Assembly: GCA_051746185.1 (NCBI GenBank)
Contig: JBNJEV010000009.1
Span: forward strand, 2,240-66,239
Direction of reading: 5' to 3'
Length of the DNA: 64,000 nucleotides
From: Bacteroidota bacterium
GTDB taxonomy: Bacteria > Bacteroidota > Bacteroidia > Bacteroidales > GCA-2748055
Part shown: positions 1-64,000 of the stretch, piece by piece
Layout of the letters: every line of letters begins with the position of its first letter
How positions within the stretch are numbered: the stretch's first letter is position 1
Notes under the pieces: model-generated
What the model was told of the DNA's origin: nothing
Databases searched by the model: none
Seen by the model: the letters and a program-made list of their open reading frames with translations, nothing else
Made by a program: the position numbers and the translations under genes

Positions 1-353
1 ACTCCCGCCCTTTCAGCCAGCAGCCTGTTTTCCATTTTCATGGCTTCCATCACCATGAGCAACTGTCCCTTTTCCACAATGTCCCCTTTGTTGACCCTGA
101 TCTCCTGGATATTGCCGGGAAGAGGTGCCAGGATCTGGTGGGATGATCCTTCCTGGCGTCTCTCGATGGAAGGCTTCGCAGGGTCTTTCTCGGGAGACCT
201 CAGCAGGGTCGGGGTTTTGGTCTGCTTTTTCTGCCGGTGCACCTCCACATCATAGGGTGTGCCGTTCACTTCCAGGTGAGCCACATCATCTTCCATTCCA
301 TGAATATCCACAAGATATTCGTTCCCGTGAATGGTGAATTTATATTGCTTCAT
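1..353 (-). CDS. Biotin carboxyl carrier subunit of acyl-CoA decarboxylase (3' end runs off the window)
   Basis: Not in the ORF track. Manual translation from ATG at 353 gives MKQYKFTIHGNEY...APLPGNI...GQLLMVMEAMKMENRL, with the biotinylation motif AMKM; lies downstream of OadG-like and carboxyltransferase genes. Confidence 0.9.
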   Translation of the reverse strand, partial: MKQYKFTIHGNEYLVDIHGMEDDVAHLEVNGTPYDVEVHRQKKQTKTPTLLRSPEKDPAKPSIERRQEGSSHQILAPLPGNIQEIRVNKGDIVEKGQLLMVMEAMKMENRLLAERAG

Positions 354-379
354 TAAAAATATTTTGTTAGCCTGATGTT

Positions 380-739
380 TTACAACCGGTTAAACTGGTT
401 CCTGACCGCATATATTTTTGAACTCCAGGGAGAATAGGTTTTGGATACCTTCTTGATGGTAAGGATCCCGCTTTCCTCATCGTGCAATTCGCTCATATAC
501 AAATGTATCGCCATGGCAATGGCTGCGGCTTCCTCTCCGGATAGCTCTGCTTCCCCGGAAGGGGATTTGCCCGACCTGACCTGTTTTTTCCGGATCCTCA
601 GGGAGATCAGTCCGGGGATCAGCCTGAAAAGTGCAAACAGAAGCACCAGGGCCAGGAAAACGATCAGGTACCCCGCCACGGCAATAACCAGCGTTTCAAG
701 GCTGATGTTGCTTCTGAGCAATATGCAGGGTATCCACAT
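380..739 (-). CDS. OadG-family (gamma/delta-type) subunit of Na+-translocating decarboxylase
   Basis: Single N-terminal TM helix (GYLIVFLALVLL), AAAIAMAIHLY and C-terminal YSPWSSKIY typical of Bacteroidota OadG; TAATG overlap with upstream gene. Confidence 0.85.
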   Translation of the reverse strand: MWIPCILLRSNISLETLVIAVAGYLIVFLALVLLFALFRLIPGLISLRIRKKQVRSGKSPSGEAELSGEEAAAIAMAIHLYMSELHDEESGILTIKKVSKTYSPWSSKIYAVRNQFNRL

Positions 740-2298
740 TACAGCGGGATGTTGGTGTGTTTCTTGGGCGGATTCATATCCTTCTTCGTGGCCAGGGTCT
801 GCAATGCGCGCACCACCCGGAACCTTGTGTTCCTGGGCTCGATCACATCGTCAATGTAACCGTACCTGGCCGCCTCATAGGGATTGGAAAATTTTTCCCT
901 GTATTCCTTCTCCTTTTCCTCAAGGAACTTCATCATTTCCTCACGTTCTTCAATGGATTTCAGGGTTTTGCCCTCCAGTATCTCAATGGCTCCTTTAGGT
1001 CCCATCACAGCGATCTCCGCAGTGGGCCATGCATAGTTGATATCCCCCTTCAGCTGTTTCGAGCTCATCACATCATGTGCCCCTCCATAGGATTTTCTCA
1101 GGGTAATGGTCACCTTGGGCACGGTGGCCTCGCCAAAGGCGAACATCAGCTTGGCACCGTGAATGATGATCCCCCCATGCTCCTGGGCGCTGCCGGGAAG
1201 AAAACCCGGAACATCCACCAGGGTGACGATGGGAAGGTTGAAACAATCACAGAAACGCACGAACCGGGCTGCCTTCCGGGAAGCTTCGATATCCAGGACC
1301 CCGGCCATGTGGTTGGGCTGATTGGCTACGATCCCCACCGGGATCCCGTTGAACTTGGCAAAACCCACTACTATGTTCATGGCATACTGCCTGTGGATCT
1401 CAAGGAATTCATGGTGGTCCACAATGGAGAAGATGACATCCTTCATGTCATAGGCTTCATTGGGATCATCGGGGATCACATCGTTCAGCAGATCCTCGAG
1501 CCTGTCGATGGGATCGGTGCACTCGCCGGCCGGTGGATCTTCCAGGTTATTCTGGGGCATATAGCTGATCAGTTTCCGGATCATCAGCAGTCCTTCTTCC
1601 TCATCGGATGCGACCATGTGGGCCACACCCGAACGGGTGGCATGCATCCGGGCTCCCCCCAGCTCCTCAATGGAGATGTCCTCACCGGTAACGGTCCGGG
1701 TGACCCTGGGCCCTGTAACGAACATGTAGGAGGTCTTGTCATTCATGATGATAAAATCGGTGAGTGCGGGAGAATAGACCGCACCCCCGGCACAGGGACC
1801 GAACACGGCTGAGATCTGCGGGATCACCCCCGAAGCCCGGATATTCCTTTCAAAGATCTCCGCATAACCCGCCAGGCTCCTGACCCCCTCCTGGATCCTG
1901 GCCCCTCCGCTGTCGTTGATGCCGATCAGCGGGGCACCCACTTTCATGGCCTGGTCCATGATCTTGCAGATTTTCTGGGCATGTGTTTCGGATAGCGAAC
2001 CACCGAAGACGGTGAAATCCTGTGCGTACACATATACAATGCGGCCATCGATGGTTCCGTGCCCGGTGACCACCCCGTCGCCCAGGTACCGGTGTTCTTC
2101 CAGGCCGAATTCATGGGACCGGTGCATCACGAACATGTCATATTCTTCGAAGCTCCCCTCATCCAGCAGAATATGGATCCGCTCCCTGGCCGTTTGCTTT
2201 CCCTTGGCATGCTGCGCCTCAAGGCGTTCCTCTCCCCCTCCTTTCCTGGCCCGCTCACGCAGGTCGATCAGTTGCTTGATTTTATCCTGATTGTTCAT
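739..2298 (-). CDS. mmdA: Acyl-CoA carboxyltransferase (methylmalonyl-CoA decarboxylase alpha / PccB-like)
   Basis: [50 protein letters not shown] motifs; context of epimerase, OadG and biotin carrier. Confidence 0.93.
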
Positions 2299-2313
2299 GG
2301 GTCCGAATGGTAT

Positions 2314-2718
2314 CTACTGATTTCCACAAAATTCCGTAAGAACACCCAAGGTGGAAGCAGGATGAAGAAAGCCGATCCGCAGTCCCTCGGCCCCTTTCCT
2401 GGGCTCCCGGTCAATCAGCCTGATCCCCTTTTCCGAGGCCTGCTGCAGGGCTTCACCCACATGATCCACGGCAAATGCCAGATGATGCATTCCTGGACCT
2501 CTCTTTTCAATGAATCTTCCCACCGGACTATCCGGTTCGGTGGGCTCCAGCAGTTCGATCTTTGTATCCCCGATTTTGAAAAATGCTGTTCTCACCTTCT
2601 GATCGCTTACCTTTTCGATGGCATAGCACTCCAGGCCCAGGACACCCTCATAATAGCCGATGGCCTCATCCAGGTCGGTAACTGCGATCCCGATGTGTTC
2701 AATGTGTGTTGCTTTCAT
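2314..2718 (-). CDS. mce: Methylmalonyl-CoA epimerase
   Basis: IEHIGIAV, KIELLEP, GMHHLAF, FLHP, GVLTE: VOC-fold epimerase motifs; operon context. Confidence 0.95.
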   Translation of the reverse strand: MKATHIEHIGIAVTDLDEAIGYYEGVLGLECYAIEKVSDQKVRTAFFKIGDTKIELLEPTEPDSPVGRFIEKRGPGMHHLAFAVDHVGEALQQASEKGIRLIDREPRKGAEGLRIGFLHPASTLGVLTEFCGNQ

Positions 2719-2770
2719 AGGTATCCAAATTTACGCCCTCTGGAAGGGATTCGTCATGATAATTGTCATT

Positions 2771-5700
2771 TCAATGTTCCAGAGCATCATAGATCACCTG
2801 CTGGATCTCCGTCCGGACATTCATATCGATCAGCTTTGTATTGCCCTGGTCGGGATGGATCCGGTTGGAAAGGAAAACATAGACCAGATCGTATGCGGGA
2901 TCCACCCAGGTGATGCCCCCCGTGAAACCCGAATGTCCGAAACTCAGCGGGGAAGCATCATTGCATGCGGGGCCCGCGTCGATGGTATCCGTAATGGGCC
3001 GGTCAAACCCGAGCCCCCTCCGGTTGACCCGTTCATCGTTGATACAGGAACTGTACCTGGCAATGGTGGCCGGATCGATGTATCTTCTTCCTCCGTATGT
3101 TCCGCCGTTCAGGTACATCTGCATCATTTTGGCCAGGTCATTGGCATTGCCAAAAAGACCGGCTTGTCCGGAGATTCCTCCCAGCATGGCCGCGCCGGGA
3201 TCGTGGACATATCCCCTGAGAAGCTGGCGCCTGAAGAATACGTCATTTTCCGTGGGGACGATCATTTTGGGAGAGAACCTGTTCAGGGGCAGATACCCCA
3301 GGGAGGAAGCCCCCAGCGGAGCGTAGAACTGATGCCATACATAAGGATAAAGCAGGGTATCGCCGGTAATACTTTCGATCACCTGCTGCAACATATAAAA
3401 CCCCAGGTCACTGTATCTGTATTCCCGCGACTGCAGTTCAGAGTTATGGATCCAGTGATACACGGAATCCCTGATTTGCCGGTGCAGATAAAGATCCCCT
3501 GCCACCTGAACGGGATGGTCCGGGTCATAGGCTTTCATATAGGTACTGTCCGCATACCTCACATTGCGGTTGGCATAGAGTCCCTCGCCGATCCTCAGCG
3601 GATAGGTATGGGACCAGCGGTTGGAGACCAGGCCCTGTGAGGTATCCAGGGGCTCGAGGGTGGCATAGTAAAAGGGGATCCAGGACTGAAGTCCTGCCTG
3701 GTGGGTCAGGATATCGCTGATGACCAGGTCCGCCTTGTCGGAGGAATCGGGAAGCTCCAGGTAGGATCCCAGGACCGAATCCTCGTGGAACCGGCCCTGA
3801 TCCCGCAAACGCATCAGGGCGGGAAGGGTGGCTGTGATCTTGGTGACCGATGCCAGGTCATACAGGTCCGTCATTCGTACCGGTTGTCTGCCCCGGTAGG
3901 TGTGGTACCCGTATGCTTTCATCCAGACCACCTTGCCGTTCCGGGCCACCAGAAGCTGGCACCCCGGCATGGCACGTTCCCGGATGGCCTTCCGGACCAC
4001 ATCTTCCATTCTTCTCAGGGTATCCGCATTAAGTCCCACCTCCATGGGATCCGCATAGCCGAGCCTGATGGCCGGCCCGGTAAAACAGCCATCCCCTGCT
4101 GCGGCAACGGAGGCCACGGTCACGGGCAACCGGCCCCTGAAAGCAATTCCCCCGAATATCCCCTGGGCGACCAGGTCCTGGCTCAGAGGATCGTCACTGA
4201 AAGAGACGATCAGTGCATCTGCATGTTCCTGGCCGGCCAGTCTGCCGAGCGCATAGGGAGTTCCCGCCACATTGAGGACCAGGGTGGATGAGGGTTCCAT
4301 CTGTGCAATAAGATCCAGTACCTGGTCGGTGATCCCGTATTGTCTGCCCGCATGCTGGTTCAGGTCAAATAAATTAACAATGATCGTGTTATATTCCCTC
4401 AATTGCATCAACAGGTCCGACCGAATCCGATAATCCGCTGAAGGAGAGATTGTAAAGTGTTTCCCATGGACGTACAGGTCCGAGGTGACCGCAAAGGTAT
4501 GGTCTTTCTTTTCGCTGACAGTGACCGTGGCAAGCCTGGTATTTTCCAGTTCTCTCAGGGGAAGTACCGATTCCCGGTTCCTGACCAGCACCAGGGAATG
4601 CTCGACCAGCTTCCGGCGATGCAGCCGGTAACGGTCGCTGTTCAGATCTTCCAGCAGGGAATCGGTCCGGAGGGGACGGTAACGGTTGAGTCCGGCCCAG
4701 TATTTGGCCAAAAGGATCCTGCGGCAACTGGCATCGATCCTTTCCCGGCTGATATCCCCTCTCCTCACGGACTGCCGGATGGCTGAAATACCCCTTCCCA
4801 CATCCGCCGGCATCAGGAGGATATCGTTTCCGGCCCGGACCGCCTCTACCTCACATTGACCGGGTTCGAAGAAATCACTGATCCCCTTCATGTTCAGCGC
4901 ATCGGTGATGATCAGTCCCCTGAAATCCATCTTCTCCCTGAGCAGTCCGGTCACCACCGGCTGTGAAAGGGTGGTCGCCCGGTTCGGTCTGTCATCCAGT
5001 GCAGGCACATGAAGATGAGCCATCATGATCCCGGTCAGGCCCCTCTCGATGGCCTTTTTGAAAGGATACAGCTCGATGGCATCGAGCCTGGACCGGTCAT
5101 GCGGGATCAGCGGGAGGGCATGATGCGAATCGGAACCGGTATCCCCGTGACCCGGGAAATGCTTGGCGCTCACCAGCAGTCCGTGATCCTGCATCCCCCG
5201 CATCAGGGCCACCACCTTCCCGGCAACATTCTCACGCTCTTCTCCGAAGGAACGGATGTGGATAACCTGGTTCAGGGGGTTGTTATTGATATCGGCCACG
5301 GGAGCAAAATTGAGATGGACCCCGATCCGTTTCATCTGTCCGGCCATATCCTTTCCCATCCGGTAGATCATTTCGTTATCGGTGATGGCGCCCAGGCTGA
5401 TCTGTTTAGGATAGCTGATCACCTGTTCGAGTCTCATCCCCAGGCCATTCTCTCCATCCATGGCCATCAGCAGGGGCACTTCCGATACCGACTGCAGATG
5501 GTTGGTCAGCGTGGCCTGGGAAACGGGATCTCCCCTGGAAAAAAGGATCCCCCCGATCCCGTATTCCCGGACCAGGTGGACAAGGGCTTTCTGATGGCCT
5601 TCGCCCATGTTTGAAAAGGCCTGGACCATGATCATCTGGGCAATGCGTTCCTCCAGGGAAAGCTCCCGCATCACCGAATCGGCCCATGCGGTATCGGATT

Positions 5701-5833
5701 TCAGGAATTCCGGGTATTCCGGAAATGCCGGACGAATCATGGCGGGGGTTTCTGAAGGGTAGAACCGGGTGCTGCTGAATGCCAGAAAAAGAAGGACCAG
5801 AAGGGTGATATGCAGCAGGTTGTTCTTCATCAT
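2771..5833 (-). CDS. GH3 beta-N-acetylglucosaminidase fused to a C-terminal beta-lactamase-like serine hydrolase
   Basis: KHFPGHGDT..DSH NagZ-type motif and ITDALNM; C-terminal SxxK (ASVTK), YSD and FGHSGFTG; signal peptide. Confidence 0.9.
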   Translation of the reverse strand: MMKNNLLHITLLVLLFLAFSSTRFYPSETPAMIRPAFPEYPEFLKSDTAWADSVMRELSLEERIAQMIMVQAFSNMGEGHQKALVHLVREYGIGGILFSRGDPVSQATLTNHLQSVSEVPLLMAMDGENGLGMRLEQVISYPKQISLGAITDNEMIYRMGKDMAGQMKRIGVHLNFAPVADINNNPLNQVIHIRSFGEERENVAGKVVALMRGMQDHGLLVSAKHFPGHGDTGSDSHHALPLIPHDRSRLDAIELYPFKKAIERGLTGIMMAHLHVPALDDRPNRATTLSQPVVTGLLREKMDFRGLIITDALNMKGISDFFEPGQCEVEAVRAGNDILLMPADVGRGISAIRQSVRRGDISRERIDASCRRILLAKYWAGLNRYRPLRTDSLLEDLNSDRYRLHRRKLVEHSLVLVRNRESVLPLRELENTRLATVTVSEKKDHTFAVTSDLYVHGKHFTISPSADYRIRSDLLMQLREYNTIIVNLFDLNQHAGRQYGITDQVLDLIAQMEPSSTLVLNVAGTPYALGRLAGQEHADALIVSFSDDPLSQDLVAQGIFGGIAFRGRLPVTVASVAAAGDGCFTGPAIRLGYADPMEVGLNADTLRRMEDVVRKAIRERAMPGCQLLVARNGKVVWMKAYGYHTYRGRQPVRMTDLYDLASVTKITATLPALMRLRDQGRFHEDSVLGSYLELPDSSDKADLVISDILTHQAGLQSWIPFYYATLEPLDTSQGLVSNRWSHTYPLRIGEGLYANRNVRYADSTYMKAYDPDHPVQVAGDLYLHRQIRDSVYHWIHNSELQSREYRYSDLGFYMLQQVIESITGDTLLYPYVWHQFYAPLGASSLGYLPLNRFSPKMIVPTENDVFFRRQLLRGYVHDPGAAMLGGISGQAGLFGNANDLAKMMQMYLNGGTYGGRRYIDPATIARYSSCINDERVNRRGLGFDRPITDTIDAGPACNDASPLSFGHSGFTGGITWVDPAYDLVYVFLSNRIHPDQGNTKLIDMNVRTEIQQVIYDALEH

Positions 5834-5870
5834 TTCACGTGTCTCTTTCCCCGATGGTTTGTCACAGGTA

Positions 5871-5878
5871 CAAAGTTA
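5871..5878 (-). promoter_or_regulatory. Bacteroidota -7 promoter box (TAACTTTG)
   Basis: caaagtta on + reads TAACTTTG on -, matching TAnnTTTG, about 40 nt upstream of the GH3 start. Confidence 0.6.
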
Positions 5879-5984
5879 AACGGACAGTCCGTCCGGAAAA
5901 ACTAAATTATAAACAGCAGTTGCCTTTAAAAATAACTATTTTAGTCCGGATCATTGAAGTTTAAGTTGAATATCCAACACGATT

Positions 5985-6197
5985 ATGATGGACTGTAAGA
6001 AGGACCGGAACCAGAACCAGTGTAACTGCAGCTATCCATGCGGCAGAAAGGGGATTTGCTGCGACTGCCTCGCATACCACAGGCGCCTGGGCGAATTGCC
6101 CGCCTGTTATTTTCCCGGCGACATAGAGCCGGGCTATGACCGTTCGGTGGAGAACTTCATCCGCATCTACCGGGAGAGGGGCGTTTGCTGGAACTGA
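5985..6197 (+). CDS. Small Cys-rich conserved protein (DUF6485-like)
   Basis: [32 protein letters not shown] pattern; fills the gap between two minus-strand genes. Confidence 0.75.
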
Positions 6198-6198
6198 C

Positions 6199-7410
6199 TC
6201 AGAGGCCCAGTTTCTCGGCAATGATGCGGGGGACCGCCTCCCTGTGTACCACCAGAAAGAGGGTCTTTGCCCTCATGTAGGCCTGTGAGGCATGCATGTA
6301 TCCCTTGTAAATATGGGTGCCTGTTCCCCACGAATTCTTCACCAGGTAAAACCGGTTCCCGGACTGATCCCTGGACAGGCCTGTAATGTGCATCAGGTGG
6401 TCGTCGGTGGTCTGGTAGTTGTCAAATGCACGCTGGCGGATCTTCTGGGTGATCTTTTTTTCCGCTTTCGGAGTTGAGAAATCATAGAACAGTGTACTCC
6501 GCTCCGAATCGGAAAGCTCGTCCCACCGGGCCCTTTCCAAACCGCTCAGATCCTCGATCTCCTCGGAGGGCAACAGGGCCAGACCGCTTTTCCAGTCAAA
6601 TCCCCTTTCTCCCACATCCGCATCCCAGCAGACCGTGTACCCGTTTTCCAGGGCATGATCCAGCACTTCCATCATCTCGTCCAGGGGAACATTCTTGATG
6701 GTTCCCCAGCTCCAGTTATCGGGGATCTCAAGGATGAAATCCTGGTAAAACGGATGGTGGGTAAAGGATCCGATCATCACGTAATCTTCCGGGTCCAGGC
6801 CCAGCTCCTCCGAGAATGAATGGGGGGTGTAGACCGTACCTTCATACAGGAATGTATCGGGTTCTCCGCCCAGGTAAGCATCCAGGATCCCCTGGTATCC
6901 TTCTTTCCATACCGGGGACAGCATTCGGTTGGGATTCCTGATCACCTGTTTGATGTATCCGTCCAGCACCGCGCTCATTTCCCCGTGGACCGGCAGGGAA
7001 TCCCCGGTCCGGAGCCCGGTATAGGCACTCTGGGGCACGATCCCGTCCCTTTTCCAGCTGTTGAACACATCATGGGTCAGTCCCCCGGCCCCGAAGTTGA
7101 TGGTCCCGTGCATTCGCACATACTTGACGGCCTTGTCAAGGTAAGCCTGCCGCACAAAGAACATTTCCGACAGATCATAGGTGCCCTTTCCGGTGCGGAG
7201 CAGCTCGGACTCGATAAAACTCACCGAAGCAAAGCTCCAGCAGGTGCCCGACCTGTGCTGGTCCTTTACGGGAGTGGCAGGAATACTCTTCTCAATGGTG
7301 AAATGATAGCCCTGTTTTTCTTCTTTCTGAATCTCCTGAGCAGCAAGTGAGCTGCCGACAATAATTCCCAGGAGGATGATCCATGTCCCGGTTCTTTTCA
7401 TTTTCTTCAT
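6199..7410 (-). CDS. pepC: Aminopeptidase C (C1 papain-like cysteine peptidase), exported
   Basis: KDQHRSGTCWSF catalytic Cys, TTDDHLMHI His, VKNSWG Asn; signal peptide. Confidence 0.9.
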   Translation of the reverse strand: MKKMKRTGTWIILLGIIVGSSLAAQEIQKEEKQGYHFTIEKSIPATPVKDQHRSGTCWSFASVSFIESELLRTGKGTYDLSEMFFVRQAYLDKAVKYVRMHGTINFGAGGLTHDVFNSWKRDGIVPQSAYTGLRTGDSLPVHGEMSAVLDGYIKQVIRNPNRMLSPVWKEGYQGILDAYLGGEPDTFLYEGTVYTPHSFSEELGLDPEDYVMIGSFTHHPFYQDFILEIPDNWSWGTIKNVPLDEMMEVLDHALENGYTVCWDADVGERGFDWKSGLALLPSEEIEDLSGLERARWDELSDSERSTLFYDFSTPKAEKKITQKIRQRAFDNYQTTDDHLMHITGLSRDQSGNRFYLVKNSWGTGTHIYKGYMHASQAYMRAKTLFLVVHREAVPRIIAEKLGL

Positions 7411-7476
7411 GGTAATGGTGACTTTCAGGTTTTGATAATCATGGTGGTGAAAATAAGAATTTTTTATATATAGTTT

Positions 7477-8328
7477 TTACAGGGAAACCCGGTTCAGGAA
7501 CTCATGCACGTGTTCGGCGTAGGTGCGTGAAACCGGGATGCGGATCTCCCCTGGGAAATCCATGTATATATAAAGATTGGTGCTGATCAGCTTCACCAGT
7601 TTGATATTCTCAAAATTGACCATGAAGGAGCGGTGGCAACGCTGGATCAGGGTGCCTTCCAGCTCTTTTTCCAGCCTTTTCATGGTATTCCTCAGCATGA
7701 TCTTACGAAGCTTGCCTTTCTCGTTGATATGAACAGTCACATAGTTATCGGTGGATTCCACGAAAAGTATGTCGCGGGACTTAACGGAAAAACGCAATTT
7801 TTCGCTCTCGTCCCTGAAGGTGATCATCCTGTTCTTTTGGTATTCCCGGGATGTATTCCTGGTGAGCTGTTCCAGCGTCTCCCGCTTGTCCTTCAGGGAA
7901 AGCCAGAGCCAGGAAAGAGAATAGGGTATGGCCAGCACAAGCAGGGTGATGAAAAGCAGTCCGGTGAACCTTTCCATGGGCTCCGCACCCGATTTCAGCA
8001 AATAAAGATCCACCACCAGGTAAGCCGCGGCCAGCAGCACGATCTCCACCAGGTGCCATATCCCGAACAGCAGGTAGGTTACCCGTGTGCGGCGGGATAG
8101 CAACACAAAGATCAGCTTGCTGAGCACGATGATCAGCATTCCTGAGAGGATCAGGGCACTGGAATAGAAAAAGAACTCGATTCTGCCCACCTCATACCAG
8201 GAGGAAGCATTGAAAGGGGAATACAGATTGATGAAGACCAGGGCGAAAATCGAGACGAACATCACCTGGGTGATGATCGTGGATCTGTCTTTCAGATAAT
8301 CCGGTATTTCTCGAAAAAGGATCTTCAT
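7477..8328 (-). CDS. Membrane-anchored LytTR-domain transcriptional regulator
   Basis: Four hydrophobic helices, then LytTR signature (FVESTDNYV...RCHRSFMVN...IPVSRTY). Confidence 0.88.
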   Translation of the reverse strand: MKILFREIPDYLKDRSTIITQVMFVSIFALVFINLYSPFNASSWYEVGRIEFFFYSSALILSGMLIIVLSKLIFVLLSRRTRVTYLLFGIWHLVEIVLLAAAYLVVDLYLLKSGAEPMERFTGLLFITLLVLAIPYSLSWLWLSLKDKRETLEQLTRNTSREYQKNRMITFRDESEKLRFSVKSRDILFVESTDNYVTVHINEKGKLRKIMLRNTMKRLEKELEGTLIQRCHRSFMVNFENIKLVKLISTNLYIYMDFPGEIRIPVSRTYAEHVHEFLNRVSL

Positions 8329-8337
8329 GTGTCGGTT

Positions 8338-10296
8338 TTATTGATCCGGCGAAGGCAGGATCCTGACCACCTTCAGTTCGGTCCTGCGGTTCAGGGCACG
8401 GCCCGCTTCGGTGCTGTTGTCCGCCACGGGCTTTTCCTCACCGTATCCTGCCTGGATGAGCCTGTCATGACCGATCCCCCGCTCAACCAGATAACGGACC
8501 ACCGACTGCGCCCTTTTTTCCGAAAGTTCCTGGTTGTAAGTGGCCGGACCCGTATTGTCGGTATGTCCGCTGATCTCCGCATAGATCTCCGGATGTCGAA
8601 CAAGAAAATCGTAGAGTTTGTTCAGTTCGGTCACCGACCTGGATTTCAGTGTATGGGAATCGGTATCGAAGAAAATATTGTTCAGCACCATCCTGCTTCC
8701 CACATCGATCCTTTCCATGGGGATATCCTTGCGGAACGGATCGGTCCGGGTATGTAACCCCTCAAAGGAAAAATGGTCGGAATAGAACAGATATCCGTCC
8801 GCCGTTACATTCAGCGCATAATCGCTGTCGGTGGGCAATGAGATCAGGTAATCGCCTTCCCCCGGGGAGGATTTCAGTTCCATGACCACCTTTCCGTTTT
8901 CCAGGTCGATCAGCTGCATCAGTGCTGCCAGTCCTTTCATGTTCCTGGAATCATAGACCCTTCCTGTCATGTAGGATACCATCACCGGCCTGACCGGCGG
9001 AGGGAGCTCAAAGCTGTAGAGGTCCGTTCCCCTCCCCTGCTCCCTGTCAGAAGCAAAATAGGCCCGGTCACCCCTCGCATTGACCACCAGTCCCACTTCG
9101 TCATTCCGGGTGTTGATGGGATATCCCAGGTTCACGGGGGTGGACCAGCTGCCGCTGGTGTTCTTACGGGTGACGAACAGATCGCCCCGGCCCATCCCCG
9201 GCCATCCCGTGGAGGAGAAATAGAGGGTCTGTCCGTCAGGATGAATAAAAGGCGATTGTTCCATCCCGGGAGTATTGACAGAATCCCCCAGGTTGACCGG
9301 GATACTCCACTTCCCGTTTTGCTTCTCCGACATCCATATGTCATAGGAGCCCTTGCCTCCGGGCCTGTCGGAAGCAAAATAGAGGACCCTGCCGTCGGCC
9401 GAGACCGACGGCTGCTTTTCACCGGACCTGCTGTTCACGGGAGTCCCCAGGTTCACGGGGATGGTCCAGCCGCCGTCTTTCCGCCTGGAAAAATAGAGGT
9501 CACACTGTCCCATCCCGCTTCGCCTGTTGCAGGCCGTAAAATAAAGGAATTCCCCGTCAGCCGTAATGGTCTGCGCTCCTTCGTTATCCGGTGTATTCAG
9601 AGGAGGACCCGCATTTTTCCGCGGGCCCCACGCCTCTCCCCTGCGCATGGAATAGAAAAAGTCTTCCTGGAGGTGTGTCCTCATTTTCTCATCCCCATCC
9701 GGATTGGGAAGCATCACCGTGAAGATCAGCATATCCTCATCCACCGACAGGGAAGGCCAGTACTCGTTCAGGGGAGAATTCACGGAATCACCGAGATTCA
9801 CCGGGCGAAAGGGCACCGGGTTCTGAATGGCCTTCCGGGCAAATCGTGATTTTTCCTGCAGCAGCAGCGCCTCTCCCCGGTGGTTTACCCGTTCGGGAGG
9901 GAAAGCAAGAAAGGTATCGATCAGCTGCAGTGTACGGTCATATTCCCCGTTGAGGAAAGTGAGACCGGCAAGCAGTCGGTATCCATCCGGATTTCCTTCC
10001 GGATCAAGATAGAGTGATCTTGAAAAATACTCAGTGGCCTCCCTGATCCGGTCCTGGTCATAACAGATCTGGGCAAGCAGCTGGAAGGCCTCCACGAAAT
10101 CACCGTCCACCCTGACGGCCTTCCGCAGTGCCTCCTCCGCACGGTCGTCCTCTCCCTGATGATAGAATTCCCTGGCCTGTTCATACTTTTTGACGGCCCT
10201 TCTGGAGGAGGAGGTGTACTGCTGCGCTGCGGCACTCCCGCAGAAAAGGACCAGGATCATGATGATCGAGCAATATTTGAGATGGAATGCTTTCAA
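8338..10296 (-). CDS. TPR / PD40-repeat / OmpA-domain protein (PorE-like)
   Basis: N-terminal TPR, repeated LYFASDRPGG / PVNLG..VNT PD40 units, C-terminal OmpA (GHTD, NQELSEKRA, NRRTE). Start moved to TTG at 10296 overlapping the queE stop; ATG near 10260 is an alternative. Confidence 0.88.
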   Translation of the reverse strand: MKAFHLKYCSIIMILVLFCGSAAAQQYTSSSRRAVKKYEQAREFYHQGEDDRAEEALRKAVRVDGDFVEAFQLLAQICYDQDRIREATEYFSRSLYLDPEGNPDGYRLLAGLTFLNGEYDRTLQLIDTFLAFPPERVNHRGEALLLQEKSRFARKAIQNPVPFRPVNLGDSVNSPLNEYWPSLSVDEDMLIFTVMLPNPDGDEKMRTHLQEDFFYSMRRGEAWGPRKNAGPPLNTPDNEGAQTITADGEFLYFTACNRRSGMGQCDLYFSRRKDGGWTIPVNLGTPVNSRSGEKQPSVSADGRVLYFASDRPGGKGSYDIWMSEKQNGKWSIPVNLGDSVNTPGMEQSPFIHPDGQTLYFSSTGWPGMGRGDLFVTRKNTSGSWSTPVNLGYPINTRNDEVGLVVNARGDRAYFASDREQGRGTDLYSFELPPPVRPVMVSYMTGRVYDSRNMKGLAALMQLIDLENGKVVMELKSSPGEGDYLISLPTDSDYALNVTADGYLFYSDHFSFEGLHTRTDPFRKDIPMERIDVGSRMVLNNIFFDTDSHTLKSRSVTELNKLYDFLVRHPEIYAEISGHTDNTGPATYNQELSEKRAQSVVRYLVERGIGHDRLIQAGYGEEKPVADNSTEAGRALNRRTELKVVRILPSPDQ

Positions 10297-10922
10297 GGGA
10301 TCTGCATGTATTTGTGTGCCTGCAGGGAGATCGTCCAGCGGGGATGCTCCTTTACGTAGGCAATGATCCGGGGGAGCACCTCTTCCCTCCTGCTCCATTC
10401 CGGCTGAAGGAAAAGTTTGCACCCGTCCCTTACTTTTTCTGCATTTTCCTCGGCCCAACCGAAATCCTCCTGTTCAGAAATGATCACTTTCAGTTCGTGG
10501 GCATGTTCGTGGAATTCCGGCAGCGGAGGGGCATTCCTCTTGGGAGAAAAACAGATCCAGTCCCAGCTCCCGGTGAGGGGATAGACCCCGCTGGTCTCCA
10601 GATAGGTCTCCAGCCCTTTCTGCCTGAGCAGTCCCGTCAGGTAATCCAGGTCTGCCATCAGCGGTTCGCCCCCGGTCACCACCACCGAACGCGCAGGAAA
10701 TGAAGCCGCATGCCCGGCGATCTGCTCCGCGGGCACCAGGGGATGAATGGAAGGGTCCCATGAGAATTTGGTGTCGCACCAGCTGCAGCCGATATCACAT
10801 CCCCCTATGCGGATGAAATAGGCGGGCTTTCCCGTATGGGTTCCCTCACCCTGTATGGAGTAGAATTCCTCCACAAGCGGAAGCTTCCTGCCCCCTTCAT
10901 ATGGTTCTGAAGATCCCTGCAT
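10293..10922 (-). CDS. queE: 7-carboxy-7-deazaguanine synthase (radical SAM)
   Basis: EEFYSIQGEG, CDIGCSWCDT (CxxxCxxC), TGGEP, SLQAHKY. Confidence 0.93.
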   Translation of the reverse strand: MQGSSEPYEGGRKLPLVEEFYSIQGEGTHTGKPAYFIRIGGCDIGCSWCDTKFSWDPSIHPLVPAEQIAGHAASFPARSVVVTGGEPLMADLDYLTGLLRQKGLETYLETSGVYPLTGSWDWICFSPKRNAPPLPEFHEHAHELKVIISEQEDFGWAEENAEKVRDGCKLFLQPEWSRREEVLPRIIAYVKEHPRWTISLQAHKYMQIP

Positions 10923-10923
10923 C

Positions 10924-11163
10924 TTATTTCTTCCTCACCCATAAACGGGATATCAAAAAATAAAGTAGCCTGAGCAAAACAACAACCCCGTAGAATATGA
11001 CAGTGATCAGCAGCACCAGGTGCAACTGGGTAATCAGTTCAGTGGCCGGTGCACCATGCCGGACGATCCCGATGATATTCAATATATACGCGGCAGCGAA
11101 ACAGATCAGCAGGATCATCAGCTCCCGTTTCTTCCTTGATGTGGTGATGACGGTATCTTTCAT
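10924..11163 (-). CDS. Small two-TM membrane protein, hypothetical
   Basis: 79 aa with two hydrophobic helices; 1 nt from the queE start, so probably co-transcribed. Confidence 0.75.
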   Translation of the reverse strand: MKDTVITTSRKKRELMILLICFAAAYILNIIGIVRHGAPATELITQLHLVLLITVIFYGVVVLLRLLYFLISRLWVRKK

Positions 11164-11208
11164 GTATACACTGGTTTTCTATCTGTTGAAGCTCGCAAGC
11201 TCGGTTGT

Positions 11209-11280
11209 CTTCGCAAAAGATGCCAGGTTACTTCAAAAGCATCCCGCGGTGAAATGAAAAAAGGCTCCTGAGATTCAATC
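11209..11280. repeat. Partial copy of the palindromic element at 25151-25290
   Basis: 30 bp AAAGATGCCAGGTTACTTCAAAAGCATCCC at 11216-11245 is identical to 25223-25252; the downstream flank resembles the reverse complement of the left arm of the 25 kb copy. Confidence 0.8.
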
Positions 11281-11315
11281 ATCATCGTAATCTTTACTTG
11301 ATTGAGTGACACACC

Positions 11316-12560
11316 TCAGAGGGTGAGGCCTTCGGGCCAGGATTCAATGCGGTTGTTCATCATGGCCTCAAATCCCATCAATGTGGCTATGCTCGCGTAG
11401 AAGCCCTGATGGGTGATAAACGGATCCACGCGGTTGTGTCTCACATCGGAAACGAATGATTCCATCTCTATGTCCGTGCCGTCTGAATGGATGATCCTGT
11501 CCAGCAGGTAGGTACCCTTGTCTTCGGAAGGATCCTCCGGCACCCATGTCGGTCCCCCGACAGGGACCACGTCAAAGATCTCCTTTTCGATGTTGTTGAT
11601 CAGCTGTACGATCCCGGGTGCAGGTTCAGGGAATTCCTTGAAGATATAACCGGTTTCCATCTCCAGGGTTCCCAGCGGTCCCATGACCTCGATCTGCATT
11701 CCGTACTTCTTGTTGCTGATCATGGAGTCATAGACCACGTGCGTGCCCGAAGGGTAATGATAGACCACGTTCACATTGTCATATACTTCCCTGCCGTCTT
11801 TCCAGTAATTAATGCTTCCTGATCCCCAGGCATAATCGGGTGTATCCTTCAAAATCCAGTTGGCCACCTGGAGATGGTGACTGGCCAGCTCGGTCATCAG
11901 TCCGCAGCTGTATTCATGATAGAGCCTCCAGTTGATCCTCCGTTCCAGTTCGGGAGAGGGCACCGGTCTTCGCCAGTCGTTGTTCCTGTGCCAGTAGGCC
12001 CTGATCTGTGTGATATCTCCCAGGGCCCCTTCTTCGATCTTTCTGATCCCTGCCAGGGTGCGGGTACTGAAAAGCCGTTGGTGCCCTATGTACAGTATCT
12101 TGTTGTTCCGCTGCTGCGCACGGACCATCCGGTCACAATCTTCATAGGTTCTGGCCATGGCCTTCTCACAGAATACATGCACCCCTGCATCCAGGGCATC
12201 TGTGGTCATTCTGGCATGCCTGTCCAGCGGGGTGGCGATCACCACCCCATTCAACTCCTCCTGTTCCAGCATCCTTCTGTAATCCCGGTAGCCCCTGGCT
12301 TCCTTGCCGATCATCTGTTGCGCCCGGTTAAAATGGGGTTCATAATCGTCACAGAAGCAGGAGATCTCCACGCCGGGGATTTCCAGAAGATAGGTCAGCA
12401 GCAGCGATCCCCGGGAACCCACACCGATGATCCCCAGTTTTACCGGATCTGCCGGATCCTGTGCATGAAGCTCGCCCAGCCAGGGCATCCTGGAAGAGAA
12501 CAGTCCCGCCGCTGCCATGGCCGAAAAAGCCCTGATAAAGTCCCTTCTGTTGGTTTCCAT
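11316..12560 (-). CDS. Tat-exported Gfo/Idh/MocA oxidoreductase
   Basis: NRRDFI twin-arginine signal, GIIGVGSRG, HVFCEKAM, WRLY...GLMTELASH. Confidence 0.88.
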   Translation of the reverse strand: METNRRDFIRAFSAMAAAGLFSSRMPWLGELHAQDPADPVKLGIIGVGSRGSLLLTYLLEIPGVEISCFCDDYEPHFNRAQQMIGKEARGYRDYRRMLEQEELNGVVIATPLDRHARMTTDALDAGVHVFCEKAMARTYEDCDRMVRAQQRNNKILYIGHQRLFSTRTLAGIRKIEEGALGDITQIRAYWHRNNDWRRPVPSPELERRINWRLYHEYSCGLMTELASHHLQVANWILKDTPDYAWGSGSINYWKDGREVYDNVNVVYHYPSGTHVVYDSMISNKKYGMQIEVMGPLGTLEMETGYIFKEFPEPAPGIVQLINNIEKEIFDVVPVGGPTWVPEDPSEDKGTYLLDRIIHSDGTDIEMESFVSDVRHNRVDPFITHQGFYASIATLMGFEAMMNNRIESWPEGLTL

Positions 12561-12570
12561 ACGATATTGC

Positions 12571-13434
12571 TTACAATGATGAAGAAAAATAACATTCGAT
12601 TTTCAGATCGGGATGGCGGCCGGCAATATCTGAAGCGCGCTTTTTGCCGGCACTGAACAGCGCCGTGGAAAATACTTCCGCCCTGACCGGATCTTCGGCC
12701 TGTACACTGACCAGCCCCGTTCCTTTTCTGATACGAAGTGTTTCCGGATTCACAATATGTCCCGAATTTGCGAATTTTTTTTGGTTGTTCAAAGAATTTC
12801 CGCTGGTGGACAATGCTTCATCCTTTAGATAAAAGACAGGGGCTCTTCCTTTATCTTCAAGGGGGACGGAGACTTTCCACCGGTCCCCGTAAGGATGTGG
12901 CCCTTTTCCATATACCAGGCTTCCCCCGAAACTGATCAGGGCACTTTCCACTTCTTCCGACTGAAGGATGTTCAGGACCTTCCTGACGGCATACCCTTTT
13001 CCGTATCCACCCAGATCGATCTGCATGCCTTTTTTCAGGAACCGAATCCGGTTGTCTTCCAGATGAATACGGTCCATCCCTGCTGTTTCGGCGATGCGGC
13101 CGGGAAGAAATCCGGCACTCCCATGCTCCAGGTAATAATCCAGTACCGGTTTCATGGTGATATCAAAAAAGCCACCGGTCTCCTCATAAAGAGTGAACAC
13201 CTCTTTAAAGACAAGCAACATCTCATCATCCAGCTGAACAGGTTCCTGATAACCTGCACGGTTGATCACCGAAATATCCGAATCGGGCCGGTAGACTGAG
13301 AGCCGCTGTTCGATCCAATCTAGCTCCATGCGGATCTTTTTTGCCAGTAGATCGCACAGCGGAGGTTCGGTACCCGGCAACACAAGATCCATGTTCGTTC
13401 CCATGGAAGGCAGCTGACGGTGAAAAGTTTGCAT
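12571..13434 (-). CDS. apbE: FAD:protein FMN transferase
   Basis: MGT, LSVYRPDSDIS, FDIT, IDLGGYGKGYAV, STSG, HIVNP motifs; no evident signal peptide. Confidence 0.85.
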   Translation of the reverse strand: MQTFHRQLPSMGTNMDLVLPGTEPPLCDLLAKKIRMELDWIEQRLSVYRPDSDISVINRAGYQEPVQLDDEMLLVFKEVFTLYEETGGFFDITMKPVLDYYLEHGSAGFLPGRIAETAGMDRIHLEDNRIRFLKKGMQIDLGGYGKGYAVRKVLNILQSEEVESALISFGGSLVYGKGPHPYGDRWKVSVPLEDKGRAPVFYLKDEALSTSGNSLNNQKKFANSGHIVNPETLRIRKGTGLVSVQAEDPVRAEVFSTALFSAGKKRASDIAGRHPDLKIECYFSSSL

Positions 13435-13491
13435 ATTCGTATTTTAAGGATGCTCTGATTTTTTTTATATTGCCGGACAAACAAATCGTCC

Positions 13492-14532
13492 ATGCAGATG
13501 ATCAACGTTGCACTGTGCTCATATGGTATGTCGGGACAGATATTCCATGGGCCGCTTTTGGAAGCGCACCGCGGCTTCAAAATTATAAAGATCCTGGAAA
13601 GAACAAAGAACCTTTCCGGGGGAAAGCATCCCTCCTCGGTGATCGTGCGCCGGTTCTCATCCATTCTCACGGATCCCGATGTTGAACTGGTCATTGTGAA
13701 CCCCCCCGATCATCTTCATTATGAAATGGCGATGGAGGCCATCCGTGCAGGCAAGCATGTGGTGGTGGAAAAACCCTTTACCCTGAAATCATCCCACGCC
13801 GAAGAACTGACCAATCTGGCCGGAAAAAAGGGCGTGGTTCTGACCGTGTTCCAGAACAGAAGGTGGGATGGTGATTTTCTTACCGTCAGGGAGATCATTG
13901 AAAAGGCAAAACTGGGCAGGCTGGTGGCATTTGAATCCCATTTCGACCGCTACAGGAAAACCCTCCAGGATTCCTGGAAGGACAGCGGGACAGAGGGCAC
14001 CGGCACCCTGTACAACCTGGGGTCGCACCTGATCGATCAGGCGCTCCGGCTCTTTGGAATGCCCGAAAGGATCTTCTGCGACAGCAGGATGCTTCGTGAC
14101 GGGGCCATGACCGATGACAGCTTCGATCTTTTTCTCCATTATCCGGGGGTGAAATGCCTGCTTCGAAGCAGTTACCTGGTAAGGGAACCGGGTCCGAGAT
14201 TTATCCTTCATGGGACCGAAGGCAGTTACCTGAAATGGGGTATTGATCCCCAGGAGGAAGCGATGAAACTGGGAGCAGTGCCCGGTTCGGATAACTGGGG
14301 AGTGGAACCTGAATCGGCATGGGGCCGGATCAATACGGAATTCAGCGGCAGCCGTCTCGAGGGTTCCTACCGTACCATACCCGGCAACTACCTGGCCTTT
14401 TATGACAATCTGTATGACGTCATCAGAAAGAGAACTGAACCGGAGGTAACCCCGGCACAGGCGAAAGATGTGGTCAGGATCATTGAAGCGGCCTATGAAA
14501 GCAGCAGCCAGGGCAGGGTGATCCGTTTCTGA
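13492..14532 (+). CDS. Gfo/Idh/MocA oxidoreductase (YdgJ/IolW-like)
   Basis: YGMSGQIFH, HVVVEKPF, VFQNRRWDGDFLT, LGSHLIDQA. Confidence 0.9.
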   Translation: MQMINVALCSYGMSGQIFHGPLLEAHRGFKIIKILERTKNLSGGKHPSSVIVRRFSSILTDPDVELVIVNPPDHLHYEMAMEAIRAGKHVVVEKPFTLKSSHAEELTNLAGKKGVVLTVFQNRRWDGDFLTVREIIEKAKLGRLVAFESHFDRYRKTLQDSWKDSGTEGTGTLYNLGSHLIDQALRLFGMPERIFCDSRMLRDGAMTDDSFDLFLHYPGVKCLLRSSYLVREPGPRFILHGTEGSYLKWGIDPQEEAMKLGAVPGSDNWGVEPESAWGRINTEFSGSRLEGSYRTIPGNYLAFYDNLYDVIRKRTEPEVTPAQAKDVVRIIEAAYESSSQGRVIRF

Positions 14533-14542
14533 AAGGCTGTGC

Positions 14543-15307
14543 TCAACGCTGTTCAAACGGATCCGGTCGGTCGAAGAGTCTGAATCTTGCCAGGTGCAAC
14601 CGCTGAAGCACATATTGCAAGGAAACTTTCAGCACACCGATCCCATAGACCATGCTTCTGTGCATATTGATGGAGGAGGCTTCCTCAAAATACCGGGTGG
14701 GGCAGGTGATCTCGGCGATCTCATAGCCCTGGTAGATGATCTGCGCCAGCATCTGGTTATCGAACACAAAGTCGTCCGAATTCTCCTGAAGATTGATGGA
14801 AGTGAGCACCCTGCGGGAAAAGGCCCGGAATCCGGTATGGTATTCCGAAAGCTTCTGGTTCAACAACAGGTTCTGAAACAGGGTCAGGATGCGGTTCGCC
14901 AGGTACTTGTAAAGGGGCATCCCGCCCCTCAGTGCACTTTTCCCCAGGATCCGTGATCCGAGGACCACTTCATATACATCATTGGCGATCAGATGGCACA
15001 TGGAAGGGATCAGTTTGGGGGTGTACTGATAATCCGGATGCAGCATGACCACAATATCCGAATCCAGTTCAAGGGCTTTTCTGTAACAGCTCTTCTGGTT
15101 CCCCCCGTAGCCCAGGTTCTGCTCATGCCTGACAATGTGCCTGATCCCCAGTTCCTCGGCCACACGGAGGGTTTCATCGCTGCTCAGATCGTCCACCAGG
15201 ATCACATGGTCCACGATATCAAAAGGGATCTCCCGGTAGGTGGCCTGCAATGTTTTCGCCGCATTGTATGCAGGCAATACCACCGTGATGGTCTTTTCCT
15301 CAATCAT
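14543..15307 (-). CDS. Glycosyltransferase family 2 (polyprenol-phosphate sugar synthase-like)
   Basis: VVLPAYN, LVDDLSSD, NLGYG, HPDYQY, EYHTGFRAF. Confidence 0.88.
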   Translation of the reverse strand: MIEEKTITVVLPAYNAAKTLQATYREIPFDIVDHVILVDDLSSDETLRVAEELGIRHIVRHEQNLGYGGNQKSCYRKALELDSDIVVMLHPDYQYTPKLIPSMCHLIANDVYEVVLGSRILGKSALRGGMPLYKYLANRILTLFQNLLLNQKLSEYHTGFRAFSRRVLTSINLQENSDDFVFDNQMLAQIIYQGYEIAEITCPTRYFEEASSINMHRSMVYGIGVLKVSLQYVLQRLHLARFRLFDRPDPFEQR

Positions 15308-16964
15308 GACCGGGCACTCCCTTTTTCAGGGTGAATACATACCCGTTCTTCTGGTAAAGCACTTCAAGTTCGGGATATTTCTCCAGGATCTGTTGTTTTT
15401 TGTTCACCTTGATCACAAAATACGCATCCTTTTCCGTTTCATGGTCCAGCAGATATTCCGCATCATCCTTTCCGGGTTCTTCGGGAGGTTGTTTCCCGAA
15501 ATAGAACAGGTGTGCATAGCTTTTGTAGCCCAGTGTATTCACATAGACATCCCGGCCTTTCAGTTCTTTGAAGAAATGGATGGCGGCCCGCTGGGTATAT
15601 CCCTCGATCCGGCCCGTGAAGGTCAAAAGGGAAGCGGATACGAAAAGCAGCGACACCACATGGAGGAGGATCATGCCACCGGGATTCCGCCGGAGGATCT
15701 GAATGGCGGAAATAAGTACTCCGGCCAGCAGGAAAACCCCGATCAGCCACTCATATCCGCTCCAGTGCACATTGGCCTGCAGGGCATGGCGGGTGAAGGG
15801 ATCCAGGAATGCGAAATCTTTCCCGATCAGCCACCGGGGATGGGTGGCCACCAGCGGCAGTGCAATGGCCGCTCCTCCGAGGATGAGGGCGATCAGCCAC
15901 AAAAGGACCATCTGCCAGGATAAGATCTCCAGCTTCCGGTCCAGCCATTTTTCCCATACCCATGCAGCCAGGAAGGTCAGGGGAAAATAGGTGAGCGAGC
16001 TGTAATGAATGATCTTGGTCCTCACAATGGAAAAAAGGATGAGCACCACCCAGAACATGATGTACATCCATTGCCTGAAGATCTTCCTCAGATCGGTTTC
16101 CTCTGATTTCTTGGTGAAGCTTTTCAGGGCAATCACCGAAGCAGGAAAGACCCCCACCAGGATGACCACCGGATGGTATGCGAAAAATCCGCTGTGTCCC
16201 GCATCATAAGAGGAAAAAAGCCGGGCCTGGTAGGCAATGAAATCCCGGAGGATGTGAATGTTCCCGTTCAGTACCTGCAGCAGGAACCAGGTGCCTCCGG
16301 TCAAAGCCAGCACCCCGGTGAACAGGATCACGTGACCGGCAGTGGTGGATATTCTGAAACGCCTGGTGATCAGGAAAACCAGGAAACAGATCACGAAGAT
16401 CAGGATGGCCACGGGACCTTTGGTGAGAACCGCCAGTCCGAAGAAGAAAGCCGAAAGGATGATATTTTTGATCCGTTTGTCCCTGCGTTCCGGGTCCAGG
16501 TACAATACGAACCAGGCGATCCCCATAAAAATAAAAAGGTTGAACCATGGATCAATGATCCCCGACCTGAAATAGAAAAAGGGCAGGATCGCCGTGCCGT
16601 AGGAAACCACCCACAGGATCCCGAAACGATGTCCGTACAACCTGTTTCCCAAAAAGTAAAGCAGGGACAGGGAGGCGATCCCGCAGAGAAAATTGGGGAA
16701 CCTGGCGGCAAATTCATTGATCCCGAAAAGTTTCATGGAAAGCACCTGGAGCCAGAAGAACAGGGGTGGCTTCTCCCAGAAGGGCTCAAAATCGATCTGA
16801 ACGGTCACATAGTCGCCGGTAACGATCATCTCCCTGGCCGATTCTGCAAAATTAATCTCATCCCAGTCAAAAAGATGCACCGATCCCAGGAAAGGAAGCA
16901 GGAAAACCAGTGAGAAAACCAGGATTCCAAGGTATACCAGCGCTGCCTGCGTTGTTTTTTTCAT
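15300..16964 (-). CDS. ArnT/PMT-like membrane glycosyltransferase
   Basis: LFDWDEINFAESAREM, EKPPLFFW, EFAARFP, AVLTKGP; many TM helices. Confidence 0.85.
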   Translation of the reverse strand: MKKTTQAALVYLGILVFSLVFLLPFLGSVHLFDWDEINFAESAREMIVTGDYVTVQIDFEPFWEKPPLFFWLQVLSMKLFGINEFAARFPNFLCGIASLSLLYFLGNRLYGHRFGILWVVSYGTAILPFFYFRSGIIDPWFNLFIFMGIAWFVLYLDPERRDKRIKNIILSAFFFGLAVLTKGPVAILIFVICFLVFLITRRFRISTTAGHVILFTGVLALTGGTWFLLQVLNGNIHILRDFIAYQARLFSSYDAGHSGFFAYHPVVILVGVFPASVIALKSFTKKSEETDLRKIFRQWMYIMFWVVLILFSIVRTKIIHYSSLTYFPLTFLAAWVWEKWLDRKLEILSWQMVLLWLIALILGGAAIALPLVATHPRWLIGKDFAFLDPFTRHALQANVHWSGYEWLIGVFLLAGVLISAIQILRRNPGGMILLHVVSLLFVSASLLTFTGRIEGYTQRAAIHFFKELKGRDVYVNTLGYKSYAHLFYFGKQPPEEPGKDDAEYLLDHETEKDAYFVIKVNKKQQILEKYPELEVLYQKNGYVFTLKKGVPGHD

Positions 16965-17638
16965 CCGGACAAAAGATCTGGTAAGGATTTTCTGAGCCAG
17001 CTCCTGTCATACCTTCTGATCCACCACCAGCCCAGGAACCCGCCTGCTATCCCGATCATCGCGCCCCCAATCACATCCGTCAAAAAATGCTGGGACAGGT
17101 AGACCCGGGAGTATGCGACCCCTGCGGCCAGGACCAGGGCCAGCAGCTGTGCCCATTTTGCCTTCAAAATTAATGATAATCCGAAGAAAAGGGCAAATGC
17201 AGTGGCGGTATGACCCGAAGGAAAACTGTACCAGCTATGGAGGTCCACCCCGGGTACCAGATAGAGATCATAATCCCTTCCCTGCAGCTCAAAGTATTTC
17301 AGCGGACGGGGGGAATTACCGGAAAAAAGATGCTTGATCAGCTGGGTCGTGATCCCGGATATGGCATACCCGGCAAAAAGGATCAGTGTGGTCCGGATCC
17401 TGATAAGCAGGGTGATCAGGATGATGATCAAAGCTCCCAGTCCGTTCCCAAGGAAGGTCCAGGCCCGGAAAAGAAAATCCAGCAAGGGGGTGTGAAGTCT
17501 GTTGATGGCCAGGTGGACCGTCTCCCGGGGAACGGCCAGACTGACGATCGTAGCGGTCAGAAGCAGGATCACACACGGAATCAGGAACCAGCGGGCACGA
17601 AGCATATTGTTCACAAATCCTTTCACCATCACAGCCAT
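16961..17638 (-). CDS. PAP2-family membrane phosphatase
   Basis: K...RP, SFPSGH, SRVYLSQHF..DV motifs; exact start uncertain. Confidence 0.85.
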   Translation of the reverse strand: MAVMVKGFVNNMLRARWFLIPCVILLLTATIVSLAVPRETVHLAINRLHTPLLDFLFRAWTFLGNGLGALIIILITLLIRIRTTLILFAGYAISGITTQLIKHLFSGNSPRPLKYFELQGRDYDLYLVPGVDLHSWYSFPSGHTATAFALFFGLSLILKAKWAQLLALVLAAGVAYSRVYLSQHFLTDVIGGAMIGIAGGFLGWWWIRRYDRSWLRKSLPDLLSG

Positions 17639-17700
17639 GAGGCAAGATCGCTTAAAAATACGAAAATTGGCACACAGAAAAGTGATTGAATATTTTTTTC

Positions 17701-17708
17701 TACTTTTG
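17701..17708 (+). promoter_or_regulatory. -7 promoter box for galK (TACTTTTG)
   Basis: Matches TAnnTTTG about 25 nt upstream of the ATG. Confidence 0.55.
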
Positions 17709-17732
17709 GCTGCGAACCAATAACAGGAACGG

Positions 17733-18899
17733 ATGCACATAAAAGAGCTTAAAGAGACCATGAACAGCCTCTACGGTAGTTCAGATGAACCCCTCTCGGT
17801 CTATTTTTCACCCGGAAGGGTTAATTTGATCGGCGAACACACGGATTATAACGGAGGCTATGTCCTTCCCTGTGCACTTTCTTTCGGGACCTATCTTCTG
17901 GTCCGCAAAAACGGCAGCCGGGTGGTGCGATTTGCCACGACCAATTTTGATCACAGGGGGGAGGCAGATCTGGATGCACCGTTCCAGAAAGCAGGAAGAT
18001 CCTGGATCAATTATCCGGTAGGCGTACTGAATGAATTCAGGAAAATGGCTCATGAAATAGAAGGTGTCGACCTGCTTTATTCGGGCGACATTCCCAATGG
18101 AGCCGGACTCTCCTCCTCGGCCTCCATCGAGATGGTCACTGCATATGCGATGAATGATCTGTTCCGGTTCGGACTGGACCGGATGTCACTGGCCCTGCTC
18201 TCACAGCGGGCCGAGAACCTCTTCGTGGGGGTGAACTGCGGGATCATGGACCAGTTTGCCTCCGGGATGGGTATGAAGGATCATGCCCTGTTCCTCAATT
18301 GCGACACCCTGGAACACGAGAGGGTCCCTCTCCGGCTGGAGGGAATGAAGATCATGATCGCCAATACGAATAAAAGAAGGGGACTGGCCGACTCCAAATA
18401 CAATGAACGAAGGGCCCAGTGTGATGCTGCTGTGGAAGCCCTTCGCAAAGGGAAGCCTATCAGGAATCTGAGCGATCTGACCATGGAAGAGTTCGAGCAG
18501 TACGCTCATCTGATCACCGATGAGGTGGTGCGGAAAAGGGCCCGCCATGTGATCTCGGAGAACAGCCGCACCCTGGCTGCAGTTGATGCGTTGAACAAGG
18601 GGGAAATCCAACTGTTCGGCGAGCTGATGTACCAGTCCCACGAATCCCTGCGGGCGGACTACGAGGTCACCGGACCGGAGCTGGATGCCCTGGTGGATGA
18701 AGCGCGGAAGATCGACGGCACCATCGGCAGCAGAATGACAGGTGCCGGATTCGGAGGCTGCACGGTCAGCATCCTCCGGGAGGAAGCCGTGGAGACATTT
18801 ATACGCGAAGTCGGGGCCGCCTACAAGGTAAAAACAGAGGTGAACCCCGACTTCTACGTGGCTGAGATCGGTGACGGATCAAAGCGTGTCGAACCATGA
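17733..18899 (+). CDS. galK: Galactokinase
   Basis: PGRVNLIGEHTDYNGG, PNGAGLSSSA, CGIMDQF, GSRMTGAGFGG. Confidence 0.97.
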   Translation: MHIKELKETMNSLYGSSDEPLSVYFSPGRVNLIGEHTDYNGGYVLPCALSFGTYLLVRKNGSRVVRFATTNFDHRGEADLDAPFQKAGRSWINYPVGVLNEFRKMAHEIEGVDLLYSGDIPNGAGLSSSASIEMVTAYAMNDLFRFGLDRMSLALLSQRAENLFVGVNCGIMDQFASGMGMKDHALFLNCDTLEHERVPLRLEGMKIMIANTNKRRGLADSKYNERRAQCDAAVEALRKGKPIRNLSDLTMEEFEQYAHLITDEVVRKRARHVISENSRTLAAVDALNKGEIQLFGELMYQSHESLRADYEVTGPELDALVDEARKIDGTIGSRMTGAGFGGCTVSILREEAVETFIREVGAAYKVKTEVNPDFYVAEIGDGSKRVEP

Positions 18900-18904
18900 A
18901 TCGA

Positions 18905-21493
18905 TCAACGGACCCGCAAACTGGTTGAAAGCAGGGCCGCTTCGGAGGAAGAGGGGCCTACCAGGATATCGAACCAGCCTGGCTCCACGATATAATCCCC
19001 CTGCTCCACATCATAATAGGCCAGTTCATCCGGACCCAGGGTCATGGTAACCGTAACGGTTCCTCCTGCTTCGATCCACACCCTTTCGAATCCGCGCAGG
19101 TCTTTCAGGGGTCTTTTCACCTCCGATTCCACGTCCCTGATATACAGCTGGACCACTTCTTCTCCACCCGTTTCACCCGTATTGGTCACATCCACACTGA
19201 CTGTGACCTCCCCGTTCCGGGGGATCTCATCATCGTCCAGGATCAGGTTTTCATAAAGAAAATCGGTATAGCTCAGACCATAGCCAAAGGGGTACAGCAC
19301 CTCATCCCCGAAATACCTGTAGGTCTTCCCTTCCATATTGTAATCCTCAAAACCGGGAAGGTCATCCACCGATTGATAGAAGGTAACCGGCAGTCTCCCG
19401 GCAGGATTGTAATCACCGAAGAGCACATCCGCAACAGCAGTACCTCCTGCTTCACCGGGGTACCATGCCTGGATGATCCCGTCAAGGTGCTCATTCTCCC
19501 AGTTGATGGAAAGGGTGGAACCGCTCATCAGAACCAGGGTCACCGGTTTGCCGGTGGCGGCCATGCGTCGTATGAGCTGCTGCTGGACATCCGGCAAATC
19601 CAGGGAGGTGCGGTCCCCTCCTTTGAAGCCTTCCAGTTCAAATCCTCTCATCTCCTCGCCTTCCAGGCGTGCGTTCAAACCCATCACCAGGATCACGTGA
19701 TCGGCCCATCCGGCAAGCTGAAGCGCTTCCCCCGTAAGATTCCTGTCCGGTTCCAGCCAGGTCAGATTGCAGCTGGCATCCCCTCCGCGGTGGTGCAGGA
19801 TCAATTTGATGGGATACGGCTGTCCGGCCTTCAGTTCTTTTTCCATCCGGCCCATTCCCCAGCGGTTACGAATGGTATCACCGTCAAAAATAAGCAGGGA
19901 GGACCTTCCCGCTGCACTGATGGAATGGACACCGCTTTTTTCGGGTACCAGAGTTCCGGTCCACTCCACACAGAATGTATCAGGGTTTAATCCCTCCACC
20001 GGAGGTTCCTGGTCAAACCAGTAAAAATCGATCAGGGCATCGGTTCTTTCGGCCACCGGCTCCCCTTCGCATTCCAGGTTGGAAAAATACCGGCCCCTGA
20101 GCCCCTGTTCCGACAGTTCATTGTCCGTATACAGGACCTCGCCGGGAACCGTAACCGGGTAGGGCATGTCCTGGTGATGAGGGGATCCGAGTGCATAACG
20201 CACTTCGGCCTGATCCCCCAGTTTTGATTTGATGCCCGCATACACACTGACCGGGTTCACCGGGAACCCGTTGTAGTTTCCGTACTGCACGGTCACATTA
20301 TCGGCATTGGGCCCGATCACCGCAACTTTCCGGAGATCCTTGCTCAGGGGCAGGGCATCCGATTCATTCTTCAGCAGAACCAGGGATTTCCTGGCCATTT
20401 CCAGCGCCACCAGCCTGTGGCCGGGACCGGAGACCAGGTCATAGGAATCATCTGACCATGGGACCATCTCATCGGGATCGAACATTCCCAGCTTCATCCT
20501 GGCAAGCATCAGCCGTTCCACCGATATATCGATCTGCTCTTCCGAGATCAGACCCTGGCCGACCGCCTCCACAAGTGCGGGATAGACACTGCCACAATTC
20601 AAATCGGTCCCCGAAAGGACTCCCAGCGCTGCTGCTTCCTCCCTGGTTTCGACCACATCGTGTCCGGAGTGAAAATCCCTGATGGCTCCGCAGTCCGAAA
20701 CAATATAACCATCGAATCCAAGCTCACCGCGCAGCAATTCCTCCTGCAGCCAGGTGCTTCCGCAGCAGGGTTCTCCCATATAGCGGTTGTATGCGCACAT
20801 GACCGAATAGACTTTTCCCTCTTCCACGGTTTTCCTGAATGCAGGCAGGTAGGTGTCCCGGAAATCCCTCTCACTGGTCACCGCATCAAACTCGTGCCTG
20901 AGGGGCTCGGGTCCGCTGTGGACCGCATAGTGTTTGGAAGTGGCCACTACCTTGAAATACCGGTCATGGTCCCCCTGCAATCCCCTGATGAACTGCACCC
21001 CCAGTTCACCGGTGAGATAGGGATCCTCTCCATAGGTTTCATGTCCCCGTCCCCAGCGGGGATCCCTGAATATGTTGATATTGGGCGACCAGAAGGTAAG
21101 TCCCTTGTACCGTCCCCTTTCGTGGCGGGAAATAAAATCATTGTATTTGGCCCTTGCCTCGGTGGAAGTGATCTCCGCCATCCGGAGCATCAAATCCCGG
21201 TCGAAAGTGGCAGCCATCCCGATGGCCTGGGGAAAGACGGTGGCCTTGCCGGCGCGGGCAACCCCGTGCAGGCACTCATTCCACCAGTCGTATTCGGGAA
21301 TGCCCAGGCGTTCAATGGCAGCTGCTGAATTGGTAAGCTGGCTCACCTTTTCTTCAAGGGTCATTCTGGATACCAGGTCCTCCGCCCTTTCCTCAAAATC
21401 CAGCCTGGTATTCTGGTAAGGGTATTCAACGGACGGTTTACAGGAGAACAATGCACCCATCAACAGGATGGGCAAAAATTTTGTGAGTTTCAT
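18905..21493 (-). CDS. GH3 beta-xylosidase/glucosidase with PA14 and Fn3-like domains, lipoprotein
   Basis: Lipobox LFSC, WWNECLHG, RDPRWGRGHETYGEDP, IVSDCGA, PA14 insert, YPFGYGLSY. Confidence 0.92.
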   Translation of the reverse strand: MKLTKFLPILLMGALFSCKPSVEYPYQNTRLDFEERAEDLVSRMTLEEKVSQLTNSAAAIERLGIPEYDWWNECLHGVARAGKATVFPQAIGMAATFDRDLMLRMAEITSTEARAKYNDFISRHERGRYKGLTFWSPNINIFRDPRWGRGHETYGEDPYLTGELGVQFIRGLQGDHDRYFKVVATSKHYAVHSGPEPLRHEFDAVTSERDFRDTYLPAFRKTVEEGKVYSVMCAYNRYMGEPCCGSTWLQEELLRGELGFDGYIVSDCGAIRDFHSGHDVVETREEAAALGVLSGTDLNCGSVYPALVEAVGQGLISEEQIDISVERLMLARMKLGMFDPDEMVPWSDDSYDLVSGPGHRLVALEMARKSLVLLKNESDALPLSKDLRKVAVIGPNADNVTVQYGNYNGFPVNPVSVYAGIKSKLGDQAEVRYALGSPHHQDMPYPVTVPGEVLYTDNELSEQGLRGRYFSNLECEGEPVAERTDALIDFYWFDQEPPVEGLNPDTFCVEWTGTLVPEKSGVHSISAAGRSSLLIFDGDTIRNRWGMGRMEKELKAGQPYPIKLILHHRGGDASCNLTWLEPDRNLTGEALQLAGWADHVILVMGLNARLEGEEMRGFELEGFKGGDRTSLDLPDVQQQLIRRMAATGKPVTLVLMSGSTLSINWENEHLDGIIQAWYPGEAGGTAVADVLFGDYNPAGRLPVTFYQSVDDLPGFEDYNMEGKTYRYFGDEVLYPFGYGLSYTDFLYENLILDDDEIPRNGEVTVSVDVTNTGETGGEEVVQLYIRDVESEVKRPLKDLRGFERVWIEAGGTVTVTMTLGPDELAYYDVEQGDYIVEPGWFDILVGPSSSEAALLSTSLRVR

Positions 21494-21574
21494 GGGTTGT
21501 TGGTTTAGTGGGTTCGTATCATGAACGGTTGCTGACAGGGATGTCTCCGGGAATCGTAAATATAAGAAATCGTT

Positions 21575-23533
21575 TCATTCCCGGGAAATCTTGATCACCC
21601 TTTCCTTATAGGTGATGGCCGTGTCATACAGTACAAGCAGGTAAGCTCCGTCTGCAAGCCGGGAAAGATCCAGAACCAGGGGACTGCCGGGATCCGTCAT
21701 CCGGTACACCTCCCGCCCCCTGAAATCGAACAGGGCAATCTCCTGCAGGGTGTTGTGGTTGAGCAGCTGCACATACAGTTTGTCGCTGAATGGATTCGGG
21801 CCAAGGAGATACAACCGGTCTGAAGGGATCTGCCGGACCACACTGGATGTGTTCAGCAGATCCTCGTCAGGATCGAACACCAGGTTGGCGACCAGACCGT
21901 TGATCTGTATGGTATAATCCTCGACAGGTTCGTTCTGTGACAGCCGCATTCTTTCCGTGGTACCATCGCTGTACACCACTTCCACGTCAAAGGGATTGGT
22001 GAAGAGCGGGGTATCCGGTGAACTGCCGGTCTGCTCCAGATGCAGGTAAAGTGAATCGCCCAGCTGATGCCAGAAAAGCTGGTACCGGGGAAAACCTTCT
22101 CCGTAATACCACTGCTGAAAGAAGCCTGAAAAATCGATCCCGCTTTCCGATTCGAGCAGTCTTTTGAAATCCTCCCCGGTGGCCACTCCGTTTCCGAATT
22201 GATGGAGGTAATTGCGGAGCACCCTGAAGAAAAGGTCATCCTCGTCAAGGATATACCGGATCATGTGCAGCAAAATGGCCCCTTTTTTGTAGCTGAGTCC
22301 GTAATCGAAGACCCGCCCGGGATTGTCAGCGTTTTCTTCCGGGACAAAGACCGATCCTGTGGTCTCTCCCAGGGCAATGGACATGGCATTGGACATCCAT
22401 CTGTCGGCGGCATCCTGTCCCAGGATCTGCCGGGCGGCGATATATTCCATATAGGAGGCAAAACCTTCATTGATCCATATGTCCTGCCAGTTCCCGCAGG
22501 TCACCAGGTTGCCGAACCACTGGTGGGCCAGCTCATGGGCCACAAGGAAGAAATCGAAATCCTGGATGGTGGTCATGGTCTGGTGTTCCATCCCTCCTCC
22601 CAGGGGTGCCATGACATGACCGTACTTTTCGCGCGAAAAGGGATAATCGGTCAGCAGCTCCGAATAGGTGCGGATCAGATTGCCGGTCTCCAGGATTCCC
22701 TCTTCCCAGTCGGCAAGCACTTTGTCCGAATCATACAGAAAGTTCTGCACCAGGACCGAATCGCCTGTCCGGGAAAGGGGTGCATAAAAGGAGTAGTCCC
22801 TGTAATCGGCCACCGAGAAAAAAAGGAGGTAATAGGCCATGGGATAGGTGGTCTTCCAGCTGAACACTTTTGTGTCCCCCTCCAGGTCTTCCACATCCTC
22901 CAGGATCCCGTTGGAGGCTGCCATCAGCTGATCATCGCACTCCAGGCGGGTGCGGACCGAATCGATTTTGTCTTCCAGCACCTGTTTGACGGGGATCCAG
23001 TCCTTGGCATTGAGAGGCTCCGAAAGGGTATAGGTAACCTGAAAACCGTACTGTCCGTCTCTGGCGGAATTGATCCCTGCAAAAAAGCCCCTGTCCCGGC
23101 CCGCCTCTCCCCCGTACCGGATCTTCACGGCAAATACCTCACCGGCCGACCGGGTCCTGTCAAGCGGCACAAACAGGGCCTGGTCCCTGTGCTCATAATC
23201 CGCGGTGTGAGAGAAATCAGGCAGGGAATCCCTGTCGGTGATATCGATCCGGCTGACCTGCAGCTGGTCCTGCAGTTCCAGCACCAGGGTGTCCATTGTT
23301 TGCAGGACTTCCATCAGGATCATGACTTCTCCCTCGATTTCCGTGCTCTGATTGGTCACCTGCAGATCGATCTCATAGTATTTGATGTCATAGCGGGAAA
23401 GCCACCTTTCATACAGTGGGTTCTCATAACCGGCGGCTCCACCGGGACGGAGAACACACGATGTCCGTGGCCGTGCAACCGAGAGTTGGGTCACCAGAGT
23501 GGCCAGCAGGAAATATATGGCAGTCCTGAGCAT
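21575..23533 (-). CDS. M1-family aminopeptidase with T9SS C-terminal domain
   Basis: GGMEH, HELAHQWFG, WINEGFA, YKKGA; C-terminal PNPF...GAYLL...KVIK-like sorting domain. Confidence 0.9.
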   Translation of the reverse strand: MLRTAIYFLLATLVTQLSVARPRTSCVLRPGGAAGYENPLYERWLSRYDIKYYEIDLQVTNQSTEIEGEVMILMEVLQTMDTLVLELQDQLQVSRIDITDRDSLPDFSHTADYEHRDQALFVPLDRTRSAGEVFAVKIRYGGEAGRDRGFFAGINSARDGQYGFQVTYTLSEPLNAKDWIPVKQVLEDKIDSVRTRLECDDQLMAASNGILEDVEDLEGDTKVFSWKTTYPMAYYLLFFSVADYRDYSFYAPLSRTGDSVLVQNFLYDSDKVLADWEEGILETGNLIRTYSELLTDYPFSREKYGHVMAPLGGGMEHQTMTTIQDFDFFLVAHELAHQWFGNLVTCGNWQDIWINEGFASYMEYIAARQILGQDAADRWMSNAMSIALGETTGSVFVPEENADNPGRVFDYGLSYKKGAILLHMIRYILDEDDLFFRVLRNYLHQFGNGVATGEDFKRLLESESGIDFSGFFQQWYYGEGFPRYQLFWHQLGDSLYLHLEQTGSSPDTPLFTNPFDVEVVYSDGTTERMRLSQNEPVEDYTIQINGLVANLVFDPDEDLLNTSSVVRQIPSDRLYLLGPNPFSDKLYVQLLNHNTLQEIALFDFRGREVYRMTDPGSPLVLDLSRLADGAYLLVLYDTAITYKERVIKISRE

Positions 23534-23534
23534 G

Positions 23535-24563
23535 CTAGCTGAACCGGAAAAGGGTCTGCGCGCTGTATTGCTCACCGGGTTTCAGCAGGGTGGACGGGAA
23601 TGCCAGCTGGTTGGGACTGTCGGGAAAATATTGAGTTTCCAGGCAGACAGCGGCATGTTTCCCGTAGTCGATCCCGTCTCTGCCCCGGATCCCTTTCAGG
23701 TAATTTGACGTGTAAAGCTGGATCCCCGGCAGGGTGGTAAGAACCTCCATTGTGCGTCCGGATTCCGGATCATGCAGGACCGCCACCCGGGTCAGTTCCC
23801 GTGATTCCATGGCAAGCACATAGTTGAGATCATATCCCGGTTCCACCTCTGCGATCCTTTCCCCGAGCGGTCTGGTCTGTCTGAAATCGAGCGGAGTGCC
23901 TTCCACCGTTGCAATTTTGCCCGTGGGAATGCTTTCCCCATCCAGTACCGTATACCGGTCAGCATCCAGTGTCAGTTCATGCCGGTGGATGGTCCCCCGG
24001 CAATTGTTCAGATTGAAATAGCTGTGGTTGGTCAGGTTCACATGGGTGGGCCGGTCGGTTTCCGCCCTGCAGTGCACACCCAGTTCATTCTGATCATTCA
24101 GTGTATAAAGCACTTCCGCGATTACATTTCCCGGATACCCTTCCTCGCCGTCCCCGCTATGATACTTCATTACCAGGCTGATCTGCTTCCCGGAAACATC
24201 CGTATGTGCCTTCCACATTTTTTTATCGAATCCCCTGAATCCCCCGTGGAGATGATTGGACCCTTCGTTGGCAGAAAGCCGGTAGGTCCTTCCCTCGATG
24301 GAAAATTTTGCACCTCCGATCCGGTTGCAGAACCGGCCGATCATGGCACCCAGATAGGGCTGGTCCCCCAGGTAACCGTCAAGCCGGTCAAATCCGAGGA
24401 CAACATTGCCGGGTTCATGGTCCCGGTCCGGCACGATCAGGTCCGTAATGATCCCCCCGTAATCGAGTACCCTCACTTCCATTTCCCTGTTATTTCTCAT
24501 GACATACCGGTGTACTTCACCCACAGAAGGGATGGTTCCGAAATGTTCCTTTTCAATGGTCAT
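23535..24563 (-). CDS. galM: Aldose 1-epimerase (galactose mutarotase)
   Basis: GRFCNRI, NHLHGG, EEGYPG, NLTNHSYFN, CLETQYFPD. Confidence 0.95.
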   Translation of the reverse strand: MTIEKEHFGTIPSVGEVHRYVMRNNREMEVRVLDYGGIITDLIVPDRDHEPGNVVLGFDRLDGYLGDQPYLGAMIGRFCNRIGGAKFSIEGRTYRLSANEGSNHLHGGFRGFDKKMWKAHTDVSGKQISLVMKYHSGDGEEGYPGNVIAEVLYTLNDQNELGVHCRAETDRPTHVNLTNHSYFNLNNCRGTIHRHELTLDADRYTVLDGESIPTGKIATVEGTPLDFRQTRPLGERIAEVEPGYDLNYVLAMESRELTRVAVLHDPESGRTMEVLTTLPGIQLYTSNYLKGIRGRDGIDYGKHAAVCLETQYFPDSPNQLAFPSTLLKPGEQYSAQTLFRFS

Positions 24564-24731
24564 ATTTTTTGAATGTTTTTTTCAGGAAATAAAGATAGAA
24601 ATTAAAATCATCACCTGCACCGACCGATATATTTTCCCGGAACACATAAACAGGAAAACCGAAGAGCTCTTTGCACAGGCGTAAACCGAAAAGCCTTTAA
24701 GAGAGTAGGTGTGATCAAACTCATTCAGAAA

Positions 24732-24908
24732 ATGGAACCAGCATTATTCACGAACACTTTTAAAGAGGTCCCCGTTCAGGAACAGCAGCGCCTCAATGGC
24801 GGGGTATTGCCCTTCCTTCTGGCGATCGGCGTGGTTGCGGTCACCGAGATCATCAGGGACTGGGATAATTTCAAGAACGGACTCACCGGAGAACCGGAAG
24901 AGAAATAA
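24732..24908 (+). CDS. Double-glycine-leader peptide 1 (class II bacteriocin-like precursor)
   Basis: MEPALFTNTFKEVPVQEQQRLNGG|VLPFLLAIGVVAVTEIIRDWDNFKNGLTGEPEEK; upstream of HlyD and C39 transporter. Confidence 0.85.
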   Translation: MEPALFTNTFKEVPVQEQQRLNGGVLPFLLAIGVVAVTEIIRDWDNFKNGLTGEPEEK

Positions 24909-24946
24909 TGTACAATGATCAATGTAATTTTATAATAATCAGAAAA

Positions 24947-25141
24947 ATGGAAAACACAACACTTTTCAGCACCCTGGATGCCGGACAGATGAGACAGGTC
25001 AACGGCGGCGGATTCGCCTACGATGTGGGCAGGGTACTCCGGTTTATCTCGATTGCCGGCCTTAACAATGGTCCCCTTACAGCATTGGCACTCGCTGACT
25101 GGGATGTTAATAAGGCCCTCAATGAAATGGAAAACAACTAG
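24947..25141 (+). CDS. Double-glycine-leader peptide 2 (class II bacteriocin-like precursor)
   Basis: MENTTLFSTLDAGQMRQVNGG|GFAYDVGRVLRFISIAGLNNGPLTALALADWDVNKALNEMENN; ATG preceded by an A-rich initiation region. Confidence 0.85.
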   Translation: MENTTLFSTLDAGQMRQVNGGGFAYDVGRVLRFISIAGLNNGPLTALALADWDVNKALNEMENN

Positions 25142-25150
25142 AATTATCAG

Positions 25151-25290
25151 GATTGTCTCATAAGGCTTTTTTGATTTTCTTACTGAGGGATGCTTTGTCG
25201 TAACGTGCTAATTGACTTCGTCAAAGATGCCAGGTTACTTCAAAAGCATCCCTCAGATGATGTCAACCAATCACTTTTGAGACAGGCTCT
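25151..25290. repeat. Nested palindromic element (MITE/REP-like or structured RNA)
   Basis: Outer IR TGTCTCATAAG (25154-25164) / CTTTTGAGACA (25274-25284), 10 of 11 match; inner perfect 14-bp IR CTGAGGGATGCTTT (25183-25196) / AAAGCATCCCTCAG (25243-25256); partial copy at 11.2 kb. Confidence 0.8.
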
Positions 25291-25321
25291 TTTTTACTAT
25301 TCTTAAATAATACCCGATGCG

Positions 25322-25444
25322 ATGAGAATCAAAAAACCACGCCGGCGGGACATCATTATCTTCATTGTAACCCTGGTGGTCTTCGGTGCCATCGTCACTT
25401 ACTGGGACCAGATCAAGGATTTCATTGCCGGCATTTTTGCCTGA
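25322..25444 (+). CDS. 40-aa single-TM peptide (candidate immunity/accessory peptide)
   Basis: Manual translation MRIKKPRRRDIIIFIVTLVVFGAIVTYWDQIKDFIAGIFA*; its TGA overlaps the HlyD ATG (TGATG); below the ORF-track size cutoff. Confidence 0.7.
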   Translation: MRIKKPRRRDIIIFIVTLVVFGAIVTYWDQIKDFIAGIFA

Positions 25445-26574
25445 TGGACCAGCTGGAGGACAGTACACTGGACCTGATCTACAGGCGAAGTGTCCGTTCC
25501 TTTCACCTGGGTTATGTGGTCATCCTGATGATCACCGGGTCCTTTGCGGCCCTGCCCCTGGTGAAAGTAGATGTGGTCACCACCACCGCCGGAATGATCA
25601 GACCCCTGAAAGAACCTGCCGGGATCCTTTCTCCCATTTCGGGGATCCTGGACAGTACCATCCTTGCCGGCAACATGGAGGTGCACGCGGGGGATACCCT
25701 GGCCTGGGTCAACAAAGACCGGGTTGAAACCGGGATCCGGGAATACTCCGCGCTGATTGTCCGGAACAGTGCACCCATTCAGGATATCAAAAGCATCCTC
25801 AACGGACAGGAGCCTGAAAGGACAGGAAGGTTCATCCAGTCCTACAGGAATCACATTTCATCCCTCACCTGCCTTCAGATCAGGAAGAGACTCCTGGGGA
25901 AAGCATATCATACCGCCACCGAATTATTCACTGCCGGGGTAATCCCCCTGCACGAATTTGAGCAGGCAGAAACAGACTACCGGTTGATCTGTGCAGAGAT
26001 CAACGATCTCGAACACCGGTACAGGAGCCAGCTGCAGGAAGAACTCTACCGGCTTGAACAGGAAAATACCGGATACCGGCGGGAGGTCAACCTGAACAGA
26101 TCCATGCTGCACAATTACTATATTGTGGCTCCCACCTCGGGCACCATTCACAATTGTCCGGGACTGACCGCCGGATCGGTGATCCATTCCGGCATGTCAC
26201 TGGGATCCGTTTCACCGGAAGGAAGCCTGGTGGCTGAATGTTTTCTCGATCCGGGCAGTATCCAGGGAGTCGGGAAAGGGACCAGGGTCCGCCTCCGGTT
26301 TAACGGATCAGGGTACGGTCGACAGGCCCATGTGGAAGCCAGGGTCGATCATATCGAAAAGGATGTGATCCTGAAAGACGGGGTACCGGTCTACCGCATC
26401 AGGAGCACCCTCGACTCCCCTTTCATTTCCCGGGATGGCGGAGAAAGAAAACCGGTGGTGAAAGGAATGACCTTCACCGCCAGTTTTGTCCTTTTCCGCC
26501 GGTCGCTCGCCTCCCTTCTCCTGGAAAAGGTGGCCCGCCGGCTGGATCCCGGGGCTTCAATACCCGAAAAATGA
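25444..26574 (+). CDS. HlyD-family membrane fusion protein
   Basis: N-terminal TM, LPLVKVDV...GMIRP, lipoyl-like halves (ILSPISG, IVAPTSGTI), coiled coil, KGMTFTA. Confidence 0.9.
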   Translation: MDQLEDSTLDLIYRRSVRSFHLGYVVILMITGSFAALPLVKVDVVTTTAGMIRPLKEPAGILSPISGILDSTILAGNMEVHAGDTLAWVNKDRVETGIREYSALIVRNSAPIQDIKSILNGQEPERTGRFIQSYRNHISSLTCLQIRKRLLGKAYHTATELFTAGVIPLHEFEQAETDYRLICAEINDLEHRYRSQLQEELYRLEQENTGYRREVNLNRSMLHNYYIVAPTSGTIHNCPGLTAGSVIHSGMSLGSVSPEGSLVAECFLDPGSIQGVGKGTRVRLRFNGSGYGRQAHVEARVDHIEKDVILKDGVPVYRIRSTLDSPFISRDGGERKPVVKGMTFTASFVLFRRSLASLLLEKVARRLDPGASIPEK

Positions 26575-28661
26575 GAAGGAACAGAAAAGTGGCAATCAGA
26601 CAGCGTGACTCGTCCGACTGCGGACCTGCATGTATCGCTTCTGTAATGGCCTATTACGGGATCAGGGCATCCGTGGCGAGGATCAGGCAAATCGCCGGGA
26701 CGGACAAACTGGGAACCTCCATGTGGGGATTGGTCAGGACCCTTGAAAAATTCGATTTTGAAGCAAAAGGGCTGAAAGGATCGGCAGAACATCTGGACAA
26801 GCTTCCCCTGCCGTTTATCGCCCATGTTGAACAGACCGGAGGAGAACATCATTATGTCTGCGTGTACGGGATCAACGGGAAGCACCTGAGGGTGATGGAT
26901 CCCGCAGAGGGAAAAATACGAAGATGGAGCCACGGGGACTTCAGAAGGAAATGGAGCGGTGCCGTGGTGGCCATGGTACGGCAGATTCAGGCTCAAATGT
27001 TCCGGGAAACCCCGACAGGTCGGAACAGGATCATTTCTCTTCTCAGGCCAGTCTGTAAACCGGTGCTCCAGGCCATCATAGCCGCTGTCATTTACACCCT
27101 GCTGGGACTGTCCACCTCACTGTATATTGGAAAACTCACCGATCATGTTTTTGTAACCCGGAATACGGGTCTGCTGAACCTGATGAGCATCACCATGATC
27201 CTGATCACCCTTGTGATGATCTATATGTTCGCCATCAGGAGCCTGCATGTACTGAAAACCGGGCAGGTGATCGATAACCAGCTAATCACCTCCTATTACC
27301 GCCACCTGTTCAGAATGCCCCAGCGATTCTTTGACGGCATGAAGACGGGAGAGATCATCTCCAGGATCAACGATGCCATTAAGATCAGGGGATTCATCAA
27401 TGATGCAGCCATAGGTATTCTGGTGAACTTTCTGATCCTTTTCTTCTCCTTCGGACTGATGTTCATCCTGTACTGGGAACTTGCCCTGATGATGCTCGCC
27501 ATCATCCCCCTCTACTCGGTCATTTACTACTGTTTCAACCGCAGGAACAAGAGGATCGAGCGAGAGGCCATGGAAAGGACGGCTTCCCTGGAAAGCCAGC
27601 TCGTGGAATCACTCGAGGCAACCTCACACATCAAACAGCACAACCTGGAAGGGATCGCTTTCAGAAAGACAGAAGGCAGACTGAACCGGCTGCTGGATAC
27701 CGGTTACACCTCGGGCATTAATTCCATCACCGCCATGGGAGCAACCGAGCTGGTCAGCCGTCTTTTCACCATCATCCTGCTGTGGGTGGGTTCTGGTTTT
27801 GTGATCAGCCAGTCCATTACCCCCGGCAAGTTGCTCACTTTCTATGCCCTGATCGGGTACTTCACCGGACCGGTGAGCGGACTCATCGGGGCCAACAAGG
27901 TCTATCAGAATGCCCTGATCGCCGCAGACCGGCTGTTCGAAATATTCCACCTGGAAGAGGAACAGGTTGCCGGCCGGCCATCTTTCCCCCGGGATGAATT
28001 CGGGGATATTGTATTCAATAATGTTTCCTTTGCTTACGGTTCCAGGGGAACCATATTCCGGAACCTGGACCTGACCATCCATGCCGGAAAAGTGACCGCT
28101 ATCACCGGCCCCAGCGGATCGGGAAAATCAACCATTGGCTCCCTGATCCAGCACCTGTATTTCCCGGATGAAGGAAGCATCACCATCAATGGATATAACA
28201 CCCGCTATTTTTCACTGGAGAGCATACGTTCGATGATCGGGATCGTTCCCCAGCAGATCAGCTTTCTGACCGGTTCCATTCTGGAGAACATTGCTCCCGG
28301 TCAGAAAAACCCCGATGTGAAAAGGACCCTTCACCTGCTGAAGGCGGTGGGACTGCTGCCCCTGATCGAATCGCTTCCCGGGGGACTGGAATCCGTGCTC
28401 ACCCGAAACGGGACCAATCTTTCAGGCGGAGAGAGGCAGCGGCTGGCGCTTGTCCGTGCCCTCTACAAAAGACCCTCCCTGCTGATCCTGGACGAAGCCA
28501 CTTCCTCCCTGGACCCGGTTTCGGAAGTGCATGTAAACAAATTGCTGCTGACCCTCAGGGAGTGTTCCCAGACCATCCTCCTGATCACCCATCACCAGAG
28601 AGAGGCTTCTCTGGCCGACGTTACTTTCTCTATGGACGGTTCATGCGCTTGTGTATCCTGA
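26571..28661 (+). CDS. Peptidase C39-containing ABC transporter (PCAT, bacteriocin-processing exporter)
   Basis: QRDSSDCGPAC catalytic Cys, HHYV His, MDP Asp; TM domain; Walker A GPSGSGKST, LSGGERQ, ILDEATS. Confidence 0.95.
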   Translation: MRRNRKVAIRQRDSSDCGPACIASVMAYYGIRASVARIRQIAGTDKLGTSMWGLVRTLEKFDFEAKGLKGSAEHLDKLPLPFIAHVEQTGGEHHYVCVYGINGKHLRVMDPAEGKIRRWSHGDFRRKWSGAVVAMVRQIQAQMFRETPTGRNRIISLLRPVCKPVLQAIIAAVIYTLLGLSTSLYIGKLTDHVFVTRNTGLLNLMSITMILITLVMIYMFAIRSLHVLKTGQVIDNQLITSYYRHLFRMPQRFFDGMKTGEIISRINDAIKIRGFINDAAIGILVNFLILFFSFGLMFILYWELALMMLAIIPLYSVIYYCFNRRNKRIEREAMERTASLESQLVESLEATSHIKQHNLEGIAFRKTEGRLNRLLDTGYTSGINSITAMGATELVSRLFTIILLWVGSGFVISQSITPGKLLTFYALIGYFTGPVSGLIGANKVYQNALIAADRLFEIFHLEEEQVAGRPSFPRDEFGDIVFNNVSFAYGSRGTIFRNLDLTIHAGKVTAITGPSGSGKSTIGSLIQHLYFPDEGSITINGYNTRYFSLESIRSMIGIVPQQISFLTGSILENIAPGQKNPDVKRTLHLLKAVGLLPLIESLPGGLESVLTRNGTNLSGGERQRLALVRALYKRPSLLILDEATSSLDPVSEVHVNKLLLTLRECSQTILLITHHQREASLADVTFSMDGSCACVS

Positions 28662-28802
28662 AAAGAGCCATGTTGATCCTCAATTTTCCCGTTTTTGCCA
28701 AAATAATTTTCAACAACCGCTTTTTCATGGGAGATAAACAATAAATTTATGCCCGATTGAACTATCGGGATGAGACTATTGTTTACCCAAAAACTAAATA
28801 CT

Positions 28803-29360
28803 ATGAAAAGAATCACCGCCATTATTTTTCTTGCCATCTTCTCCATCCCCCTCATCAGGGCACAGGAGAGCATGTTCACCATCGACGACCAGGTGTTGAA
28901 CCTGGGGATCGGGATCGGTTCGGTTTATGCTTTCGGATCCTATTACACCACCACCGTCCCCCCCTTATCCATCTCTTTTGAGAAAGCGGTCGTGGATGAC
29001 ATTTTGGAGGAAGGAGTGATCGGCGTGGGAGCCTATGCGGGGTTTACATCTTACAGGTGGACCTACTTTACTGCCGATTATGGCTATAAATATTCCAACA
29101 TTATCCTGGGGGCCCGGGGAAATTTCCACTATCCCCTGGTCGACAGGCTGGATACTTATGTAGGTGTGCTCCTGGGATACAACATCTCCATTTCCAGCAC
29201 CTGGGGAACCTGGGGCGGGGAAACATCCCCGGATTCAGGGGGCATCGCCTTTGCCGGATATCTGGGAGGCCGCTACTATTTCTCAGACCAGTTTTCCGCA
29301 TTTGCCGAACTGGGATACGGGATCTCATACCTGACACTGGGAGTGGGGATCAAGCTGTAG
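28803..29360 (+). CDS. Small outer-membrane beta-barrel protein
   Basis: Signal peptide, Gly/Tyr-rich alternating strands, C-terminal GRYYF...ELGYG...GVGIKL. Confidence 0.8.
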   Translation: MKRITAIIFLAIFSIPLIRAQESMFTIDDQVLNLGIGIGSVYAFGSYYTTTVPPLSISFEKAVVDDILEEGVIGVGAYAGFTSYRWTYFTADYGYKYSNIILGARGNFHYPLVDRLDTYVGVLLGYNISISSTWGTWGGETSPDSGGIAFAGYLGGRYYFSDQFSAFAELGYGISYLTLGVGIKL

Positions 29361-29376
29361 GCTTCCGCAGCCCATT

Positions 29377-29384
29377 TAATTTTG
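29377..29384 (+). promoter_or_regulatory. -7 promoter box (TAATTTTG) upstream of 29455
   Basis: Matches TAnnTTTG in the intergenic gap. Confidence 0.5.
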
Positions 29385-29454
29385 CATGTGTTGATCTTTA
29401 TCCTATATTTACAGAGAAACTAACCCTTGTTCCAAACTAAAAAATATCAAAGTA

Positions 29455-29940
29455 ATGAAAAAAGTCTTTTTTAAAGGTACCGCTGTGTTCATGGCCATGG
29501 TGATGCTGGTGACACAGACACAGACCCTCTCTGCAAGGGCCGCCGACATTGCGCTTCCCAGCCTGGATGAATCCGCGCTGGTACTGGATGAAGCCGCCCT
29601 GGACGAGGCCCTGGCCGAACTGAACGAGCTGGATGAATACCTCGCCGTCAATGAGAGTGTTACATTTGAAGATCTGGAATCCAGTGAGAGTGAACTGATC
29701 CTGAATGTGGACAACTCCTCGGCCCCGCTGGGAGCGGACCTGGAAGATGATCCGCCCCTGGGGATTCCCTCCTTTCTGTGGGGATGTATCCTGGGAGTCG
29801 TCGGGATACTGCTGGTCTATATCCTTACCGACGGAGATAAGGATGAAGTCAGAAAAGCTCTCTGGGGAATGCTGGTATGGATAGGAGTCTGGGTGATCCT
29901 CTATGCGGGAGTCTTTGCCGGCGCGGCCTGGTGGTACTAG
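29455..29940 (+). CDS. Exported protein with very acidic N-domain and C-terminal two-helix membrane hairpin
   Basis: Signal peptide, Asp/Glu/Leu-rich region, then PPLGIPSFLWGCILGVVGILLVYILTD and KALWGMLVWIGVWVILYAGVF...WWY. Confidence 0.8.
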   Translation: MKKVFFKGTAVFMAMVMLVTQTQTLSARAADIALPSLDESALVLDEAALDEALAELNELDEYLAVNESVTFEDLESSESELILNVDNSSAPLGADLEDDPPLGIPSFLWGCILGVVGILLVYILTDGDKDEVRKALWGMLVWIGVWVILYAGVFAGAAWWY

Positions 29941-29960
29941 TAGAATGCAGCAATCATTTT

Positions 29961-29998
29961 AAAAAAAATGCCCTTGATCGTGATCGAGGGCATTTTTT
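29961..29998 (+). terminator. Intrinsic terminator after the 29455 gene
   Basis: AAAAAAAATGCCCTTGATC-GT-GATCGAGGGCATTTTTT hairpin with T tail. Confidence 0.8.
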
Positions 29999-30023
29999 GC
30001 TAATCTTCGGAAAAAATTCGGGC

Positions 30024-30725
30024 ATGATACAATTGCTTTGCAGAACAGGGATTTTCATGGGTGTGATCTGGCTGGGCATTTTCCCTTCCCTTCACGGTCA
30101 GGAATATTACCGGATGAACGCCGATTTCACGGTCAAGATCAGGCGGAGCGACAGCACCCTGAATTTGACCAGGGGGACCGTGTTCTATGATAAGAATATC
30201 GGAGAACTGATCTACAGGATCACCTTCCCCCGGCCGGAGGTGTGGGTGATCTCCGATACTTCCATTTATAAATATCGCTCGGACACCCTTTCTGAAAGGG
30301 TCTCCATCCCCTCGGTGAATGAATTTACGGTCTTCCATCTCAGTTTGAATGCCACCATGAGCGATTTTGGTCTGAAGAAAACGATGTTCAGGGTCTCCCG
30401 GGTGGAAAAAAGGGACGACCGCGTTCTTTCTTACTGGAAGATCCCTGAAAAGATCGAATCTTCCATCGATCATGTGGTGGTGGTCAAAAAAGAGAACCGC
30501 CTGGAAAGCGTCATCATGATGGGGGATGATTCTGAAATACTGAGCAGGCAATTTTACAGGGATTACCAGCGGACCGGTGCTTTTGAATTTCCCCGCCAGA
30601 TCGTCCAGATCATTCCCGATGAATCGGGCGCGGACAATTACCAGGTCACTGAATTCAAGAATATCGTGGTCAATGACATGGATCATGATCATCTGTTCCG
30701 TTATGAACCGTCTTTATCCCGTTAG
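30024..30725 (+). CDS. Exported beta-rich protein, possibly LolA/lipoprotein-sorting-like fold
   Basis: Signal peptide; ADFTVK...GTVFYDK...ITFPRPEVWV resembles a LolA-like N-terminus. Fold is inferred. Confidence 0.6.
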   Translation: MIQLLCRTGIFMGVIWLGIFPSLHGQEYYRMNADFTVKIRRSDSTLNLTRGTVFYDKNIGELIYRITFPRPEVWVISDTSIYKYRSDTLSERVSIPSVNEFTVFHLSLNATMSDFGLKKTMFRVSRVEKRDDRVLSYWKIPEKIESSIDHVVVVKKENRLESVIMMGDDSEILSRQFYRDYQRTGAFEFPRQIVQIIPDESGADNYQVTEFKNIVVNDMDHDHLFRYEPSLSR

Positions 30726-31137
30726 AAAAAGATCCTCCCTGAAAGGAAACCTCCTGATCCTTGCAGGACTGCTGATCACCCTGTTGTCCTGCCGTGCACA
30801 AATGCATGTGGACGAAGGGCTGACGGGCCTTTTTGAAAAACGGGACACAACGGTCCGGGATTATGCTGCACCGCTCCGGGAAGCAAAAAATGATATTTCC
30901 GTCATTGCCTCGGCCGGTTTCCTGTTCTACAAAACCTTTATCTCGTCCCAGGACAACCCTTCCTGCATCTTTACCCCTTCCTGTTCGGAATATGCGGTGG
31001 AAGCCATCCAGGAGCACGGATTGTTCACGGGATGGCTGATTGCTTTTGATCGCCTGTCCCGTTGCCACGGACTGGTAAATCCCGAACACTATCCATTCGA
31101 TATGGAGAAGCAACGCTTTTATGACCCGGTCCGGTAA
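30703..31137 (+). CDS. YidD-like (membrane protein insertion efficiency factor) paralog with N-terminal signal
   Basis: FYKTFISSQD..SCIFTPSCSEYAVEAIQEHG...DRLSRC, YDPV; hydrophobic N-terminus ending LLSC. Confidence 0.82.
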   Translation: MNRLYPVRKRSSLKGNLLILAGLLITLLSCRAQMHVDEGLTGLFEKRDTTVRDYAAPLREAKNDISVIASAGFLFYKTFISSQDNPSCIFTPSCSEYAVEAIQEHGLFTGWLIAFDRLSRCHGLVNPEHYPFDMEKQRFYDPVR

Positions 31138-31963
31138 ACACATATTGATGGTTGTATGGATATGCGCCGTTGTGACGGTCACCCTTTCCGCACAACAGGA
31201 TCTGCTGGATTACGGGAACACGCTTAAATTCGCCCGCTACCTGGTCAACACCCGGCAGTACGAATTTGCCGCCCAGGAATATGAGCGGCTCCATTTCCTC
31301 TGGCCGGAGGACAACACCGTGATCCTGGAACTGGTCACCACCTACCGGCTCGACCATCGCTGCGAACAGTTCCCCGAAGCGGTCCGGCTCATGTCCTCCG
31401 GGAACAGGATCTTCAGCAACGAGTCCATGGCCCGGGAATACCTGCGGTTCTGTCTCACCTGCGGGATCGGACATCCCCTCTATTTTGACATCGCATCCAT
31501 GATGGACCCCCGGGAGCAGACGTTTTACAACCTGGGCTATTTCTGGGTCCGCCAGCAGTATGATTCTCTCTTTGCCTTCAACCGGCAGAACCAGGAAATC
31601 CTTTCCCGGTCATATCCACGCCTCCATCAACTGACCGCCGATTTTGAGAGCCAGAAATACAAAAAGCCGGCGCTTGCCCTGGCCATGTCATCGATTATTC
31701 CGGGAAGCGGGAAAGCATACTCCGGCAGATGGGGAGATGCAGCCGTCTCGTTTCTCTTCGTAACCTCCGGCGCCTATGCTTCCTACCGGGCATTCAAAAA
31801 GAAGGGGATCAGCAGTTTCAACGGATGGCTCTTCGGCGGGGTGGCATTCAGTTTCTATGCCAGCAACCTGTTCGGATCATTCAAAGCGGCCAAAAATTAT
31901 AATACAGATGTGAGAATACAATACCAGGATCATGCGGAGGGTATCATCCATCATTCTTTTTAG
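31121..31963 (+). CDS. TPR-like protein with C-terminal TM2-like membrane domain
   Basis: Signal peptide, AAQEYER helical repeat, KKPALALAMSSIIPGSGKAYSG..GDA motif and two further TM helices. Confidence 0.75.
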   Translation: MTRSGKHILMVVWICAVVTVTLSAQQDLLDYGNTLKFARYLVNTRQYEFAAQEYERLHFLWPEDNTVILELVTTYRLDHRCEQFPEAVRLMSSGNRIFSNESMAREYLRFCLTCGIGHPLYFDIASMMDPREQTFYNLGYFWVRQQYDSLFAFNRQNQEILSRSYPRLHQLTADFESQKYKKPALALAMSSIIPGSGKAYSGRWGDAAVSFLFVTSGAYASYRAFKKKGISSFNGWLFGGVAFSFYASNLFGSFKAAKNYNTDVRIQYQDHAEGIIHHSF

Positions 31964-32801
31964 CACGGTCTGCATGACTTCCCTGCAATCCCAGGATATT
32001 GTCCGGATCAGGGAATTTGCCGATCAGCAGTTTCAAAAGGGGAACCTGTCCTCTGCCCTGAAAGAATACCAGCGGGTCCTGTTCTTCGATGCCGGAAATG
32101 AATTCGAACATGTTTACAGCGACATCGCGGATATTTATTTTAAACAGGGAAATTACCAGCAGGCCCTTGTCTATTATGATTTTGCGAGAAAAGCCGTTCC
32201 GGACGACAGTCTGAGTCTTGAGTATTCATTCAACAGAATAAAATGCAATTTCCGGCAGGACAATTATTTGATGGCCCTGTCCGGGTTGTACGGTCTACCC
32301 GCGGAACTGTCGCCCTACTTCGAGGCGAAAAAAGACCTCTATTACGCCATCTGCCATTTTGGGCTCAATGAAACCGAAGAGTCAGTGGAATATTTTTCCC
32401 GGATCGTCGATTCCACCGGAGCAGACCGGATCGAAACACTGATGAAAGCCTACCAGAAAGTCCGGAAAAAATACGACCCCGACCGGCTGGAGATCATGAG
32501 TATTTTCCTGCCCGGACTGGGCCAGTTGGTGGCCGGTGATGTGAAAAACGGGCTGAATTCCCTGTTCCTGCTCGGGGGCATCGCGGCTTACTCTTTCCAC
32601 ACCATGCGCATATACGGGATCCTGGACGGGACCCTGGTCCTGGTCACCTGGTTCTACCGCTATTACACCGGCGGTCACAAGAAGGCCCATGAACTCGGGG
32701 CGGCCAGGATCAGGGAACAGCAACGCATGACATACCGTAAGATCATGGAGACGGTTGCATCCCACAGGGTACACGGACCTTCTTCGCAGGGTAGCCTTTA
32801 A
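31932..32801 (+). CDS. TPR protein with C-terminal TM2-like membrane domain
   Basis: ALKEYQRVLFF and IADIYFKQGNYQQALVYY TPR units; MSIFLPGLGQLVAGD..NG motif. Confidence 0.78.
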   Translation: MRRVSSIILFSTVCMTSLQSQDIVRIREFADQQFQKGNLSSALKEYQRVLFFDAGNEFEHVYSDIADIYFKQGNYQQALVYYDFARKAVPDDSLSLEYSFNRIKCNFRQDNYLMALSGLYGLPAELSPYFEAKKDLYYAICHFGLNETEESVEYFSRIVDSTGADRIETLMKAYQKVRKKYDPDRLEIMSIFLPGLGQLVAGDVKNGLNSLFLLGGIAAYSFHTMRIYGILDGTLVLVTWFYRYYTGGHKKAHELGAARIREQQRMTYRKIMETVASHRVHGPSSQGSL

Positions 32802-35800
32802 TAGATGTTTGGATCAGACCCTTCGATCCAGGGGGCACCGGCCAGCCGCAACTCCTTTTCCAGTTGCGGCAACGATTGGCCGGTCAGTGTATCCAGCTTT
32901 TGACGGATGGGAATCAACTCCTGTTTTCCGGCCTCCAGGCTTTTCTGATGAACCTCTGCAGGCCCGTATGTGGTAGACAATCCCCTCCGGCAAACAGAAA
33001 GCCTGGTCGCCGGTGACGGGGGGGTCTTCTCTCCCACCTCCCTTTTCGAGGGGCTTCCGTGCATCCGGCGGTCCAGCTCCCCGAGCCCTTCCTCTGCCTG
33101 ATAGATCCTGTCGAGTAATTCCAAAGGTTGCTCGTTCATCCTGAAAAATGCCTGTTTCATTGCCCTGATCTTTTTCATCCCCCGGTTGAGGATCAAACTT
33201 GTTGCCTGCACCTCACGCTGAAATGCTTCCACCTGCTTCCTGAATTGATCCATCTCCTTGTAGGATGCGCCCTGCAGGGCCCCTGTCCTCAGCGGGACGA
33301 CCTCGAAAGACCGGGATTCTGTCAGCCCGACCACCTTACCCCCTGAAAACCGGGACATCTCGACCGTATACCTGCCGGGGGTGACCAGGAATCCGGCGGA
33401 ACCCGAAGGGACCTCCTCCGGGATCTCCTCCAGTTCAAGCGCCCTTCCGGATGCAACCCTTAAATTCCAGCTGACCCTGTGGATGCCTTTTTCCGGGGTG
33501 GCGGGGACCTGGTTGACAATATTCCCCGTTGAATCCCTGATGGTGAACAGCAGCCTCGGTTCATCCTCGCTTTTTTCCAGATCCAGTGAATCCCACCCCG
33601 GGAACGGGAGTTTTTCTCCTTCTTTTTCCAGCTGTTTCTCCTTTTCTATTCTTAACTCTTTCCTGGTGGGTATTTCCTCTTTCAGATAGTAGGTAAAAAC
33701 CGCCCCGTAAGGTGGATTCTCGGCCGCATAGTCGGACGCCCCCTGGGAGCTGACCACGTTTTTGGGGATATACCACAGGGCATCCTTCACGGGAAACAGG
33801 TGTGCATCGTTGTCAAGCAGCTCGCCGGACAGCCGGCGCAGAGGGGAATAATCATCCAGGATAAAAAATCCCCGGCCGAACGAAGCCCCCACCAGGTCAT
33901 TCTCCCTCCTCTGGATGGTGATGTCCCGGAAGGAAATGGTGGGCACCCCTCCGGTCAGTTCGATCCAGTGCTGACCGGCATCGTTTGTGAAATAGATGCC
34001 GAACTCGGTTGCGGCGAACAGCAGCTTTTCATTCACATGATCCTGCACCAGCCTCCAGACCAGGGTGCGTTTCGGGAGATCTCCCGCAATGGAGCTCCAG
34101 CTCGTCCCCGCATCCGTGCTTTTGATCACATAGGGGTCCAGGTCCCCGAACTTGTGGTTGTCCAGTGCTGCATATACCGTGCGGGCATCGAACAGATCTG
34201 CACGGATATCATTGACAAAGGCCGTGGAAGGGATCCCTTCGATGCTTCCCACTTCGATCTTCTGCCAGCTTTCCCCGCCATCCTCGCTGACCCGGATCAA
34301 ACCGTCATCGGTTCCCGCATAGAGCAAGCCCTCCTGAACGGGTGATTCGGCCAGGGAAGTGATCGTGTTGTACGTGGACATGGCACTGACGTCCCAGGGA
34401 TTGTCCCAGCTCCAGGTCCCGCCCATGATGGGAAGCCTGAACCTTTCCTGGTCCCGGGTCAGGCCGGGAGAGATCACCCGCCAGCTGTCCCCCCGGTTAT
34501 CGCTCCTCCACACCCGGTGGGATGCATAATAGATACGGGCCGGGTCGTGGGGACTGACCAGGATGGGGGCATCCCAGTTGAAGCGTTCCCGGGGCTCTCC
34601 CGCCGCCGGCTGGGGCTGGATATAGACCTGCTCTCCCGTGATCCTGTCGATCCGGTGCAGGCCTCCCTGCTGGGTCTCCGCATACACAATATGAGGATTA
34701 CCCGGTTCGGCCGCGGTCTGGTGACCGTCGGCCCCCAGGATCTTGAACCACTCGGCATTCCGGATGCCATGCACCTGGTCGGTCCTGGAAGGCCCCCCGT
34801 GTGATCCGTTGTCCTGTGTTCCCCCATAGACGAAATAAAACGGTTCACTGTCATCCACGGCGACCTTGTAATACTGTGTCACGGGCAAATTGGCCATGAA
34901 TCTCCAGCTTTCCCCCAGATCATAACTTTCATAGATCCCCCCGTCGGTCCCCGAAAGCAGGTAACCGGGGGCGTCCTTCCTGAAAGCAAGGGCATGGTTG
35001 TCGGAATGTTTCCCCTGTTCGTTCAACCTTTGGAAAGTCTTTCCGTGATCCCGGGATACCTGGGTGACCACATCCATCAGATAGAGGGTCCCCTCGTGAT
35101 GAGGCGAAGCATACAGCTCCTGGTAATAGTGTGGTCCGGTGCCTCCGGAGACCGCATCGGACTGCTTCTTCCAGGTCGCTCCCCTGTCCTCCGACATGAA
35201 CACGCCCCCTGTCCTCCGGTCCAGTTCGATGGCCGCATAGATACGGTCCGGATTGAACGGGGAGACCGCCAGTCCGATCTTCCCCAGGTTCGATCCGGGG
35301 AGCCCCACGGTCATTTTTTCCCAGGTCTCTCCCCCGTCCATGCTCCGGTGAATGGCTGATCCCGGTCCGCCACCCAGATAAGAGGCCACATTCCTGTGTC
35401 TCTGCCAGGTGGCAGCATAGAGCCATCCGGGATCTTTTGGGTCCATCACCACATCGGTCACACCAATCCAGCGGTCATCACCCAGGACCCTGTACCAGTG
35501 CTTCCCCCCGTCGGTTGACCTGTACAATCCCCGGTCACCCCCCTCTCGCCAGAGGGGTCCCTGGGCTGCCACATAAACGATGTCGGAATTTTCGGGGTGA
35601 ACGATGATCCTGGAGATATGCTCCGAGGAGGCGAGCCCCATATTTTCCCAGCTCCCGCCGTCATCGGTGCTCCTGTAGATCCCGTCGCCGTACCCCACAT
35701 GCCTGCCGCCCACATCCTCTCCCGATCCCACCCAGATGGTATGGGGATTCAAAGGATCAATGGTGACACATCCGATGGAATAGGATGCCTGATCATCGAA

Positions 35801-36043
35801 TATGGGGGTCCAGGTCACCCCGGCATTGGGCGTTTTCCAGACCCCACCCGAACCCACGGCCGCGTACCAGCAATTGTCATCTTCCGGATGGATGGCAATA
35901 TCTGCGATCCGTCCCGAGGTAAAGGCGGGACCGATGTTACGGAATTGGAGATCTTTGACGGTGGACTCCTGAAGGAGATCTTTCTTCTCCTGGGCCACAA
36001 GCGGGGTTGCCAGCAGCATCAGGATCACGGATACATATTTCAT
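32798..36043 (-). CDS. VPS10/sortilin-like BNR-repeat beta-propeller protein (glycosyl hydrolase-like)
   Basis: FRNIGPA..SGRIADI, many S.D.G..W Asp-boxes, GGTQDNG, FNWDAPI; signal peptide. Confidence 0.88.
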   Translation of the reverse strand: MKYVSVILMLLATPLVAQEKKDLLQESTVKDLQFRNIGPAFTSGRIADIAIHPEDDNCWYAAVGSGGVWKTPNAGVTWTPIFDDQASYSIGCVTIDPLNPHTIWVGSGEDVGGRHVGYGDGIYRSTDDGGSWENMGLASSEHISRIIVHPENSDIVYVAAQGPLWREGGDRGLYRSTDGGKHWYRVLGDDRWIGVTDVVMDPKDPGWLYAATWQRHRNVASYLGGGPGSAIHRSMDGGETWEKMTVGLPGSNLGKIGLAVSPFNPDRIYAAIELDRRTGGVFMSEDRGATWKKQSDAVSGGTGPHYYQELYASPHHEGTLYLMDVVTQVSRDHGKTFQRLNEQGKHSDNHALAFRKDAPGYLLSGTDGGIYESYDLGESWRFMANLPVTQYYKVAVDDSEPFYFVYGGTQDNGSHGGPSRTDQVHGIRNAEWFKILGADGHQTAAEPGNPHIVYAETQQGGLHRIDRITGEQVYIQPQPAAGEPRERFNWDAPILVSPHDPARIYYASHRVWRSDNRGDSWRVISPGLTRDQERFRLPIMGGTWSWDNPWDVSAMSTYNTITSLAESPVQEGLLYAGTDDGLIRVSEDGGESWQKIEVGSIEGIPSTAFVNDIRADLFDARTVYAALDNHKFGDLDPYVIKSTDAGTSWSSIAGDLPKRTLVWRLVQDHVNEKLLFAATEFGIYFTNDAGQHWIELTGGVPTISFRDITIQRRENDLVGASFGRGFFILDDYSPLRRLSGELLDNDAHLFPVKDALWYIPKNVVSSQGASDYAAENPPYGAVFTYYLKEEIPTRKELRIEKEKQLEKEGEKLPFPGWDSLDLEKSEDEPRLLFTIRDSTGNIVNQVPATPEKGIHRVSWNLRVASGRALELEEIPEEVPSGSAGFLVTPGRYTVEMSRFSGGKVVGLTESRSFEVVPLRTGALQGASYKEMDQFRKQVEAFQREVQATSLILNRGMKKIRAMKQAFFRMNEQPLELLDRIYQAEEGLGELDRRMHGSPSKREVGEKTPPSPATRLSVCRRGLSTTYGPAEVHQKSLEAGKQELIPIRQKLDTLTGQSLPQLEKELRLAGAPWIEGSDPNIY

Positions 36044-36129
36044 GGTTCTTCGATTTGGATGGAACGGTGAATAAAGATACAATATAGTAAAATGAACGCT
36101 TCTCGGTCAAATTGATTAATTTTAGTGCC

Positions 36130-37548
36130 ATGATGCTTGATCCGAAAGATTTCAAAACCGCTTCCGCCGATATCATCCGGTGGATCCATGATTACCTGAA
36201 CCAGATAACCTCCTATCCCGTGAAATCCCGTGTCAGACCCGGGGAAATCTATGAAAAGATCCCCCCGGAGGCTCCGGATGGTTCCGAATCCCTGGATCAG
36301 ATCATCAGAGATCTGGATGAGATCATTCTCCCCGGGATCACCCACTGGCAGCATCCCAGTTTTCATGCCTACTTCCCGGCCAACAATTCCGTGGAATCGA
36401 TCCTTGCCGAGTTCATCACCGCGGCCATCGGTGCCCAGTGCATGATCTGGGAGACTTCCCCGGCCGCGGCCGAACTGGAACAGCGCATGACCGAATGGCT
36501 GAGGGATGCCATGGGGCTTCCCCGGGATCTGCAGGGGGTGATCCAGGACAGTGCATCCACGGCATCTCTGGCCGCTCTGCTGACGGCCAGGGAAGTGAAA
36601 ACAGGATACGGGTCCAACCAGGAAGGGGTATCCGGAAAATTGAGGGTATACTGTTCTGAAGAGACCCATTCCTCCATTGAAAAGGCTATGGGGATCAGTG
36701 GAATGGGAAGAAAGAACCTGGTCAAAACGGATGTGGATTCCCGGATGCGGCTGATGCCCGGTCAGCTGGAGGAGAAGATCGCCGCCGACCTGGACCGGGG
36801 CCTGACACCCTGTGCGGTGGTGGCCACCCTGGGGACCACCGGCACGGTGGCGGTGGATCCGCTGAAGGAGATTGCCGGGTTGTGCGGGAAATACGGACTG
36901 TGGCTGCATGTGGATGCAGCTTTTGCCGGAACGGCCCTCCTGCTGCCGGAATACAGGTGGATGATCGAGGGAGTGGAACGGGCAGACAGCTTCGTGTTCA
37001 ATCCCCATAAATGGATGTTCACCAATTTTGACTGCTCGGTTTACTTTGTCAGGGATCCGGACCTGCTGGTCAGAACCTTCGAAATCCTTCCCGAATACCT
37101 GAAAACCAGGACCCGGGGCAGCGTGAACGATTACCGGGACTGGGGCGTTCCCCTGGGAAGGAGATTCAGGGCGCTGAAGCTCTGGTTTGTGATCCGGGGT
37201 ATGGGACTGACAGGTATTCGCGGAAAACTGAGGGAACACATCCGCCTGAATGAATATTTTGCCCGGGAAATGGAGCGCAAAAAAGAATTCGAACTGCTGC
37301 TGCCGCCTTTTCTGAACTTTACCTGTTTCCGTCTTAAACCTGCCGGTCATGATGAAAAGGAGGCATCCAACAGGCTGAACGAAAAATTGCTGGAAGAGAT
37401 CAACCGGCGGGGGAACCTGTTCCTCACCCATACCAGGGTCCGGGGGTACTATGCACTGAGGATCCTTTTCAGTCAGACCTACCTGGAAGAGGCCCATGTC
37501 CGCCGGGCACTGGACGAGATCATCCGGGTGGCGGAAGAAATGCTGTAA
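36130..37548 (+). CDS. Aromatic-L-amino-acid decarboxylase (PLP group II)
   Basis: PGITHWQHPSFHAYFPA, WETSPAAAELE, WLHVDAAFAG, FNPHKW PLP lysine, LGRRFRALKLWFV. Confidence 0.93.
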   Translation: MMLDPKDFKTASADIIRWIHDYLNQITSYPVKSRVRPGEIYEKIPPEAPDGSESLDQIIRDLDEIILPGITHWQHPSFHAYFPANNSVESILAEFITAAIGAQCMIWETSPAAAELEQRMTEWLRDAMGLPRDLQGVIQDSASTASLAALLTAREVKTGYGSNQEGVSGKLRVYCSEETHSSIEKAMGISGMGRKNLVKTDVDSRMRLMPGQLEEKIAADLDRGLTPCAVVATLGTTGTVAVDPLKEIAGLCGKYGLWLHVDAAFAGTALLLPEYRWMIEGVERADSFVFNPHKWMFTNFDCSVYFVRDPDLLVRTFEILPEYLKTRTRGSVNDYRDWGVPLGRRFRALKLWFVIRGMGLTGIRGKLREHIRLNEYFAREMERKKEFELLLPPFLNFTCFRLKPAGHDEKEASNRLNEKLLEEINRRGNLFLTHTRVRGYYALRILFSQTYLEEAHVRRALDEIIRVAEEML

Positions 37549-37560
37549 AAACGAATCACT

Positions 37561-38178
37561 ATGATCAGGATCAGTCAGCTTCTCAATCCCAATACAAGCC
37601 GGTACTGGGACCGGAAATACCGGGAGAGGATCGAAAATCCCCGGATCAAATCAGACGGACCCCACCTCGATAAATTCATGCCGGTCTTCCTCCGGTCAAC
37701 CACCATTCTCGATTTCGGTTCCGGGCTCGGGGGCAATGTGAAATATCTTTCGGAATTACTGGATCACAGACAGTTCCATCTGGTCGACCACAGTCTGGTA
37801 TCCCTGCGGTATGTCCGGGAGGATCTGCTTGGATCGGAAGACGGGCGGGGGAACCGCTTTGAGTATCACCAGGATCTTTCCCCGGTGGCCGAAGGGTCGG
37901 TCGACCTGGTCATCTCCATCGAAGTACTGGAGCATATCACCTCATACCGGGAAGTCCTTGATCAGCTTTGGGCCCGTTTGAGGGCCGGGGGCACCCTGCT
38001 GATCTCGGTTCCCGTGAAAGGGTTCAGGGACCGGAACCGGGAACATGTAAACAAATTCACCGTTGGCAGCATGTTCAGGATCCTTTCCCGTTACGGGGAG
38101 ATCGTACATATTGCCCCGCGGACCTACTCAAAAAGATCGGGAAAACTTTCCACCGCCTACTTCTATGTGGAAAAATAA
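37561..38178 (+). CDS. Class I SAM-dependent methyltransferase
   Basis: ILDFGSGLG, DLVISIEVLEHI, LRAGGTLLISVP. Confidence 0.88.
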   Translation: MIRISQLLNPNTSRYWDRKYRERIENPRIKSDGPHLDKFMPVFLRSTTILDFGSGLGGNVKYLSELLDHRQFHLVDHSLVSLRYVREDLLGSEDGRGNRFEYHQDLSPVAEGSVDLVISIEVLEHITSYREVLDQLWARLRAGGTLLISVPVKGFRDRNREHVNKFTVGSMFRILSRYGEIVHIAPRTYSKRSGKLSTAYFYVEK

Positions 38179-38704
38179 CATATTCATCATCAGTGGCAGG
38201 ATTCACGGGGGTAAGACCACTTTTGCAGGATTGCTGGCGGAAGCACTGAAGAAGAAGGGTTTCCGGATTGCGGGATTCCTGTGCAGGGGCACCTTCAGCA
38301 ACGATCGGAGAGATTCCTACACCCTGGAAGAGATAGGCAGCGGGATAAAGATCCCCATGGCCTCATCCGGTTTCCGGGAAGGGTGGTTTTGTTACAGGCG
38401 GTTCTATTTCAATCCTGCGGCCCTGGAAAAGGGCAAAGAAATGGTGCTCGCCAGCCTGGCCGGCCAACCGGACCTGATCATCATCGACGAGGTGGGCCCG
38501 ATGGAAATGGAGGGAAGGGGCTGGAACAGCCTGCTCGGTGAGCTGGCGTCCATTGGAACGATCCCTCAGGTCTGGGTCGTCAGGGACAATCTGGTGGATG
38601 CGGTAATGGAACGATGGAAGATCCCTGCCGGGAACCTGGTTCCCGCCGGTCCCTCTTTCAACCATCTGATGGAAAATATTGTTAATTTCAAACCGGGTCA
38701 ATAA
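38165..38704 (+). CDS. Nucleoside-triphosphatase (THEP1/DUF2478-like P-loop NTPase)
   Basis: ISGRIHGGKTT Walker A, LIIIDEVGPME Walker B, VVR. Confidence 0.85.
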   Translation: MWKNNIFIISGRIHGGKTTFAGLLAEALKKKGFRIAGFLCRGTFSNDRRDSYTLEEIGSGIKIPMASSGFREGWFCYRRFYFNPAALEKGKEMVLASLAGQPDLIIIDEVGPMEMEGRGWNSLLGELASIGTIPQVWVVRDNLVDAVMERWKIPAGNLVPAGPSFNHLMENIVNFKPGQ

Positions 38705-38713
38705 CCTGTACCG

Positions 38714-39484
38714 ATGCTGACGCCTTATAAAAAGATGCTGGTCCCGGTCATTGTCAGGCTGGGAAGGAGAAAAGCGGGGAAACACTTTACCGAACCCCCG
38801 GTCCTGATCGGCGGCTGCGGGCGTTCCGGCACGACCCTGTTGTTGTCCATCCTTTCTTCCCATCCCGAACTCTTTGCCTGCCCGAAGGAATTGAGCCTTT
38901 TCAAGTACTGGAAGGCCGGCAGCAACGGGGTGGGTGAACCGGAGCGGATCGATCGTCTCTATACCACCTTTCTCCGGTCCAGGATCGGCAGGCAGGCGAA
39001 CCGCTGGTGCGAGAAAACCCCCGACAATATCCGGCATCTGGACAGGATCGATGCCTATTTTAACGGGCGCTTCCACTTCATCCAGATCATCCGGGACGGC
39101 AGGGATGTGATCCTTTCCAGGCATCCATCCAACCGTGACCAATATTACGTGGATCCCTCCCGCTGGGTGGAGGACGTGAGGATAGGCCTGACCCTGCTGG
39201 ATGACCCCAGGGTGGTGACCATCAGGTATGAATCACTTGTCAGGGAATTCATCCCCACCATGGAGCGTGTCCTGGGCCATCTGGGGCTTTCCATGACCCG
39301 GCAGATCCTCAGATGGTACGATCATTCCACGGTGCGAAGGAATCCGGCGTATTTCTCAGGACTGGAAAAGCTGCATACCCATTCCATCGGCAGATGGAAA
39401 GATCCCGCACACAAAGAAAGGGTGGATGAACTGCTCCGCTATCCGGGAGCACTGGAATTGCTCAAAGAACTAAAGTATATCTGA
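38714..39484 (+). CDS. Sulfotransferase family protein
   Basis: GCGRSGTTLL 5'-PSB loop, EKTP, IIRDGRDVILS 3'-PB, IRYESLV, SIGRWK. Confidence 0.88.
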   Translation: MLTPYKKMLVPVIVRLGRRKAGKHFTEPPVLIGGCGRSGTTLLLSILSSHPELFACPKELSLFKYWKAGSNGVGEPERIDRLYTTFLRSRIGRQANRWCEKTPDNIRHLDRIDAYFNGRFHFIQIIRDGRDVILSRHPSNRDQYYVDPSRWVEDVRIGLTLLDDPRVVTIRYESLVREFIPTMERVLGHLGLSMTRQILRWYDHSTVRRNPAYFSGLEKLHTHSIGRWKDPAHKERVDELLRYPGALELLKELKYI

Positions 39485-40498
39485 ATGCACTCAAAACCTT
39501 CAAAAGGAACCCTCCCCGGTTCGATGCGCGCGATCAGGCTCCAACGGCCGGGCGGGGAACTTCGCATCGAAAACCTCCCCCTTCCCGGGCCCGGACCCGG
39601 CCAGGTACTGGTGAAGATCGGGGCAGCACCCATCAACCCGTCCGATCTGGCTATCCTCAAAGGGAATACCCCAGTACACCGGATTCCATGGACACCGGGA
39701 CTGGAAGGAAGCGGGACGGTGGTGAAAGCGGGCAGGGGTCTGATCCCCGCTCTGAGGAAAGGAAAAAGGGTTGCCTGTACCCCTGACCCCGGAGGGGACG
39801 GCACATGGGCGGAATACATGGTCACATCGGCCATGCGTTGTTCCCCCCTTCCATCAGACGTGACCCTTGAGCAGGGATCCATGATGCTTGTAAATCCCAT
39901 GACAGCTTTGGCTTTCATGGATATTGCCAGAAAGGAAAAACACCGGGCGGTGGTGAACAATGCAGCGGCCGGTGCGCTGGGGAAAATGCTTCTCGGATTG
40001 AGTAGGAAGTATCGCCTGCCGCTGATCTGTATCGTGCGGAAACAGGAACATGCCGATGAGCTGGTCCAACTTGGAGCCGAATACGTGCTCAACAGCAGCA
40101 GTGAACATTTCCGGGAGGAGCTGCAAAGACTCGCACACGAACTGGATGCCACCCTGTTTCTGGATGCGGTGACCGGCCGGCAGACCTCCCTGTTGCTGGA
40201 GGCCGCTCCGAAGGGTTCAAGGCTGATCGCCTATGCCAGGCTGTCCGGGGAGAACATCTCTGTCGATCCGGCCTGGCTGATCAGGGAAGACAAGCAGCTG
40301 TCGGGCTTCTACCTGGCAAACTGGCTCCGGACCAAAAACCTCCTGTCAAAGATCAGGATCCTGAACCGGGCGGGGGGCATGCTGAACAGAACGCTTGCTT
40401 CAAAGATCCGCCAGACCATGCCCCTGGAGCAGGCAGAGGAGGCCGTTTCTCTCTACACCACCGGCATGTCGGCAGGAAAAATCATTCTGGTCCCTTAA
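39485..40498 (+). CDS. MDR-family (quinone/enoyl reductase-like) oxidoreductase
   Basis: APINPSDL, PGLEGSG, GTWAEY, VNPMTA, NAAAGALG, GKIIL. Confidence 0.88.
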   Translation: MHSKPSKGTLPGSMRAIRLQRPGGELRIENLPLPGPGPGQVLVKIGAAPINPSDLAILKGNTPVHRIPWTPGLEGSGTVVKAGRGLIPALRKGKRVACTPDPGGDGTWAEYMVTSAMRCSPLPSDVTLEQGSMMLVNPMTALAFMDIARKEKHRAVVNNAAAGALGKMLLGLSRKYRLPLICIVRKQEHADELVQLGAEYVLNSSSEHFREELQRLAHELDATLFLDAVTGRQTSLLLEAAPKGSRLIAYARLSGENISVDPAWLIREDKQLSGFYLANWLRTKNLLSKIRILNRAGGMLNRTLASKIRQTMPLEQAEEAVSLYTTGMSAGKIILVP

Positions 40499-40526
40499 AA
40501 TCCCCTGTGAACCCAATCTCCCCGCT

Positions 40527-41432
40527 ATGAAAACCTTCATTTTTATATCTTTTCTTCTGATCTGGTTCGGGGAACAGTTGTACGGACAGGACCATGAATG
40601 GTGGAACCGGAAACATGACTGGGATGGCTGCACTTCCTGGATTGAGTACATGATCGTCTCCCCTTCCTATATGGGACCCAATGCCCTTCCGGTTCCGGAG
40701 ATATACAAAGGAACTCCGTCCGGGACGCTTACCCTGGAAGCGGGTGTGGACGGACATTACAGTAAGGGGGACCGCACAGGCAACCTTTTTGCCGGGTTCT
40801 ACACTCCCCTGTTTTCCTCCAGGGCAGGGCTGGGCCTCAGTTACGTTCCGGTGGAGCTTTACCGCACGGACACCCTCACCAGGGACCTCAGGCGTTCCAG
40901 GGAATACGATGCCAGGGGGATCAGTTTCGGTGACCTCTACGCGGGGACCTTCATCCACCTGGTCAGGGAAGACGGCAGGATCCCGGACATCATGCTCTCC
41001 CTGCACCTGAAAACCGCCTCCGGCACCAGGTTCGAAGCAGCCAGACATACCGATGCACCGGGATATTATGTGGACCTGTCGGCCGGGAAGAGCATCCGCA
41101 GGGAAGGAAGATTGATCAACCTGACCCGGGTCTACGGGATGATCGGTTTCTATGCCTTCCAGACCAACCTGGAGAATTACAGGCAGAACGATGCCGTGCT
41201 GTTCGGTGCCGGTTTTGAGCTGACGGCGGGAAGATGGCAGATCGATCATCAGCTGGGCGGATATGCGGGTTACCTGGATAACGGGGACAGGCCCCTGGTC
41301 TACCGGCTTGATCTGCGATGGGTCACAGGTTCGGTAGCTGACCTGAAGATCCGGTTCCAGCACGGACTGAACGATTTTCCCTATACCTCCCTCAGGATCA
41401 CGGGATTGTTTCACTTTTTGCAAATCAAGTGA
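40527..41432 (+). CDS. Exported hypothetical protein, probable outer-membrane beta-barrel
   Basis: Signal peptide, GPNALPVP, LKTASG, alternating strands ending ITGLFHF. Confidence 0.7.
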   Translation: MKTFIFISFLLIWFGEQLYGQDHEWWNRKHDWDGCTSWIEYMIVSPSYMGPNALPVPEIYKGTPSGTLTLEAGVDGHYSKGDRTGNLFAGFYTPLFSSRAGLGLSYVPVELYRTDTLTRDLRRSREYDARGISFGDLYAGTFIHLVREDGRIPDIMLSLHLKTASGTRFEAARHTDAPGYYVDLSAGKSIRREGRLINLTRVYGMIGFYAFQTNLENYRQNDAVLFGAGFELTAGRWQIDHQLGGYAGYLDNGDRPLVYRLDLRWVTGSVADLKIRFQHGLNDFPYTSLRITGLFHFLQIK

Positions 41433-41463
41433 GGATCACTACATTTATTTGTCGGGGGATGAA

Positions 41464-42411
41464 ATGAGCATGATCGATTCACATATGCATCTGGGCCTGG
41501 CAGGCTATGACCTGCAGGCCATCCTGGAGAACATGGACAGGCGGGGGATCGGTATGACCTGGCTGCTGACCTGGGAAGAGCATGCCCCTCCCGTAAAGGA
41601 GCTGCATATCGGACTTCCTCCCGAACCTGCACTGGAAGCATACCACAGGTATCCCGACCGTTTTGTCCCCTTTTACGCCCCCGATCCTTCCTCACCGGAC
41701 CTGCACAGGGTGTTCAAAAATTACAGGGATCAGGGGATCAGGGGATGCGGGGAACTCAAGGTATCCCTCCGCTGGGAGGAACCCCTCATCGAGACTTACC
41801 TGGAGATCGTCCGGGAATATCACTTTCCGCTCATTTTCCATATGGAGAATCCGCGGTACCATTATCTGCCCGGAGAGGGATTCTTCAACTGGCTCCTGGA
41901 GAGGTTATTGAATGACAAGTTCAACGGGGTCAGCAGTTTCTACCTGACCAGGCTGGCAGAGAGCACGGGAATCCTGAAAAAAAAGATCCGCAGCAGCCGG
42001 GTGGCCTTCCCGGGGATCCTGTTCGACTTTGCTTTTCTTGAGAAGAGGATTTCCCGTTTCCCGGAGGTCAAATTCATCGGACACGGACCGGATTTCTGGA
42101 ACCATATCGCCGCCCGGCAACACCCAAAGTACATCCATCAGAAGGGGCCCATCCGTCAGTTCGGGATCATCGACCGTTTGCTGGAATCGTATCCCAACTT
42201 TTACTGTGACATCTCCGGTCTGAGCGGTTTCAATGCCCTCAACAGGGACCACCCGATGGCCAGAATATTCCTGCAGAAACATGCCGGTAAGATCTTATTC
42301 GGAACCGACAATACCGGCCTTCCCCTGCTGGAACTTCTCCGATCCATGAAGCTGGGGAAAGAGAACATGGACCGGATCCTTTCCGGGAATGCCATCCGTG
42401 TACTGGAATGA
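41464..42411 (+). CDS. Amidohydrolase_2-family metal-dependent hydrolase
   Basis: IDSHMH, GELK, LIFH, FIGHG, YCDISG, ILFGTD, GNA. Confidence 0.85.
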   Translation: MSMIDSHMHLGLAGYDLQAILENMDRRGIGMTWLLTWEEHAPPVKELHIGLPPEPALEAYHRYPDRFVPFYAPDPSSPDLHRVFKNYRDQGIRGCGELKVSLRWEEPLIETYLEIVREYHFPLIFHMENPRYHYLPGEGFFNWLLERLLNDKFNGVSSFYLTRLAESTGILKKKIRSSRVAFPGILFDFAFLEKRISRFPEVKFIGHGPDFWNHIAARQHPKYIHQKGPIRQFGIIDRLLESYPNFYCDISGLSGFNALNRDHPMARIFLQKHAGKILFGTDNTGLPLLELLRSMKLGKENMDRILSGNAIRVLE

Positions 42412-42459
42412 TCGATTTTTGTTAGTTTTGATGGCTTCATATACAAATAACCGACAGTC

Positions 42460-44688
42460 ATGATGAGAAAAACTGTACTTACGGGTCTGCTGATCCTGCT
42501 CGCGGTCAGCCTGACCGCTCAGAAAAAGCAATATGGTTCCCTGAGGGAAGCACTGATGGCCTCTTCCCGTCTGAGGGGACAGGCGGGTCCTTCCGATGTG
42601 AACTGGATGGGTGACGGGAACCGCTATTCCTATTCGGGAAGGGAAAACGGTCATCAGCAGATCTGGACATATGATCCCTCCGACCAGACCAGGGAAAAGA
42701 TATTCAGTGAAAGCGACCATACCTTCCCCGGTTCGGAAATCCCCTTCAGCTACCGGTCATACCGGTGGGCCGCTGATGATGAATCCCTTCTCTTCCAGAC
42801 CCGTTTCCGGCCCATCTGGCGGTATTCCGGCAATGCGGATTATTATTACTATTCTCTGGAGGAAGAAAAACTGAAAACGGTGGTGGAAGGGGCATTTACC
42901 GCGGAAGTATCCCCCGACGGAAGGAAAGTGGGCTACGGGAAGCAGGGAGACCTGTTCGTATTTGACCTGGCTACGGGCGAGCACAGCCGTTTGACCGATG
43001 ATGCCGAAGCATCCTTTTATAATGGCAGGTTCGGATGGGCCTACGAAGAGGAATTCGGACTGGTCCAGGCCTGGGACTGGTCACATGACAGCCGCTACAT
43101 TGCCTTCTGGCAGTCAGATGAACGGATGGTGCCGCTGTACCGGCTGACCGACTTCGCCGAACAGCATCCCGAATACCTGGAGATCCCCTATCCCAAAGTC
43201 GGCGACCCCCCGCCCCTGGTGAAGATCGGGGTGCTGGAGGTGGAAGATGGAACCAGAAAATGGCTGGATATCCCCCTGGAAGGCGGTTACATCCCCAGGA
43301 TCTACTGGACCGCCAGGCCACATACCCTGGCTGTGGTCTGGATGAACCGCACCCAGGACCATATGAAACTTTACATGGTCGATGTGGAGAGCGGGGAAAA
43401 GGAGATGATCCTGGAAGAGCAGTCGGATACCTGGATCGATATTTTTGATTTTTTCGCGGGTGAGCTTCACCTGCTTTACTTCCCGGAAGAGATGGAAACA
43501 TTTTTCTGGATCTCCGACAGGAGCGGTTTCTCGCATATCTACCGGTACGATTATGACGGACAGCTGCTCGGGCAGGTTACCGAAGGCAACTTCGATGTGG
43601 TTTCCGTGGAAGCCATCGATACGGACAGAAACAGGCTCTATTATGTCTCCACCGAGATCTCCCCCCTGGAGCGACACCTTTTCCGTATCCATTTCAACGG
43701 GAAGAACAAGAAACGGCTCACAGAGGCCCCGGGGAACCACAGGGTGAATGTATCTCCCTCGGGGTCCTGTTTCATTGACGGGTATTCGGATACCGGTAAT
43801 CCTTCCCGGATTGACCTGAGAGACGGCAAAGGGAAAATGATCCGGATGCTGGCGGGTCATGAAAATACCCTTGACCACCTGGAGGAGCATGCATATGCAG
43901 AAAAAGAGCTGTTCCACTTTACCACGGGGGACGGACAGCAGATCGACGGATATTTGATCAGGCCCATGGATTTCGATCCGGAACGGACCTATCCCCTGCT
44001 TCTCAGTGTTTACGGCGGACCGGGTTCACAGGGGGTATACAACAGTTTCGCAACCAGCGGATGGGACCAGTACCTGGCCCAGCGTGGTTTTGTCATCGCC
44101 AACATCAACAACCGGGGCAACGGGGGTTACGGAAGGGACTTTGAAAAGATCGTGCACGGCCAGCTGGGGAAATGGGAGACCCATGATTTCGCAGAAGCCG
44201 CCAGGTACCTTGCTGAAAAAAAGTGGATCGACGGCGATCGGGTCGGGATCATGGGACACAGTTTCGGCGGTTTTTCGGCGGGCACCTGCCTGCTGACCCA
44301 CCCCGGTGTGTTTCATGCGGGAATCGTTACCGCGGCCATTTCGGACCACATCAATTATGATTGTATCCTGACCGAACGGTATATGGGACTGCTGGAGGAG
44401 AACCCGGAAGGATACCGGCAGAGTTCGATGATCACCCACGCGGGGAACCTGAAAGGGCACCTGTTGCTGGTCCACTCCCTGATGGATGACAATGTGCATC
44501 CCCAGAACACCTTCCAGCTGGTCAGGGCCCTGATCGATCAGGGAAAGAAATTTGACCTGAAGATCTATCCCCCGGGAAGCCACGGGGTGGCCTATGATAT
44601 GAACAGCAGGTTATATCTCTATGCCGGATACCTTGATTTCCTGGAACAGCACCTGAAACCAGAACAGATGTCCGCAACCGGAGAATAG
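42460..44688 (+). CDS. Dipeptidyl peptidase IV-like S9 peptidase
   Basis: WAYEEE, YPKVG, VYGGPGSQ, GHSFGG Ser, DDNVH Asp, SHG His; signal peptide. Confidence 0.93.
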   Translation: MMRKTVLTGLLILLAVSLTAQKKQYGSLREALMASSRLRGQAGPSDVNWMGDGNRYSYSGRENGHQQIWTYDPSDQTREKIFSESDHTFPGSEIPFSYRSYRWAADDESLLFQTRFRPIWRYSGNADYYYYSLEEEKLKTVVEGAFTAEVSPDGRKVGYGKQGDLFVFDLATGEHSRLTDDAEASFYNGRFGWAYEEEFGLVQAWDWSHDSRYIAFWQSDERMVPLYRLTDFAEQHPEYLEIPYPKVGDPPPLVKIGVLEVEDGTRKWLDIPLEGGYIPRIYWTARPHTLAVVWMNRTQDHMKLYMVDVESGEKEMILEEQSDTWIDIFDFFAGELHLLYFPEEMETFFWISDRSGFSHIYRYDYDGQLLGQVTEGNFDVVSVEAIDTDRNRLYYVSTEISPLERHLFRIHFNGKNKKRLTEAPGNHRVNVSPSGSCFIDGYSDTGNPSRIDLRDGKGKMIRMLAGHENTLDHLEEHAYAEKELFHFTTGDGQQIDGYLIRPMDFDPERTYPLLLSVYGGPGSQGVYNSFATSGWDQYLAQRGFVIANINNRGNGGYGRDFEKIVHGQLGKWETHDFAEAARYLAEKKWIDGDRVGIMGHSFGGFSAGTCLLTHPGVFHAGIVTAAISDHINYDCILTERYMGLLEENPEGYRQSSMITHAGNLKGHLLLVHSLMDDNVHPQNTFQLVRALIDQGKKFDLKIYPPGSHGVAYDMNSRLYLYAGYLDFLEQHLKPEQMSATGE

Positions 44689-44703
44689 CCTGATGATCTG
44701 AAC

Positions 44704-45516
44704 TCAGGTCTCTGTTTTCGGGGTACCGGCCGCCTGTTCTTTGTTTTTCCCGGCTTGTGATTCTGTCGCAGATTCCGGGGAGACCGCTTCCTGCTGCATC
44801 TCCTGTCCGGACTTCTCCTTTTCAGGTTCCAGCCGGGACCGGATGTAGGCCTCATAGAATGCTTTCTGACTGTCCCGGAACAATTGCATCATTCTGTCCA
44901 GCTTCTTTCTCAGCAGCTTCTCATTCTCCCGCAGTTGACGATCAAGTTTCTTCCCGCTCTTTTTCTTTGCTTTTTTGGAATGAGCAAGCGTCTCATCATC
45001 CCGGATGAACTGATCCAGTGATTTTTTCAGCCGCTCCAGATGCTTTGCGGTCAGACCGTAATCGGTAATCACCGGAACCGGATCCTTCTTTTTTATTTCC
45101 GGGGTCTTTTCCATCAATGAACGGCATATTTTCAGTACCCTGCCGGAGAAATTCTTCAGTTCGTCCCCCTTCATTTTTTCCAGTTCGCTGAATTTCCGGT
45201 TCATATACTTTTCCAGTTTTTTATCCCCGGCATCATAGGCATATACCCCGGTCACACTGATCACCGGAAAAACCTGGTCGATCAACTCCTTTTTTGACCG
45301 GAACCTGTTCTCTTTCAGGGGAGCAAGGTCGGTTTGGATCACCGAAATGTGATCATCGATTTTCTTGAGATTTCTGACAAACTGGTCATAATCGTTCTTC
45401 ATTTCCGACACAGAACGCCATTTGGAGTTATTCTTTTCCATCACCTCCATTACAGCCTTCTGCAGGGCAATTTTTTTTTCCTGTTTTTCTGTCATGTTCA
45501 GATTATTTTGAAACAT
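44704..45516 (-). CDS. Lys-rich helical hypothetical protein
   Basis: 270-aa ORF, TAATG-coupled to the CHAD gene; alternative start MTEKQ. Confidence 0.7.
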   Translation of the reverse strand: MFQNNLNMTEKQEKKIALQKAVMEVMEKNNSKWRSVSEMKNDYDQFVRNLKKIDDHISVIQTDLAPLKENRFRSKKELIDQVFPVISVTGVYAYDAGDKKLEKYMNRKFSELEKMKGDELKNFSGRVLKICRSLMEKTPEIKKKDPVPVITDYGLTAKHLERLKKSLDQFIRDDETLAHSKKAKKKSGKKLDRQLRENEKLLRKKLDRMMQLFRDSQKAFYEAYIRSRLEPEKEKSGQEMQQEAVSPESATESQAGKNKEQAAGTPKTET

Positions 45517-46433
45517 TATGTGTACGAATGATCATGGGCCTCCCAGTAAGCTTCCAGCCTGTTTACGAACACCCCCGGGGGCTCGGCATAGATCAGGGAC
45601 GATTCTGAAAAGGCTTGTTCCAGCAACACCTCTCTCTCGTCTTTGATCTTCTGCAGCATCGATGATCGAACAGTTTCCCGGATGAGGCTTTCGGCTTCAT
45701 TCTGCAGAAAGAGCTCCAGCCGGTCAAGGTCACGGCTCTCTCCCAGTATATCTGCATGCCTGTCAATGGATCTGGCATAGGATTTCAGTACCCGGGGATA
45801 GATGGGCATGATGATCTCCATTTGATGAAGCAGGTATTTGTTATTCTTCCTGTATTCATGAAACTCGGCCATATCAAATTGCTTCTGCACCCTGGACAGA
45901 TGCCTGCGCCCTCTTTTATAGATCCGTCTGATCCCGTTTTTCAGGGAAATAAAATCGTTCCTGAGCCTGCAGTACTCCCCTGTCCGACCGGAGGCCCGGG
46001 CAAGTTCTTTATCCACATGATCGAATCCGCCATGCTGTCCGGAAAAGCGGATGATCTCCCGGCCGGTTTTCTGATCCAGATGCCTGATGAGCCGTTCCGA
46101 CTCGCTTTTTCTGACCGCTCCCGGGTACTTTTCCCTCATAGAGGAAAGGACCTGTCCGAGCACATAACTGTCCCTTGCTCCCGACAGCCTCCTTCCCAGG
46201 TCCCTGTAAAAAGCATTTTCCCTGTAGTAATCGCTGTACCCGATCTCATCCCTGATGAGTTTCAATACCGCCCTGATCCGTTTCATGGTCTTGCGGATGT
46301 CATGGATCAGAACATGGACGTCTTCCTGCTCCCGGTTGCTGATCTGCTCCCGGATGTAGGATATCCGTCCGTGGATGATCTCCCGGATGCTCTCCTCCAG
46401 GGTGAGGTCCATATGAATACGGTATCCTTTCAA
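45516..46433 (-). CDS. CHAD-domain protein
   Basis: IHDIRKTMKRIRA, LSGARD, FHEYRK..KYL, LGESRDL: CHAD His/Arg motifs; TTG start. Confidence 0.85.
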   Translation of the reverse strand: MKGYRIHMDLTLEESIREIIHGRISYIREQISNREQEDVHVLIHDIRKTMKRIRAVLKLIRDEIGYSDYYRENAFYRDLGRRLSGARDSYVLGQVLSSMREKYPGAVRKSESERLIRHLDQKTGREIIRFSGQHGGFDHVDKELARASGRTGEYCRLRNDFISLKNGIRRIYKRGRRHLSRVQKQFDMAEFHEYRKNNKYLLHQMEIIMPIYPRVLKSYARSIDRHADILGESRDLDRLELFLQNEAESLIRETVRSSMLQKIKDEREVLLEQAFSESSLIYAEPPGVFVNRLEAYWEAHDHSYT

Positions 46434-46565
46434 TTCCGGCTTCGCTGAATTTCAGTGTACTTTTCGAATATAGTAAATAGTTCCATATCTTTACTTTGAC
46501 CATACACATTGTTCATGATAATTTAACATTTTGTTTGTTGCCGGTGCTTTTCCATCTTTGTAAAG

Positions 46566-47036
46566 ATGAAAACAGGGTTCCCCTTCATACTGATCATGGT
46601 CCTGATGATCTCCTGTGTCACCCGGGATATCTGTGATCAGAGCAATCAATCGGAGCTTATTGCCAGGTTCAAAAAAGGCACCCTGAACAACCCGGAAGAT
46701 ACCCTTGTTCCCGGGGTAAGCGTTTACGGGCTCAGGCAGGGGATGAGTGACAGCCTGCTTTATGATTCGGTGACCGCTTCTAGGCTCATCCTTCCCCTGG
46801 ATCCCCGCCATGGAGAGTCCCGGTTCGTGATGAACATCGGGGAACAACAGGATACCCTCGAAATCGTCCATGATAACGATGCATACCTGATTTCTTATGA
46901 TTGTGGATTCGGCATGCTGTTCAACCTCCGGAACATTCAGCATACCGGCCATGTGATCAGGGATGTGGAACTCATCAATGCCCAGGTGGATGCTGAATTT
47001 CTGCAGGATGAAGAACATATCTGGATATTCTACTGA
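46566..47036 (+). CDS. Lipoprotein, DUF6452-like
   Basis: Lipobox MISC..DIC, LPLDP, DTL, ISYDCG, HIWIFY. Confidence 0.75.
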   Translation: MKTGFPFILIMVLMISCVTRDICDQSNQSELIARFKKGTLNNPEDTLVPGVSVYGLRQGMSDSLLYDSVTASRLILPLDPRHGESRFVMNIGEQQDTLEIVHDNDAYLISYDCGFGMLFNLRNIQHTGHVIRDVELINAQVDAEFLQDEEHIWIFY

Positions 47037-47679
47037 GCTGCTTCTGCTTGTCATCCTCCTTCTGCTGATCCGGCCCGCAGCAGGACAGGATACATTGCGC
47101 ACATATGGTCCACGCCTGGGAGTGGATCTGGCCAGGTTCGCTTACCTGTTTGCCGATCCGGCCCAGACCGGTGCGGAAATCTCCCTGGATGCTGAGCTTT
47201 ACCGGAACCTTTACCCTGTCATGGAAGCAGGGTATAACCGTATTGCGGCATCGGGTGACCTGTTTGACTATACAGCAGCTGGCACCTACGCAAGACTGGG
47301 TGCAGACTACAATGTTCTTCCCATGGACGACAGATCGGTTCATCACACCATTACCGGAGGAGCCCGTTACGGGGTATCCTTTTTCTCACACCGGGCCGAA
47401 AAGATCCGTATACCCAGTGATTACTGGGGGGATTACATCCTTGATTCCTACAGCAACAGTCTGAGGGGGCACTGGCTTGAGCTGGTCGTCGCGGCAAGAA
47501 CGGAGGTGGCTCCCAATTTCTTCCTGGGATGGTCGATCCGTTACAAGATCCTGCTCACGCCCCATATGGACGACCGGGTCACTCCCCGGCTGGTCCCGGG
47601 GTACGGACGGGGCTCGGTCGAACGGGAATTCGGATTTACCTATCAGATCATGTACAAAATCCCGGTCATGAAGCAATAA
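47008..47679 (+). CDS. Outer-membrane beta-barrel protein, DUF6048-like
   Basis: GPRLGVDL, YPVMEAGY, GTYARLGADYN, HWLE, VPGYG; paired with the DUF6452-like gene. Confidence 0.75.
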   Translation: MKNISGYSTELLLLVILLLLIRPAAGQDTLRTYGPRLGVDLARFAYLFADPAQTGAEISLDAELYRNLYPVMEAGYNRIAASGDLFDYTAAGTYARLGADYNVLPMDDRSVHHTITGGARYGVSFFSHRAEKIRIPSDYWGDYILDSYSNSLRGHWLELVVAARTEVAPNFFLGWSIRYKILLTPHMDDRVTPRLVPGYGRGSVEREFGFTYQIMYKIPVMKQ

Positions 47680-47704
47680 TTGATCCGGTACAAACCAACC
47701 ACTC

Positions 47705-48694
47705 ATGGAATATACACCATCAGAAAACAGGTACAGCACCATGAAATATAACCGGTGCGGCAAAAGCGGACTGCTGTTACCCGCTGTTTCTCTGGGCCTG
47801 TGGCAGAATTTCGGGGCCGGGGAAAGCATGGAAAAGATGAAAGAGATCCTGTTCACAGCTTTCGATGCCGGGATCACCCATTTCGATCTGGCCAACAACT
47901 ACGGTCCTCCTCCGGGAAGTGCCGAGGAAAATTTCAACAAGATCATGCGATCCGGACTGGGCAAATTCAGGGATGAGCTGATCATCTCCACCAAGGCGGG
48001 ATATACCATGTGGGACGGGCCTTATGGAGACTGGGGCAGCCGCAAATATATGCTGGCAAGCCTTGACCAGAGCCTGAAGAGACTGGGACTGGAGTATGTG
48101 GATATCTATTACTCCCACAGGCCGGATCCGGACACCCCTGTGGAGGAGACCATGATGTCGCTCGATACCGCGGTCCGGCAGGGTAAGGCCCTGTATGCGG
48201 GTATCTCCAATTATGATGCCGAACAGACCGGAGAAGCGGTGGAGGTACTGGAAGGACTGGGGACTCCCTGCCTGATCCACCAGCCAAGGTACAACCTGTT
48301 CGACCGCTGGGTGGAAGGCGGATTGCTGGATGTGCTGGAGAACAAAGGTATCGGATGCATACCTTTCAGTCCCCTCGCCCAGGGACTGCTGACCGAACGG
48401 TACCTGAAAGGGATCCCGGAAGGATCCAGGATCGCCCGCCGGAGCTTTTCCCTGGGTGAGGAAGACCTGGAAGCGGACAAAATGGTGAAGATCAAAGCCC
48501 TGAACGACCATGCCCGGCAGCGCGGCCAATCCCTGGCCCAGATGGCGCTGTCCTGGTTGCTGAATGAACCCCGGGTGACCTCGGTGCTGATCGGTGCAAG
48601 TTCGGTCTCCCAGCTGGAAGAAAACATAAAAGCCATCGATCATCCCGGATTCACACGTGACGAACTGGCCTATATTGACAACATCCTTCAGTGA
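47705..48694 (+). CDS. L-glyceraldehyde 3-phosphate reductase-like aldo/keto reductase (YghZ/Gpr type)
   Basis: RCGKSGLLLPAVSLGLWQNFG, THFDLANNYGPPPGSAE, STKAGY.MW.GPYG, GKALYAGISNY. Confidence 0.92.
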   Translation: MEYTPSENRYSTMKYNRCGKSGLLLPAVSLGLWQNFGAGESMEKMKEILFTAFDAGITHFDLANNYGPPPGSAEENFNKIMRSGLGKFRDELIISTKAGYTMWDGPYGDWGSRKYMLASLDQSLKRLGLEYVDIYYSHRPDPDTPVEETMMSLDTAVRQGKALYAGISNYDAEQTGEAVEVLEGLGTPCLIHQPRYNLFDRWVEGGLLDVLENKGIGCIPFSPLAQGLLTERYLKGIPEGSRIARRSFSLGEEDLEADKMVKIKALNDHARQRGQSLAQMALSWLLNEPRVTSVLIGASSVSQLEENIKAIDHPGFTRDELAYIDNILQ

Positions 48695-48745
48695 TGCATG
48701 GCGATCCCCTGATGCATGCACCTCCCTGCAGCAAATCTGTTGCTT

Positions 48746-51061
48746 CTACTGACCGGAATTTTGTTCCTGCATGGGATTGGAGGGAGAACGACCTCTGCGG
48801 GAGCTTTTGTAGAGTTCGAAGCGGTGCTCTTCCAGCCGGGAAGGCCAGTGGTTGTTCCCGGTATCGATATCGGCAGTTTCCAAAAACGGATCAAGGGACA
48901 CCGAGACCATCTCTTTATCAAAAATGAAGACCTTGGAGATCTTCCGGTTGTTCCTGCTCCAGACCTGCGCCGGGATACGGATCACCTCGCTCTCGCCCCC
49001 GGCGAATTCGAACTGAAGGATCAGCGGCATGACCAACCCGCCCCGGTTGGAGAAATCCAGCTGGTAATAGTACTGATCCGAAGCGAGCCATTCTTTTTCC
49101 TGGCGGTTCAGGGTGGAAAGGTATGTCCGGTATGCTTTTTGCTCGGCGCGGGTGACCTCGAATTCATCATAATCGTCATAAAAATCACGCATGGACGGAT
49201 CTGTCTCCACCATGGATTTCAGTTCCTGCCTGTTGCGGGTGACGGAAAGATCTTCGGGCCCGGCTTCCTGCAGCTGCTTCCGGAATGCTTTCTCTTTGGC
49301 CGGATCCCCCGAACTCATCCTGTACAGGGTCACTTTGTCCAGGGAAATATCCACCGGATCGGTCCCATAGAACCATCCCCGCCAGAACCAGTCCAGATCC
49401 ACCGCCGATGCATCTTCCAGGGTCCTGAACAGATCCTCCGGGGTCGGGTGTTTGAACATCCACCGCCGGGCATACTGTTTGAATGCAAAATCGAACAGCT
49501 CACGTCCCATGATCGTTTCCCTGAGGATGGTCAATCCGGTGGCAGGCTTGTCATAGGCATTGTTGCTGAACTGCATGGTGAGCTCTCCGTTGATCATGAT
49601 GGGGGCGATATGGGACTGGTCCCCCTTCATATAATCCACGATATCCCTGGGCCTTCCCTCGGGAGAAGGACAGTCATGGTCCCACTCCCGCTCGGCGATC
49701 CCCTGCAGGAATGTATTGAGGCCTTCATCCATCCAGGTCCACTGGCGCTCATCGGAATTGACGATCATGGGGAAAAAGTTGTGTCCCACTTCATGAATGA
49801 TCACCCCGATCATCCCCCACTTGGTCCGTTCCGAATAGGTTCCGTCCGGTTCCGGCCTGCCCCCGTTAAAGCTCATCATGGGATATTCCATCCCGATGTG
49901 GTTGGTATGGACCGAATAGGCTACCGGATACGGATATTCAAAGGTATGCCGCGAATAAACCTTCAGGGTATGTGCCACGACCCTGGTGGAATATTTTTCC
50001 CAGAGGGGATTCCCTTCCTTCGGATAAAGCGATGTGGCCAGTACCGTCCGGTCGCCGAAGGCCACGGCCATGCCGTCCCAGATAAATTTCCGTGAACTGG
50101 CAAATGCAAAATCCCGTACCTTTTCCGCCCTGAATTTCCAGGTCTTCATCTCTTTGGAACGCTTTTTTTCAGATGCCCTGGCTTCCTCTTCGGTAACGAT
50201 GGCCACCGGCTCGTCATAGGATCCATGGGCTTCCCTGAACCTGTCCAGGCGCGTTCCGGACAGCACTTCCTCCGGATTGAGCAGAACACCCGTGGCACCC
50301 ACCACATGGTCGGCGGGTGCGGTGATCTCCACCTGGTAATCCCCGAACGGCAGGGCGAATTCTGTCCGTCCGAGGAACTGGTTGTTCTGCCACCCTTCGA
50401 ATTCACTGTAAACAGCCATTCTGGGGAAGAACTGGGCAATGGTATAAATGTAGTTCCCGTCCTCCTCGAAATACTCCATTCCCGAGCGGCCTCCGCCATC
50501 CTTCATCCGGTCATTGATGTTGTACCACCATTTGATCTCCATCAGGAATTTCTCCCCCGGCTGCAGCGGTTCCGGAAGGTCCACCCTCATCATGGTATAA
50601 TTCACGGTATGGGGCAGCGGATTTCCGGCCGAATCCCTTACATGCTCCAGATGGAATCCCCCTTCGAAATCGCTGAAGATCCGGCCCAGGGCACTGAAGG
50701 GGATCCGCTCACCCAGGGTGTAGGTGGAGATCTTTTCCGAGAGATTGTCCTTCTGCCGGACATTCTGGTCCAGCTGCACCCATAGGTAGGTCAGCACGTC
50801 GGGGGAATGGTTGATGTACTCGATCACCTCCCTGCCCCTGATCTTCTGGTTCCCGTCATCCAGTTCCACCTGGATCCTGTAATTGGCCTCCTGCTGCCAG
50901 TAGAGTTGTCCGGGCGCTCCGGAGGCTGTCCGGTACGCATTCGGTGTGGAAAATTCGGTTCCCATCTGCCTGAACGGATTACGGGAAGGATCAAAATCCT
51001 TCTGGGCCGTCAGTCCGTTCGTTAATATTCCACTGATTATGAGCAATATGATCCGCTTCAT
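48746..51061 (-). CDS. M1-family metallopeptidase, exported
   Basis: YRTASGAPG..YWQQ, GMEYPM, HEVGHNFFPM, WMDEGLN; signal peptide. Confidence 0.9.
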   Translation of the reverse strand: MKRIILLIISGILTNGLTAQKDFDPSRNPFRQMGTEFSTPNAYRTASGAPGQLYWQQEANYRIQVELDDGNQKIRGREVIEYINHSPDVLTYLWVQLDQNVRQKDNLSEKISTYTLGERIPFSALGRIFSDFEGGFHLEHVRDSAGNPLPHTVNYTMMRVDLPEPLQPGEKFLMEIKWWYNINDRMKDGGGRSGMEYFEEDGNYIYTIAQFFPRMAVYSEFEGWQNNQFLGRTEFALPFGDYQVEITAPADHVVGATGVLLNPEEVLSGTRLDRFREAHGSYDEPVAIVTEEEARASEKKRSKEMKTWKFRAEKVRDFAFASSRKFIWDGMAVAFGDRTVLATSLYPKEGNPLWEKYSTRVVAHTLKVYSRHTFEYPYPVAYSVHTNHIGMEYPMMSFNGGRPEPDGTYSERTKWGMIGVIIHEVGHNFFPMIVNSDERQWTWMDEGLNTFLQGIAEREWDHDCPSPEGRPRDIVDYMKGDQSHIAPIMINGELTMQFSNNAYDKPATGLTILRETIMGRELFDFAFKQYARRWMFKHPTPEDLFRTLEDASAVDLDWFWRGWFYGTDPVDISLDKVTLYRMSSGDPAKEKAFRKQLQEAGPEDLSVTRNRQELKSMVETDPSMRDFYDDYDEFEVTRAEQKAYRTYLSTLNRQEKEWLASDQYYYQLDFSNRGGLVMPLILQFEFAGGESEVIRIPAQVWSRNNRKISKVFIFDKEMVSVSLDPFLETADIDTGNNHWPSRLEEHRFELYKSSRRGRSPSNPMQEQNSGQ

Positions 51062-51123
51062 GAACACAGTATTTGGGATGACCTCCCAAAGTTAACAAAA
51101 GATTTTTCATCTTTGTTGATGCA

Positions 51124-51651
51124 ATGCGATCCGGACTGATGAACAAAAAGCGGTTCCTCCCCCTGCTGCTGGCAGCCGTTGTGACGGTGAGCGGAAGCTG
51201 GATCAGGCATGAATTCTATGTGAGCCTGACCGAGATCAGGTACAACCCTGATACCGGAAGGTTCGAGATCTCCATGCGCATTTTTCCCGACGACCTGGAC
51301 CTTGCACTGAAAAGACGGCACGGGATCTCCACCCACCTGGCCACCCGGCTGGAACCGCCGGAAGCGGACAGCCTGCTGGAAAGATACCTGGCGGAACATT
51401 TCCAGATAGATGCGGCTGACCATGAGCTGCAGCTGAACTACCTTGGTAAGGAGCCCGAATCGGATGCCATCTGGTGCTACCTGGAATCTTCTCCGGTACC
51501 CCCGCCTCCGGTCATCCGGGTCAGGAATTCCATCCTGATCCCGGATTTCCCGGATCAGGTCAATATCGTACAGGTTTACGTGGGTGAATGGAACAAGGGC
51601 ATTTTGCTCAGCGGAATGCAGGTTTCCGATACTTTGAAAATCGATCGTTGA
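51124..51651 (+). CDS. DUF6702-like exported protein
   Basis: HEFYVSLTEI, RIFPDDL..AL, DQVNIV; divergent from the M1 peptidase; start may be 51139. Confidence 0.75.
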   Translation: MRSGLMNKKRFLPLLLAAVVTVSGSWIRHEFYVSLTEIRYNPDTGRFEISMRIFPDDLDLALKRRHGISTHLATRLEPPEADSLLERYLAEHFQIDAADHELQLNYLGKEPESDAIWCYLESSPVPPPPVIRVRNSILIPDFPDQVNIVQVYVGEWNKGILLSGMQVSDTLKIDR

Positions 51652-52580
51652 TCAATTCAGATCGAGCTCTACCTCGTTCAGTTCCCGGTCGATGAATTCC
51701 AGCTCACCGTCTGAGAGGATGATCGAACGTGCACCGGCATTCTCTTTCACCTGGGTGCTGTCCCTGGCTCCCACCAGCACCACGCTGATCCCGGGCTGTT
51801 GTAGTGTCCACCGGATCACCAGCTGGGAGAGGGTGGCATTTTTCGATTCGGCCAGGGGTTTCAGCTTTTCCAGGAACTGATTGATCTTGATCAGGTTATT
51901 GATCCTGAAATGGGGGGTCTCAGGTCTCGAATCACCCGGCCGGAATGGATAATCAGGGGTGATCTTTCCTGTGAGACCTATTCAATATCCCTTCTGACCA
52001 TGCTGTAGGGTACCTGGTTGGAGGCCGGTTCCATCACCGTGCAGGCCTGTTCCAGTTCCTCCACCGAATAGTTGCTCACTCCTGCAGCCCGGATCTTGCC
52101 CTGCTTTTTCAACAGCCGGAAGGCTTCCATGGTTTCTTCAACAGGTGTAGTGGGATCGGGCCAGTGGATCTGGTAAAGATCAATATAATCGGTTCCCAGT
52201 CTTTTCAGGCTCTGTTCGCATTCATGAAGGATGCTCTTTTTTCCGGCGAATTTATAAATGTCCCTGAGCTGGCCCTGATTGTCCCTGGTGGTGAAGTAAT
52301 AGGCACCCCTGGAATCTTCCCACCGCAGGCCTGCCTTGGTGAAGATCTCAAATTGATCACGCCTGCCGCGGATGGCCTCACCCACAATTTCTTCAGAGAG
52401 TCCGAACCCGTAAACCGCTGCCGTATCAACGGAACTGATGCCCAGGTCCAGGCTGGCATGAATGGCCTGAATGGAATCTTTCCTGTCCGATCCTCCCCAC
52501 ATCCATCCCCCGATGGCCCAGGCTCCCGGGGCGATGGGTGATACGGAGATTCCGGATGTGCCCAGTGTTTTTTTATTCAT
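51652..52580 (-). pseudogene. Aldo/keto reductase disrupted by frameshift and apparent internal deletion
   Basis: First frame (GAWAIGG, DTAAVYG, DLYQIHWPD) stops at ...RRDIE-TAG (51978). The AKR C-terminus GLTGKITP...LSQLVIRW...VGAR..QV.EN continues in another frame to TGA at 51652. The usual ...AYSPL... segment is absent. Confidence 0.8.
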
Positions 52581-53506
52581 ACATGGCGATTTTTTACTGT
52601 TTCGGCATACTCCGGCGACAGATAGTTCTCATAACCCAGGCACACTTCACGGGAAAATTCGATGGCCATGGTGATCAGTTCATTCCATTCCTTTTTTCCG
52701 AGGTTGTCAATCTGATCCAGAGTGCATCCCATCCGGTACAATCCGTAAATGATCCCCGCATTGAAGGTGTCCCCGGCACCGATGGTGCTGACAGGCTCGA
52801 TCCGTTGCACTTCCACATGGATCGACAGCTTTTCGGTCCTGAGATGTACTCCTTTTCCGCTGGTGGTGTAAAGCAGAATGGAGCAATGGGGACGGACATG
52901 CTCCCAGGCATCATCCGGGCGATCGACCCGGAAGATATTGATCAGGTCCTCATCGCTGGCCCGGACGATGGATGCATATTCCATGTTCTGCCTGATCACC
53001 GGGACAAGTTCGCTCAGGCTGGCAAGATGGCTGCTCCTGAAATTGGGATCATACAGAAGGATTGCCCCTGCCCCGGTTGCCTTATCGAGCAATTCCCTGA
53101 CCCTGGGCCTGATCCCGGGATTCAGCGCATAGAAGGAACCGAAAAGCAGAAGGTCATTCCGCCTGAATTCGGGGAACTCAACTGCCAGGCGCTGATGGGG
53201 ATAATCTTTGTAAAACTGGTACTCGGCATCGCTCTTTTCATTGAGAAAGGCAAGTGCAACCGCTGACTGTCCGTTCTCGTACCTGGACATATATTTGCTG
53301 TTCACCCCGTTGGTCACAAGAAAGTCCTGGATCAAATCACCCACCCGGTCATTTCCCATCTCGCTGATAAAGGTGACCGGGGTGCCCAGCCGTCCAAGCG
53401 AAATGGCCGCATTGAAAGAAGAGCCGCCCGGTTTTGCTGCCCTGGGCTGATCGTTCCTGAATATGATATCCAGGATGGTCTCCCCTACTGCATAGATCTG
53501 TTGCAT
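52577..53506 (-). CDS. PfkB-family carbohydrate kinase (fructokinase-like)
   Basis: PGGSSFNAA, YDPNFR, STIGAGDTFNAG. Confidence 0.9.
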   Translation of the reverse strand: MQQIYAVGETILDIIFRNDQPRAAKPGGSSFNAAISLGRLGTPVTFISEMGNDRVGDLIQDFLVTNGVNSKYMSRYENGQSAVALAFLNEKSDAEYQFYKDYPHQRLAVEFPEFRRNDLLLFGSFYALNPGIRPRVRELLDKATGAGAILLYDPNFRSSHLASLSELVPVIRQNMEYASIVRASDEDLINIFRVDRPDDAWEHVRPHCSILLYTTSGKGVHLRTEKLSIHVEVQRIEPVSTIGAGDTFNAGIIYGLYRMGCTLDQIDNLGKKEWNELITMAIEFSREVCLGYENYLSPEYAETVKNRHV

Positions 53507-53515
53507 ATTCCGGTT

Positions 53516-54058
53516 TTATTTTACCAGACGGGAAATGGCCCTGAACTCATCGGTCCCCGATACCCGGGCCAGTTCGAAAAGAATGGATTCCATGGTGGTG
53601 AGAATGGCTCCTTCCTGGCGCATTCTTTCCAGGGCCACCGCTTTGTCGCCCTGCTTTCGGGATGCGGTGCAGTCAGCCACCACCACCGGGGTGAATCCAT
53701 TGGCCGCCAGATCGATCACCGTTTGCAGCACACAGACATGGGTTTCGATCCCGCAGATGATCACTTTCCACCTGGTGGTCCGCTCCAGTGCCATCAGGTA
53801 GGCCGGTTCGTCACAGCACGAGAAAGCGACCTTTCTGATGGGATGGAACTCGGCCAGGGCCTGTTTGATCTCCTGCACGGTATCGCCCAGGCCCTCCGGG
53901 TACTGCTCGGTAAGCATCACGGGCACTTCCAGTATCTGAAGTCCCTGTAGCAGAATGCCCGTCCGGTGCAGAAGCTCTTCAGCCTGATCCATATGCGGAT
54001 AGAGCCGCTCCTGGATATCGATCACCAGTCCGGTGCAATCCTCTCTGTTGATTCTCAT
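53516..54058 (-). CDS. Isochorismatase-family hydrolase
   Basis: VIDIQERL, TEQYP.GLG, FSC, GIETHVCV.QT. Confidence 0.9.
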   Translation of the reverse strand: MRINREDCTGLVIDIQERLYPHMDQAEELLHRTGILLQGLQILEVPVMLTEQYPEGLGDTVQEIKQALAEFHPIRKVAFSCCDEPAYLMALERTTRWKVIICGIETHVCVLQTVIDLAANGFTPVVVADCTASRKQGDKAVALERMRQEGAILTTMESILFELARVSGTDEFRAISRLVK

Positions 54059-54669
54059 TTTCTTCTTTCTCTTGATTTTTGCCCGAGATATCCCCCGTGA
54101 TGTCTCCGGGCATAATCCTCCTCGGTGAACCGGATCCTCTTCATCAGAAGCACCACCAGCACATCACCCATGACGGCCATGGCCGTGGATGAAGTGGTGG
54201 GGGTCAGCCCGAGGGGACACACTTCCTCCGGTTGCCCCGTGAGCAGGACCACCTCGGATTGCCTGACCAGATCTCCTTCGGGATTCCCGGTTATCAGTAC
54301 CAACGGTATTCCTGGATAAAGCGCATGGGCCAGATCCACCAGCTCAAGGATCTCCCGGGTCTTCCCCGAGTTGGAAAGCAGCACCAGCACATCGTTCTCC
54401 CTGATCACGCCCAGGTCACCGTGCTGTGCTTCGCTGGGATGAATGAATATCGAAGGTGTTCCGGTCGAACTGAGCGTGGTGGCAATGTGGTTGGCCACAT
54501 GACCCGCTTTCCCCATCCCGCTGGCAATGATCTTTCCGCCGAGCAGATGCACCTTTTCATAGATCAGATGAACCACACGTTCGTATTCCCCGTTCACCGG
54601 AATGGACCTGATGGCTTCCGCCTCCCTTGCCAGGATGGTTCTGATTTCTTCCACAATGCTGAGGATCAT
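54055..54669 (-). CDS. kdsD: SIS-domain sugar-phosphate isomerase (arabinose-5-phosphate isomerase-like, no CBS domains)
   Basis: SGMGKAG, STGTPS, EAQHGDLG, SNSGKT, LTPTTSS, HHGGYLG. Confidence 0.85.
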   Translation of the reverse strand: MILSIVEEIRTILAREAEAIRSIPVNGEYERVVHLIYEKVHLLGGKIIASGMGKAGHVANHIATTLSSTGTPSIFIHPSEAQHGDLGVIRENDVLVLLSNSGKTREILELVDLAHALYPGIPLVLITGNPEGDLVRQSEVVLLTGQPEEVCPLGLTPTTSSTAMAVMGDVLVVLLMKRIRFTEEDYARRHHGGYLGQKSRERRK

Positions 54670-54674
54670 GGTTC

Positions 54675-55640
54675 CTATTGTGATTGGATCCTGCTTTTCA
54701 CACTGTCCTCAAGCTTGACCAGATCGGCCGTGAAACGCCTGATGCCCTCCGAAAGCTTGTCCACGGCCATGGGATCTTCATTGTGCATCCACCTGAACTG
54801 CTTTTCGTCAAGACTGATCTTCTTCAGGTCCATTTTCATGGATTCCTCCGCATTGAGCTTTCTTTCCAGGGAACCTTCTGTGGCTTCCAGCTCCTTCAGA
54901 AGCGCGGGGGAAATGGTGAGAAGATCACATCCCGCCAGTTCAATGATCTCCTCTGTATTTCTGAAAGATGCTCCCATGACCTCCGTCTTGTAACCGAACT
55001 TTTTATAGTAATGATAAATGTTCCTGACAGAATGAACACCCGGATCCTCGGGACCCGGTATATGATCCACCCCGCGGTCCTTTTTGTGCCAGTCATAGAT
55101 CCTTCCCACGAAAGGAGAAATGAGCTGCACCCCCGCCTCGGCACAGGCAATGGCCTGGGCCATGCTGAACAGGAGGGTCAGATTGCACCGGATGCCCTCC
55201 TTATCAAGCTCCCGGGCTGCAGTCACACCTTCCCAGGTGGACGCCACCTTGATCAGGATCTTCTCCCTGGAGATCCCGTTTTCCTCGTAAAGACCGATCA
55301 GCTTTCTTGCTTTTCCGATGCTCCCCTCAACATCGAAAGACAAACGGGCATCCACTTCGGTGGATACCCTCCGGGGCACGATTTTGAGGGTTTCGATCCC
55401 GAATGTCACAGCCAGCATATCCATGGTGTGGGTCAGTCGTTCTTCCGCTTTGCTCCCTGATTTCCGGCCGTAAGCAACTGACTGATCGATGAGATGCGCA
55501 TACTCGCTCTTCCGGGAAGCCGCATAGATCAGGGATGGATTGGTGGTGGCATCCACAGGCTGATAGTTCCTGATGCTTTCAAAGTCACCCGTATCGGCGA
55601 CCACCTGTGTGAATTGTTTCAATTGATCCAGTAGATTCAT
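54675..55640 (-). CDS. tal: Transaldolase
   Basis: [50 protein letters not shown]. Confidence 0.96.
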
Positions 55641-55664
55641 ATGCAATGAGGATTAAACAGGCAT

Positions 55665-55672
55665 CAAAGTTA
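55665..55672 (-). promoter_or_regulatory. -7 promoter box for the tal operon (TAACTTTG)
   Basis: caaagtta on + about 25 nt upstream of the tal start. Confidence 0.6.
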
Positions 55673-55703
55673 AGAAAAAGTCGGTCAAGTGAAAGGATTG
55701 ACC

Positions 55704-56300
55704 TCACTTGACAAACTCCTCGAATCTTCTGAGAAGTTCCTCGGTGGATACCACCCTGGCATAGGTACCCTGCAGGGTCCCGAGGGTGGAATGATGGACA
55801 TTCTTGGCGGGAACGATATGATCTTCATACTGGAGGGCGCGGGTGGCACATGCATCCGACACCAGCAGACAGGAAATACCGAAGTCGTGGGCAGCCCTCA
55901 CGGCCGCCTCCACACACATGTGTGTCTGCATCCCGCAGATCACCAGCTGACCGATGCTGTCAGCCCGGATATTCCCCAGCAGGTCGGTACCCAGGAATGG
56001 ATTCACCTGATCCCTGGAGATCACGATCTCTCCGGGACGGGGCTGAACATAGTAATGAATGTTACCCCCGGGATCAAAGTCATGGACCACATGGTAGACC
56101 CTTAACCCGTTCTCTCTGAATTGTTCCAGCAACAATCCCGCATTCATGCCCGCCACCTCCGAATTTTCCAGTTGCAGCCCGCCGCCGGGAAAATAGTACT
56201 CCTGGATATCGATCAGCAGAAGAGCTGATTTCTGGCCATGCACCGGTATTCCCGCTGCACACAGGAACAGTGCCAGGATGAAAAAGAATCTACCTCTCAT
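55704..56300 (-). CDS. Cysteine hydrolase (isochorismatase family) with signal peptide
   Basis: ALLLIDIQ..YF, GMQTHMCV, DACATR; N-terminal signal peptide. Confidence 0.85.
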   Translation of the reverse strand: MRGRFFFILALFLCAAGIPVHGQKSALLLIDIQEYYFPGGGLQLENSEVAGMNAGLLLEQFRENGLRVYHVVHDFDPGGNIHYYVQPRPGEIVISRDQVNPFLGTDLLGNIRADSIGQLVICGMQTHMCVEAAVRAAHDFGISCLLVSDACATRALQYEDHIVPAKNVHHSTLGTLQGTYARVVSTEELLRRFEEFVK

Positions 56301-56665
56301 GCCGGGATAGTCAGTTTATCATGAGCATCTGTCCGCAATTTAAGGAATCCGGGCCAATCAAACAAGAAAGGGGTACCGGGCCCTACCCCAAAATTTCTTT
56401 TGATTTTCATGCATAAAAATATATTTTATCTATCTATTAACTAAATCGATGTTGATTTGGATAATAAATATATATTGATAGATATTTTTTAGAAATAACT
56501 AACCGAATTAGTATAATAAACTGATATTTTATGTTTTTGTACACCGATTTTCAGCCCTGTGAGGGTTCAGATCTTATGAAACCGGCAATATGGATCAATG
56601 ATGCAAAATCTGACAGAGATTGCATACCCCCCCTACCATAGAAAAATACATTTTTTATGATACTT

Positions 56666-56762
56666 ACCCCTATTCAGGTGGGGGGCATTTTAAAATATTT
56701 GCTACTTTATGAAATTTTACCCTATCTTTTTTGAGGGTTTGAAAATATTTTATATAGTTTTG
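56666..56762 (+). promoter_or_regulatory. Two ACCC(C)-GGG palindromes followed by a -7 box
   Basis: ACCCCTATTCAGGTGGGGGGC (56666-56686), ACCCTATCTTTTTTGAGGGT (56719-56738), TAGTTTTG (56755-56762). Confidence 0.55.
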
Positions 56763-56800
56763 TTACGATTTAATAGTCGTTCCATCTAAACATTTACACG

Positions 56801-57490
56801 ATGAAAATGAAACATCTATCCGGAGGAGTAATGGCACTGCTGGTGGCAGGTATGCTTGCCACCCCTGTTGAAACGAGTGCCCAGGAGGAGAATCCTTCCC
56901 CTTTCACCGCAGGGGCCGACCTGGTCAGCAGCTACCTGTGGCGGGGGACAAAATTCGGTACAGGTCCGGCCATTCAGCCTTATGTGGAACTTGGCCTGGG
57001 AAATTTTTCACTGGGCTCCTGGGGTTCATACTGTTTCACAACCAATGAGGCGGCAGAAGCCGATCTTTACCTGTCTTACCGGTTCGATTTCGGACTGAGC
57101 CTCGGGGTGACCGATTATTATTTCCCGGGCACGCAATACTTCGATGTCTCAAATGCCACAGGGGCGCACGCCCTGGAACTGAATGCAGGGTACTCCCTGG
57201 GCGGCCTGTCCCTTGGTGCCAATTACTTCCTGAATGAAGCAGGCGGTGCCGGGACTTCCGGAGGAGATATGTATTTCGAAGCGGGTTATTCGCTGGCCTC
57301 TTTCGGGGTGGTGATCGGCGCCGGAAACGGCTGGCACACCCCGGACGGGGAATTCGCCCTGTGCAATATCGGGATCACTGCATCGAAGGATCTCAAGATC
57401 ACCGGCTCGTTCACATTACCTCTGACGGGGGCCGTGATACTCAACCCGGACACCGAACAGTTCCATGTGGTGGCGGGAGTATCGTTTTAA
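56801..57490 (+). CDS. Putative porin (TorF/Gcw_chp-like outer-membrane beta-barrel)
   Basis: Signal peptide, ADLVSSYLWRG, PAIQP, EADLY, TDYYFP, C-terminal Phe; upstream of gltBD. Confidence 0.8.
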   Translation: MKMKHLSGGVMALLVAGMLATPVETSAQEENPSPFTAGADLVSSYLWRGTKFGTGPAIQPYVELGLGNFSLGSWGSYCFTTNEAAEADLYLSYRFDFGLSLGVTDYYFPGTQYFDVSNATGAHALELNAGYSLGGLSLGANYFLNEAGGAGTSGGDMYFEAGYSLASFGVVIGAGNGWHTPDGEFALCNIGITASKDLKITGSFTLPLTGAVILNPDTEQFHVVAGVSF

Positions 57491-57583
57491 TTTTAACTTT
57501 CATTCTCTAAGTTTTCAACCGTTATATCTTATTAAAATATAGTTAAAGGCCGGTTAAATATTTTGATTCGTAATATTTATACC

Positions 57584-57591
57584 TATCTTTG
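57584..57591 (+). promoter_or_regulatory. -7 promoter box for the gltB leader (TATCTTTG)
   Basis: Matches TAnnTTTG just upstream of the leader ORF. Confidence 0.6.
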
Positions 57592-57596
57592 TCCCC

Positions 57597-57680
57597 ATGA
57601 ACCAGATGATGAAAACGGGATTTGAGAGGCGCAGGGAAAATGAGGCAGGAATGGCCGGAAGGTTTTTGTCGTCGGGATAG
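57597..57680 (+). CDS. Putative leader peptide upstream of gltB
   Basis: MNQMMKTGFERRRENEAGMAGRFLSSG*; lies between the -7 box and the terminator. Translation unproven. Confidence 0.35.
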   Translation: MNQMMKTGFERRRENEAGMAGRFLSSG

Positions 57681-57700
57681 GATGGGTTGAACTGCATAAG

Positions 57701-57739
57701 AAAAACCGTTTTCCCGATGATCCGGAAAACGGTTTTTTT
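57701..57739 (+). terminator. Intrinsic terminator/attenuator immediately upstream of gltB
   Basis: Perfect 14-bp stem AAAAACCGTTTTCC / GGAAAACGGTTTTT with 9-nt loop and T run. Confidence 0.8.
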
Positions 57740-57774
57740 ACGTGCGGACAGGTGAAATCATGATCAATCGTATA

Positions 57775-60700
57775 ATGATGGAACGTCCGGAAAATAATGG
57801 TCTGTACAGGAATTCATTCGAGCACGACAGCTGTGGGATCGGATTCGTGGTACATTTGAAGGGAAAAAAATCTCACGAGATCATCCGCAGGGGACTGGAG
57901 ACCCTTGTGAACATGAAACACCGCGGGGCGGAGGGATCAGATTCGAAAACAGGAGACGGTGCAGGGGTGATGATCCAGATCCCCAGGGATTTCTATCTGA
58001 TCCAGGGGTATTCTATTCCTCCTGAGGGACAGTTCGGGACCGGGCTGGTGTTCCTGCCCGGGGATCCTGCAGAGGCAAAGAAATGTGAGGAGATCCTGGT
58101 TCAGCTGGTACATGACGAGGGATTGAACCTGATCGGATTCAGGGATGTTCCCAGGGACAGCAGCACCCTTGGCGAGATTGCCAGGAAATCTGAACCCGTA
58201 ATCCGGCAGATCCTCCTGGAAGCCGATCTGCCCAGGGAGGAGCTGGAGAGGAAATTGTATATCATCCGGAAAAGGGCTGAAAAACATGTGGCTGCCTCCG
58301 GCCTGGAGCAGAAGCAATTGTTCTATCTTCCCAGTCTGTCCACCAGGGTGTTGATATACAAGGGAATGCTCACTTCCGAACAACTCGGGGAGTATTTCCT
58401 GGACCTGCAGGATTCACGGATCCAGAGTGCCATTGCGCTGGTCCATTCCAGGTTCAGCACCAATACATTTCCCAGCTGGGATCTGGCCCAGCCATTCCGT
58501 ATGCTGGCACATAACGGGGAAATCAACACGGTGAAGGGCAACCGGTTCTGGATGGAGGCCCGGGAATCGATCCTCAAATCCGATATTCTGGGTGACCTGA
58601 ACAGGATCTACCCGGTGATCGAGCCCGGAAAAAGCGATTCCGCATCCCTGGACAATGTCCTTGAATTCCTGGTGATGAGCGGGAAATCATTGCCCTATGC
58701 CATGTCCGTTCTGATTCCTGAATCCTGGAATGAAAAAAATCCCATTTCACCGGAACTGAAGGCCTTTTACCAGTATCACTCCACTTTCATGGAGCCATGG
58801 GATGGCCCTGCATCCCTGATTTTCAGCGACGGAAGATACATCGGGGGAATGCTCGACAGGAACGGATTGCGCCCTTCACGCTATGTGGTCACCAAAGACG
58901 ACCTGATGGTCATGGGGTCTGAAGCGGGAGTCCAGCAATTCCCGGCAGAAGATATCCGGGAGAAAGGAAGACTGAAACCGGGAAAACTGATCATGGTGGA
59001 CGTGCAGGAAGGAAGAATCTACAGGGATGAGGAACTCAAGGCACAGCTCGCCTCGGCCCACCCTTACATCCAATGGATCAACAGGAACATGGTCAGTTTG
59101 GAGGAGATCGAGACGGGTAACATCATCCCGCCCGGACTGGGAGATAATTATGACCAAACCCTGGCCTCCTTCAATTACAGCAGGGAGGATGTCGAAATGA
59201 TCATCAAATCCATGGCCGAAACGGGTAGGGAACCCATCGGCTCCATGGGAAACGATGTCCCCCTCACCGTGCTCAGCCAGAAGCCATACCGGCTGTTCAA
59301 CTATTTCAGGCAGCTGTTTGCCCAGGTGACCAATCCCTCCATCGATCCCATCCGGGAAGAGCTGGTGATGACTTTGACCGGATACCTGGGTTCTCTTCAG
59401 ACCAACCTGCTGGATGAGACTCCCGACCACGTAAAGATGGTCAAGTTCAAAAGTCCTGTGATCAACAACACCTACTTCCAGGTGGTCAAAAACCTCCGGT
59501 ACAAGGGTTTTTCAAACCGGGTGATCCCCATGCATTTCGATGCGGGAAAAGGAGCGACCGGACTGGAAGAGGCTGTGGAGGAGATCTGCCGTCAGGCTGA
59601 GCAGGCTGTGGATGAGAAGAACAATTACATTATTCTTACCGACAGGAACATCTCACTGGAGAAAGCTCCCATCCCCTCATTGCTGGCCGTTTCGGCCGTC
59701 CACCACCATCTGATCAAAAAACGCAAGCGGATGCAGATCGATATCGTGGTGGAATCGGCCGAGCCCCGGGAAGTCATGCACTTCGCCCTTTTGTTCGGAT
59801 ACGGAGCCAGTATCATCAATCCTTACATGAGCTTTGCGGTCATTGAACAGCTGGTCGCCCGCAGGATCATTCAGCAGGATTTTGACAAGGCCCAGGAAAA
59901 TTATATCCATGCCATCAACAAAGGCCTGTTGAAGATCCTCTCAAAAATGGGGATCAGCACCCTGCGAAGTTACCGGGCAGCACAGATCTTTGAGGCCGTG
60001 GGCATTCATTCCGGGGTGATCGGGAAATATTTCCAGGGCACGGTCTCCCGCATCGGGGGGATCGGGCTGGAGGAAATTGCAGAGGAGGCTTTGATCCCTC
60101 ACCGGAAGGCTTTCTCCCCCGAAGTGCATTCGACCGTATTTACCGAAGGGGTCTATACATACCGCAAGTATGGCGAACATCACGCCTGGAATCCCGATAC
60201 GGTGGCCCTGCTCCAGTGGAGCACCCGCAACAATGATTACGGGAAATATAAAGAGTATGCCTCTCTGGTGGACGCTGAAACGAAAAAGCCGGGCTTTTTG
60301 CGGGGACTTCTTACCTACCGGCGGGATCCCATCCCTGTGGAGGAGGTGGAACCTGCCGAAAACATTGTCCGCCGTTTTGTCACCGGCGCCATGTCCTACG
60401 GTTCCATCAGCAGGGAAGCACACGAAGCTTTGGCCATCGCCATGAACCGGCTGGGTGGAAGGAGCAACACCGGTGAGGGAGGCGAAGATCCCGGCCGGTT
60501 CGAGCCCCTGGAGAACGGTGACAGCACCCGGAGTGCCATCAAGCAGGTGGCCAGCGGACGGTTCGGCGTAACCACCCAGTATTTGGTCAATGCCGATGAG
60601 ATCCAGATCAAGATCGCCCAGGGTGCAAAACCCGGTGAAGGGGGTCAGCTGCCGGGACACAAGGTGGACAGGATCATTGCAAAAACCAGGTACTCCATTC

Positions 60701-62304
60701 CCGGGATCACCCTGATATCCCCTCCCCCCCATCACGATATCTATTCCATTGAAGATCTGGCCCAGCTCATTTTTGATCTGAAAAATGTGAACCCGGATGC
60801 CCTGATCTCCGTGAAACTGGTCTCAGAGACCGGGGTGGGGACCATTGCCGCCGGGGTGGCCAAGGCATCCGCCGATCTGATCACCATCAGTGGCACCGAG
60901 GGAGGGACCGGCGCCAGTCCTTCTTCCTCGATCAAACATGCCGGATTACCCCTGGAGATAGGACTTTCCGAGACCCAGCAGACACTGGTGATGAATAATC
61001 TCCGCAGAAGAGTGGTGCTGCAGGCAGACGGACAGATGAAGACCGGAAGGGACGTGATCATGGCGGGCCTGCTGGGAGCCGAGGAGTTCGGATTCGCTAC
61101 CGGTGCGCTGGTTGTGCTGGGATGTGTGATGATGCGGAAATGTCATCTGAACACCTGTCCTGTGGGTGTGGCCACCCAGGATCCGGAACTGCGGAAACGT
61201 TTCCGCGGGAAAGCGGATTTCGTGGAGAATTACTTCCGTTTCGTGGCCCGGGAGGTAAGAGAATACCTGGCGGACATGGGATTCCGCTCCTTCGATGAGA
61301 TCGTTGGAAGATCCGACCTGCTCCTGCGGGATGAATCCCATCCCCACTGGAAGATCAGGAACCTTGATCTGAGCGATGTGACCGCATTTTTTCCTGCGGC
61401 CAAAAAATATCCGCTGCGCAGAATTGAACCGCAGGTCCATAAGATAGACGGGGTGCTGGACCATGAACTGATCGAAAGGTCGGCCGAAGCCCTGGAAGAG
61501 AAAAAACCGGTCACCATACACCTTTCCATCAAAAACACCGACCGCACCACCGGGGCCATGCTTTCCGGGAGGATTACAAAGAAATATGGCATCCGTGGTC
61601 TGCCCGGGGATACCATTAAAGTCCGTTTTGCCGGATCGGCAGGCCAGAGCTTCGGTGCATTCCTGGTGCCGGGAGTGGAATTCTACCTGGAAGGTGACAC
61701 CAACGATTACCTGGGAAAAGGATTATCGGGCGGAAGGATCATTGTGGTCCCCCCGGAAGGATCCACTTTTGAATCGGATCAGAACATCATCATCGGGAAT
61801 ACCGTTCTTTACGGCGCCACCGGAGGGGAGATATTCATATCCGGGGTGGCAGGAGAACGCTTTGCGGTAAGGAACAGCGGTGCTCTTGCGGTGGTGGAAG
61901 GTGTGGGAGATCACTGCTGTGAATACATGACCGGCGGAAGGGTGGTGGTCCTGGGCAAAACGGGCCGGAATTTCGCTGCCGGAATGAGCGGGGGCATCGC
62001 CTATGTGCTGGACGAGGAAGGGGATTTTGACTACTACTGCAACATGGGGATGGTCGAGCTTTCGCTGGTGGAGGACCAGCAGGACAGGAAAGAACTTATC
62101 GGCCTGATATCCAAACACTTTGAGCTTACAGGAAGCAGGCTCGCGGAGAAGATCCTGGTCAGCCCGGATCATTACATGGAACGTTTCATCAAAGTGATCC
62201 CCTACGAGTATAAAAAAGTACTGCAGGAGACGAAACTGGAGGAGATCCGGAAGAAACTGGCCGGTGTGGAGAAAGATGTGGAAATGATGAATGACATATC
62301 ATAA
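57775..62304 (+). CDS. gltB: Glutamate synthase large subunit
   Basis: EHDSCGIGF (Ntn Cys), HSRFSTNT, EPWDGPA, QGAKPGEGGQLPG, CVMMRKCHLNTC; start could be 57760, 57775 or 57778. Confidence 0.97.
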   Translation: MMERPENNGLYRNSFEHDSCGIGFVVHLKGKKSHEIIRRGLETLVNMKHRGAEGSDSKTGDGAGVMIQIPRDFYLIQGYSIPPEGQFGTGLVFLPGDPAEAKKCEEILVQLVHDEGLNLIGFRDVPRDSSTLGEIARKSEPVIRQILLEADLPREELERKLYIIRKRAEKHVAASGLEQKQLFYLPSLSTRVLIYKGMLTSEQLGEYFLDLQDSRIQSAIALVHSRFSTNTFPSWDLAQPFRMLAHNGEINTVKGNRFWMEARESILKSDILGDLNRIYPVIEPGKSDSASLDNVLEFLVMSGKSLPYAMSVLIPESWNEKNPISPELKAFYQYHSTFMEPWDGPASLIFSDGRYIGGMLDRNGLRPSRYVVTKDDLMVMGSEAGVQQFPAEDIREKGRLKPGKLIMVDVQEGRIYRDEELKAQLASAHPYIQWINRNMVSLEEIETGNIIPPGLGDNYDQTLASFNYSREDVEMIIKSMAETGREPIGSMGNDVPLTVLSQKPYRLFNYFRQLFAQVTNPSIDPIREELVMTLTGYLGSLQTNLLDETPDHVKMVKFKSPVINNTYFQVVKNLRYKGFSNRVIPMHFDAGKGATGLEEAVEEICRQAEQAVDEKNNYIILTDRNISLEKAPIPSLLAVSAVHHHLIKKRKRMQIDIVVESAEPREVMHFALLFGYGASIINPYMSFAVIEQLVARRIIQQDFDKAQENYIHAINKGLLKILSKMGISTLRSYRAAQIFEAVGIHSGVIGKYFQGTVSRIGGIGLEEIAEEALIPHRKAFSPEVHSTVFTEGVYTYRKYGEHHAWNPDTVALLQWSTRNNDYGKYKEYASLVDAETKKPGFLRGLLTYRRDPIPVEEVEPAENIVRRFVTGAMSYGSISREAHEALAIAMNRLGGRSNTGEGGEDPGRFEPLENGDSTRSAIKQVASGRFGVTTQYLVNADEIQIKIAQGAKPGEGGQLPGHKVDRIIAKTRYSIPGITLISPPPHHDIYSIEDLAQLIFDLKNVNPDALISVKLVSETGVGTIAAGVAKASADLITISGTEGGTGASPSSSIKHAGLPLEIGLSETQQTLVMNNLRRRVVLQADGQMKTGRDVIMAGLLGAEEFGFATGALVVLGCVMMRKCHLNTCPVGVATQDPELRKRFRGKADFVENYFRFVAREVREYLADMGFRSFDEIVGRSDLLLRDESHPHWKIRNLDLSDVTAFFPAAKKYPLRRIEPQVHKIDGVLDHELIERSAEALEEKKPVTIHLSIKNTDRTTGAMLSGRITKKYGIRGLPGDTIKVRFAGSAGQSFGAFLVPGVEFYLEGDTNDYLGKGLSGGRIIVVPPEGSTFESDQNIIIGNTVLYGATGGEIFISGVAGERFAVRNSGALAVVEGVGDHCCEYMTGGRVVVLGKTGRNFAAGMSGGIAYVLDEEGDFDYYCNMGMVELSLVEDQQDRKELIGLISKHFELTGSRLAEKILVSPDHYMERFIKVIPYEYKKVLQETKLEEIRKKLAGVEKDVEMMNDIS

Positions 62305-62311
62305 GAGGACC

Positions 62312-63739
62312 ATGGGAGACCCCAAAGGATTCATGAAGATAAAAATGAAGCCCGCCGGAAACCGTCCGGTCCACGAACGGACCGGGGATTTCAGCGAGGT
62401 GGAGCAGACCCTGAACTCCGAGGACCGGATGCTGCAGGCATCGCGATGCATGGATTGCGGGATTCCGTTCTGTCACTGGGGATGCCCGGTGGACAACCTG
62501 ATCCCAGAATGGAACGAGTTGCTTTACCGGGGCGACTGGAAGGGAGCCAGCGACCGGCTCCATTCAACCAATAATTTTCCCGAATTCACCGGAAGGATCT
62601 GTCCGGCTCCCTGCGAGCATTCGTGTGTGCTCAATATCGGGGGTGAACCGGTCACCATCCGGGAGAATGAGGCAGCCATCGTGGAAAAAGCCTTTGCCGA
62701 GGGATATATCAAACCTTCCCCGCCGGCGGTACGAACCGGCAAAAGGGTGGCGGTGATCGGCAGCGGTCCGGCCGGGATGGCGGCGGCCGACCAGCTGAAC
62801 AAGGCCGGCCACCAGGTCACCCTTTTTGAAAAAGATGAGAAGATCGGGGGATTGCTCCGGTTCGGGATCCCTGATTTCAAGCTGAACAAACGGACCATCG
62901 ACCGGCGGCTGGAGATCATGACGGCCGAAGGCCTGGAGATACGAACCGGGACCGAGGTGGGAAAAGATGTCCGGACCGGTGAGATCCTGGAGCAGTACGA
63001 TGCGGTCTGTCTGGCCATCGGAGCCATGAAACCGCGGGATCTGACCTTGGAAGGCCGCGATCTGGACGGGATCCATTTTGCCATGGATTATCTGACCCGG
63101 CAGAACCGGATCAACAGCGGACTGTATGTTGCCTATGACAACCGGATCACTGCCGAGGGGCGCAAAGTCCTTGTGATCGGCGGGGGGGATACCGGTTCGG
63201 ATTGCGTGGGAACCGCCATCCGGCAGAAGGCCGCCAGTGTGACCCAGATCGAGATCCTTCCCAGGCCACCGGAAAAAAGATCGGCGGACAATCCGTGGCC
63301 CTATCCTGCCAAAACCCTCAAAACTTCCACTTCCCATGAAGAGGGATGCGAAAGGTACTGGGGCCTTTCCACTGTCCGTTTCTCCGGAATCCAGCACCGG
63401 GTTACCCATGCACATGTGGAGGAGGTCCGCTGGCAGCATGTGAACGGCAGTCTCTCCATGAGCCCCGTCCCGGATACCCGCCGGATGATCGAGGCCGACC
63501 TGATCCTCCTGGCCCTGGGTTTCCTCCATCCGGTTCATGAGGGTTTGATCACAGAACTGAACCTCCCTCTCAGCAGCAGGAACAATATCCGGGTAGATGG
63601 CAAAATGACCACCGGCATGGAAAAGGTATTTGCCGCCGGGGACGCTGTGAACGGTGCCAGCCTGGTAGTAACAGCCATTGCCTCCGGCAGGCGGACCGCA
63701 AAAAATATTGATACCTACCTCAGAAAGGGGGTCGGATAG
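62312..63739 (+). CDS. gltD: Glutamate synthase small subunit
   Basis: RCMDCGIPFC, NNFPEFTGRICPAPCE, GSGPAG, GGGDTGSDC. Confidence 0.96.
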   Translation: MGDPKGFMKIKMKPAGNRPVHERTGDFSEVEQTLNSEDRMLQASRCMDCGIPFCHWGCPVDNLIPEWNELLYRGDWKGASDRLHSTNNFPEFTGRICPAPCEHSCVLNIGGEPVTIRENEAAIVEKAFAEGYIKPSPPAVRTGKRVAVIGSGPAGMAAADQLNKAGHQVTLFEKDEKIGGLLRFGIPDFKLNKRTIDRRLEIMTAEGLEIRTGTEVGKDVRTGEILEQYDAVCLAIGAMKPRDLTLEGRDLDGIHFAMDYLTRQNRINSGLYVAYDNRITAEGRKVLVIGGGDTGSDCVGTAIRQKAASVTQIEILPRPPEKRSADNPWPYPAKTLKTSTSHEEGCERYWGLSTVRFSGIQHRVTHAHVEEVRWQHVNGSLSMSPVPDTRRMIEADLILLALGFLHPVHEGLITELNLPLSSRNNIRVDGKMTTGMEKVFAAGDAVNGASLVVTAIASGRRTAKNIDTYLRKGVG

Positions 63740-63817
63740 ATTTTTTACATATTCTTTGATTTCCTACCCCTTTATTTTCAATACCTGTATTCATTTTTAA
63801 TATCTTTTTAACAATTT

Positions 63818-63838
63818 ACCCCTATATTTTATGGGGGT
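63818..63838 (+). promoter_or_regulatory. ACCCC-GGGGT palindrome upstream of the probable amt
   Basis: ACCCCTATATTTTATGGGGGT; extra TACCCC half-sites nearby; same pattern as at 56666 and 56719. Confidence 0.55.
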
Positions 63839-63889
63839 ATACGTATTTTTATTATATATTTACCCCGAATATCATAAAAATTCAAAGAA

Positions 63890-64000
63890 ATGAAGAAGTA
63901 CTGGTTGATTGCCCTGTGTGTCCTGGCATGTGTCGCTCTGCTCGGGATCATCTTTCCGTTCAGCTTCAATACAGGCGATACTTCAGCGATCGATACCGGA
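63890..64000 (+). CDS. Probable ammonium transporter, N-terminus only (truncated by window edge)
   Basis: MKKYWLIALCVLACVALLGIIFPFSFNTGDTSAIDTG; IDTG resembles the segment before the D.AW motif of Amt; downstream of gltBD. Only 37 codons visible. Confidence 0.55.
   Translation, partial: MKKYWLIALCVLACVALLGIIFPFSFNTGDTSAIDTG

Follow-up and report, generated by a model that had tools for sequence, protein, structure and literature searches.

What do two small genes with double-glycine (GG) leaders make when they stand in front of a peptide exporter in a Bacteroidota genome: a weapon, a signal, or membrane peptides that the producer keeps for itself? Such a locus lies in the window analysed here, a stretch of 64,000 nt. 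A first-pass annotation read it as an undescribed two-component bacteriocin or peptide signal. The reading given most weight below, at a probability of about 0.6, is a non-cationic, unmodified two-peptide bacteriocin that acts through a receptor, with a small membrane protein (sTM) providing immunity.

The cassette spans 24732-28661 and comprises five genes, pep1-pep2-sTM-HlyD-PCAT, all on the + strand (Table 1). The first-pass annotation had listed four of them, all of which are confirmed, but overlooked the conserved 40-aa sTM ORF, and the unit is therefore one of five genes. A gap of 38 nt separates the two peptide genes, which share a strand, the TGA stop codon of sTM overlaps the ATG of HlyD (TGATG, i.e. 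translational coupling), and HlyD and PCAT overlap at ATGA. The spacer between pep2 and sTM, 180 nt in the window, contains a palindromic repeat with a fold z-score of -4.71 that recurs at 16 places in this genome, with an identity of 90-91% over 52-86 nt at four of these; in a relative (L003) the spacer is only ~20 nt, and the repeat is not a conserved component of the cassette. Annotation of the flanks agrees with the earlier observation that no modifying enzyme, TolC or regulator adjoins the window's cassette, and it shows no CPBP gene there either, sTM being present instead. The neighbours are aldose 1-epimerase, M1 peptidase, YidD-like and TPR genes, and unnamed ORFs.

Table 1. Positions of the cassette genes and of associated features within the window.
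Feature	Coordinates	Strand	Basis
Promoter-proximal region or 5' UTR of the peptide genes	24655..24731	+	Two RNA-library contigs both start at 24655
pep1 precursor, 58 aa (ATG to stop)	24732..24908	+	ORF, relatives, profile, alignment, AF2
pep2 precursor, 64 aa (ATG to stop)	24947..25141	+	ORF, relatives, profile, AF2
Palindromic dispersed repeat in the pep2/sTM spacer	25183..25256		Fold z-score, genome matches
sTM, 40-aa membrane protein, candidate immunity	25322..25444	+	ORF, alignment, position
HlyD-family periplasmic adaptor (accessory protein), 376 aa	25444..26574	+	PF13437; TIGR01843 below cut-off
PCAT: C39 peptidase, ABC membrane domain and ATPase, 696 aa	26571..28661	+	Pfam domains, PCAT1 alignment

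Both peptide genes have relatives at E values of 1e-9 to 1e-34 and recur, with their order kept, in 101 of the 105 fetched loci, which identifies them as real genes and not chance ORFs. The pairing holds from either side, in counts from non-independent loci (related MAGs supply many of them, and there are metagenome contigs that duplicate a contig from the genome set, such as L037/L003 and L091/L017). Of 128 confirmed metagenome loci, picked by the pep1 motif alone, the best 80 were taken; 76 of these have pep2 immediately downstream of pep1, and the four contigs without it (L038, L075, L086, L107) end too soon, with ~110 nt or less remaining. Conversely, pep1 is directly upstream of pep2 in all 25 genome loci picked by pep2 motifs, and in G427, drawn evenly across the phylum and found by the pep1 profile only, an FAYD partner is adjacent. 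HlyD and PCAT follow in 36 of the 40 loci having at least 4 kb after pep2. These comparisons support an obligate gene pair with a dedicated PCAT and adaptor.

The distribution is uneven. The cassette is present in 7 of 24 genomes of the same genus and in none of 16 other families of the order, and among 401 genomes drawn across the phylum a single one other than the window's own matched clearly (~1 of 400 Bacteroidota). In two cassette-less genomes of the same genus (G017 and G007), the epimerase gene and a 196-aa flanking ORF lie ~100 nt apart. An accessory, patchily distributed cassette is supported by this genomic pattern.

Two contigs from RNA libraries (two studies) match the start of the cassette without error, X12 covering 24655-24960 and X13 covering 24655-24928, and a related-strain contig (X9) covers 24666-25143. 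Since such libraries can contain DNA, the contigs are no proof of transcription; that X12 record 2 and X13 record 5 both begin at 24655 is a weak hint of a possible transcript start at this position. A scan for the sigma-70 consensus upstream of the peptide genes gave nothing above shuffles.

The export module is readily recognised. The transporter matches PF03412 (112 bits), PF00664 (157 bits) and PF00005 (102 bits), all over their gathering scores, and TIGR01193 at 425 bits, under that model's cut-off of 523.85. Its alignment with PCAT1 (4ry2; E 6.3e-132) runs from end to end, with the Cys of the DCG motif, the His and the Asp of the DP motif all kept, so that the intact catalytic triad noted in the first pass is borne out. 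As judged from the alignment, the protein has what defines a PCAT: a C39 domain with its triad, an ABC membrane domain and an ATPase. The adaptor matches PF13437 (E 2.8e-9) and, under the model's cut-off, TIGR01843 (E 3.9e-23). Neither the cassette nor the rest of this contig encodes an outer-membrane factor (TolC/OEP); elsewhere in the genome the OEP family has 18 domain matches in 9 ORFs.

The coordinates of the two precursors are confirmed on the sequence, as are their leaders of 24 aa (pep1) and 21 aa (pep2), both ending in NGG, and their cores of 34 and 43 aa. At position -12 the leader has L, I, V, M or F in 75 of 75 unique pep1 and 81 of 81 unique pep2 leader ends, at -8 Glu is found in 67 of the 75 from pep1, and the AF2 models of the two precursors each show a helix spanning -10 to -4. 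Both leaders fit the GG-leader recognition pattern given in the passages of PMC6363468 that describe it, and cleavage is predicted. The pep1 core consists of a hydrophobic helix followed by a DWDNFKNG motif, in which D43, W44, D45, N46 and F47 are invariant in the alignment, and the pep2 core starts with GFAYDVG; the family signature is two short conserved boxes, DWDNFKxG and FAYDxG. Conservation is far higher in these motifs than in the remainder of the peptides, an observation that is also compatible with a physiological role. In the AF2 models, pep1 (mean pLDDT 84.3) has helices at 15-21, 26-42 and 44-52, and pep2 (mean pLDDT 81.1) at 12-18, 23-37 and 42-63, its core forming a helical hairpin.

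The anionic, Cys-free nature of the window's cores, noted earlier, stands: the residue count on the translations gives a net charge of -3 for core 1 and -2 for core 2. The non-cationic character holds family-wide, with median charges of -2 for core 1 (84% of 87 unique cores at or below zero) and -1 for core 2 (96% of 81). GxxxG is not enriched in core 1 (10% of 87 unique cores vs 26% of shuffles) or in core 2 (46% of 81 vs 43%). In the window, the pep1 core has no GxxxG and its hydrophobic helix no [GAS]xxx[GAS], and pep2 has GLNNG and ALALA. Of the points that bear on the two-component bacteriocin first proposed, the obligate gene pairing, dedicated export, patchiness and CPBP/Abi genes in relatives favour it, and the non-cationic cores, the unenriched GxxxG and the lack of an outer-membrane channel gene in the cassette go against it. 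Profile searches at E<=1e-3 returned 182 clusters for pep1 and 313 for pep2. The label "undescribed" fits pep2, whose named relatives are all "hypothetical protein", but not entirely pep1, since three clusters of its distant relatives are named lactobin A/cerein 7B class IIb bacteriocin in public records.

The sTM protein has a basic N-terminus and a single hydrophobic helix, followed by WDxxK. In an alignment of 19 sequences, 39-40 aa long, M1, W28, D29 and K32 are invariant, and sTM matches no Pfam or NCBIfam family. It follows pep2 in 76 of the 83 loci with room for it (at least 400 nt beyond pep2), and in four of the seven roomy loci without it, Pfam identifies a CPBP/Rce1-like (CPBP/Abi-type) gene in its place. 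A CPBP gene comes directly after pep2 in seven related loci, and which kind of gene comes next varies with the pep2 subtype: it is CPBP in 6 of the 8 loci of subtype c and in 1 of the 91 remaining ones. A 2010 paper by Kjos et al. reportedly deals with CPBP/Abi proteins in proposed bacteriocin self-immunity. The family (PF02517) is proposed for that role in a passage of PMC8692603 (citing its reference 74). By virtue of its position, and of that only, sTM is the likeliest candidate for the immunity factor of the cassette.

The same features can be read in other ways. The PCAT and HlyD might place both peptides in the periplasm or inner membrane of the producer itself, for a physiological complex with sTM and not as a weapon. 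The similarity of sTM to the pep1 core suggests as much, both having a hydrophobic helix and then WDxxK, which hhalign puts in the same register (E 0.0017), but at a probability of only 15%; likewise the pep1-core HMM scores sTM barely above shuffles (95th percentile 7.3 vs 1.4 bits), reaching at least 8 bits in 3 of 64 sTM and 0 of 1280 shuffles. Some loci, such as L094, have a nearly complete pep1 box in the protein at the sTM position, and leaderless, N-anchored proteins with the pep1 box occur among the profile matches (e.g. P0127, P0130, P0138). A cassette without an outer-membrane factor, neutral to anionic cores and invariant short core motifs would also suit such a role. The accessory nature and patchiness of the cassette, whose flanking genes adjoin each other in relatives that lack it, do not, and neither do the CPBP/Abi genes that recur in place of or beside sTM, or the extra paralogous GG peptides found at some loci, as bacteriocin loci have. 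On balance, delivery to the producer itself is unlikely.

Double-glycine leaders and PCAT export are also common to peptide pheromones, and the cassette could encode a two-peptide signal, exported like ComC and BlpC, with its receptor encoded elsewhere. A protein-atlas feature search, which provides a lead only, has a ComC-bearing cluster among its nearest (score 0.89), and in one locus (L023) a LytTR response regulator is near the cassette. However, no kinase or regulator adjoins the cassette in the window, and the 65 flank ORFs of 17 diverse loci include one LytTR and one sigma-54 response regulator and no histidine kinase. Short soluble pheromones do not resemble the 34- and 43-aa cores with their membrane-length hydrophobic helices in the AF2 models, and a signal would explain neither the obligate pairing nor the presence of a dedicated small membrane protein. 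The signal offered as an alternative in the first-pass annotation comes out weaker, and is very unlikely. Much the same applies to precursors of a RiPP, in which a tailoring enzyme encoded elsewhere would modify the invariant D, W, N, K and Y. Short invariant motifs could indeed serve enzyme recognition or modification, and the gene after PCAT encodes a class I methyltransferase in three related loci (L019, L023, L089), but these belong to one sublineage and shared ancestry therefore explains their methyltransferase. No tailoring enzyme recurs across the loci or appears in the window's flanks, and the window peptides match no RiPP-family HMM at E<=1, so modified peptides are improbable.

The bacteriocin reading would work as follows. 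Both precursors would be made with their double-glycine leaders; the C39 domain of the PCAT would bind the short leader helix, cut after GG and pump the cores out, together with the HlyD adaptor and probably a TolC-type channel from elsewhere in the genome. The mature peptides are predicted to be hydrophobic, helical and neutral to anionic, pep1 as a helix of membrane length that leads into an interfacial DWDNFKNG box and pep2 as a helical hairpin opening with the FAYDxG box. Jointly they would kill related bacteria by acting on the cytoplasmic membrane, where a conserved membrane protein, and not charge attraction, would give them their docking site; because the core motifs are short and invariant, action through a receptor is a reasonable inference. 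The producer would be protected by the 40-aa sTM, and in some relatives by a CPBP/Abi-type protein instead. Two components of such a system, pep2 and sTM, are without a named family, and pep1 is only distantly tied to one.

The closest parallel is with the class IIb bacteriocins of Gram-positive bacteria. As described in the sections of PMC2850506 on the lactococcin G operon, two different peptide genes with GG leaders lie adjacent, together with immunity, transporter and accessory protein genes, and the gene order is matched by the window's cassette. The leaders, at 24 and 21 aa with NGG ends, fall within the 15-30 residues given there for class IIb. Bacteriocins of that class reach their optimal antibacterial activity when both peptides are present. 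Both have a C39 ABC transporter (here with an intact triad) and an accessory protein in the operon, a small gene at the immunity position (here sTM), and helical, membrane-active cores (here predicted). In contrast, the producer is a diderm, with an outer membrane therefore to be crossed both outward and inward. The family's cores are neutral to anionic and GxxxG is not conserved, whereas all characterised two-peptide bacteriocins have helix-packing motifs of the GxxxG type (or AxxxA/SxxxS) according to that part of the same review (PMC2850506). The candidate immunity protein is merely 40 aa and of no known family, and the DWDNFKxG and FAYDxG boxes are the signature of the window's family. TIGR03949, the model for class IIb bacteriocins of the lactobin A/cerein 7B family, reaches its cut-off of 21.5 bits in 20 of 150 pep1-profile matches and E<=0.01 in 55 of them. 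On these distant relatives the match takes in the leader and the first part of the hydrophobic core; the model leaves out the DWDNFK box and has nothing on pep2 or sTM, and the window's own pep1 and pep2 match no family at E<=1, TIGR03949 included.

Bacteroidetocins are peptide toxins of Bacteroidota that likewise carry GG leaders and are processed by an ABC transporter with a peptidase domain (described in part in PMC6671954). In those passages they are single peptides, class IIa-like and with two or more cysteines, from four-gene regions with a five-TM protein and a thiol oxidoreductase, in which no immunity protein was found and HlyD is unmentioned (PMC6671954). The window has paired Cys-free cores, an HlyD adaptor and a 40-aa membrane protein. 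Its cassette is not a bacteroidetocin locus, the cores being free of Cys and the flanks of oxidoreductase and five-TM genes.

Colicin V, with CvaAB-TolC, is an example of type I secretion of a GG-leader peptide in Gram-negative bacteria. Such systems consist of a PCAT, an accessory protein and an outer-membrane factor (PMC6363468, in its passages on these systems). The cassette resembles them in that PCAT and HlyD adaptor are encoded together and the outer-membrane factor, here a putative TolC-type channel, elsewhere, and it differs in its substrates, an obligate pair of hydrophobic peptides, and in the small membrane protein that accompanies them.

Five genes make up the cassette: two paired double-glycine precursors (pep1 and pep2), a small membrane protein (sTM), an HlyD adaptor and a peptidase-containing ABC transporter (PCAT). 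The first-pass annotation had named the precursors, HlyD and the C39 exporter, all of which stand, but it had overlooked sTM and so counted too few genes; its observation of the locus as a whole is confirmed and extended. The TGA of sTM overlaps the HlyD ATG (TGATG), and the stop of HlyD shares an ATGA with the start of PCAT; the last three genes are therefore translationally coupled. The adaptor matches PF13437, and TIGR01843 below cut-off, while the C39, ABC membrane and ATPase domains of the transporter are all above Pfam thresholds. Alignment with PCAT1, whose structure is solved (4ry2, E 6.3e-132), covers the full transporter and shows the C39 Cys, His and Asp, described earlier as intact, to be conserved. 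Both pep1 and pep2 are single-copy in the 3.67-Mb, 200-contig genome. Neighbouring genes encode an aldose 1-epimerase, an M1 peptidase with a T9SS tail, which implies a type IX secretion system in the organism, a GH3 glycosidase, a YidD-like protein, TPR proteins and unnamed ORFs. For the YidD-like ORF, either the listed GTG start is probably too far upstream or the N-terminal extension is unusual.

Positions of the cassette genes and nearby features, counted within the window
Feature	Position	Strand	Description
Partial repeat copy	~11205-11245		G000:C9:13444-13484 in the window's own genome
M1-family peptidase	21575-23575	-	C-terminal Por/T9SS sorting domain
TAtaTTTT stretch	24628-24635		upstream of 24655
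Whole cassette	24732-28661	+	pep1-pep2-sTM-HlyD-PCAT
pep1	24732-24908	+	58 aa: 24-aa leader ending NGG, 34-aa core
pep2	24947-25141	+	64 aa: 21-aa leader ending NGG, 43-aa core
Spacer pep2-sTM	25142-25321		180 nt
Palindromic spacer element	25183-25256		74 nt
sTM	25322-25444	+	40 aa: basic N-terminus, one hydrophobic helix, C-terminal WDxxK
196-aa ORF	28770-29360		signal-peptide-like start, weak OMP beta-barrel match (Pfam, E 0.35); no name
161-aa ORF	29455-29940		acidic N-terminal half, hydrophobic C-terminal segments; no name
186-aa ORF	30577-31137		YidD domain (PF01809, E 3.8e-19) confined to C-terminal third

The spacer between pep2 and sTM folds as a long hairpin (z-score -4.71). Its palindromic element has 16 matches across the same genome, one of them (86 nt, 91% identity) on another contig, and in close relatives the gap between pep2 and sTM is only about 20 nt. 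The element is an inserted dispersed repeat and no conserved part of the cassette; it looks REP/MITE-like. A role for the hairpin as a dedicated attenuator after pep2 was rejected, since it is a dispersed repeat that is missing from close relatives.

Word-based searches gave seven relatives of pep2 and five of pep1. Selection by two pep2 motifs, with one genome per species, yields 25 loci, all from Bacteroidota: mostly Bacteroidales MAGs, together with Chitinophaga, Chryseolinea and the isolate Echinicola shivajiensis AK12. Each of these has pep1 immediately upstream of pep2, and HlyD and PCAT are both found in 22. Because this set was picked through pep2, a reverse test was run by scanning metagenomes with the pep1 motif DWDNFK[NA] alone. 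Among the best 80 of 128 confirmed loci, pep2 is directly downstream of pep1 in 76, and at most about 110 nt of contig is left in the other four (L038, L075, L086, L107). A FAYD-type partner also adjoins the pep1-profile match in G427, a genome from an even draw of 401 across the phylum. The loci are not independent, since many belong to related MAGs and a number of metagenome contigs repeat genome contigs; even so, they comprise 87 different pep1 cores and 81 different pep2 cores. pep1 and pep2 are real genes and always paired.

Several lineages carry additional genes at the locus. A third GG-leader peptide lies between pep2 and sTM in three loci (L087:672-839, L093:5449-5640, L104:5601-5807), which may be three-peptide versions of the cassette; its sequence, marked by an F[DN][DS]F[KV]AG box, is that of a divergent pep1-like paralogue. 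In another lineage a PD-(D/E)XK transposase gene follows the peptide genes (L017:886-1773, L090:5326-5838); an OEP and HlyD efflux pair comes next after it in L017 (L017:1813-4472), and a CvpA (colicin V production) gene precedes HlyD and PCAT in L090 (L090:38-535). One sublineage has a class I SAM methyltransferase gene directly after PCAT (L019:9846-10697, L023:10014-10682, L089:4672-5157); it may encode a tailoring enzyme or may simply have been inherited as a neighbour.

The cassette is an accessory element. Among 24 other genomes of the genus, 7 have a match to the pep1 profile, and among 16 genomes from other families of the order none does. In the phylum draw 6 of the 401 genomes match at E ≤ 1e-3, and the match is strong in just two of them, G427 and the genome that contains the window. 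Of the 25 genome loci, 14 have this epimerase gene beside the cassette. In two cassette-free genomes of the same genus (G017, G007) it lies about 100 nt from the gene homologous to the 196-aa ORF downstream. The 4.1-kb cassette is thus present or absent at one fixed site, and the 196-aa ORF is outside it. In the syntenic lineage both this ORF and the 161-aa ORF are conserved beside the cassette. The 196-aa protein was rejected as an outer-membrane partner, as its homologue adjoins the epimerase in cassette-free genomes and its OMP match reaches only E 0.35. A tblastn search of pep1 and pep2 against 72,556 plasmids gave no match.

The two peptides are marked by short conserved boxes. In a 27-row pep1 alignment D-W-D-N-F is invariant and the K and G that follow are nearly so, while the leaders and the hydrophobic stretch vary; DW..F is present in 123 of the 150 pep1-profile matches listed. 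Run in full with HMMER against 1.84 billion representatives, this profile matches 182 clusters at E ≤ 1e-3, of which 54 reach E ≤ 1e-10. The pep2 profile matches 313 clusters at E ≤ 1e-3. Cores of pep2 start with GFAYD in the pep2-selected set, partly a selection effect; in the pep1-selected set the start varies (G/S/T/R-FAYD, SFAFD, KGFAHD, DGFAHD) around a constant FA[YHF]D, and this variation right after the GG supports cleavage of pep2 after the first GG. Named relatives of pep2, among 120 matches listed, are all "hypothetical protein", and pep1, pep2 and sTM belong to no Pfam or NCBIfam family. Residue counts on the translations reproduce the earlier net charges of -3 (pep1) and -2 (pep2) for cores that lack Cys.

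Leader recognition by PCATs is described, in the available part of one paper, as depending on hydrophobic residues at -4, -7 and -12 of a short helix, with Leu(-12)-X3-Glu(-8)-Leu(-7) in ComA substrates (PMC6363468). The pep1 and pep2 leaders agree with this pattern: among unique leader ends, position -12 is L, I, V, M or F in 75/75 for pep1 and 81/81 for pep2, position -8 is Glu in 67/75 for pep1, and position -4 is hydrophobic in 66/75 and 52/81, respectively. Alignment-built AF2 models place a leader helix (15-21), a core helix (26-42) and a short helix (44-52) in pep1 (mean pLDDT 84.3), and a leader helix (12-18) and a helical hairpin (23-37 and 42-63) in pep2 (mean pLDDT 81.1). Complex prediction with the pep2 (22-64) and pep1 (25-58) cores scored 0.04 and 0.03, where the mark is 0.32, and, run without controls, counts neither way. 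Foldseek found no PDB match to the pep2 model at E ≤ 0.001, only generic helical rows with E at least 4. The nearest protein-atlas clusters (hypothetical proteins, class IIb/ComC and Bacteriocin_IIc, at 0.85-0.91) are leads only.

sTM is present in 76 of the 83 loci that extend 400 nt or more beyond pep2. It is 39-40 aa long, with M1, W28, D29 and K32 invariant in 19 aligned sequences, and its Pfam and NCBIfam rows are at chance level (NprX E 0.094, TatA E 0.17). Four of the seven sTM-free loci (L025, L027, L088, L101) carry a CPBP/Rce1-like gene in its place, and three (L026, L113, L114) have neither; the CPBP assignment was made with Pfam PF02517 in six loci. Which gene lies downstream varies with the pep2 subtype: a CPBP gene follows pep2 directly in 6/8 loci of the F.LRE...DL.NY subtype vs 1/91 loci of the others. 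L024 carries both sTM and CPBP. A role in bacteriocin self-immunity has been proposed for CPBP/Abi proteins (PMC8692603, its reference 74, in the part available). Its position, the coupling of its gene to the exporter and the way CPBP genes partly stand in for it mark sTM out as the best immunity candidate of the cassette.

A relationship between sTM and pep1 is suggested, though not established, by sequence comparison. Both have a hydrophobic helix followed by W-D-x-x-K; hhalign in the WDxxK register gives E 0.0017 with a probability of only 15%. A pep1-core HMM scores only slightly higher on sTM than on shuffles (95th percentile 7.3 vs 1.4 bits), reaching at least 8 bits in 3/64 real and 0/1280 shuffled sequences. 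Leaderless, N-anchored proteins bearing the pep1 box occur among the pep1-profile matches, and the sTM-position protein of the L094/L096/L098 lineage has a nearly complete pep1 box. That lineage also has a second leaderless, N-anchored pep1-like ORF just before PCAT (the two ORFs are at L094:5314-5472 and 6108-6248, with the same in L096 and L098), a CPBP gene upstream, and its HlyD gene apart from the PCAT gene. It is conceivable, if doubtful, that sTM amounts to the pep1 core in leaderless, signal-anchored form and confers immunity by mimicry: with the same helix and WDxxK element at the outer face of the inner membrane, it would fill the docking site, whether that of the pep1/pep2 receptor or that of pep2 itself. 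Immunity would then have evolved from the toxin gene. Were sTM such a mimic, the cassette would represent a Bacteroidota-wide class of receptor-directed, non-cationic two-peptide toxins, whose DWDNFKxG and FAYDxG boxes would serve as the pediocin box does in class IIa.

There is no outer-membrane factor in the cassette; 18 OEP domain matches in 9 ORFs lie elsewhere in the genome, none on the window's contig. Gram-negative PCATs are described as acting with an accessory protein and an outer-membrane factor (PMC6363468, available part), and the cassette exporter presumably uses such a factor in trans. Six RNA-library runs hold part of the stretch, and the four compared with the window do so as assembled contigs, which are uninformative on strand, level and ends; DNA can also be present in such libraries. 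X12 has an error-free 307-nt contig (24655-24960), X13 two error-free contigs (24655-24803 and 24778-24928), and X9 a 488-nt contig of a related strain (24666-25143, 16 differences); nothing is inferred from the gaps in cover over 25686-27995 and 28150-28900. Contigs from two studies share the first base 24655; lying 77 nt ahead of the pep1 start codon, it weakly hints that transcription begins there. The TAtaTTTT stretch is near, but off, the usual distance of a Bacteroidetes -7 promoter element from this base. A consensus promoter and terminator scan of 24400-29500 gave 8 and 10 sites (4.6 ± 2.2 and 6.1 ± 2.6 in shuffled sequence), none usable.

The preferred reading, with a probability of about 0.6, is that the cassette encodes an uncharacterised, non-cationic two-peptide bacteriocin of Bacteroidota, cut and exported by its own PCAT and HlyD, with sTM as the immunity protein. 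The short invariant boxes would point to docking on a conserved membrane protein, in line with the receptor proposed in the first-pass annotation. The same peptides could form a membrane complex directed at the producer itself, which seems unlikely. A peptide signal, which the first pass also had in view, is less likely again, and a RiPP modified by an enzyme encoded elsewhere is just as improbable; the flanking ORFs inspected hold no regulator, TolC or tailoring enzyme, as noted at first pass.

If the cassette does encode a bacteriocin, the class would extend to diderm Bacteroidota, with neutral-to-anionic peptides, other signature motifs and a 40-aa candidate immunity protein. The defined unit of five genes and about 4 kb leads to clear predictions: both peptides should be needed for activity, sTM or the CPBP protein should protect the producer, and target cells should have a conserved membrane receptor. 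Echinicola shivajiensis AK12, with a related cassette (L025), is a cultured entry point. Peptides that hit a conserved Bacteroidota membrane protein would offer narrow-spectrum tools for the phylum and a case study of hydrophobic peptides crossing two outer membranes.

To our knowledge, characterised two-peptide bacteriocins are products of Gram-positive bacteria, are cationic and are thought to pair via GxxxG. The cores of the cassette families are not cationic, with a median net charge of -2 for core 1 (84% at or below 0) and -1 for core 2 (96% at or below 0), and GxxxG is not enriched in them, whereas the available part of PMC2850506 reports GxxxG motifs in all characterised two-peptide bacteriocins. 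The order of genes is that of lactococcin G, whose operon joins the genes for the two peptides with those for immunity, an ABC transporter and an accessory protein (PMC2850506, same part). Among the 150 pep1 relatives listed, 55 match TIGR03949 at E ≤ 0.01 and 20 are at or above its cut-off, the match spanning only the leader and core start; some distant relatives bear this name in public records, and pep1 of the window has no match to the model. The bacteroidetocins, as set out in the accessible portion of PMC6671954, differ in being single Cys-containing peptides whose genes accompany those for a five-TM protein and for a thiol oxidoreductase; an immunity protein was not found for them. Literature searches, limited to main text, found no published description of the pep1/pep2 pair. 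A genome-mining paper reports 4,494 class II sequences from Bacteroidota (PMC12648112); the available main text does not describe this peptide family, and members may be listed in its supplementary tables. In sum, the cassette is familiar in architecture but not in its peptide families or their charge, its very small candidate for immunity or its diderm background.

Follow-up and report, generated by a model that had tools for sequence, protein, structure and literature searches.

A conserved 40-residue membrane protein with likeness to a neighbouring double-glycine peptide: a candidate immunity protein in Bacteroidales

What does a protein of 40 residues do between the genes of two double-glycine peptides and those of an exporter? 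The question is raised by a locus in the window, i.e. the whole stretch of 64,000 nucleotides analysed here, which derives from a metagenome-assembled genome (MAG) of the Gram-negative Bacteroidales. The locus comprises the following elements:

24676..24711, plus strand: DUF805b RNA motif (Rfam RF02914), immediately 5' of the peptide-1 gene in its leader region; bit score 42.6 (gathering score 35.6), E = 1.8e-10
24732..24908, plus strand: peptide 1 precursor, 58 aa; ATG at 24732; double-glycine leader with NGG at its end; next a hydrophobic helix with many small residues, followed by DWDNFKNGLTGEPEEK
24947..25141, plus strand: peptide 2 precursor, 64 aa; ATG at 24947; double-glycine leader; core beginning with GFAYDVGRVLRF
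25150..25300, no strand: long palindrome in the spacer that separates the small ORF from peptide 2; copy of a dispersed genomic repeat
25322..25444, plus strand: small ORF, 40 aa; cationic N-tail MRIKKPRRRD, one transmembrane (TM) helix, then WDQIKDFIAGIFA; predicted N-in/C-out
25444..26574, plus strand: HlyD-family periplasmic adaptor (accessory protein); PF13437 (HlyD_3), E = 2.8e-9; own N-terminal TM segment
26571..28661, plus strand: peptidase-C39 ABC exporter of the peptide cleavage and export type; Peptidase_C39 2.2e-32, ABC_membrane 9.6e-46, ABC_tran 4.8e-29

The RNA motif, peptides 1 and 2, the small ORF, hlyD and the ABC gene form a cluster that is read in one direction. The two precursors with double-glycine leaders were adjacent in every locus of the genus compared (14 peptide-1 and 15 peptide-2 sequences), and the DUF805b motif was found 5' of peptide 1 in nine of 20 other loci at the gathering score. 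In NCBIfam the adaptor matched TIGR01843 (E = 3.9e-23, under the curated cut-off), and the best match of the exporter was TIGR01193, bacteriocin_ABC, with 425 bits below the cut-off of 523.85. Peptide 1, peptide 2 and the small ORF matched no Pfam or NCBIfam family.

The same arrangement of adjacent double-glycine precursors, a small membrane-protein gene, an accessory or HlyD gene and a C39-ABC gene in one direction is found in class IIb bacteriocin operons of the lactococcin G type. As stated in part of one account of two-peptide bacteriocins, the two structural genes share their operon with the immunity gene, and in some cases also with the genes of the ABC exporter and the accessory protein (PMC2850506). 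For peptide 1, small-xxx-small motifs are present in 55 of 77 sequences. The class IIb operons are Gram-positive, whereas the host of the window is a Gram-negative MAG; moreover, no described family was matched by the window peptides or the small protein. We infer that peptides 1 and 2 are antibacterial.

The small ORF is a real, conserved and selected gene. It starts with ATG at 25322, runs for 40 codons and ends with TGA at 25442-25444, the A of which is the first base of the hlyD start codon at 25444 (TGATG). These coordinates, the translation, the overlap with hlyD and the lack of a double-glycine leader agreed throughout with the first-pass annotation, which had also pointed to homologous loci, dN/dS and motif conservation as places to look. 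A search with hlyD yielded 15 full-length loci in the genus (HlyD identity 41-59%); a 40-aa ORF stood between precursors and hlyD, directly 5' of the latter, in all 15, with the TGATG overlap in 13. Among 22 genus sequences pN/pS was 0.36 in the frame of the small ORF versus 0.89 and 1.44 in the other two frames, and the median dN/dS of 0.23 for the less saturated pairs of genus small ORFs indicates purifying selection. The same 22 sequences encode the invariant D29 by GAT (16) or GAC (6) and the invariant K32 by AAG (11) or AAA (11). Five columns were invariant in 15 genus sequences, namely M1, K5, W28, D29 and K32.

A profile of 15 sequences detected the small ORF in 23 of 49 genomes of the genus, with one copy each, in six genomes of other families of the order (E <= 1.6e-5) and in one of 400 other genomes sampled across the phylum. 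Among 1.84 billion representative proteins, 47 matched the profile at E <= 1e-3, of which 43 have 33-63 aa; the small ORF founds an undescribed family of proteins of that length. This family is new in that neither Pfam nor NCBIfam models it: no Pfam family was matched at E <= 0.1, PF02517 and DUF1656 included, and the sole NCBIfam match, the quorum peptide NprX, with E = 0.094 and 12.4 bits where 75 are required, was dismissed as noise. Gene callers had called the ORF elsewhere, in two clusters, one of them named 'hypothetical protein', and the small protein is present letter for letter in the ESM Atlas, where only unnamed clusters with scores < 0.8 were matched; word-index protein searches reach near-identical sequences only. 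Sequence searches of the PDB with all three profiles gave a single match of eight residues (E = 0.02). An origin of the small ORF as a split-off N-terminus of HlyD was rejected, as a TM segment is already present in HlyD and fusions to a protein of HlyD length are absent from the 47 matches.

The members of the family share one build: a Lys/Arg-rich N-tail, a single hydrophobic helix and, C-terminal to it, F-x-x-W-D-x-[IVL]-K-x-F-I-x-x-[IL]-F. The invariant core of this signature is WDxxK, which 78 of 82 distinct proteins from the loci carry. All of 81 proteins have an N-tail with a positive net charge (mean +3.7), and the average for the part that follows the Trp is -0.7. Applying the positive-inside rule to the charge of the N-tail, an N-in/C-out orientation is predicted, which would place the WDxxK helix at the periplasmic face. 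An AlphaFold2 model based on a 42-sequence alignment (pLDDT 91) shows a helix at residues 8-26, a break of one residue and a second helix at residues 28-39 that begins with W28. The hydrophobic stretch is uninterrupted over 17-18 residues and rich in aromatic and beta-branched residues. Two variants with an Asp-to-Asn exchange (WNEIE and WNSIE) both carried a Lys-to-Glu exchange as well, a covariation that suggests an intrahelical i/i+3 pair.

Conservation in the small protein is highest over its last 13 residues, and the tail has a nearly fixed length (13 residues in 56 of 81 proteins, 12 in 13 of 81). Together with an N-terminus built like the n-region and h-region of a signal peptide, this could point to a released product, either a third, leaderless toxin component or a signal precursor that frees a C-terminal peptide of 12-13 residues, WDxxKxFIxxIF. 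However, the protein lacks the double-glycine leader for the C39 exporter, W28 is preceded by V-T-Y without a small-x-small cleavage site, and the hydrophobic stretch of 17-18 residues behind a tail that is positive in all 81 proteins fits a stable anchor. Orphan copies without the peptides or a nearby sensor gene, described below, fit a toxin subunit poorly, and the match to the quorum peptide NprX was noise. The leaderless bacteriocins, which are soluble, cationic, amphipathic and released, likewise have no leader, but the hydrophobic segment of the small protein and the confinement of its charge to the N-tail are again those of an anchor. We consider release very improbable, and no support was found for the earlier suggestion of a third subunit.

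The window versions of the motif are DWDNFK (peptide 1), DWDVNK (peptide 2) and YWDQIK (small ORF), from which a WDxxK common to all three peptides had been proposed. The proposal held for peptide 1 and failed for peptide 2. In 14 genus sequences of peptide 1 found via hlyD, the GG and D-W-D-N-F-x-N-G-L-x-G-x-P-E were invariant, and the corresponding tail in loci found via the small ORF was NWDDFKAG, DWDNFERG, DWDNFKRG or DWDNFKAG. Two collection scans used the peptide-1 alignment and the pattern DWDNFKN, so that the motif is present by construction in the peptide-1 counts from these scans. A helix at residues 25-51 runs through WDNFK in the AlphaFold2 model of peptide 1 (pLDDT 84). The invariant positions of peptide 2 in 15 sequences are GGGFA-D-GR--RF, in a conserved N-terminal part GGFAYDVGRxxRF, and a C-terminal WDxxK occurred in two of 85 distinct sequences. 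An hhalign comparison of the small family with peptide-2 cores gave P = 0.84. The three-way motif was thus rejected, and the WDxxK likeness of peptide 2 is, judged from these sequences, a matter of chance.

The likeness is specific to peptide 1 and, by profile comparison, modest. A hidden Markov model (HMM) of the peptide-1 core recognized 30 of 126 small proteins at P <= 1e-3, versus three of 126 reversed and four of 2520 shuffled sequences, and 11 small proteins, no reversed and one shuffled sequence at P <= 1e-4; the sequences being mutually related, these counts are not independent trials. In hhalign the TM helix and WDxxK of the small family aligned in register with the peptide-1 core, with E = 0.0017 for small alignments and P = 4.7e-4 at a probability of 33% for larger alignments from which one intermediate (L084, see below) was left out. 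The probabilities across the comparisons amounted to only 15-33%, and identity is limited to about 5-10 positions. The likeness rests mainly on the hydrophobic helix and a motif of five residues, and membrane proteins often have a Trp at the interface. The window protein itself scored P = 1.2e-3 against the HMM of the peptide-1 core, 2.8e-4 against that of full peptide 1 and 2.6e-23 against the small family; it is without the extended tail DWDNFKNGLxGxPE and has W-D-x-x-K-x-x-I-x-G only.

Three proteins take an intermediate position. A Roseivirgaceae MAG (genome G840, locus L098) has the gene order hlyD, ABC, peptide 1, peptide 2 and a leaderless ORF of 47 aa, basic over a short initial stretch, with a helix rich in Ile and Phe and SDWDNFKNGLMGKPPVE as its tail; a second protein of this type, 79% identical and leaderless as well, was found elsewhere. 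In locus L084 the slot after peptide 2 is taken by an ORF of 37 aa that starts with MKIKR and ends with NDWDQFKAGFLGM. A Chryseolinea MAG (G843, intermediate L185) encodes an ORF of 69 aa, located 258 nt 5' of hlyD, with KIKRR, a TM helix and TNWENFSRGFSGNPE; its peptide genes sit on another contig than this hlyD-side intermediate. The extended tail of peptide 1 is complete in the L098 and L185 proteins. All three matched both profiles, with values for the peptide-1 core and the small family, respectively, of 1e-16 and 1.2e-4 (L098), 9.7e-11 and 5.6e-7 (L185) and 2.1e-8 and 2.5e-9 (L084).

Such a likeness may also arise by convergence. Trp-Asp-x-x-Lys could be a generic interface cap, consisting of a Trp anchor and an i/i+3 Asp-Lys pair, with neither descent nor mimicry involved. 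The few identical positions and the low hhalign probabilities are consistent with this explanation, and so is the joint exchange of Asp to Asn and Lys to Glu in both variants, which fits an intrahelical pair and hence a structural rather than a binding constraint. In addition, the compositions of the TM helices differ, with 10% Gly/Ala/Ser and 20% aromatic residues in the small protein and 31% and 5%, respectively, in peptide 1. Convergence leaves several observations unaccounted for, however. The three graded intermediates, at or near the slot, combine the anchor and TM helix of the small protein with the tail of peptide 1 (DWDNFKNGLMGKPP, NWENFSRGFSGNPE, DWDQFKAGFLGM) and match both profiles, the reversed and shuffled controls scored far lower, and peptide 2 is without such a similarity. 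We regard convergence as rather unlikely.

The matches of the intermediates to both profiles were read as common descent. The small family can be read as an offshoot of the peptide-1 core, a leaderless copy that would have gained a cationic anchor and a bulkier TM helix. Of the leaderless, membrane-retained look-alike of the secreted peptides described in the first-pass annotation, the part that refers to peptide 1 is supported by the HMM scores versus controls, the hhalign P of 4.7e-4 and the three intermediates, and the part that refers to peptide 2 is not. The differing composition of the TM helices indicates that the shared part is the interface helix and not the packing face. A [GAS]xxx[GAS] motif occurred in nine of 81 small proteins versus 55 of 77 peptide-1 sequences (for peptide 1 in the 18 residues before the Trp); lacking a small-xxx-small face, the TM helix of the small protein is no simple substitute for peptide 1 in the pairing of helices.

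The gene neighbourhood was surveyed in 96 distinct loci, defined by unique peptide-2 sequences. The gene after peptide 2 was the small ORF in 85 of them, a CPBP/Rce1-like membrane protein (PF02517, 1.6e-17) in four and a leaderless peptide-1 paralogue in one; two loci had nothing in this position, one of which actually holds a small ORF cut by the contig end, and in four the contig was too short to tell. As most loci were retrieved via the peptide-1 motif or the small ORF itself, these counts of co-occurrence are biased. On its other side, the small ORF was followed by hlyD as the next gene in 63 of 71 loci with >= 700 nt downstream, and the two genes overlapped in 51 of 64 distinct junctions (TGATG 40, TAATG 4, a four-base overlap 5, a sixteen-base overlap 2), in 44 cases by a single base.

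This tight junction is the best argument for the main rival function, in which the small protein would assist the HlyD/C39-ABC exporter as an accessory subunit or in its assembly; translational coupling would supply it in a fixed ratio to HlyD, for secretion and not for protection. The frequent position of hlyD as the next gene agrees with such a role, as does the leaderless peptide-1-like ORF of the Chryseolinea MAG, which is located 258 nt 5' of hlyD and apart from the peptide genes. Genes of HlyD-type adaptors can have the gene of a small membrane protein just 5' of them, as in the case of AaeX/DUF1656, a short protein with two TM helices whose gene abuts that of the adaptor. The window gene abuts an adaptor gene in the same way, but its product has one TM helix, and the gene also occurs away from adaptor genes. 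It remains beside the peptides where the exporter lies upstream or elsewhere. In L098 the exporter is upstream and the leaderless protein is still encoded 3' of the peptides. The exporter is likewise upstream in G826, where the order is peptides, CPBP gene and small ORF, in a cluster with further double-glycine-leader peptides and two more CPBP genes. In G137 the trio of peptides and small ORF lies between CPBP genes, and the exporter is absent from the contig of 10.8 kb. In L089/L159 the small ORF follows the peptides, and hlyD is absent within 1.9 kb.

The best counter-argument to an exporter subunit is provided by exporters that do without the small ORF. Another locus of genome G145 consists of an HTH gene, hlyD and an ABC exporter of 48% identity, and the small ORF is absent 5' of this hlyD. 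In the genome with a CPBP-type locus (G842) and in that of L098 (G840), the family profile detected no canonical small ORF despite hlyD homologues. Furthermore, none of the 47 library matches is fused to a protein of HlyD length, no Pfam family including DUF1656 was matched, and the likeness to peptide 1 would be left unexplained. A role in the exporter is unlikely in our view.

Orphan copies of the small ORF were found in two species, G145 (98% complete) and G272, the proteins of which are 93% identical and the flanks of which cannot be aligned gap-free. Peptide-1 matches were found in neither genome and peptide-2 matches not in G145; copies in genomes without toxin genes are what is expected of an immunity gene. 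A small ORF without a peptide-1 match was also present in G382, in a copy 266 nt from a contig end.

The most likely function is that of an inner-membrane immunity protein against the two-peptide, bacteriocin-like product of its own locus, a reading to which we give about an even chance. It is rated first because of the slot after the structural genes, the linkage to the peptides without the pump, the replacement by CPBP genes and the orphan copies. Support for the immunity role put forward in the first-pass annotation, with a decoy or receptor antagonist as its putative mechanism, comes from the gene context, including the CPBP replacement in four loci. Members of the CPBP/Abi group have been reported to confer bacteriocin immunity, according to a passage in PMC9298176 that cites Kjos 2010. 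CPBP/Abi proteins (PF02517) fill the slot after peptide 2 in four of the 96 loci and coexist with the small ORF in G826; they differ from it in crossing the membrane several times, in their length of about 200-290 aa and in their protease motifs, and the small ORF has no PF02517 match. The argument from the exchanged slot is soft, since CPBP proteins also appear as processing enzymes or receptors in the same passage (PMC9298176).

Small immunity genes beside a structural gene are familiar from systems with the same kind of export machinery. Microcin V (cvaABC-cvi) combines HlyD and C39-ABC export with a small immunity gene adjacent to the structural gene. Microcin V and the comparable Moraxella system have one structural peptide each and immunity proteins of roughly 70-80 aa, for which we know of no reported likeness to the toxin. 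The immunity protein of lactococcin G is much larger than 40 aa, and the window candidate differs from it by its 40 aa, its one TM helix and its resemblance to a toxin peptide. The Moraxella mcbABCI genes are described in a section of PMC2761928 as encoding HlyD plus C39-ABC export, with the small immunity gene beside the structural gene. The window differs from the microcin V and Moraxella systems, with which it shares the kind of export machinery, in having two structural peptides.

How a relative of peptide 1 might confer immunity can be outlined as follows. A duplicate of the peptide-1 core would have had its double-glycine leader replaced by a positively charged membrane anchor, as a consequence of which the protein would not be exportable and would stay in the membrane of the producer. 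Anchored with its N-terminus in the cytoplasm and its short amphipathic W-D-x-x-K helix at the periplasmic face, it would match the membrane depth and the orientation of an incoming peptide 1. There it might hinder the assembly or docking of peptide 1, either by pairing with it or by occupying its place. The proteins of L098, L185 and L084 could then be snapshots along the path from toxin to immunity. We infer, as a tentative and somewhat doubtful proposal, a toxin domesticated as a dominant-negative immunity partner, which through the shared W-D-x-x-K helix either pairs with peptide 1 or replaces it at its partner or receptor and thereby blocks the lethal assembly.

A conceptual analogue is offered by phage lambda. 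The antiholin S107 is described in one part of PMC6116005 as a near-copy of the holin S105, in which an extra N-terminal positive charge fixes the topology and which inhibits by pairing. The logic is the same, an extra-cationic look-alike that inhibits a membrane-damaging protein. S107 and S105 arise from one gene with dual starts, two residues apart, whereas the window pair consists of separate genes whose products are distantly alike, and their pairing is hypothetical. A complex prediction run without controls, with the peptide-1 core, the peptide-2 core and the small protein as partner, scored 0.13 and 0.10, where the mark is 0.32, and speaks neither for nor against pairing.

Small membrane proteins of bacteriocin loci as such are already known; it is the proposed origin of the window family that is unusual. 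In open-access full texts, supplements excepted, no report turned up of a bacteriocin with a leaderless relative as its immunity protein. No part of a bacteriocin locus is harder to predict than the immunity gene, and pipelines for genome mining use a few dozen known models for such genes. IIBacFinder, according to a portion of PMC12648112, curated 29 immunity proteins. The unannotated 40-aa family marks a widespread type of two-peptide locus in environmental Bacteroidales. If the immunity function holds, a toxin subunit can be converted into its own antidote by swapping a leader for an anchor, and hidden immunity genes could be searched for by a simple rule, as leaderless look-alikes of a core peptide. 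The locus would, in that case, also offer a minimal system for the study of two-peptide bacteriocin assembly in membranes.

Several observations concern the expression and the spacing of the cluster. Scans of the window for sigma-70 promoters and for terminators remained at chance level. The -7 promoter consensus of Bacteroidetes is TANNTTTG; this consensus had 24 matches in the window versus 17 expected, none of them within 19893-29376. RNA-library contigs from two studies start at 24655. Contigs from salt-lake metatranscriptomes matched 24655-24960, 24655-24928 and 25439-25606 exactly and 24666-25143 with 16 differences. Those of four metatranscriptome runs cover peptides 1 and 2 and the start of hlyD, with none spanning 25322-25438, and they prove no transcript structure because RNA libraries may include DNA.

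The spacer between peptide 2 and the small ORF measures 180 nt in the window and only 6-20 nt in most homologous loci. A locus-specific attenuator was considered for the hairpin in this spacer and rejected, since the element is a dispersed repeat and is missing from most homologous loci. Its RNA is predicted to fold with -54.1 kcal/mol (z = -4.7), and the genome of the window contains ten matches to it, itself included, the others at 82-93% identity.

The first precursor gene of the window locus, that of peptide 1 (24732-24908, double-glycine leader), is preceded by an RNA motif whose 3' end lies about 20 nt 5' of the peptide-1 start:

24676-24711, forward strand: DUF805b motif (Rfam RF02914), catalogued as cis-regulatory

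The same motif reached the gathering score upstream of peptide 1 in nine of 20 other loci searched (L002, L004, L005, L006, L007, L010, L012, L085 and L094). In addition, several contigs from RNA libraries matched over the 34-nt motif only, with differing flanks. Given its recurrence in other loci and these matches confined to the motif itself, DUF805b may be a leader element common to such peptide operons. A literature search under the name DUF805b turned up only an alignment-method paper.

Four distant loci carry a gene for a small protein with a putative helix-turn-helix (HTH) domain directly 5' of the peptide genes or of hlyD, the gene of the exporter's adaptor protein:

L098, 2591-2920: small HTH protein gene
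L064, 5074-5403: small HTH protein gene
L180, 2695-3015: small HTH protein gene
L181, 1765-2091: small HTH protein gene

The encoded proteins comprise approximately 106-109 amino acids, and their match to HTH_11 is weak (E = 0.0034). The window locus lacks such a gene; the next gene on its upstream side encodes 342 aa and runs in the opposite direction.

The small ORF (25322-25444), which encodes the 40-aa membrane protein considered as candidate immunity factor, is separated from peptide 2 by a spacer that consists of a repeat:

25150-25300: copy of a dispersed palindromic repeat

RNA folding predicted a long hairpin for this copy (z = -4.7). The repeat has ten matches in the genome of the window, its own copy included, and the others share 82-93% identity with it. 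The N-terminal extension of P0047, a library protein of the small-ORF family, corresponds to the translation of an element resembling the spacer repeat, suggesting that at least one further locus has the palindrome 5' of its small ORF as well.

In one sub-type (L087, L150, L154, L156 and L169), a CPBP/Rce1-like membrane protein of about 286 amino acids takes the place of the small ORF; peptide 1 is kept and peptide 2 is divergent (GGxFAYDxGFxLRE...). Several CPBP genes surround the peptide genes in the genomes G826 (L181) and G137 (L060).

Some loci were broken or degraded. In L015 (G025), the peptide-1 frame is lost past the leader, whereas the genes that follow it (those of peptide 2 and the small membrane protein, then hlyD) are intact, and in L017/L067 (G014) the small ORF ends early, after 31 codons. 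Since both genomes are incomplete MAGs, assembly errors are possible in these cases. L099 is degraded, with a leader-truncated peptide 1 and the gene of the ABC exporter in fragmented pieces. The degraded region of L181 (300-1630) holds an hlyD fragment of 269 aa and an ABC fragment of 138 aa, both located 5' of the peptide genes, which are intact.

L063 (G382) carries, within 267-1009, an ORF of the small family in which the motif takes the form WNSIE. This ORF lies 266 nt from a contig end and adjoins a gene with a Zeta-toxin domain (PF06414, 9.5e-13). Further downstream lies a putative DNA methylase ORF, a likeness judged by eye.
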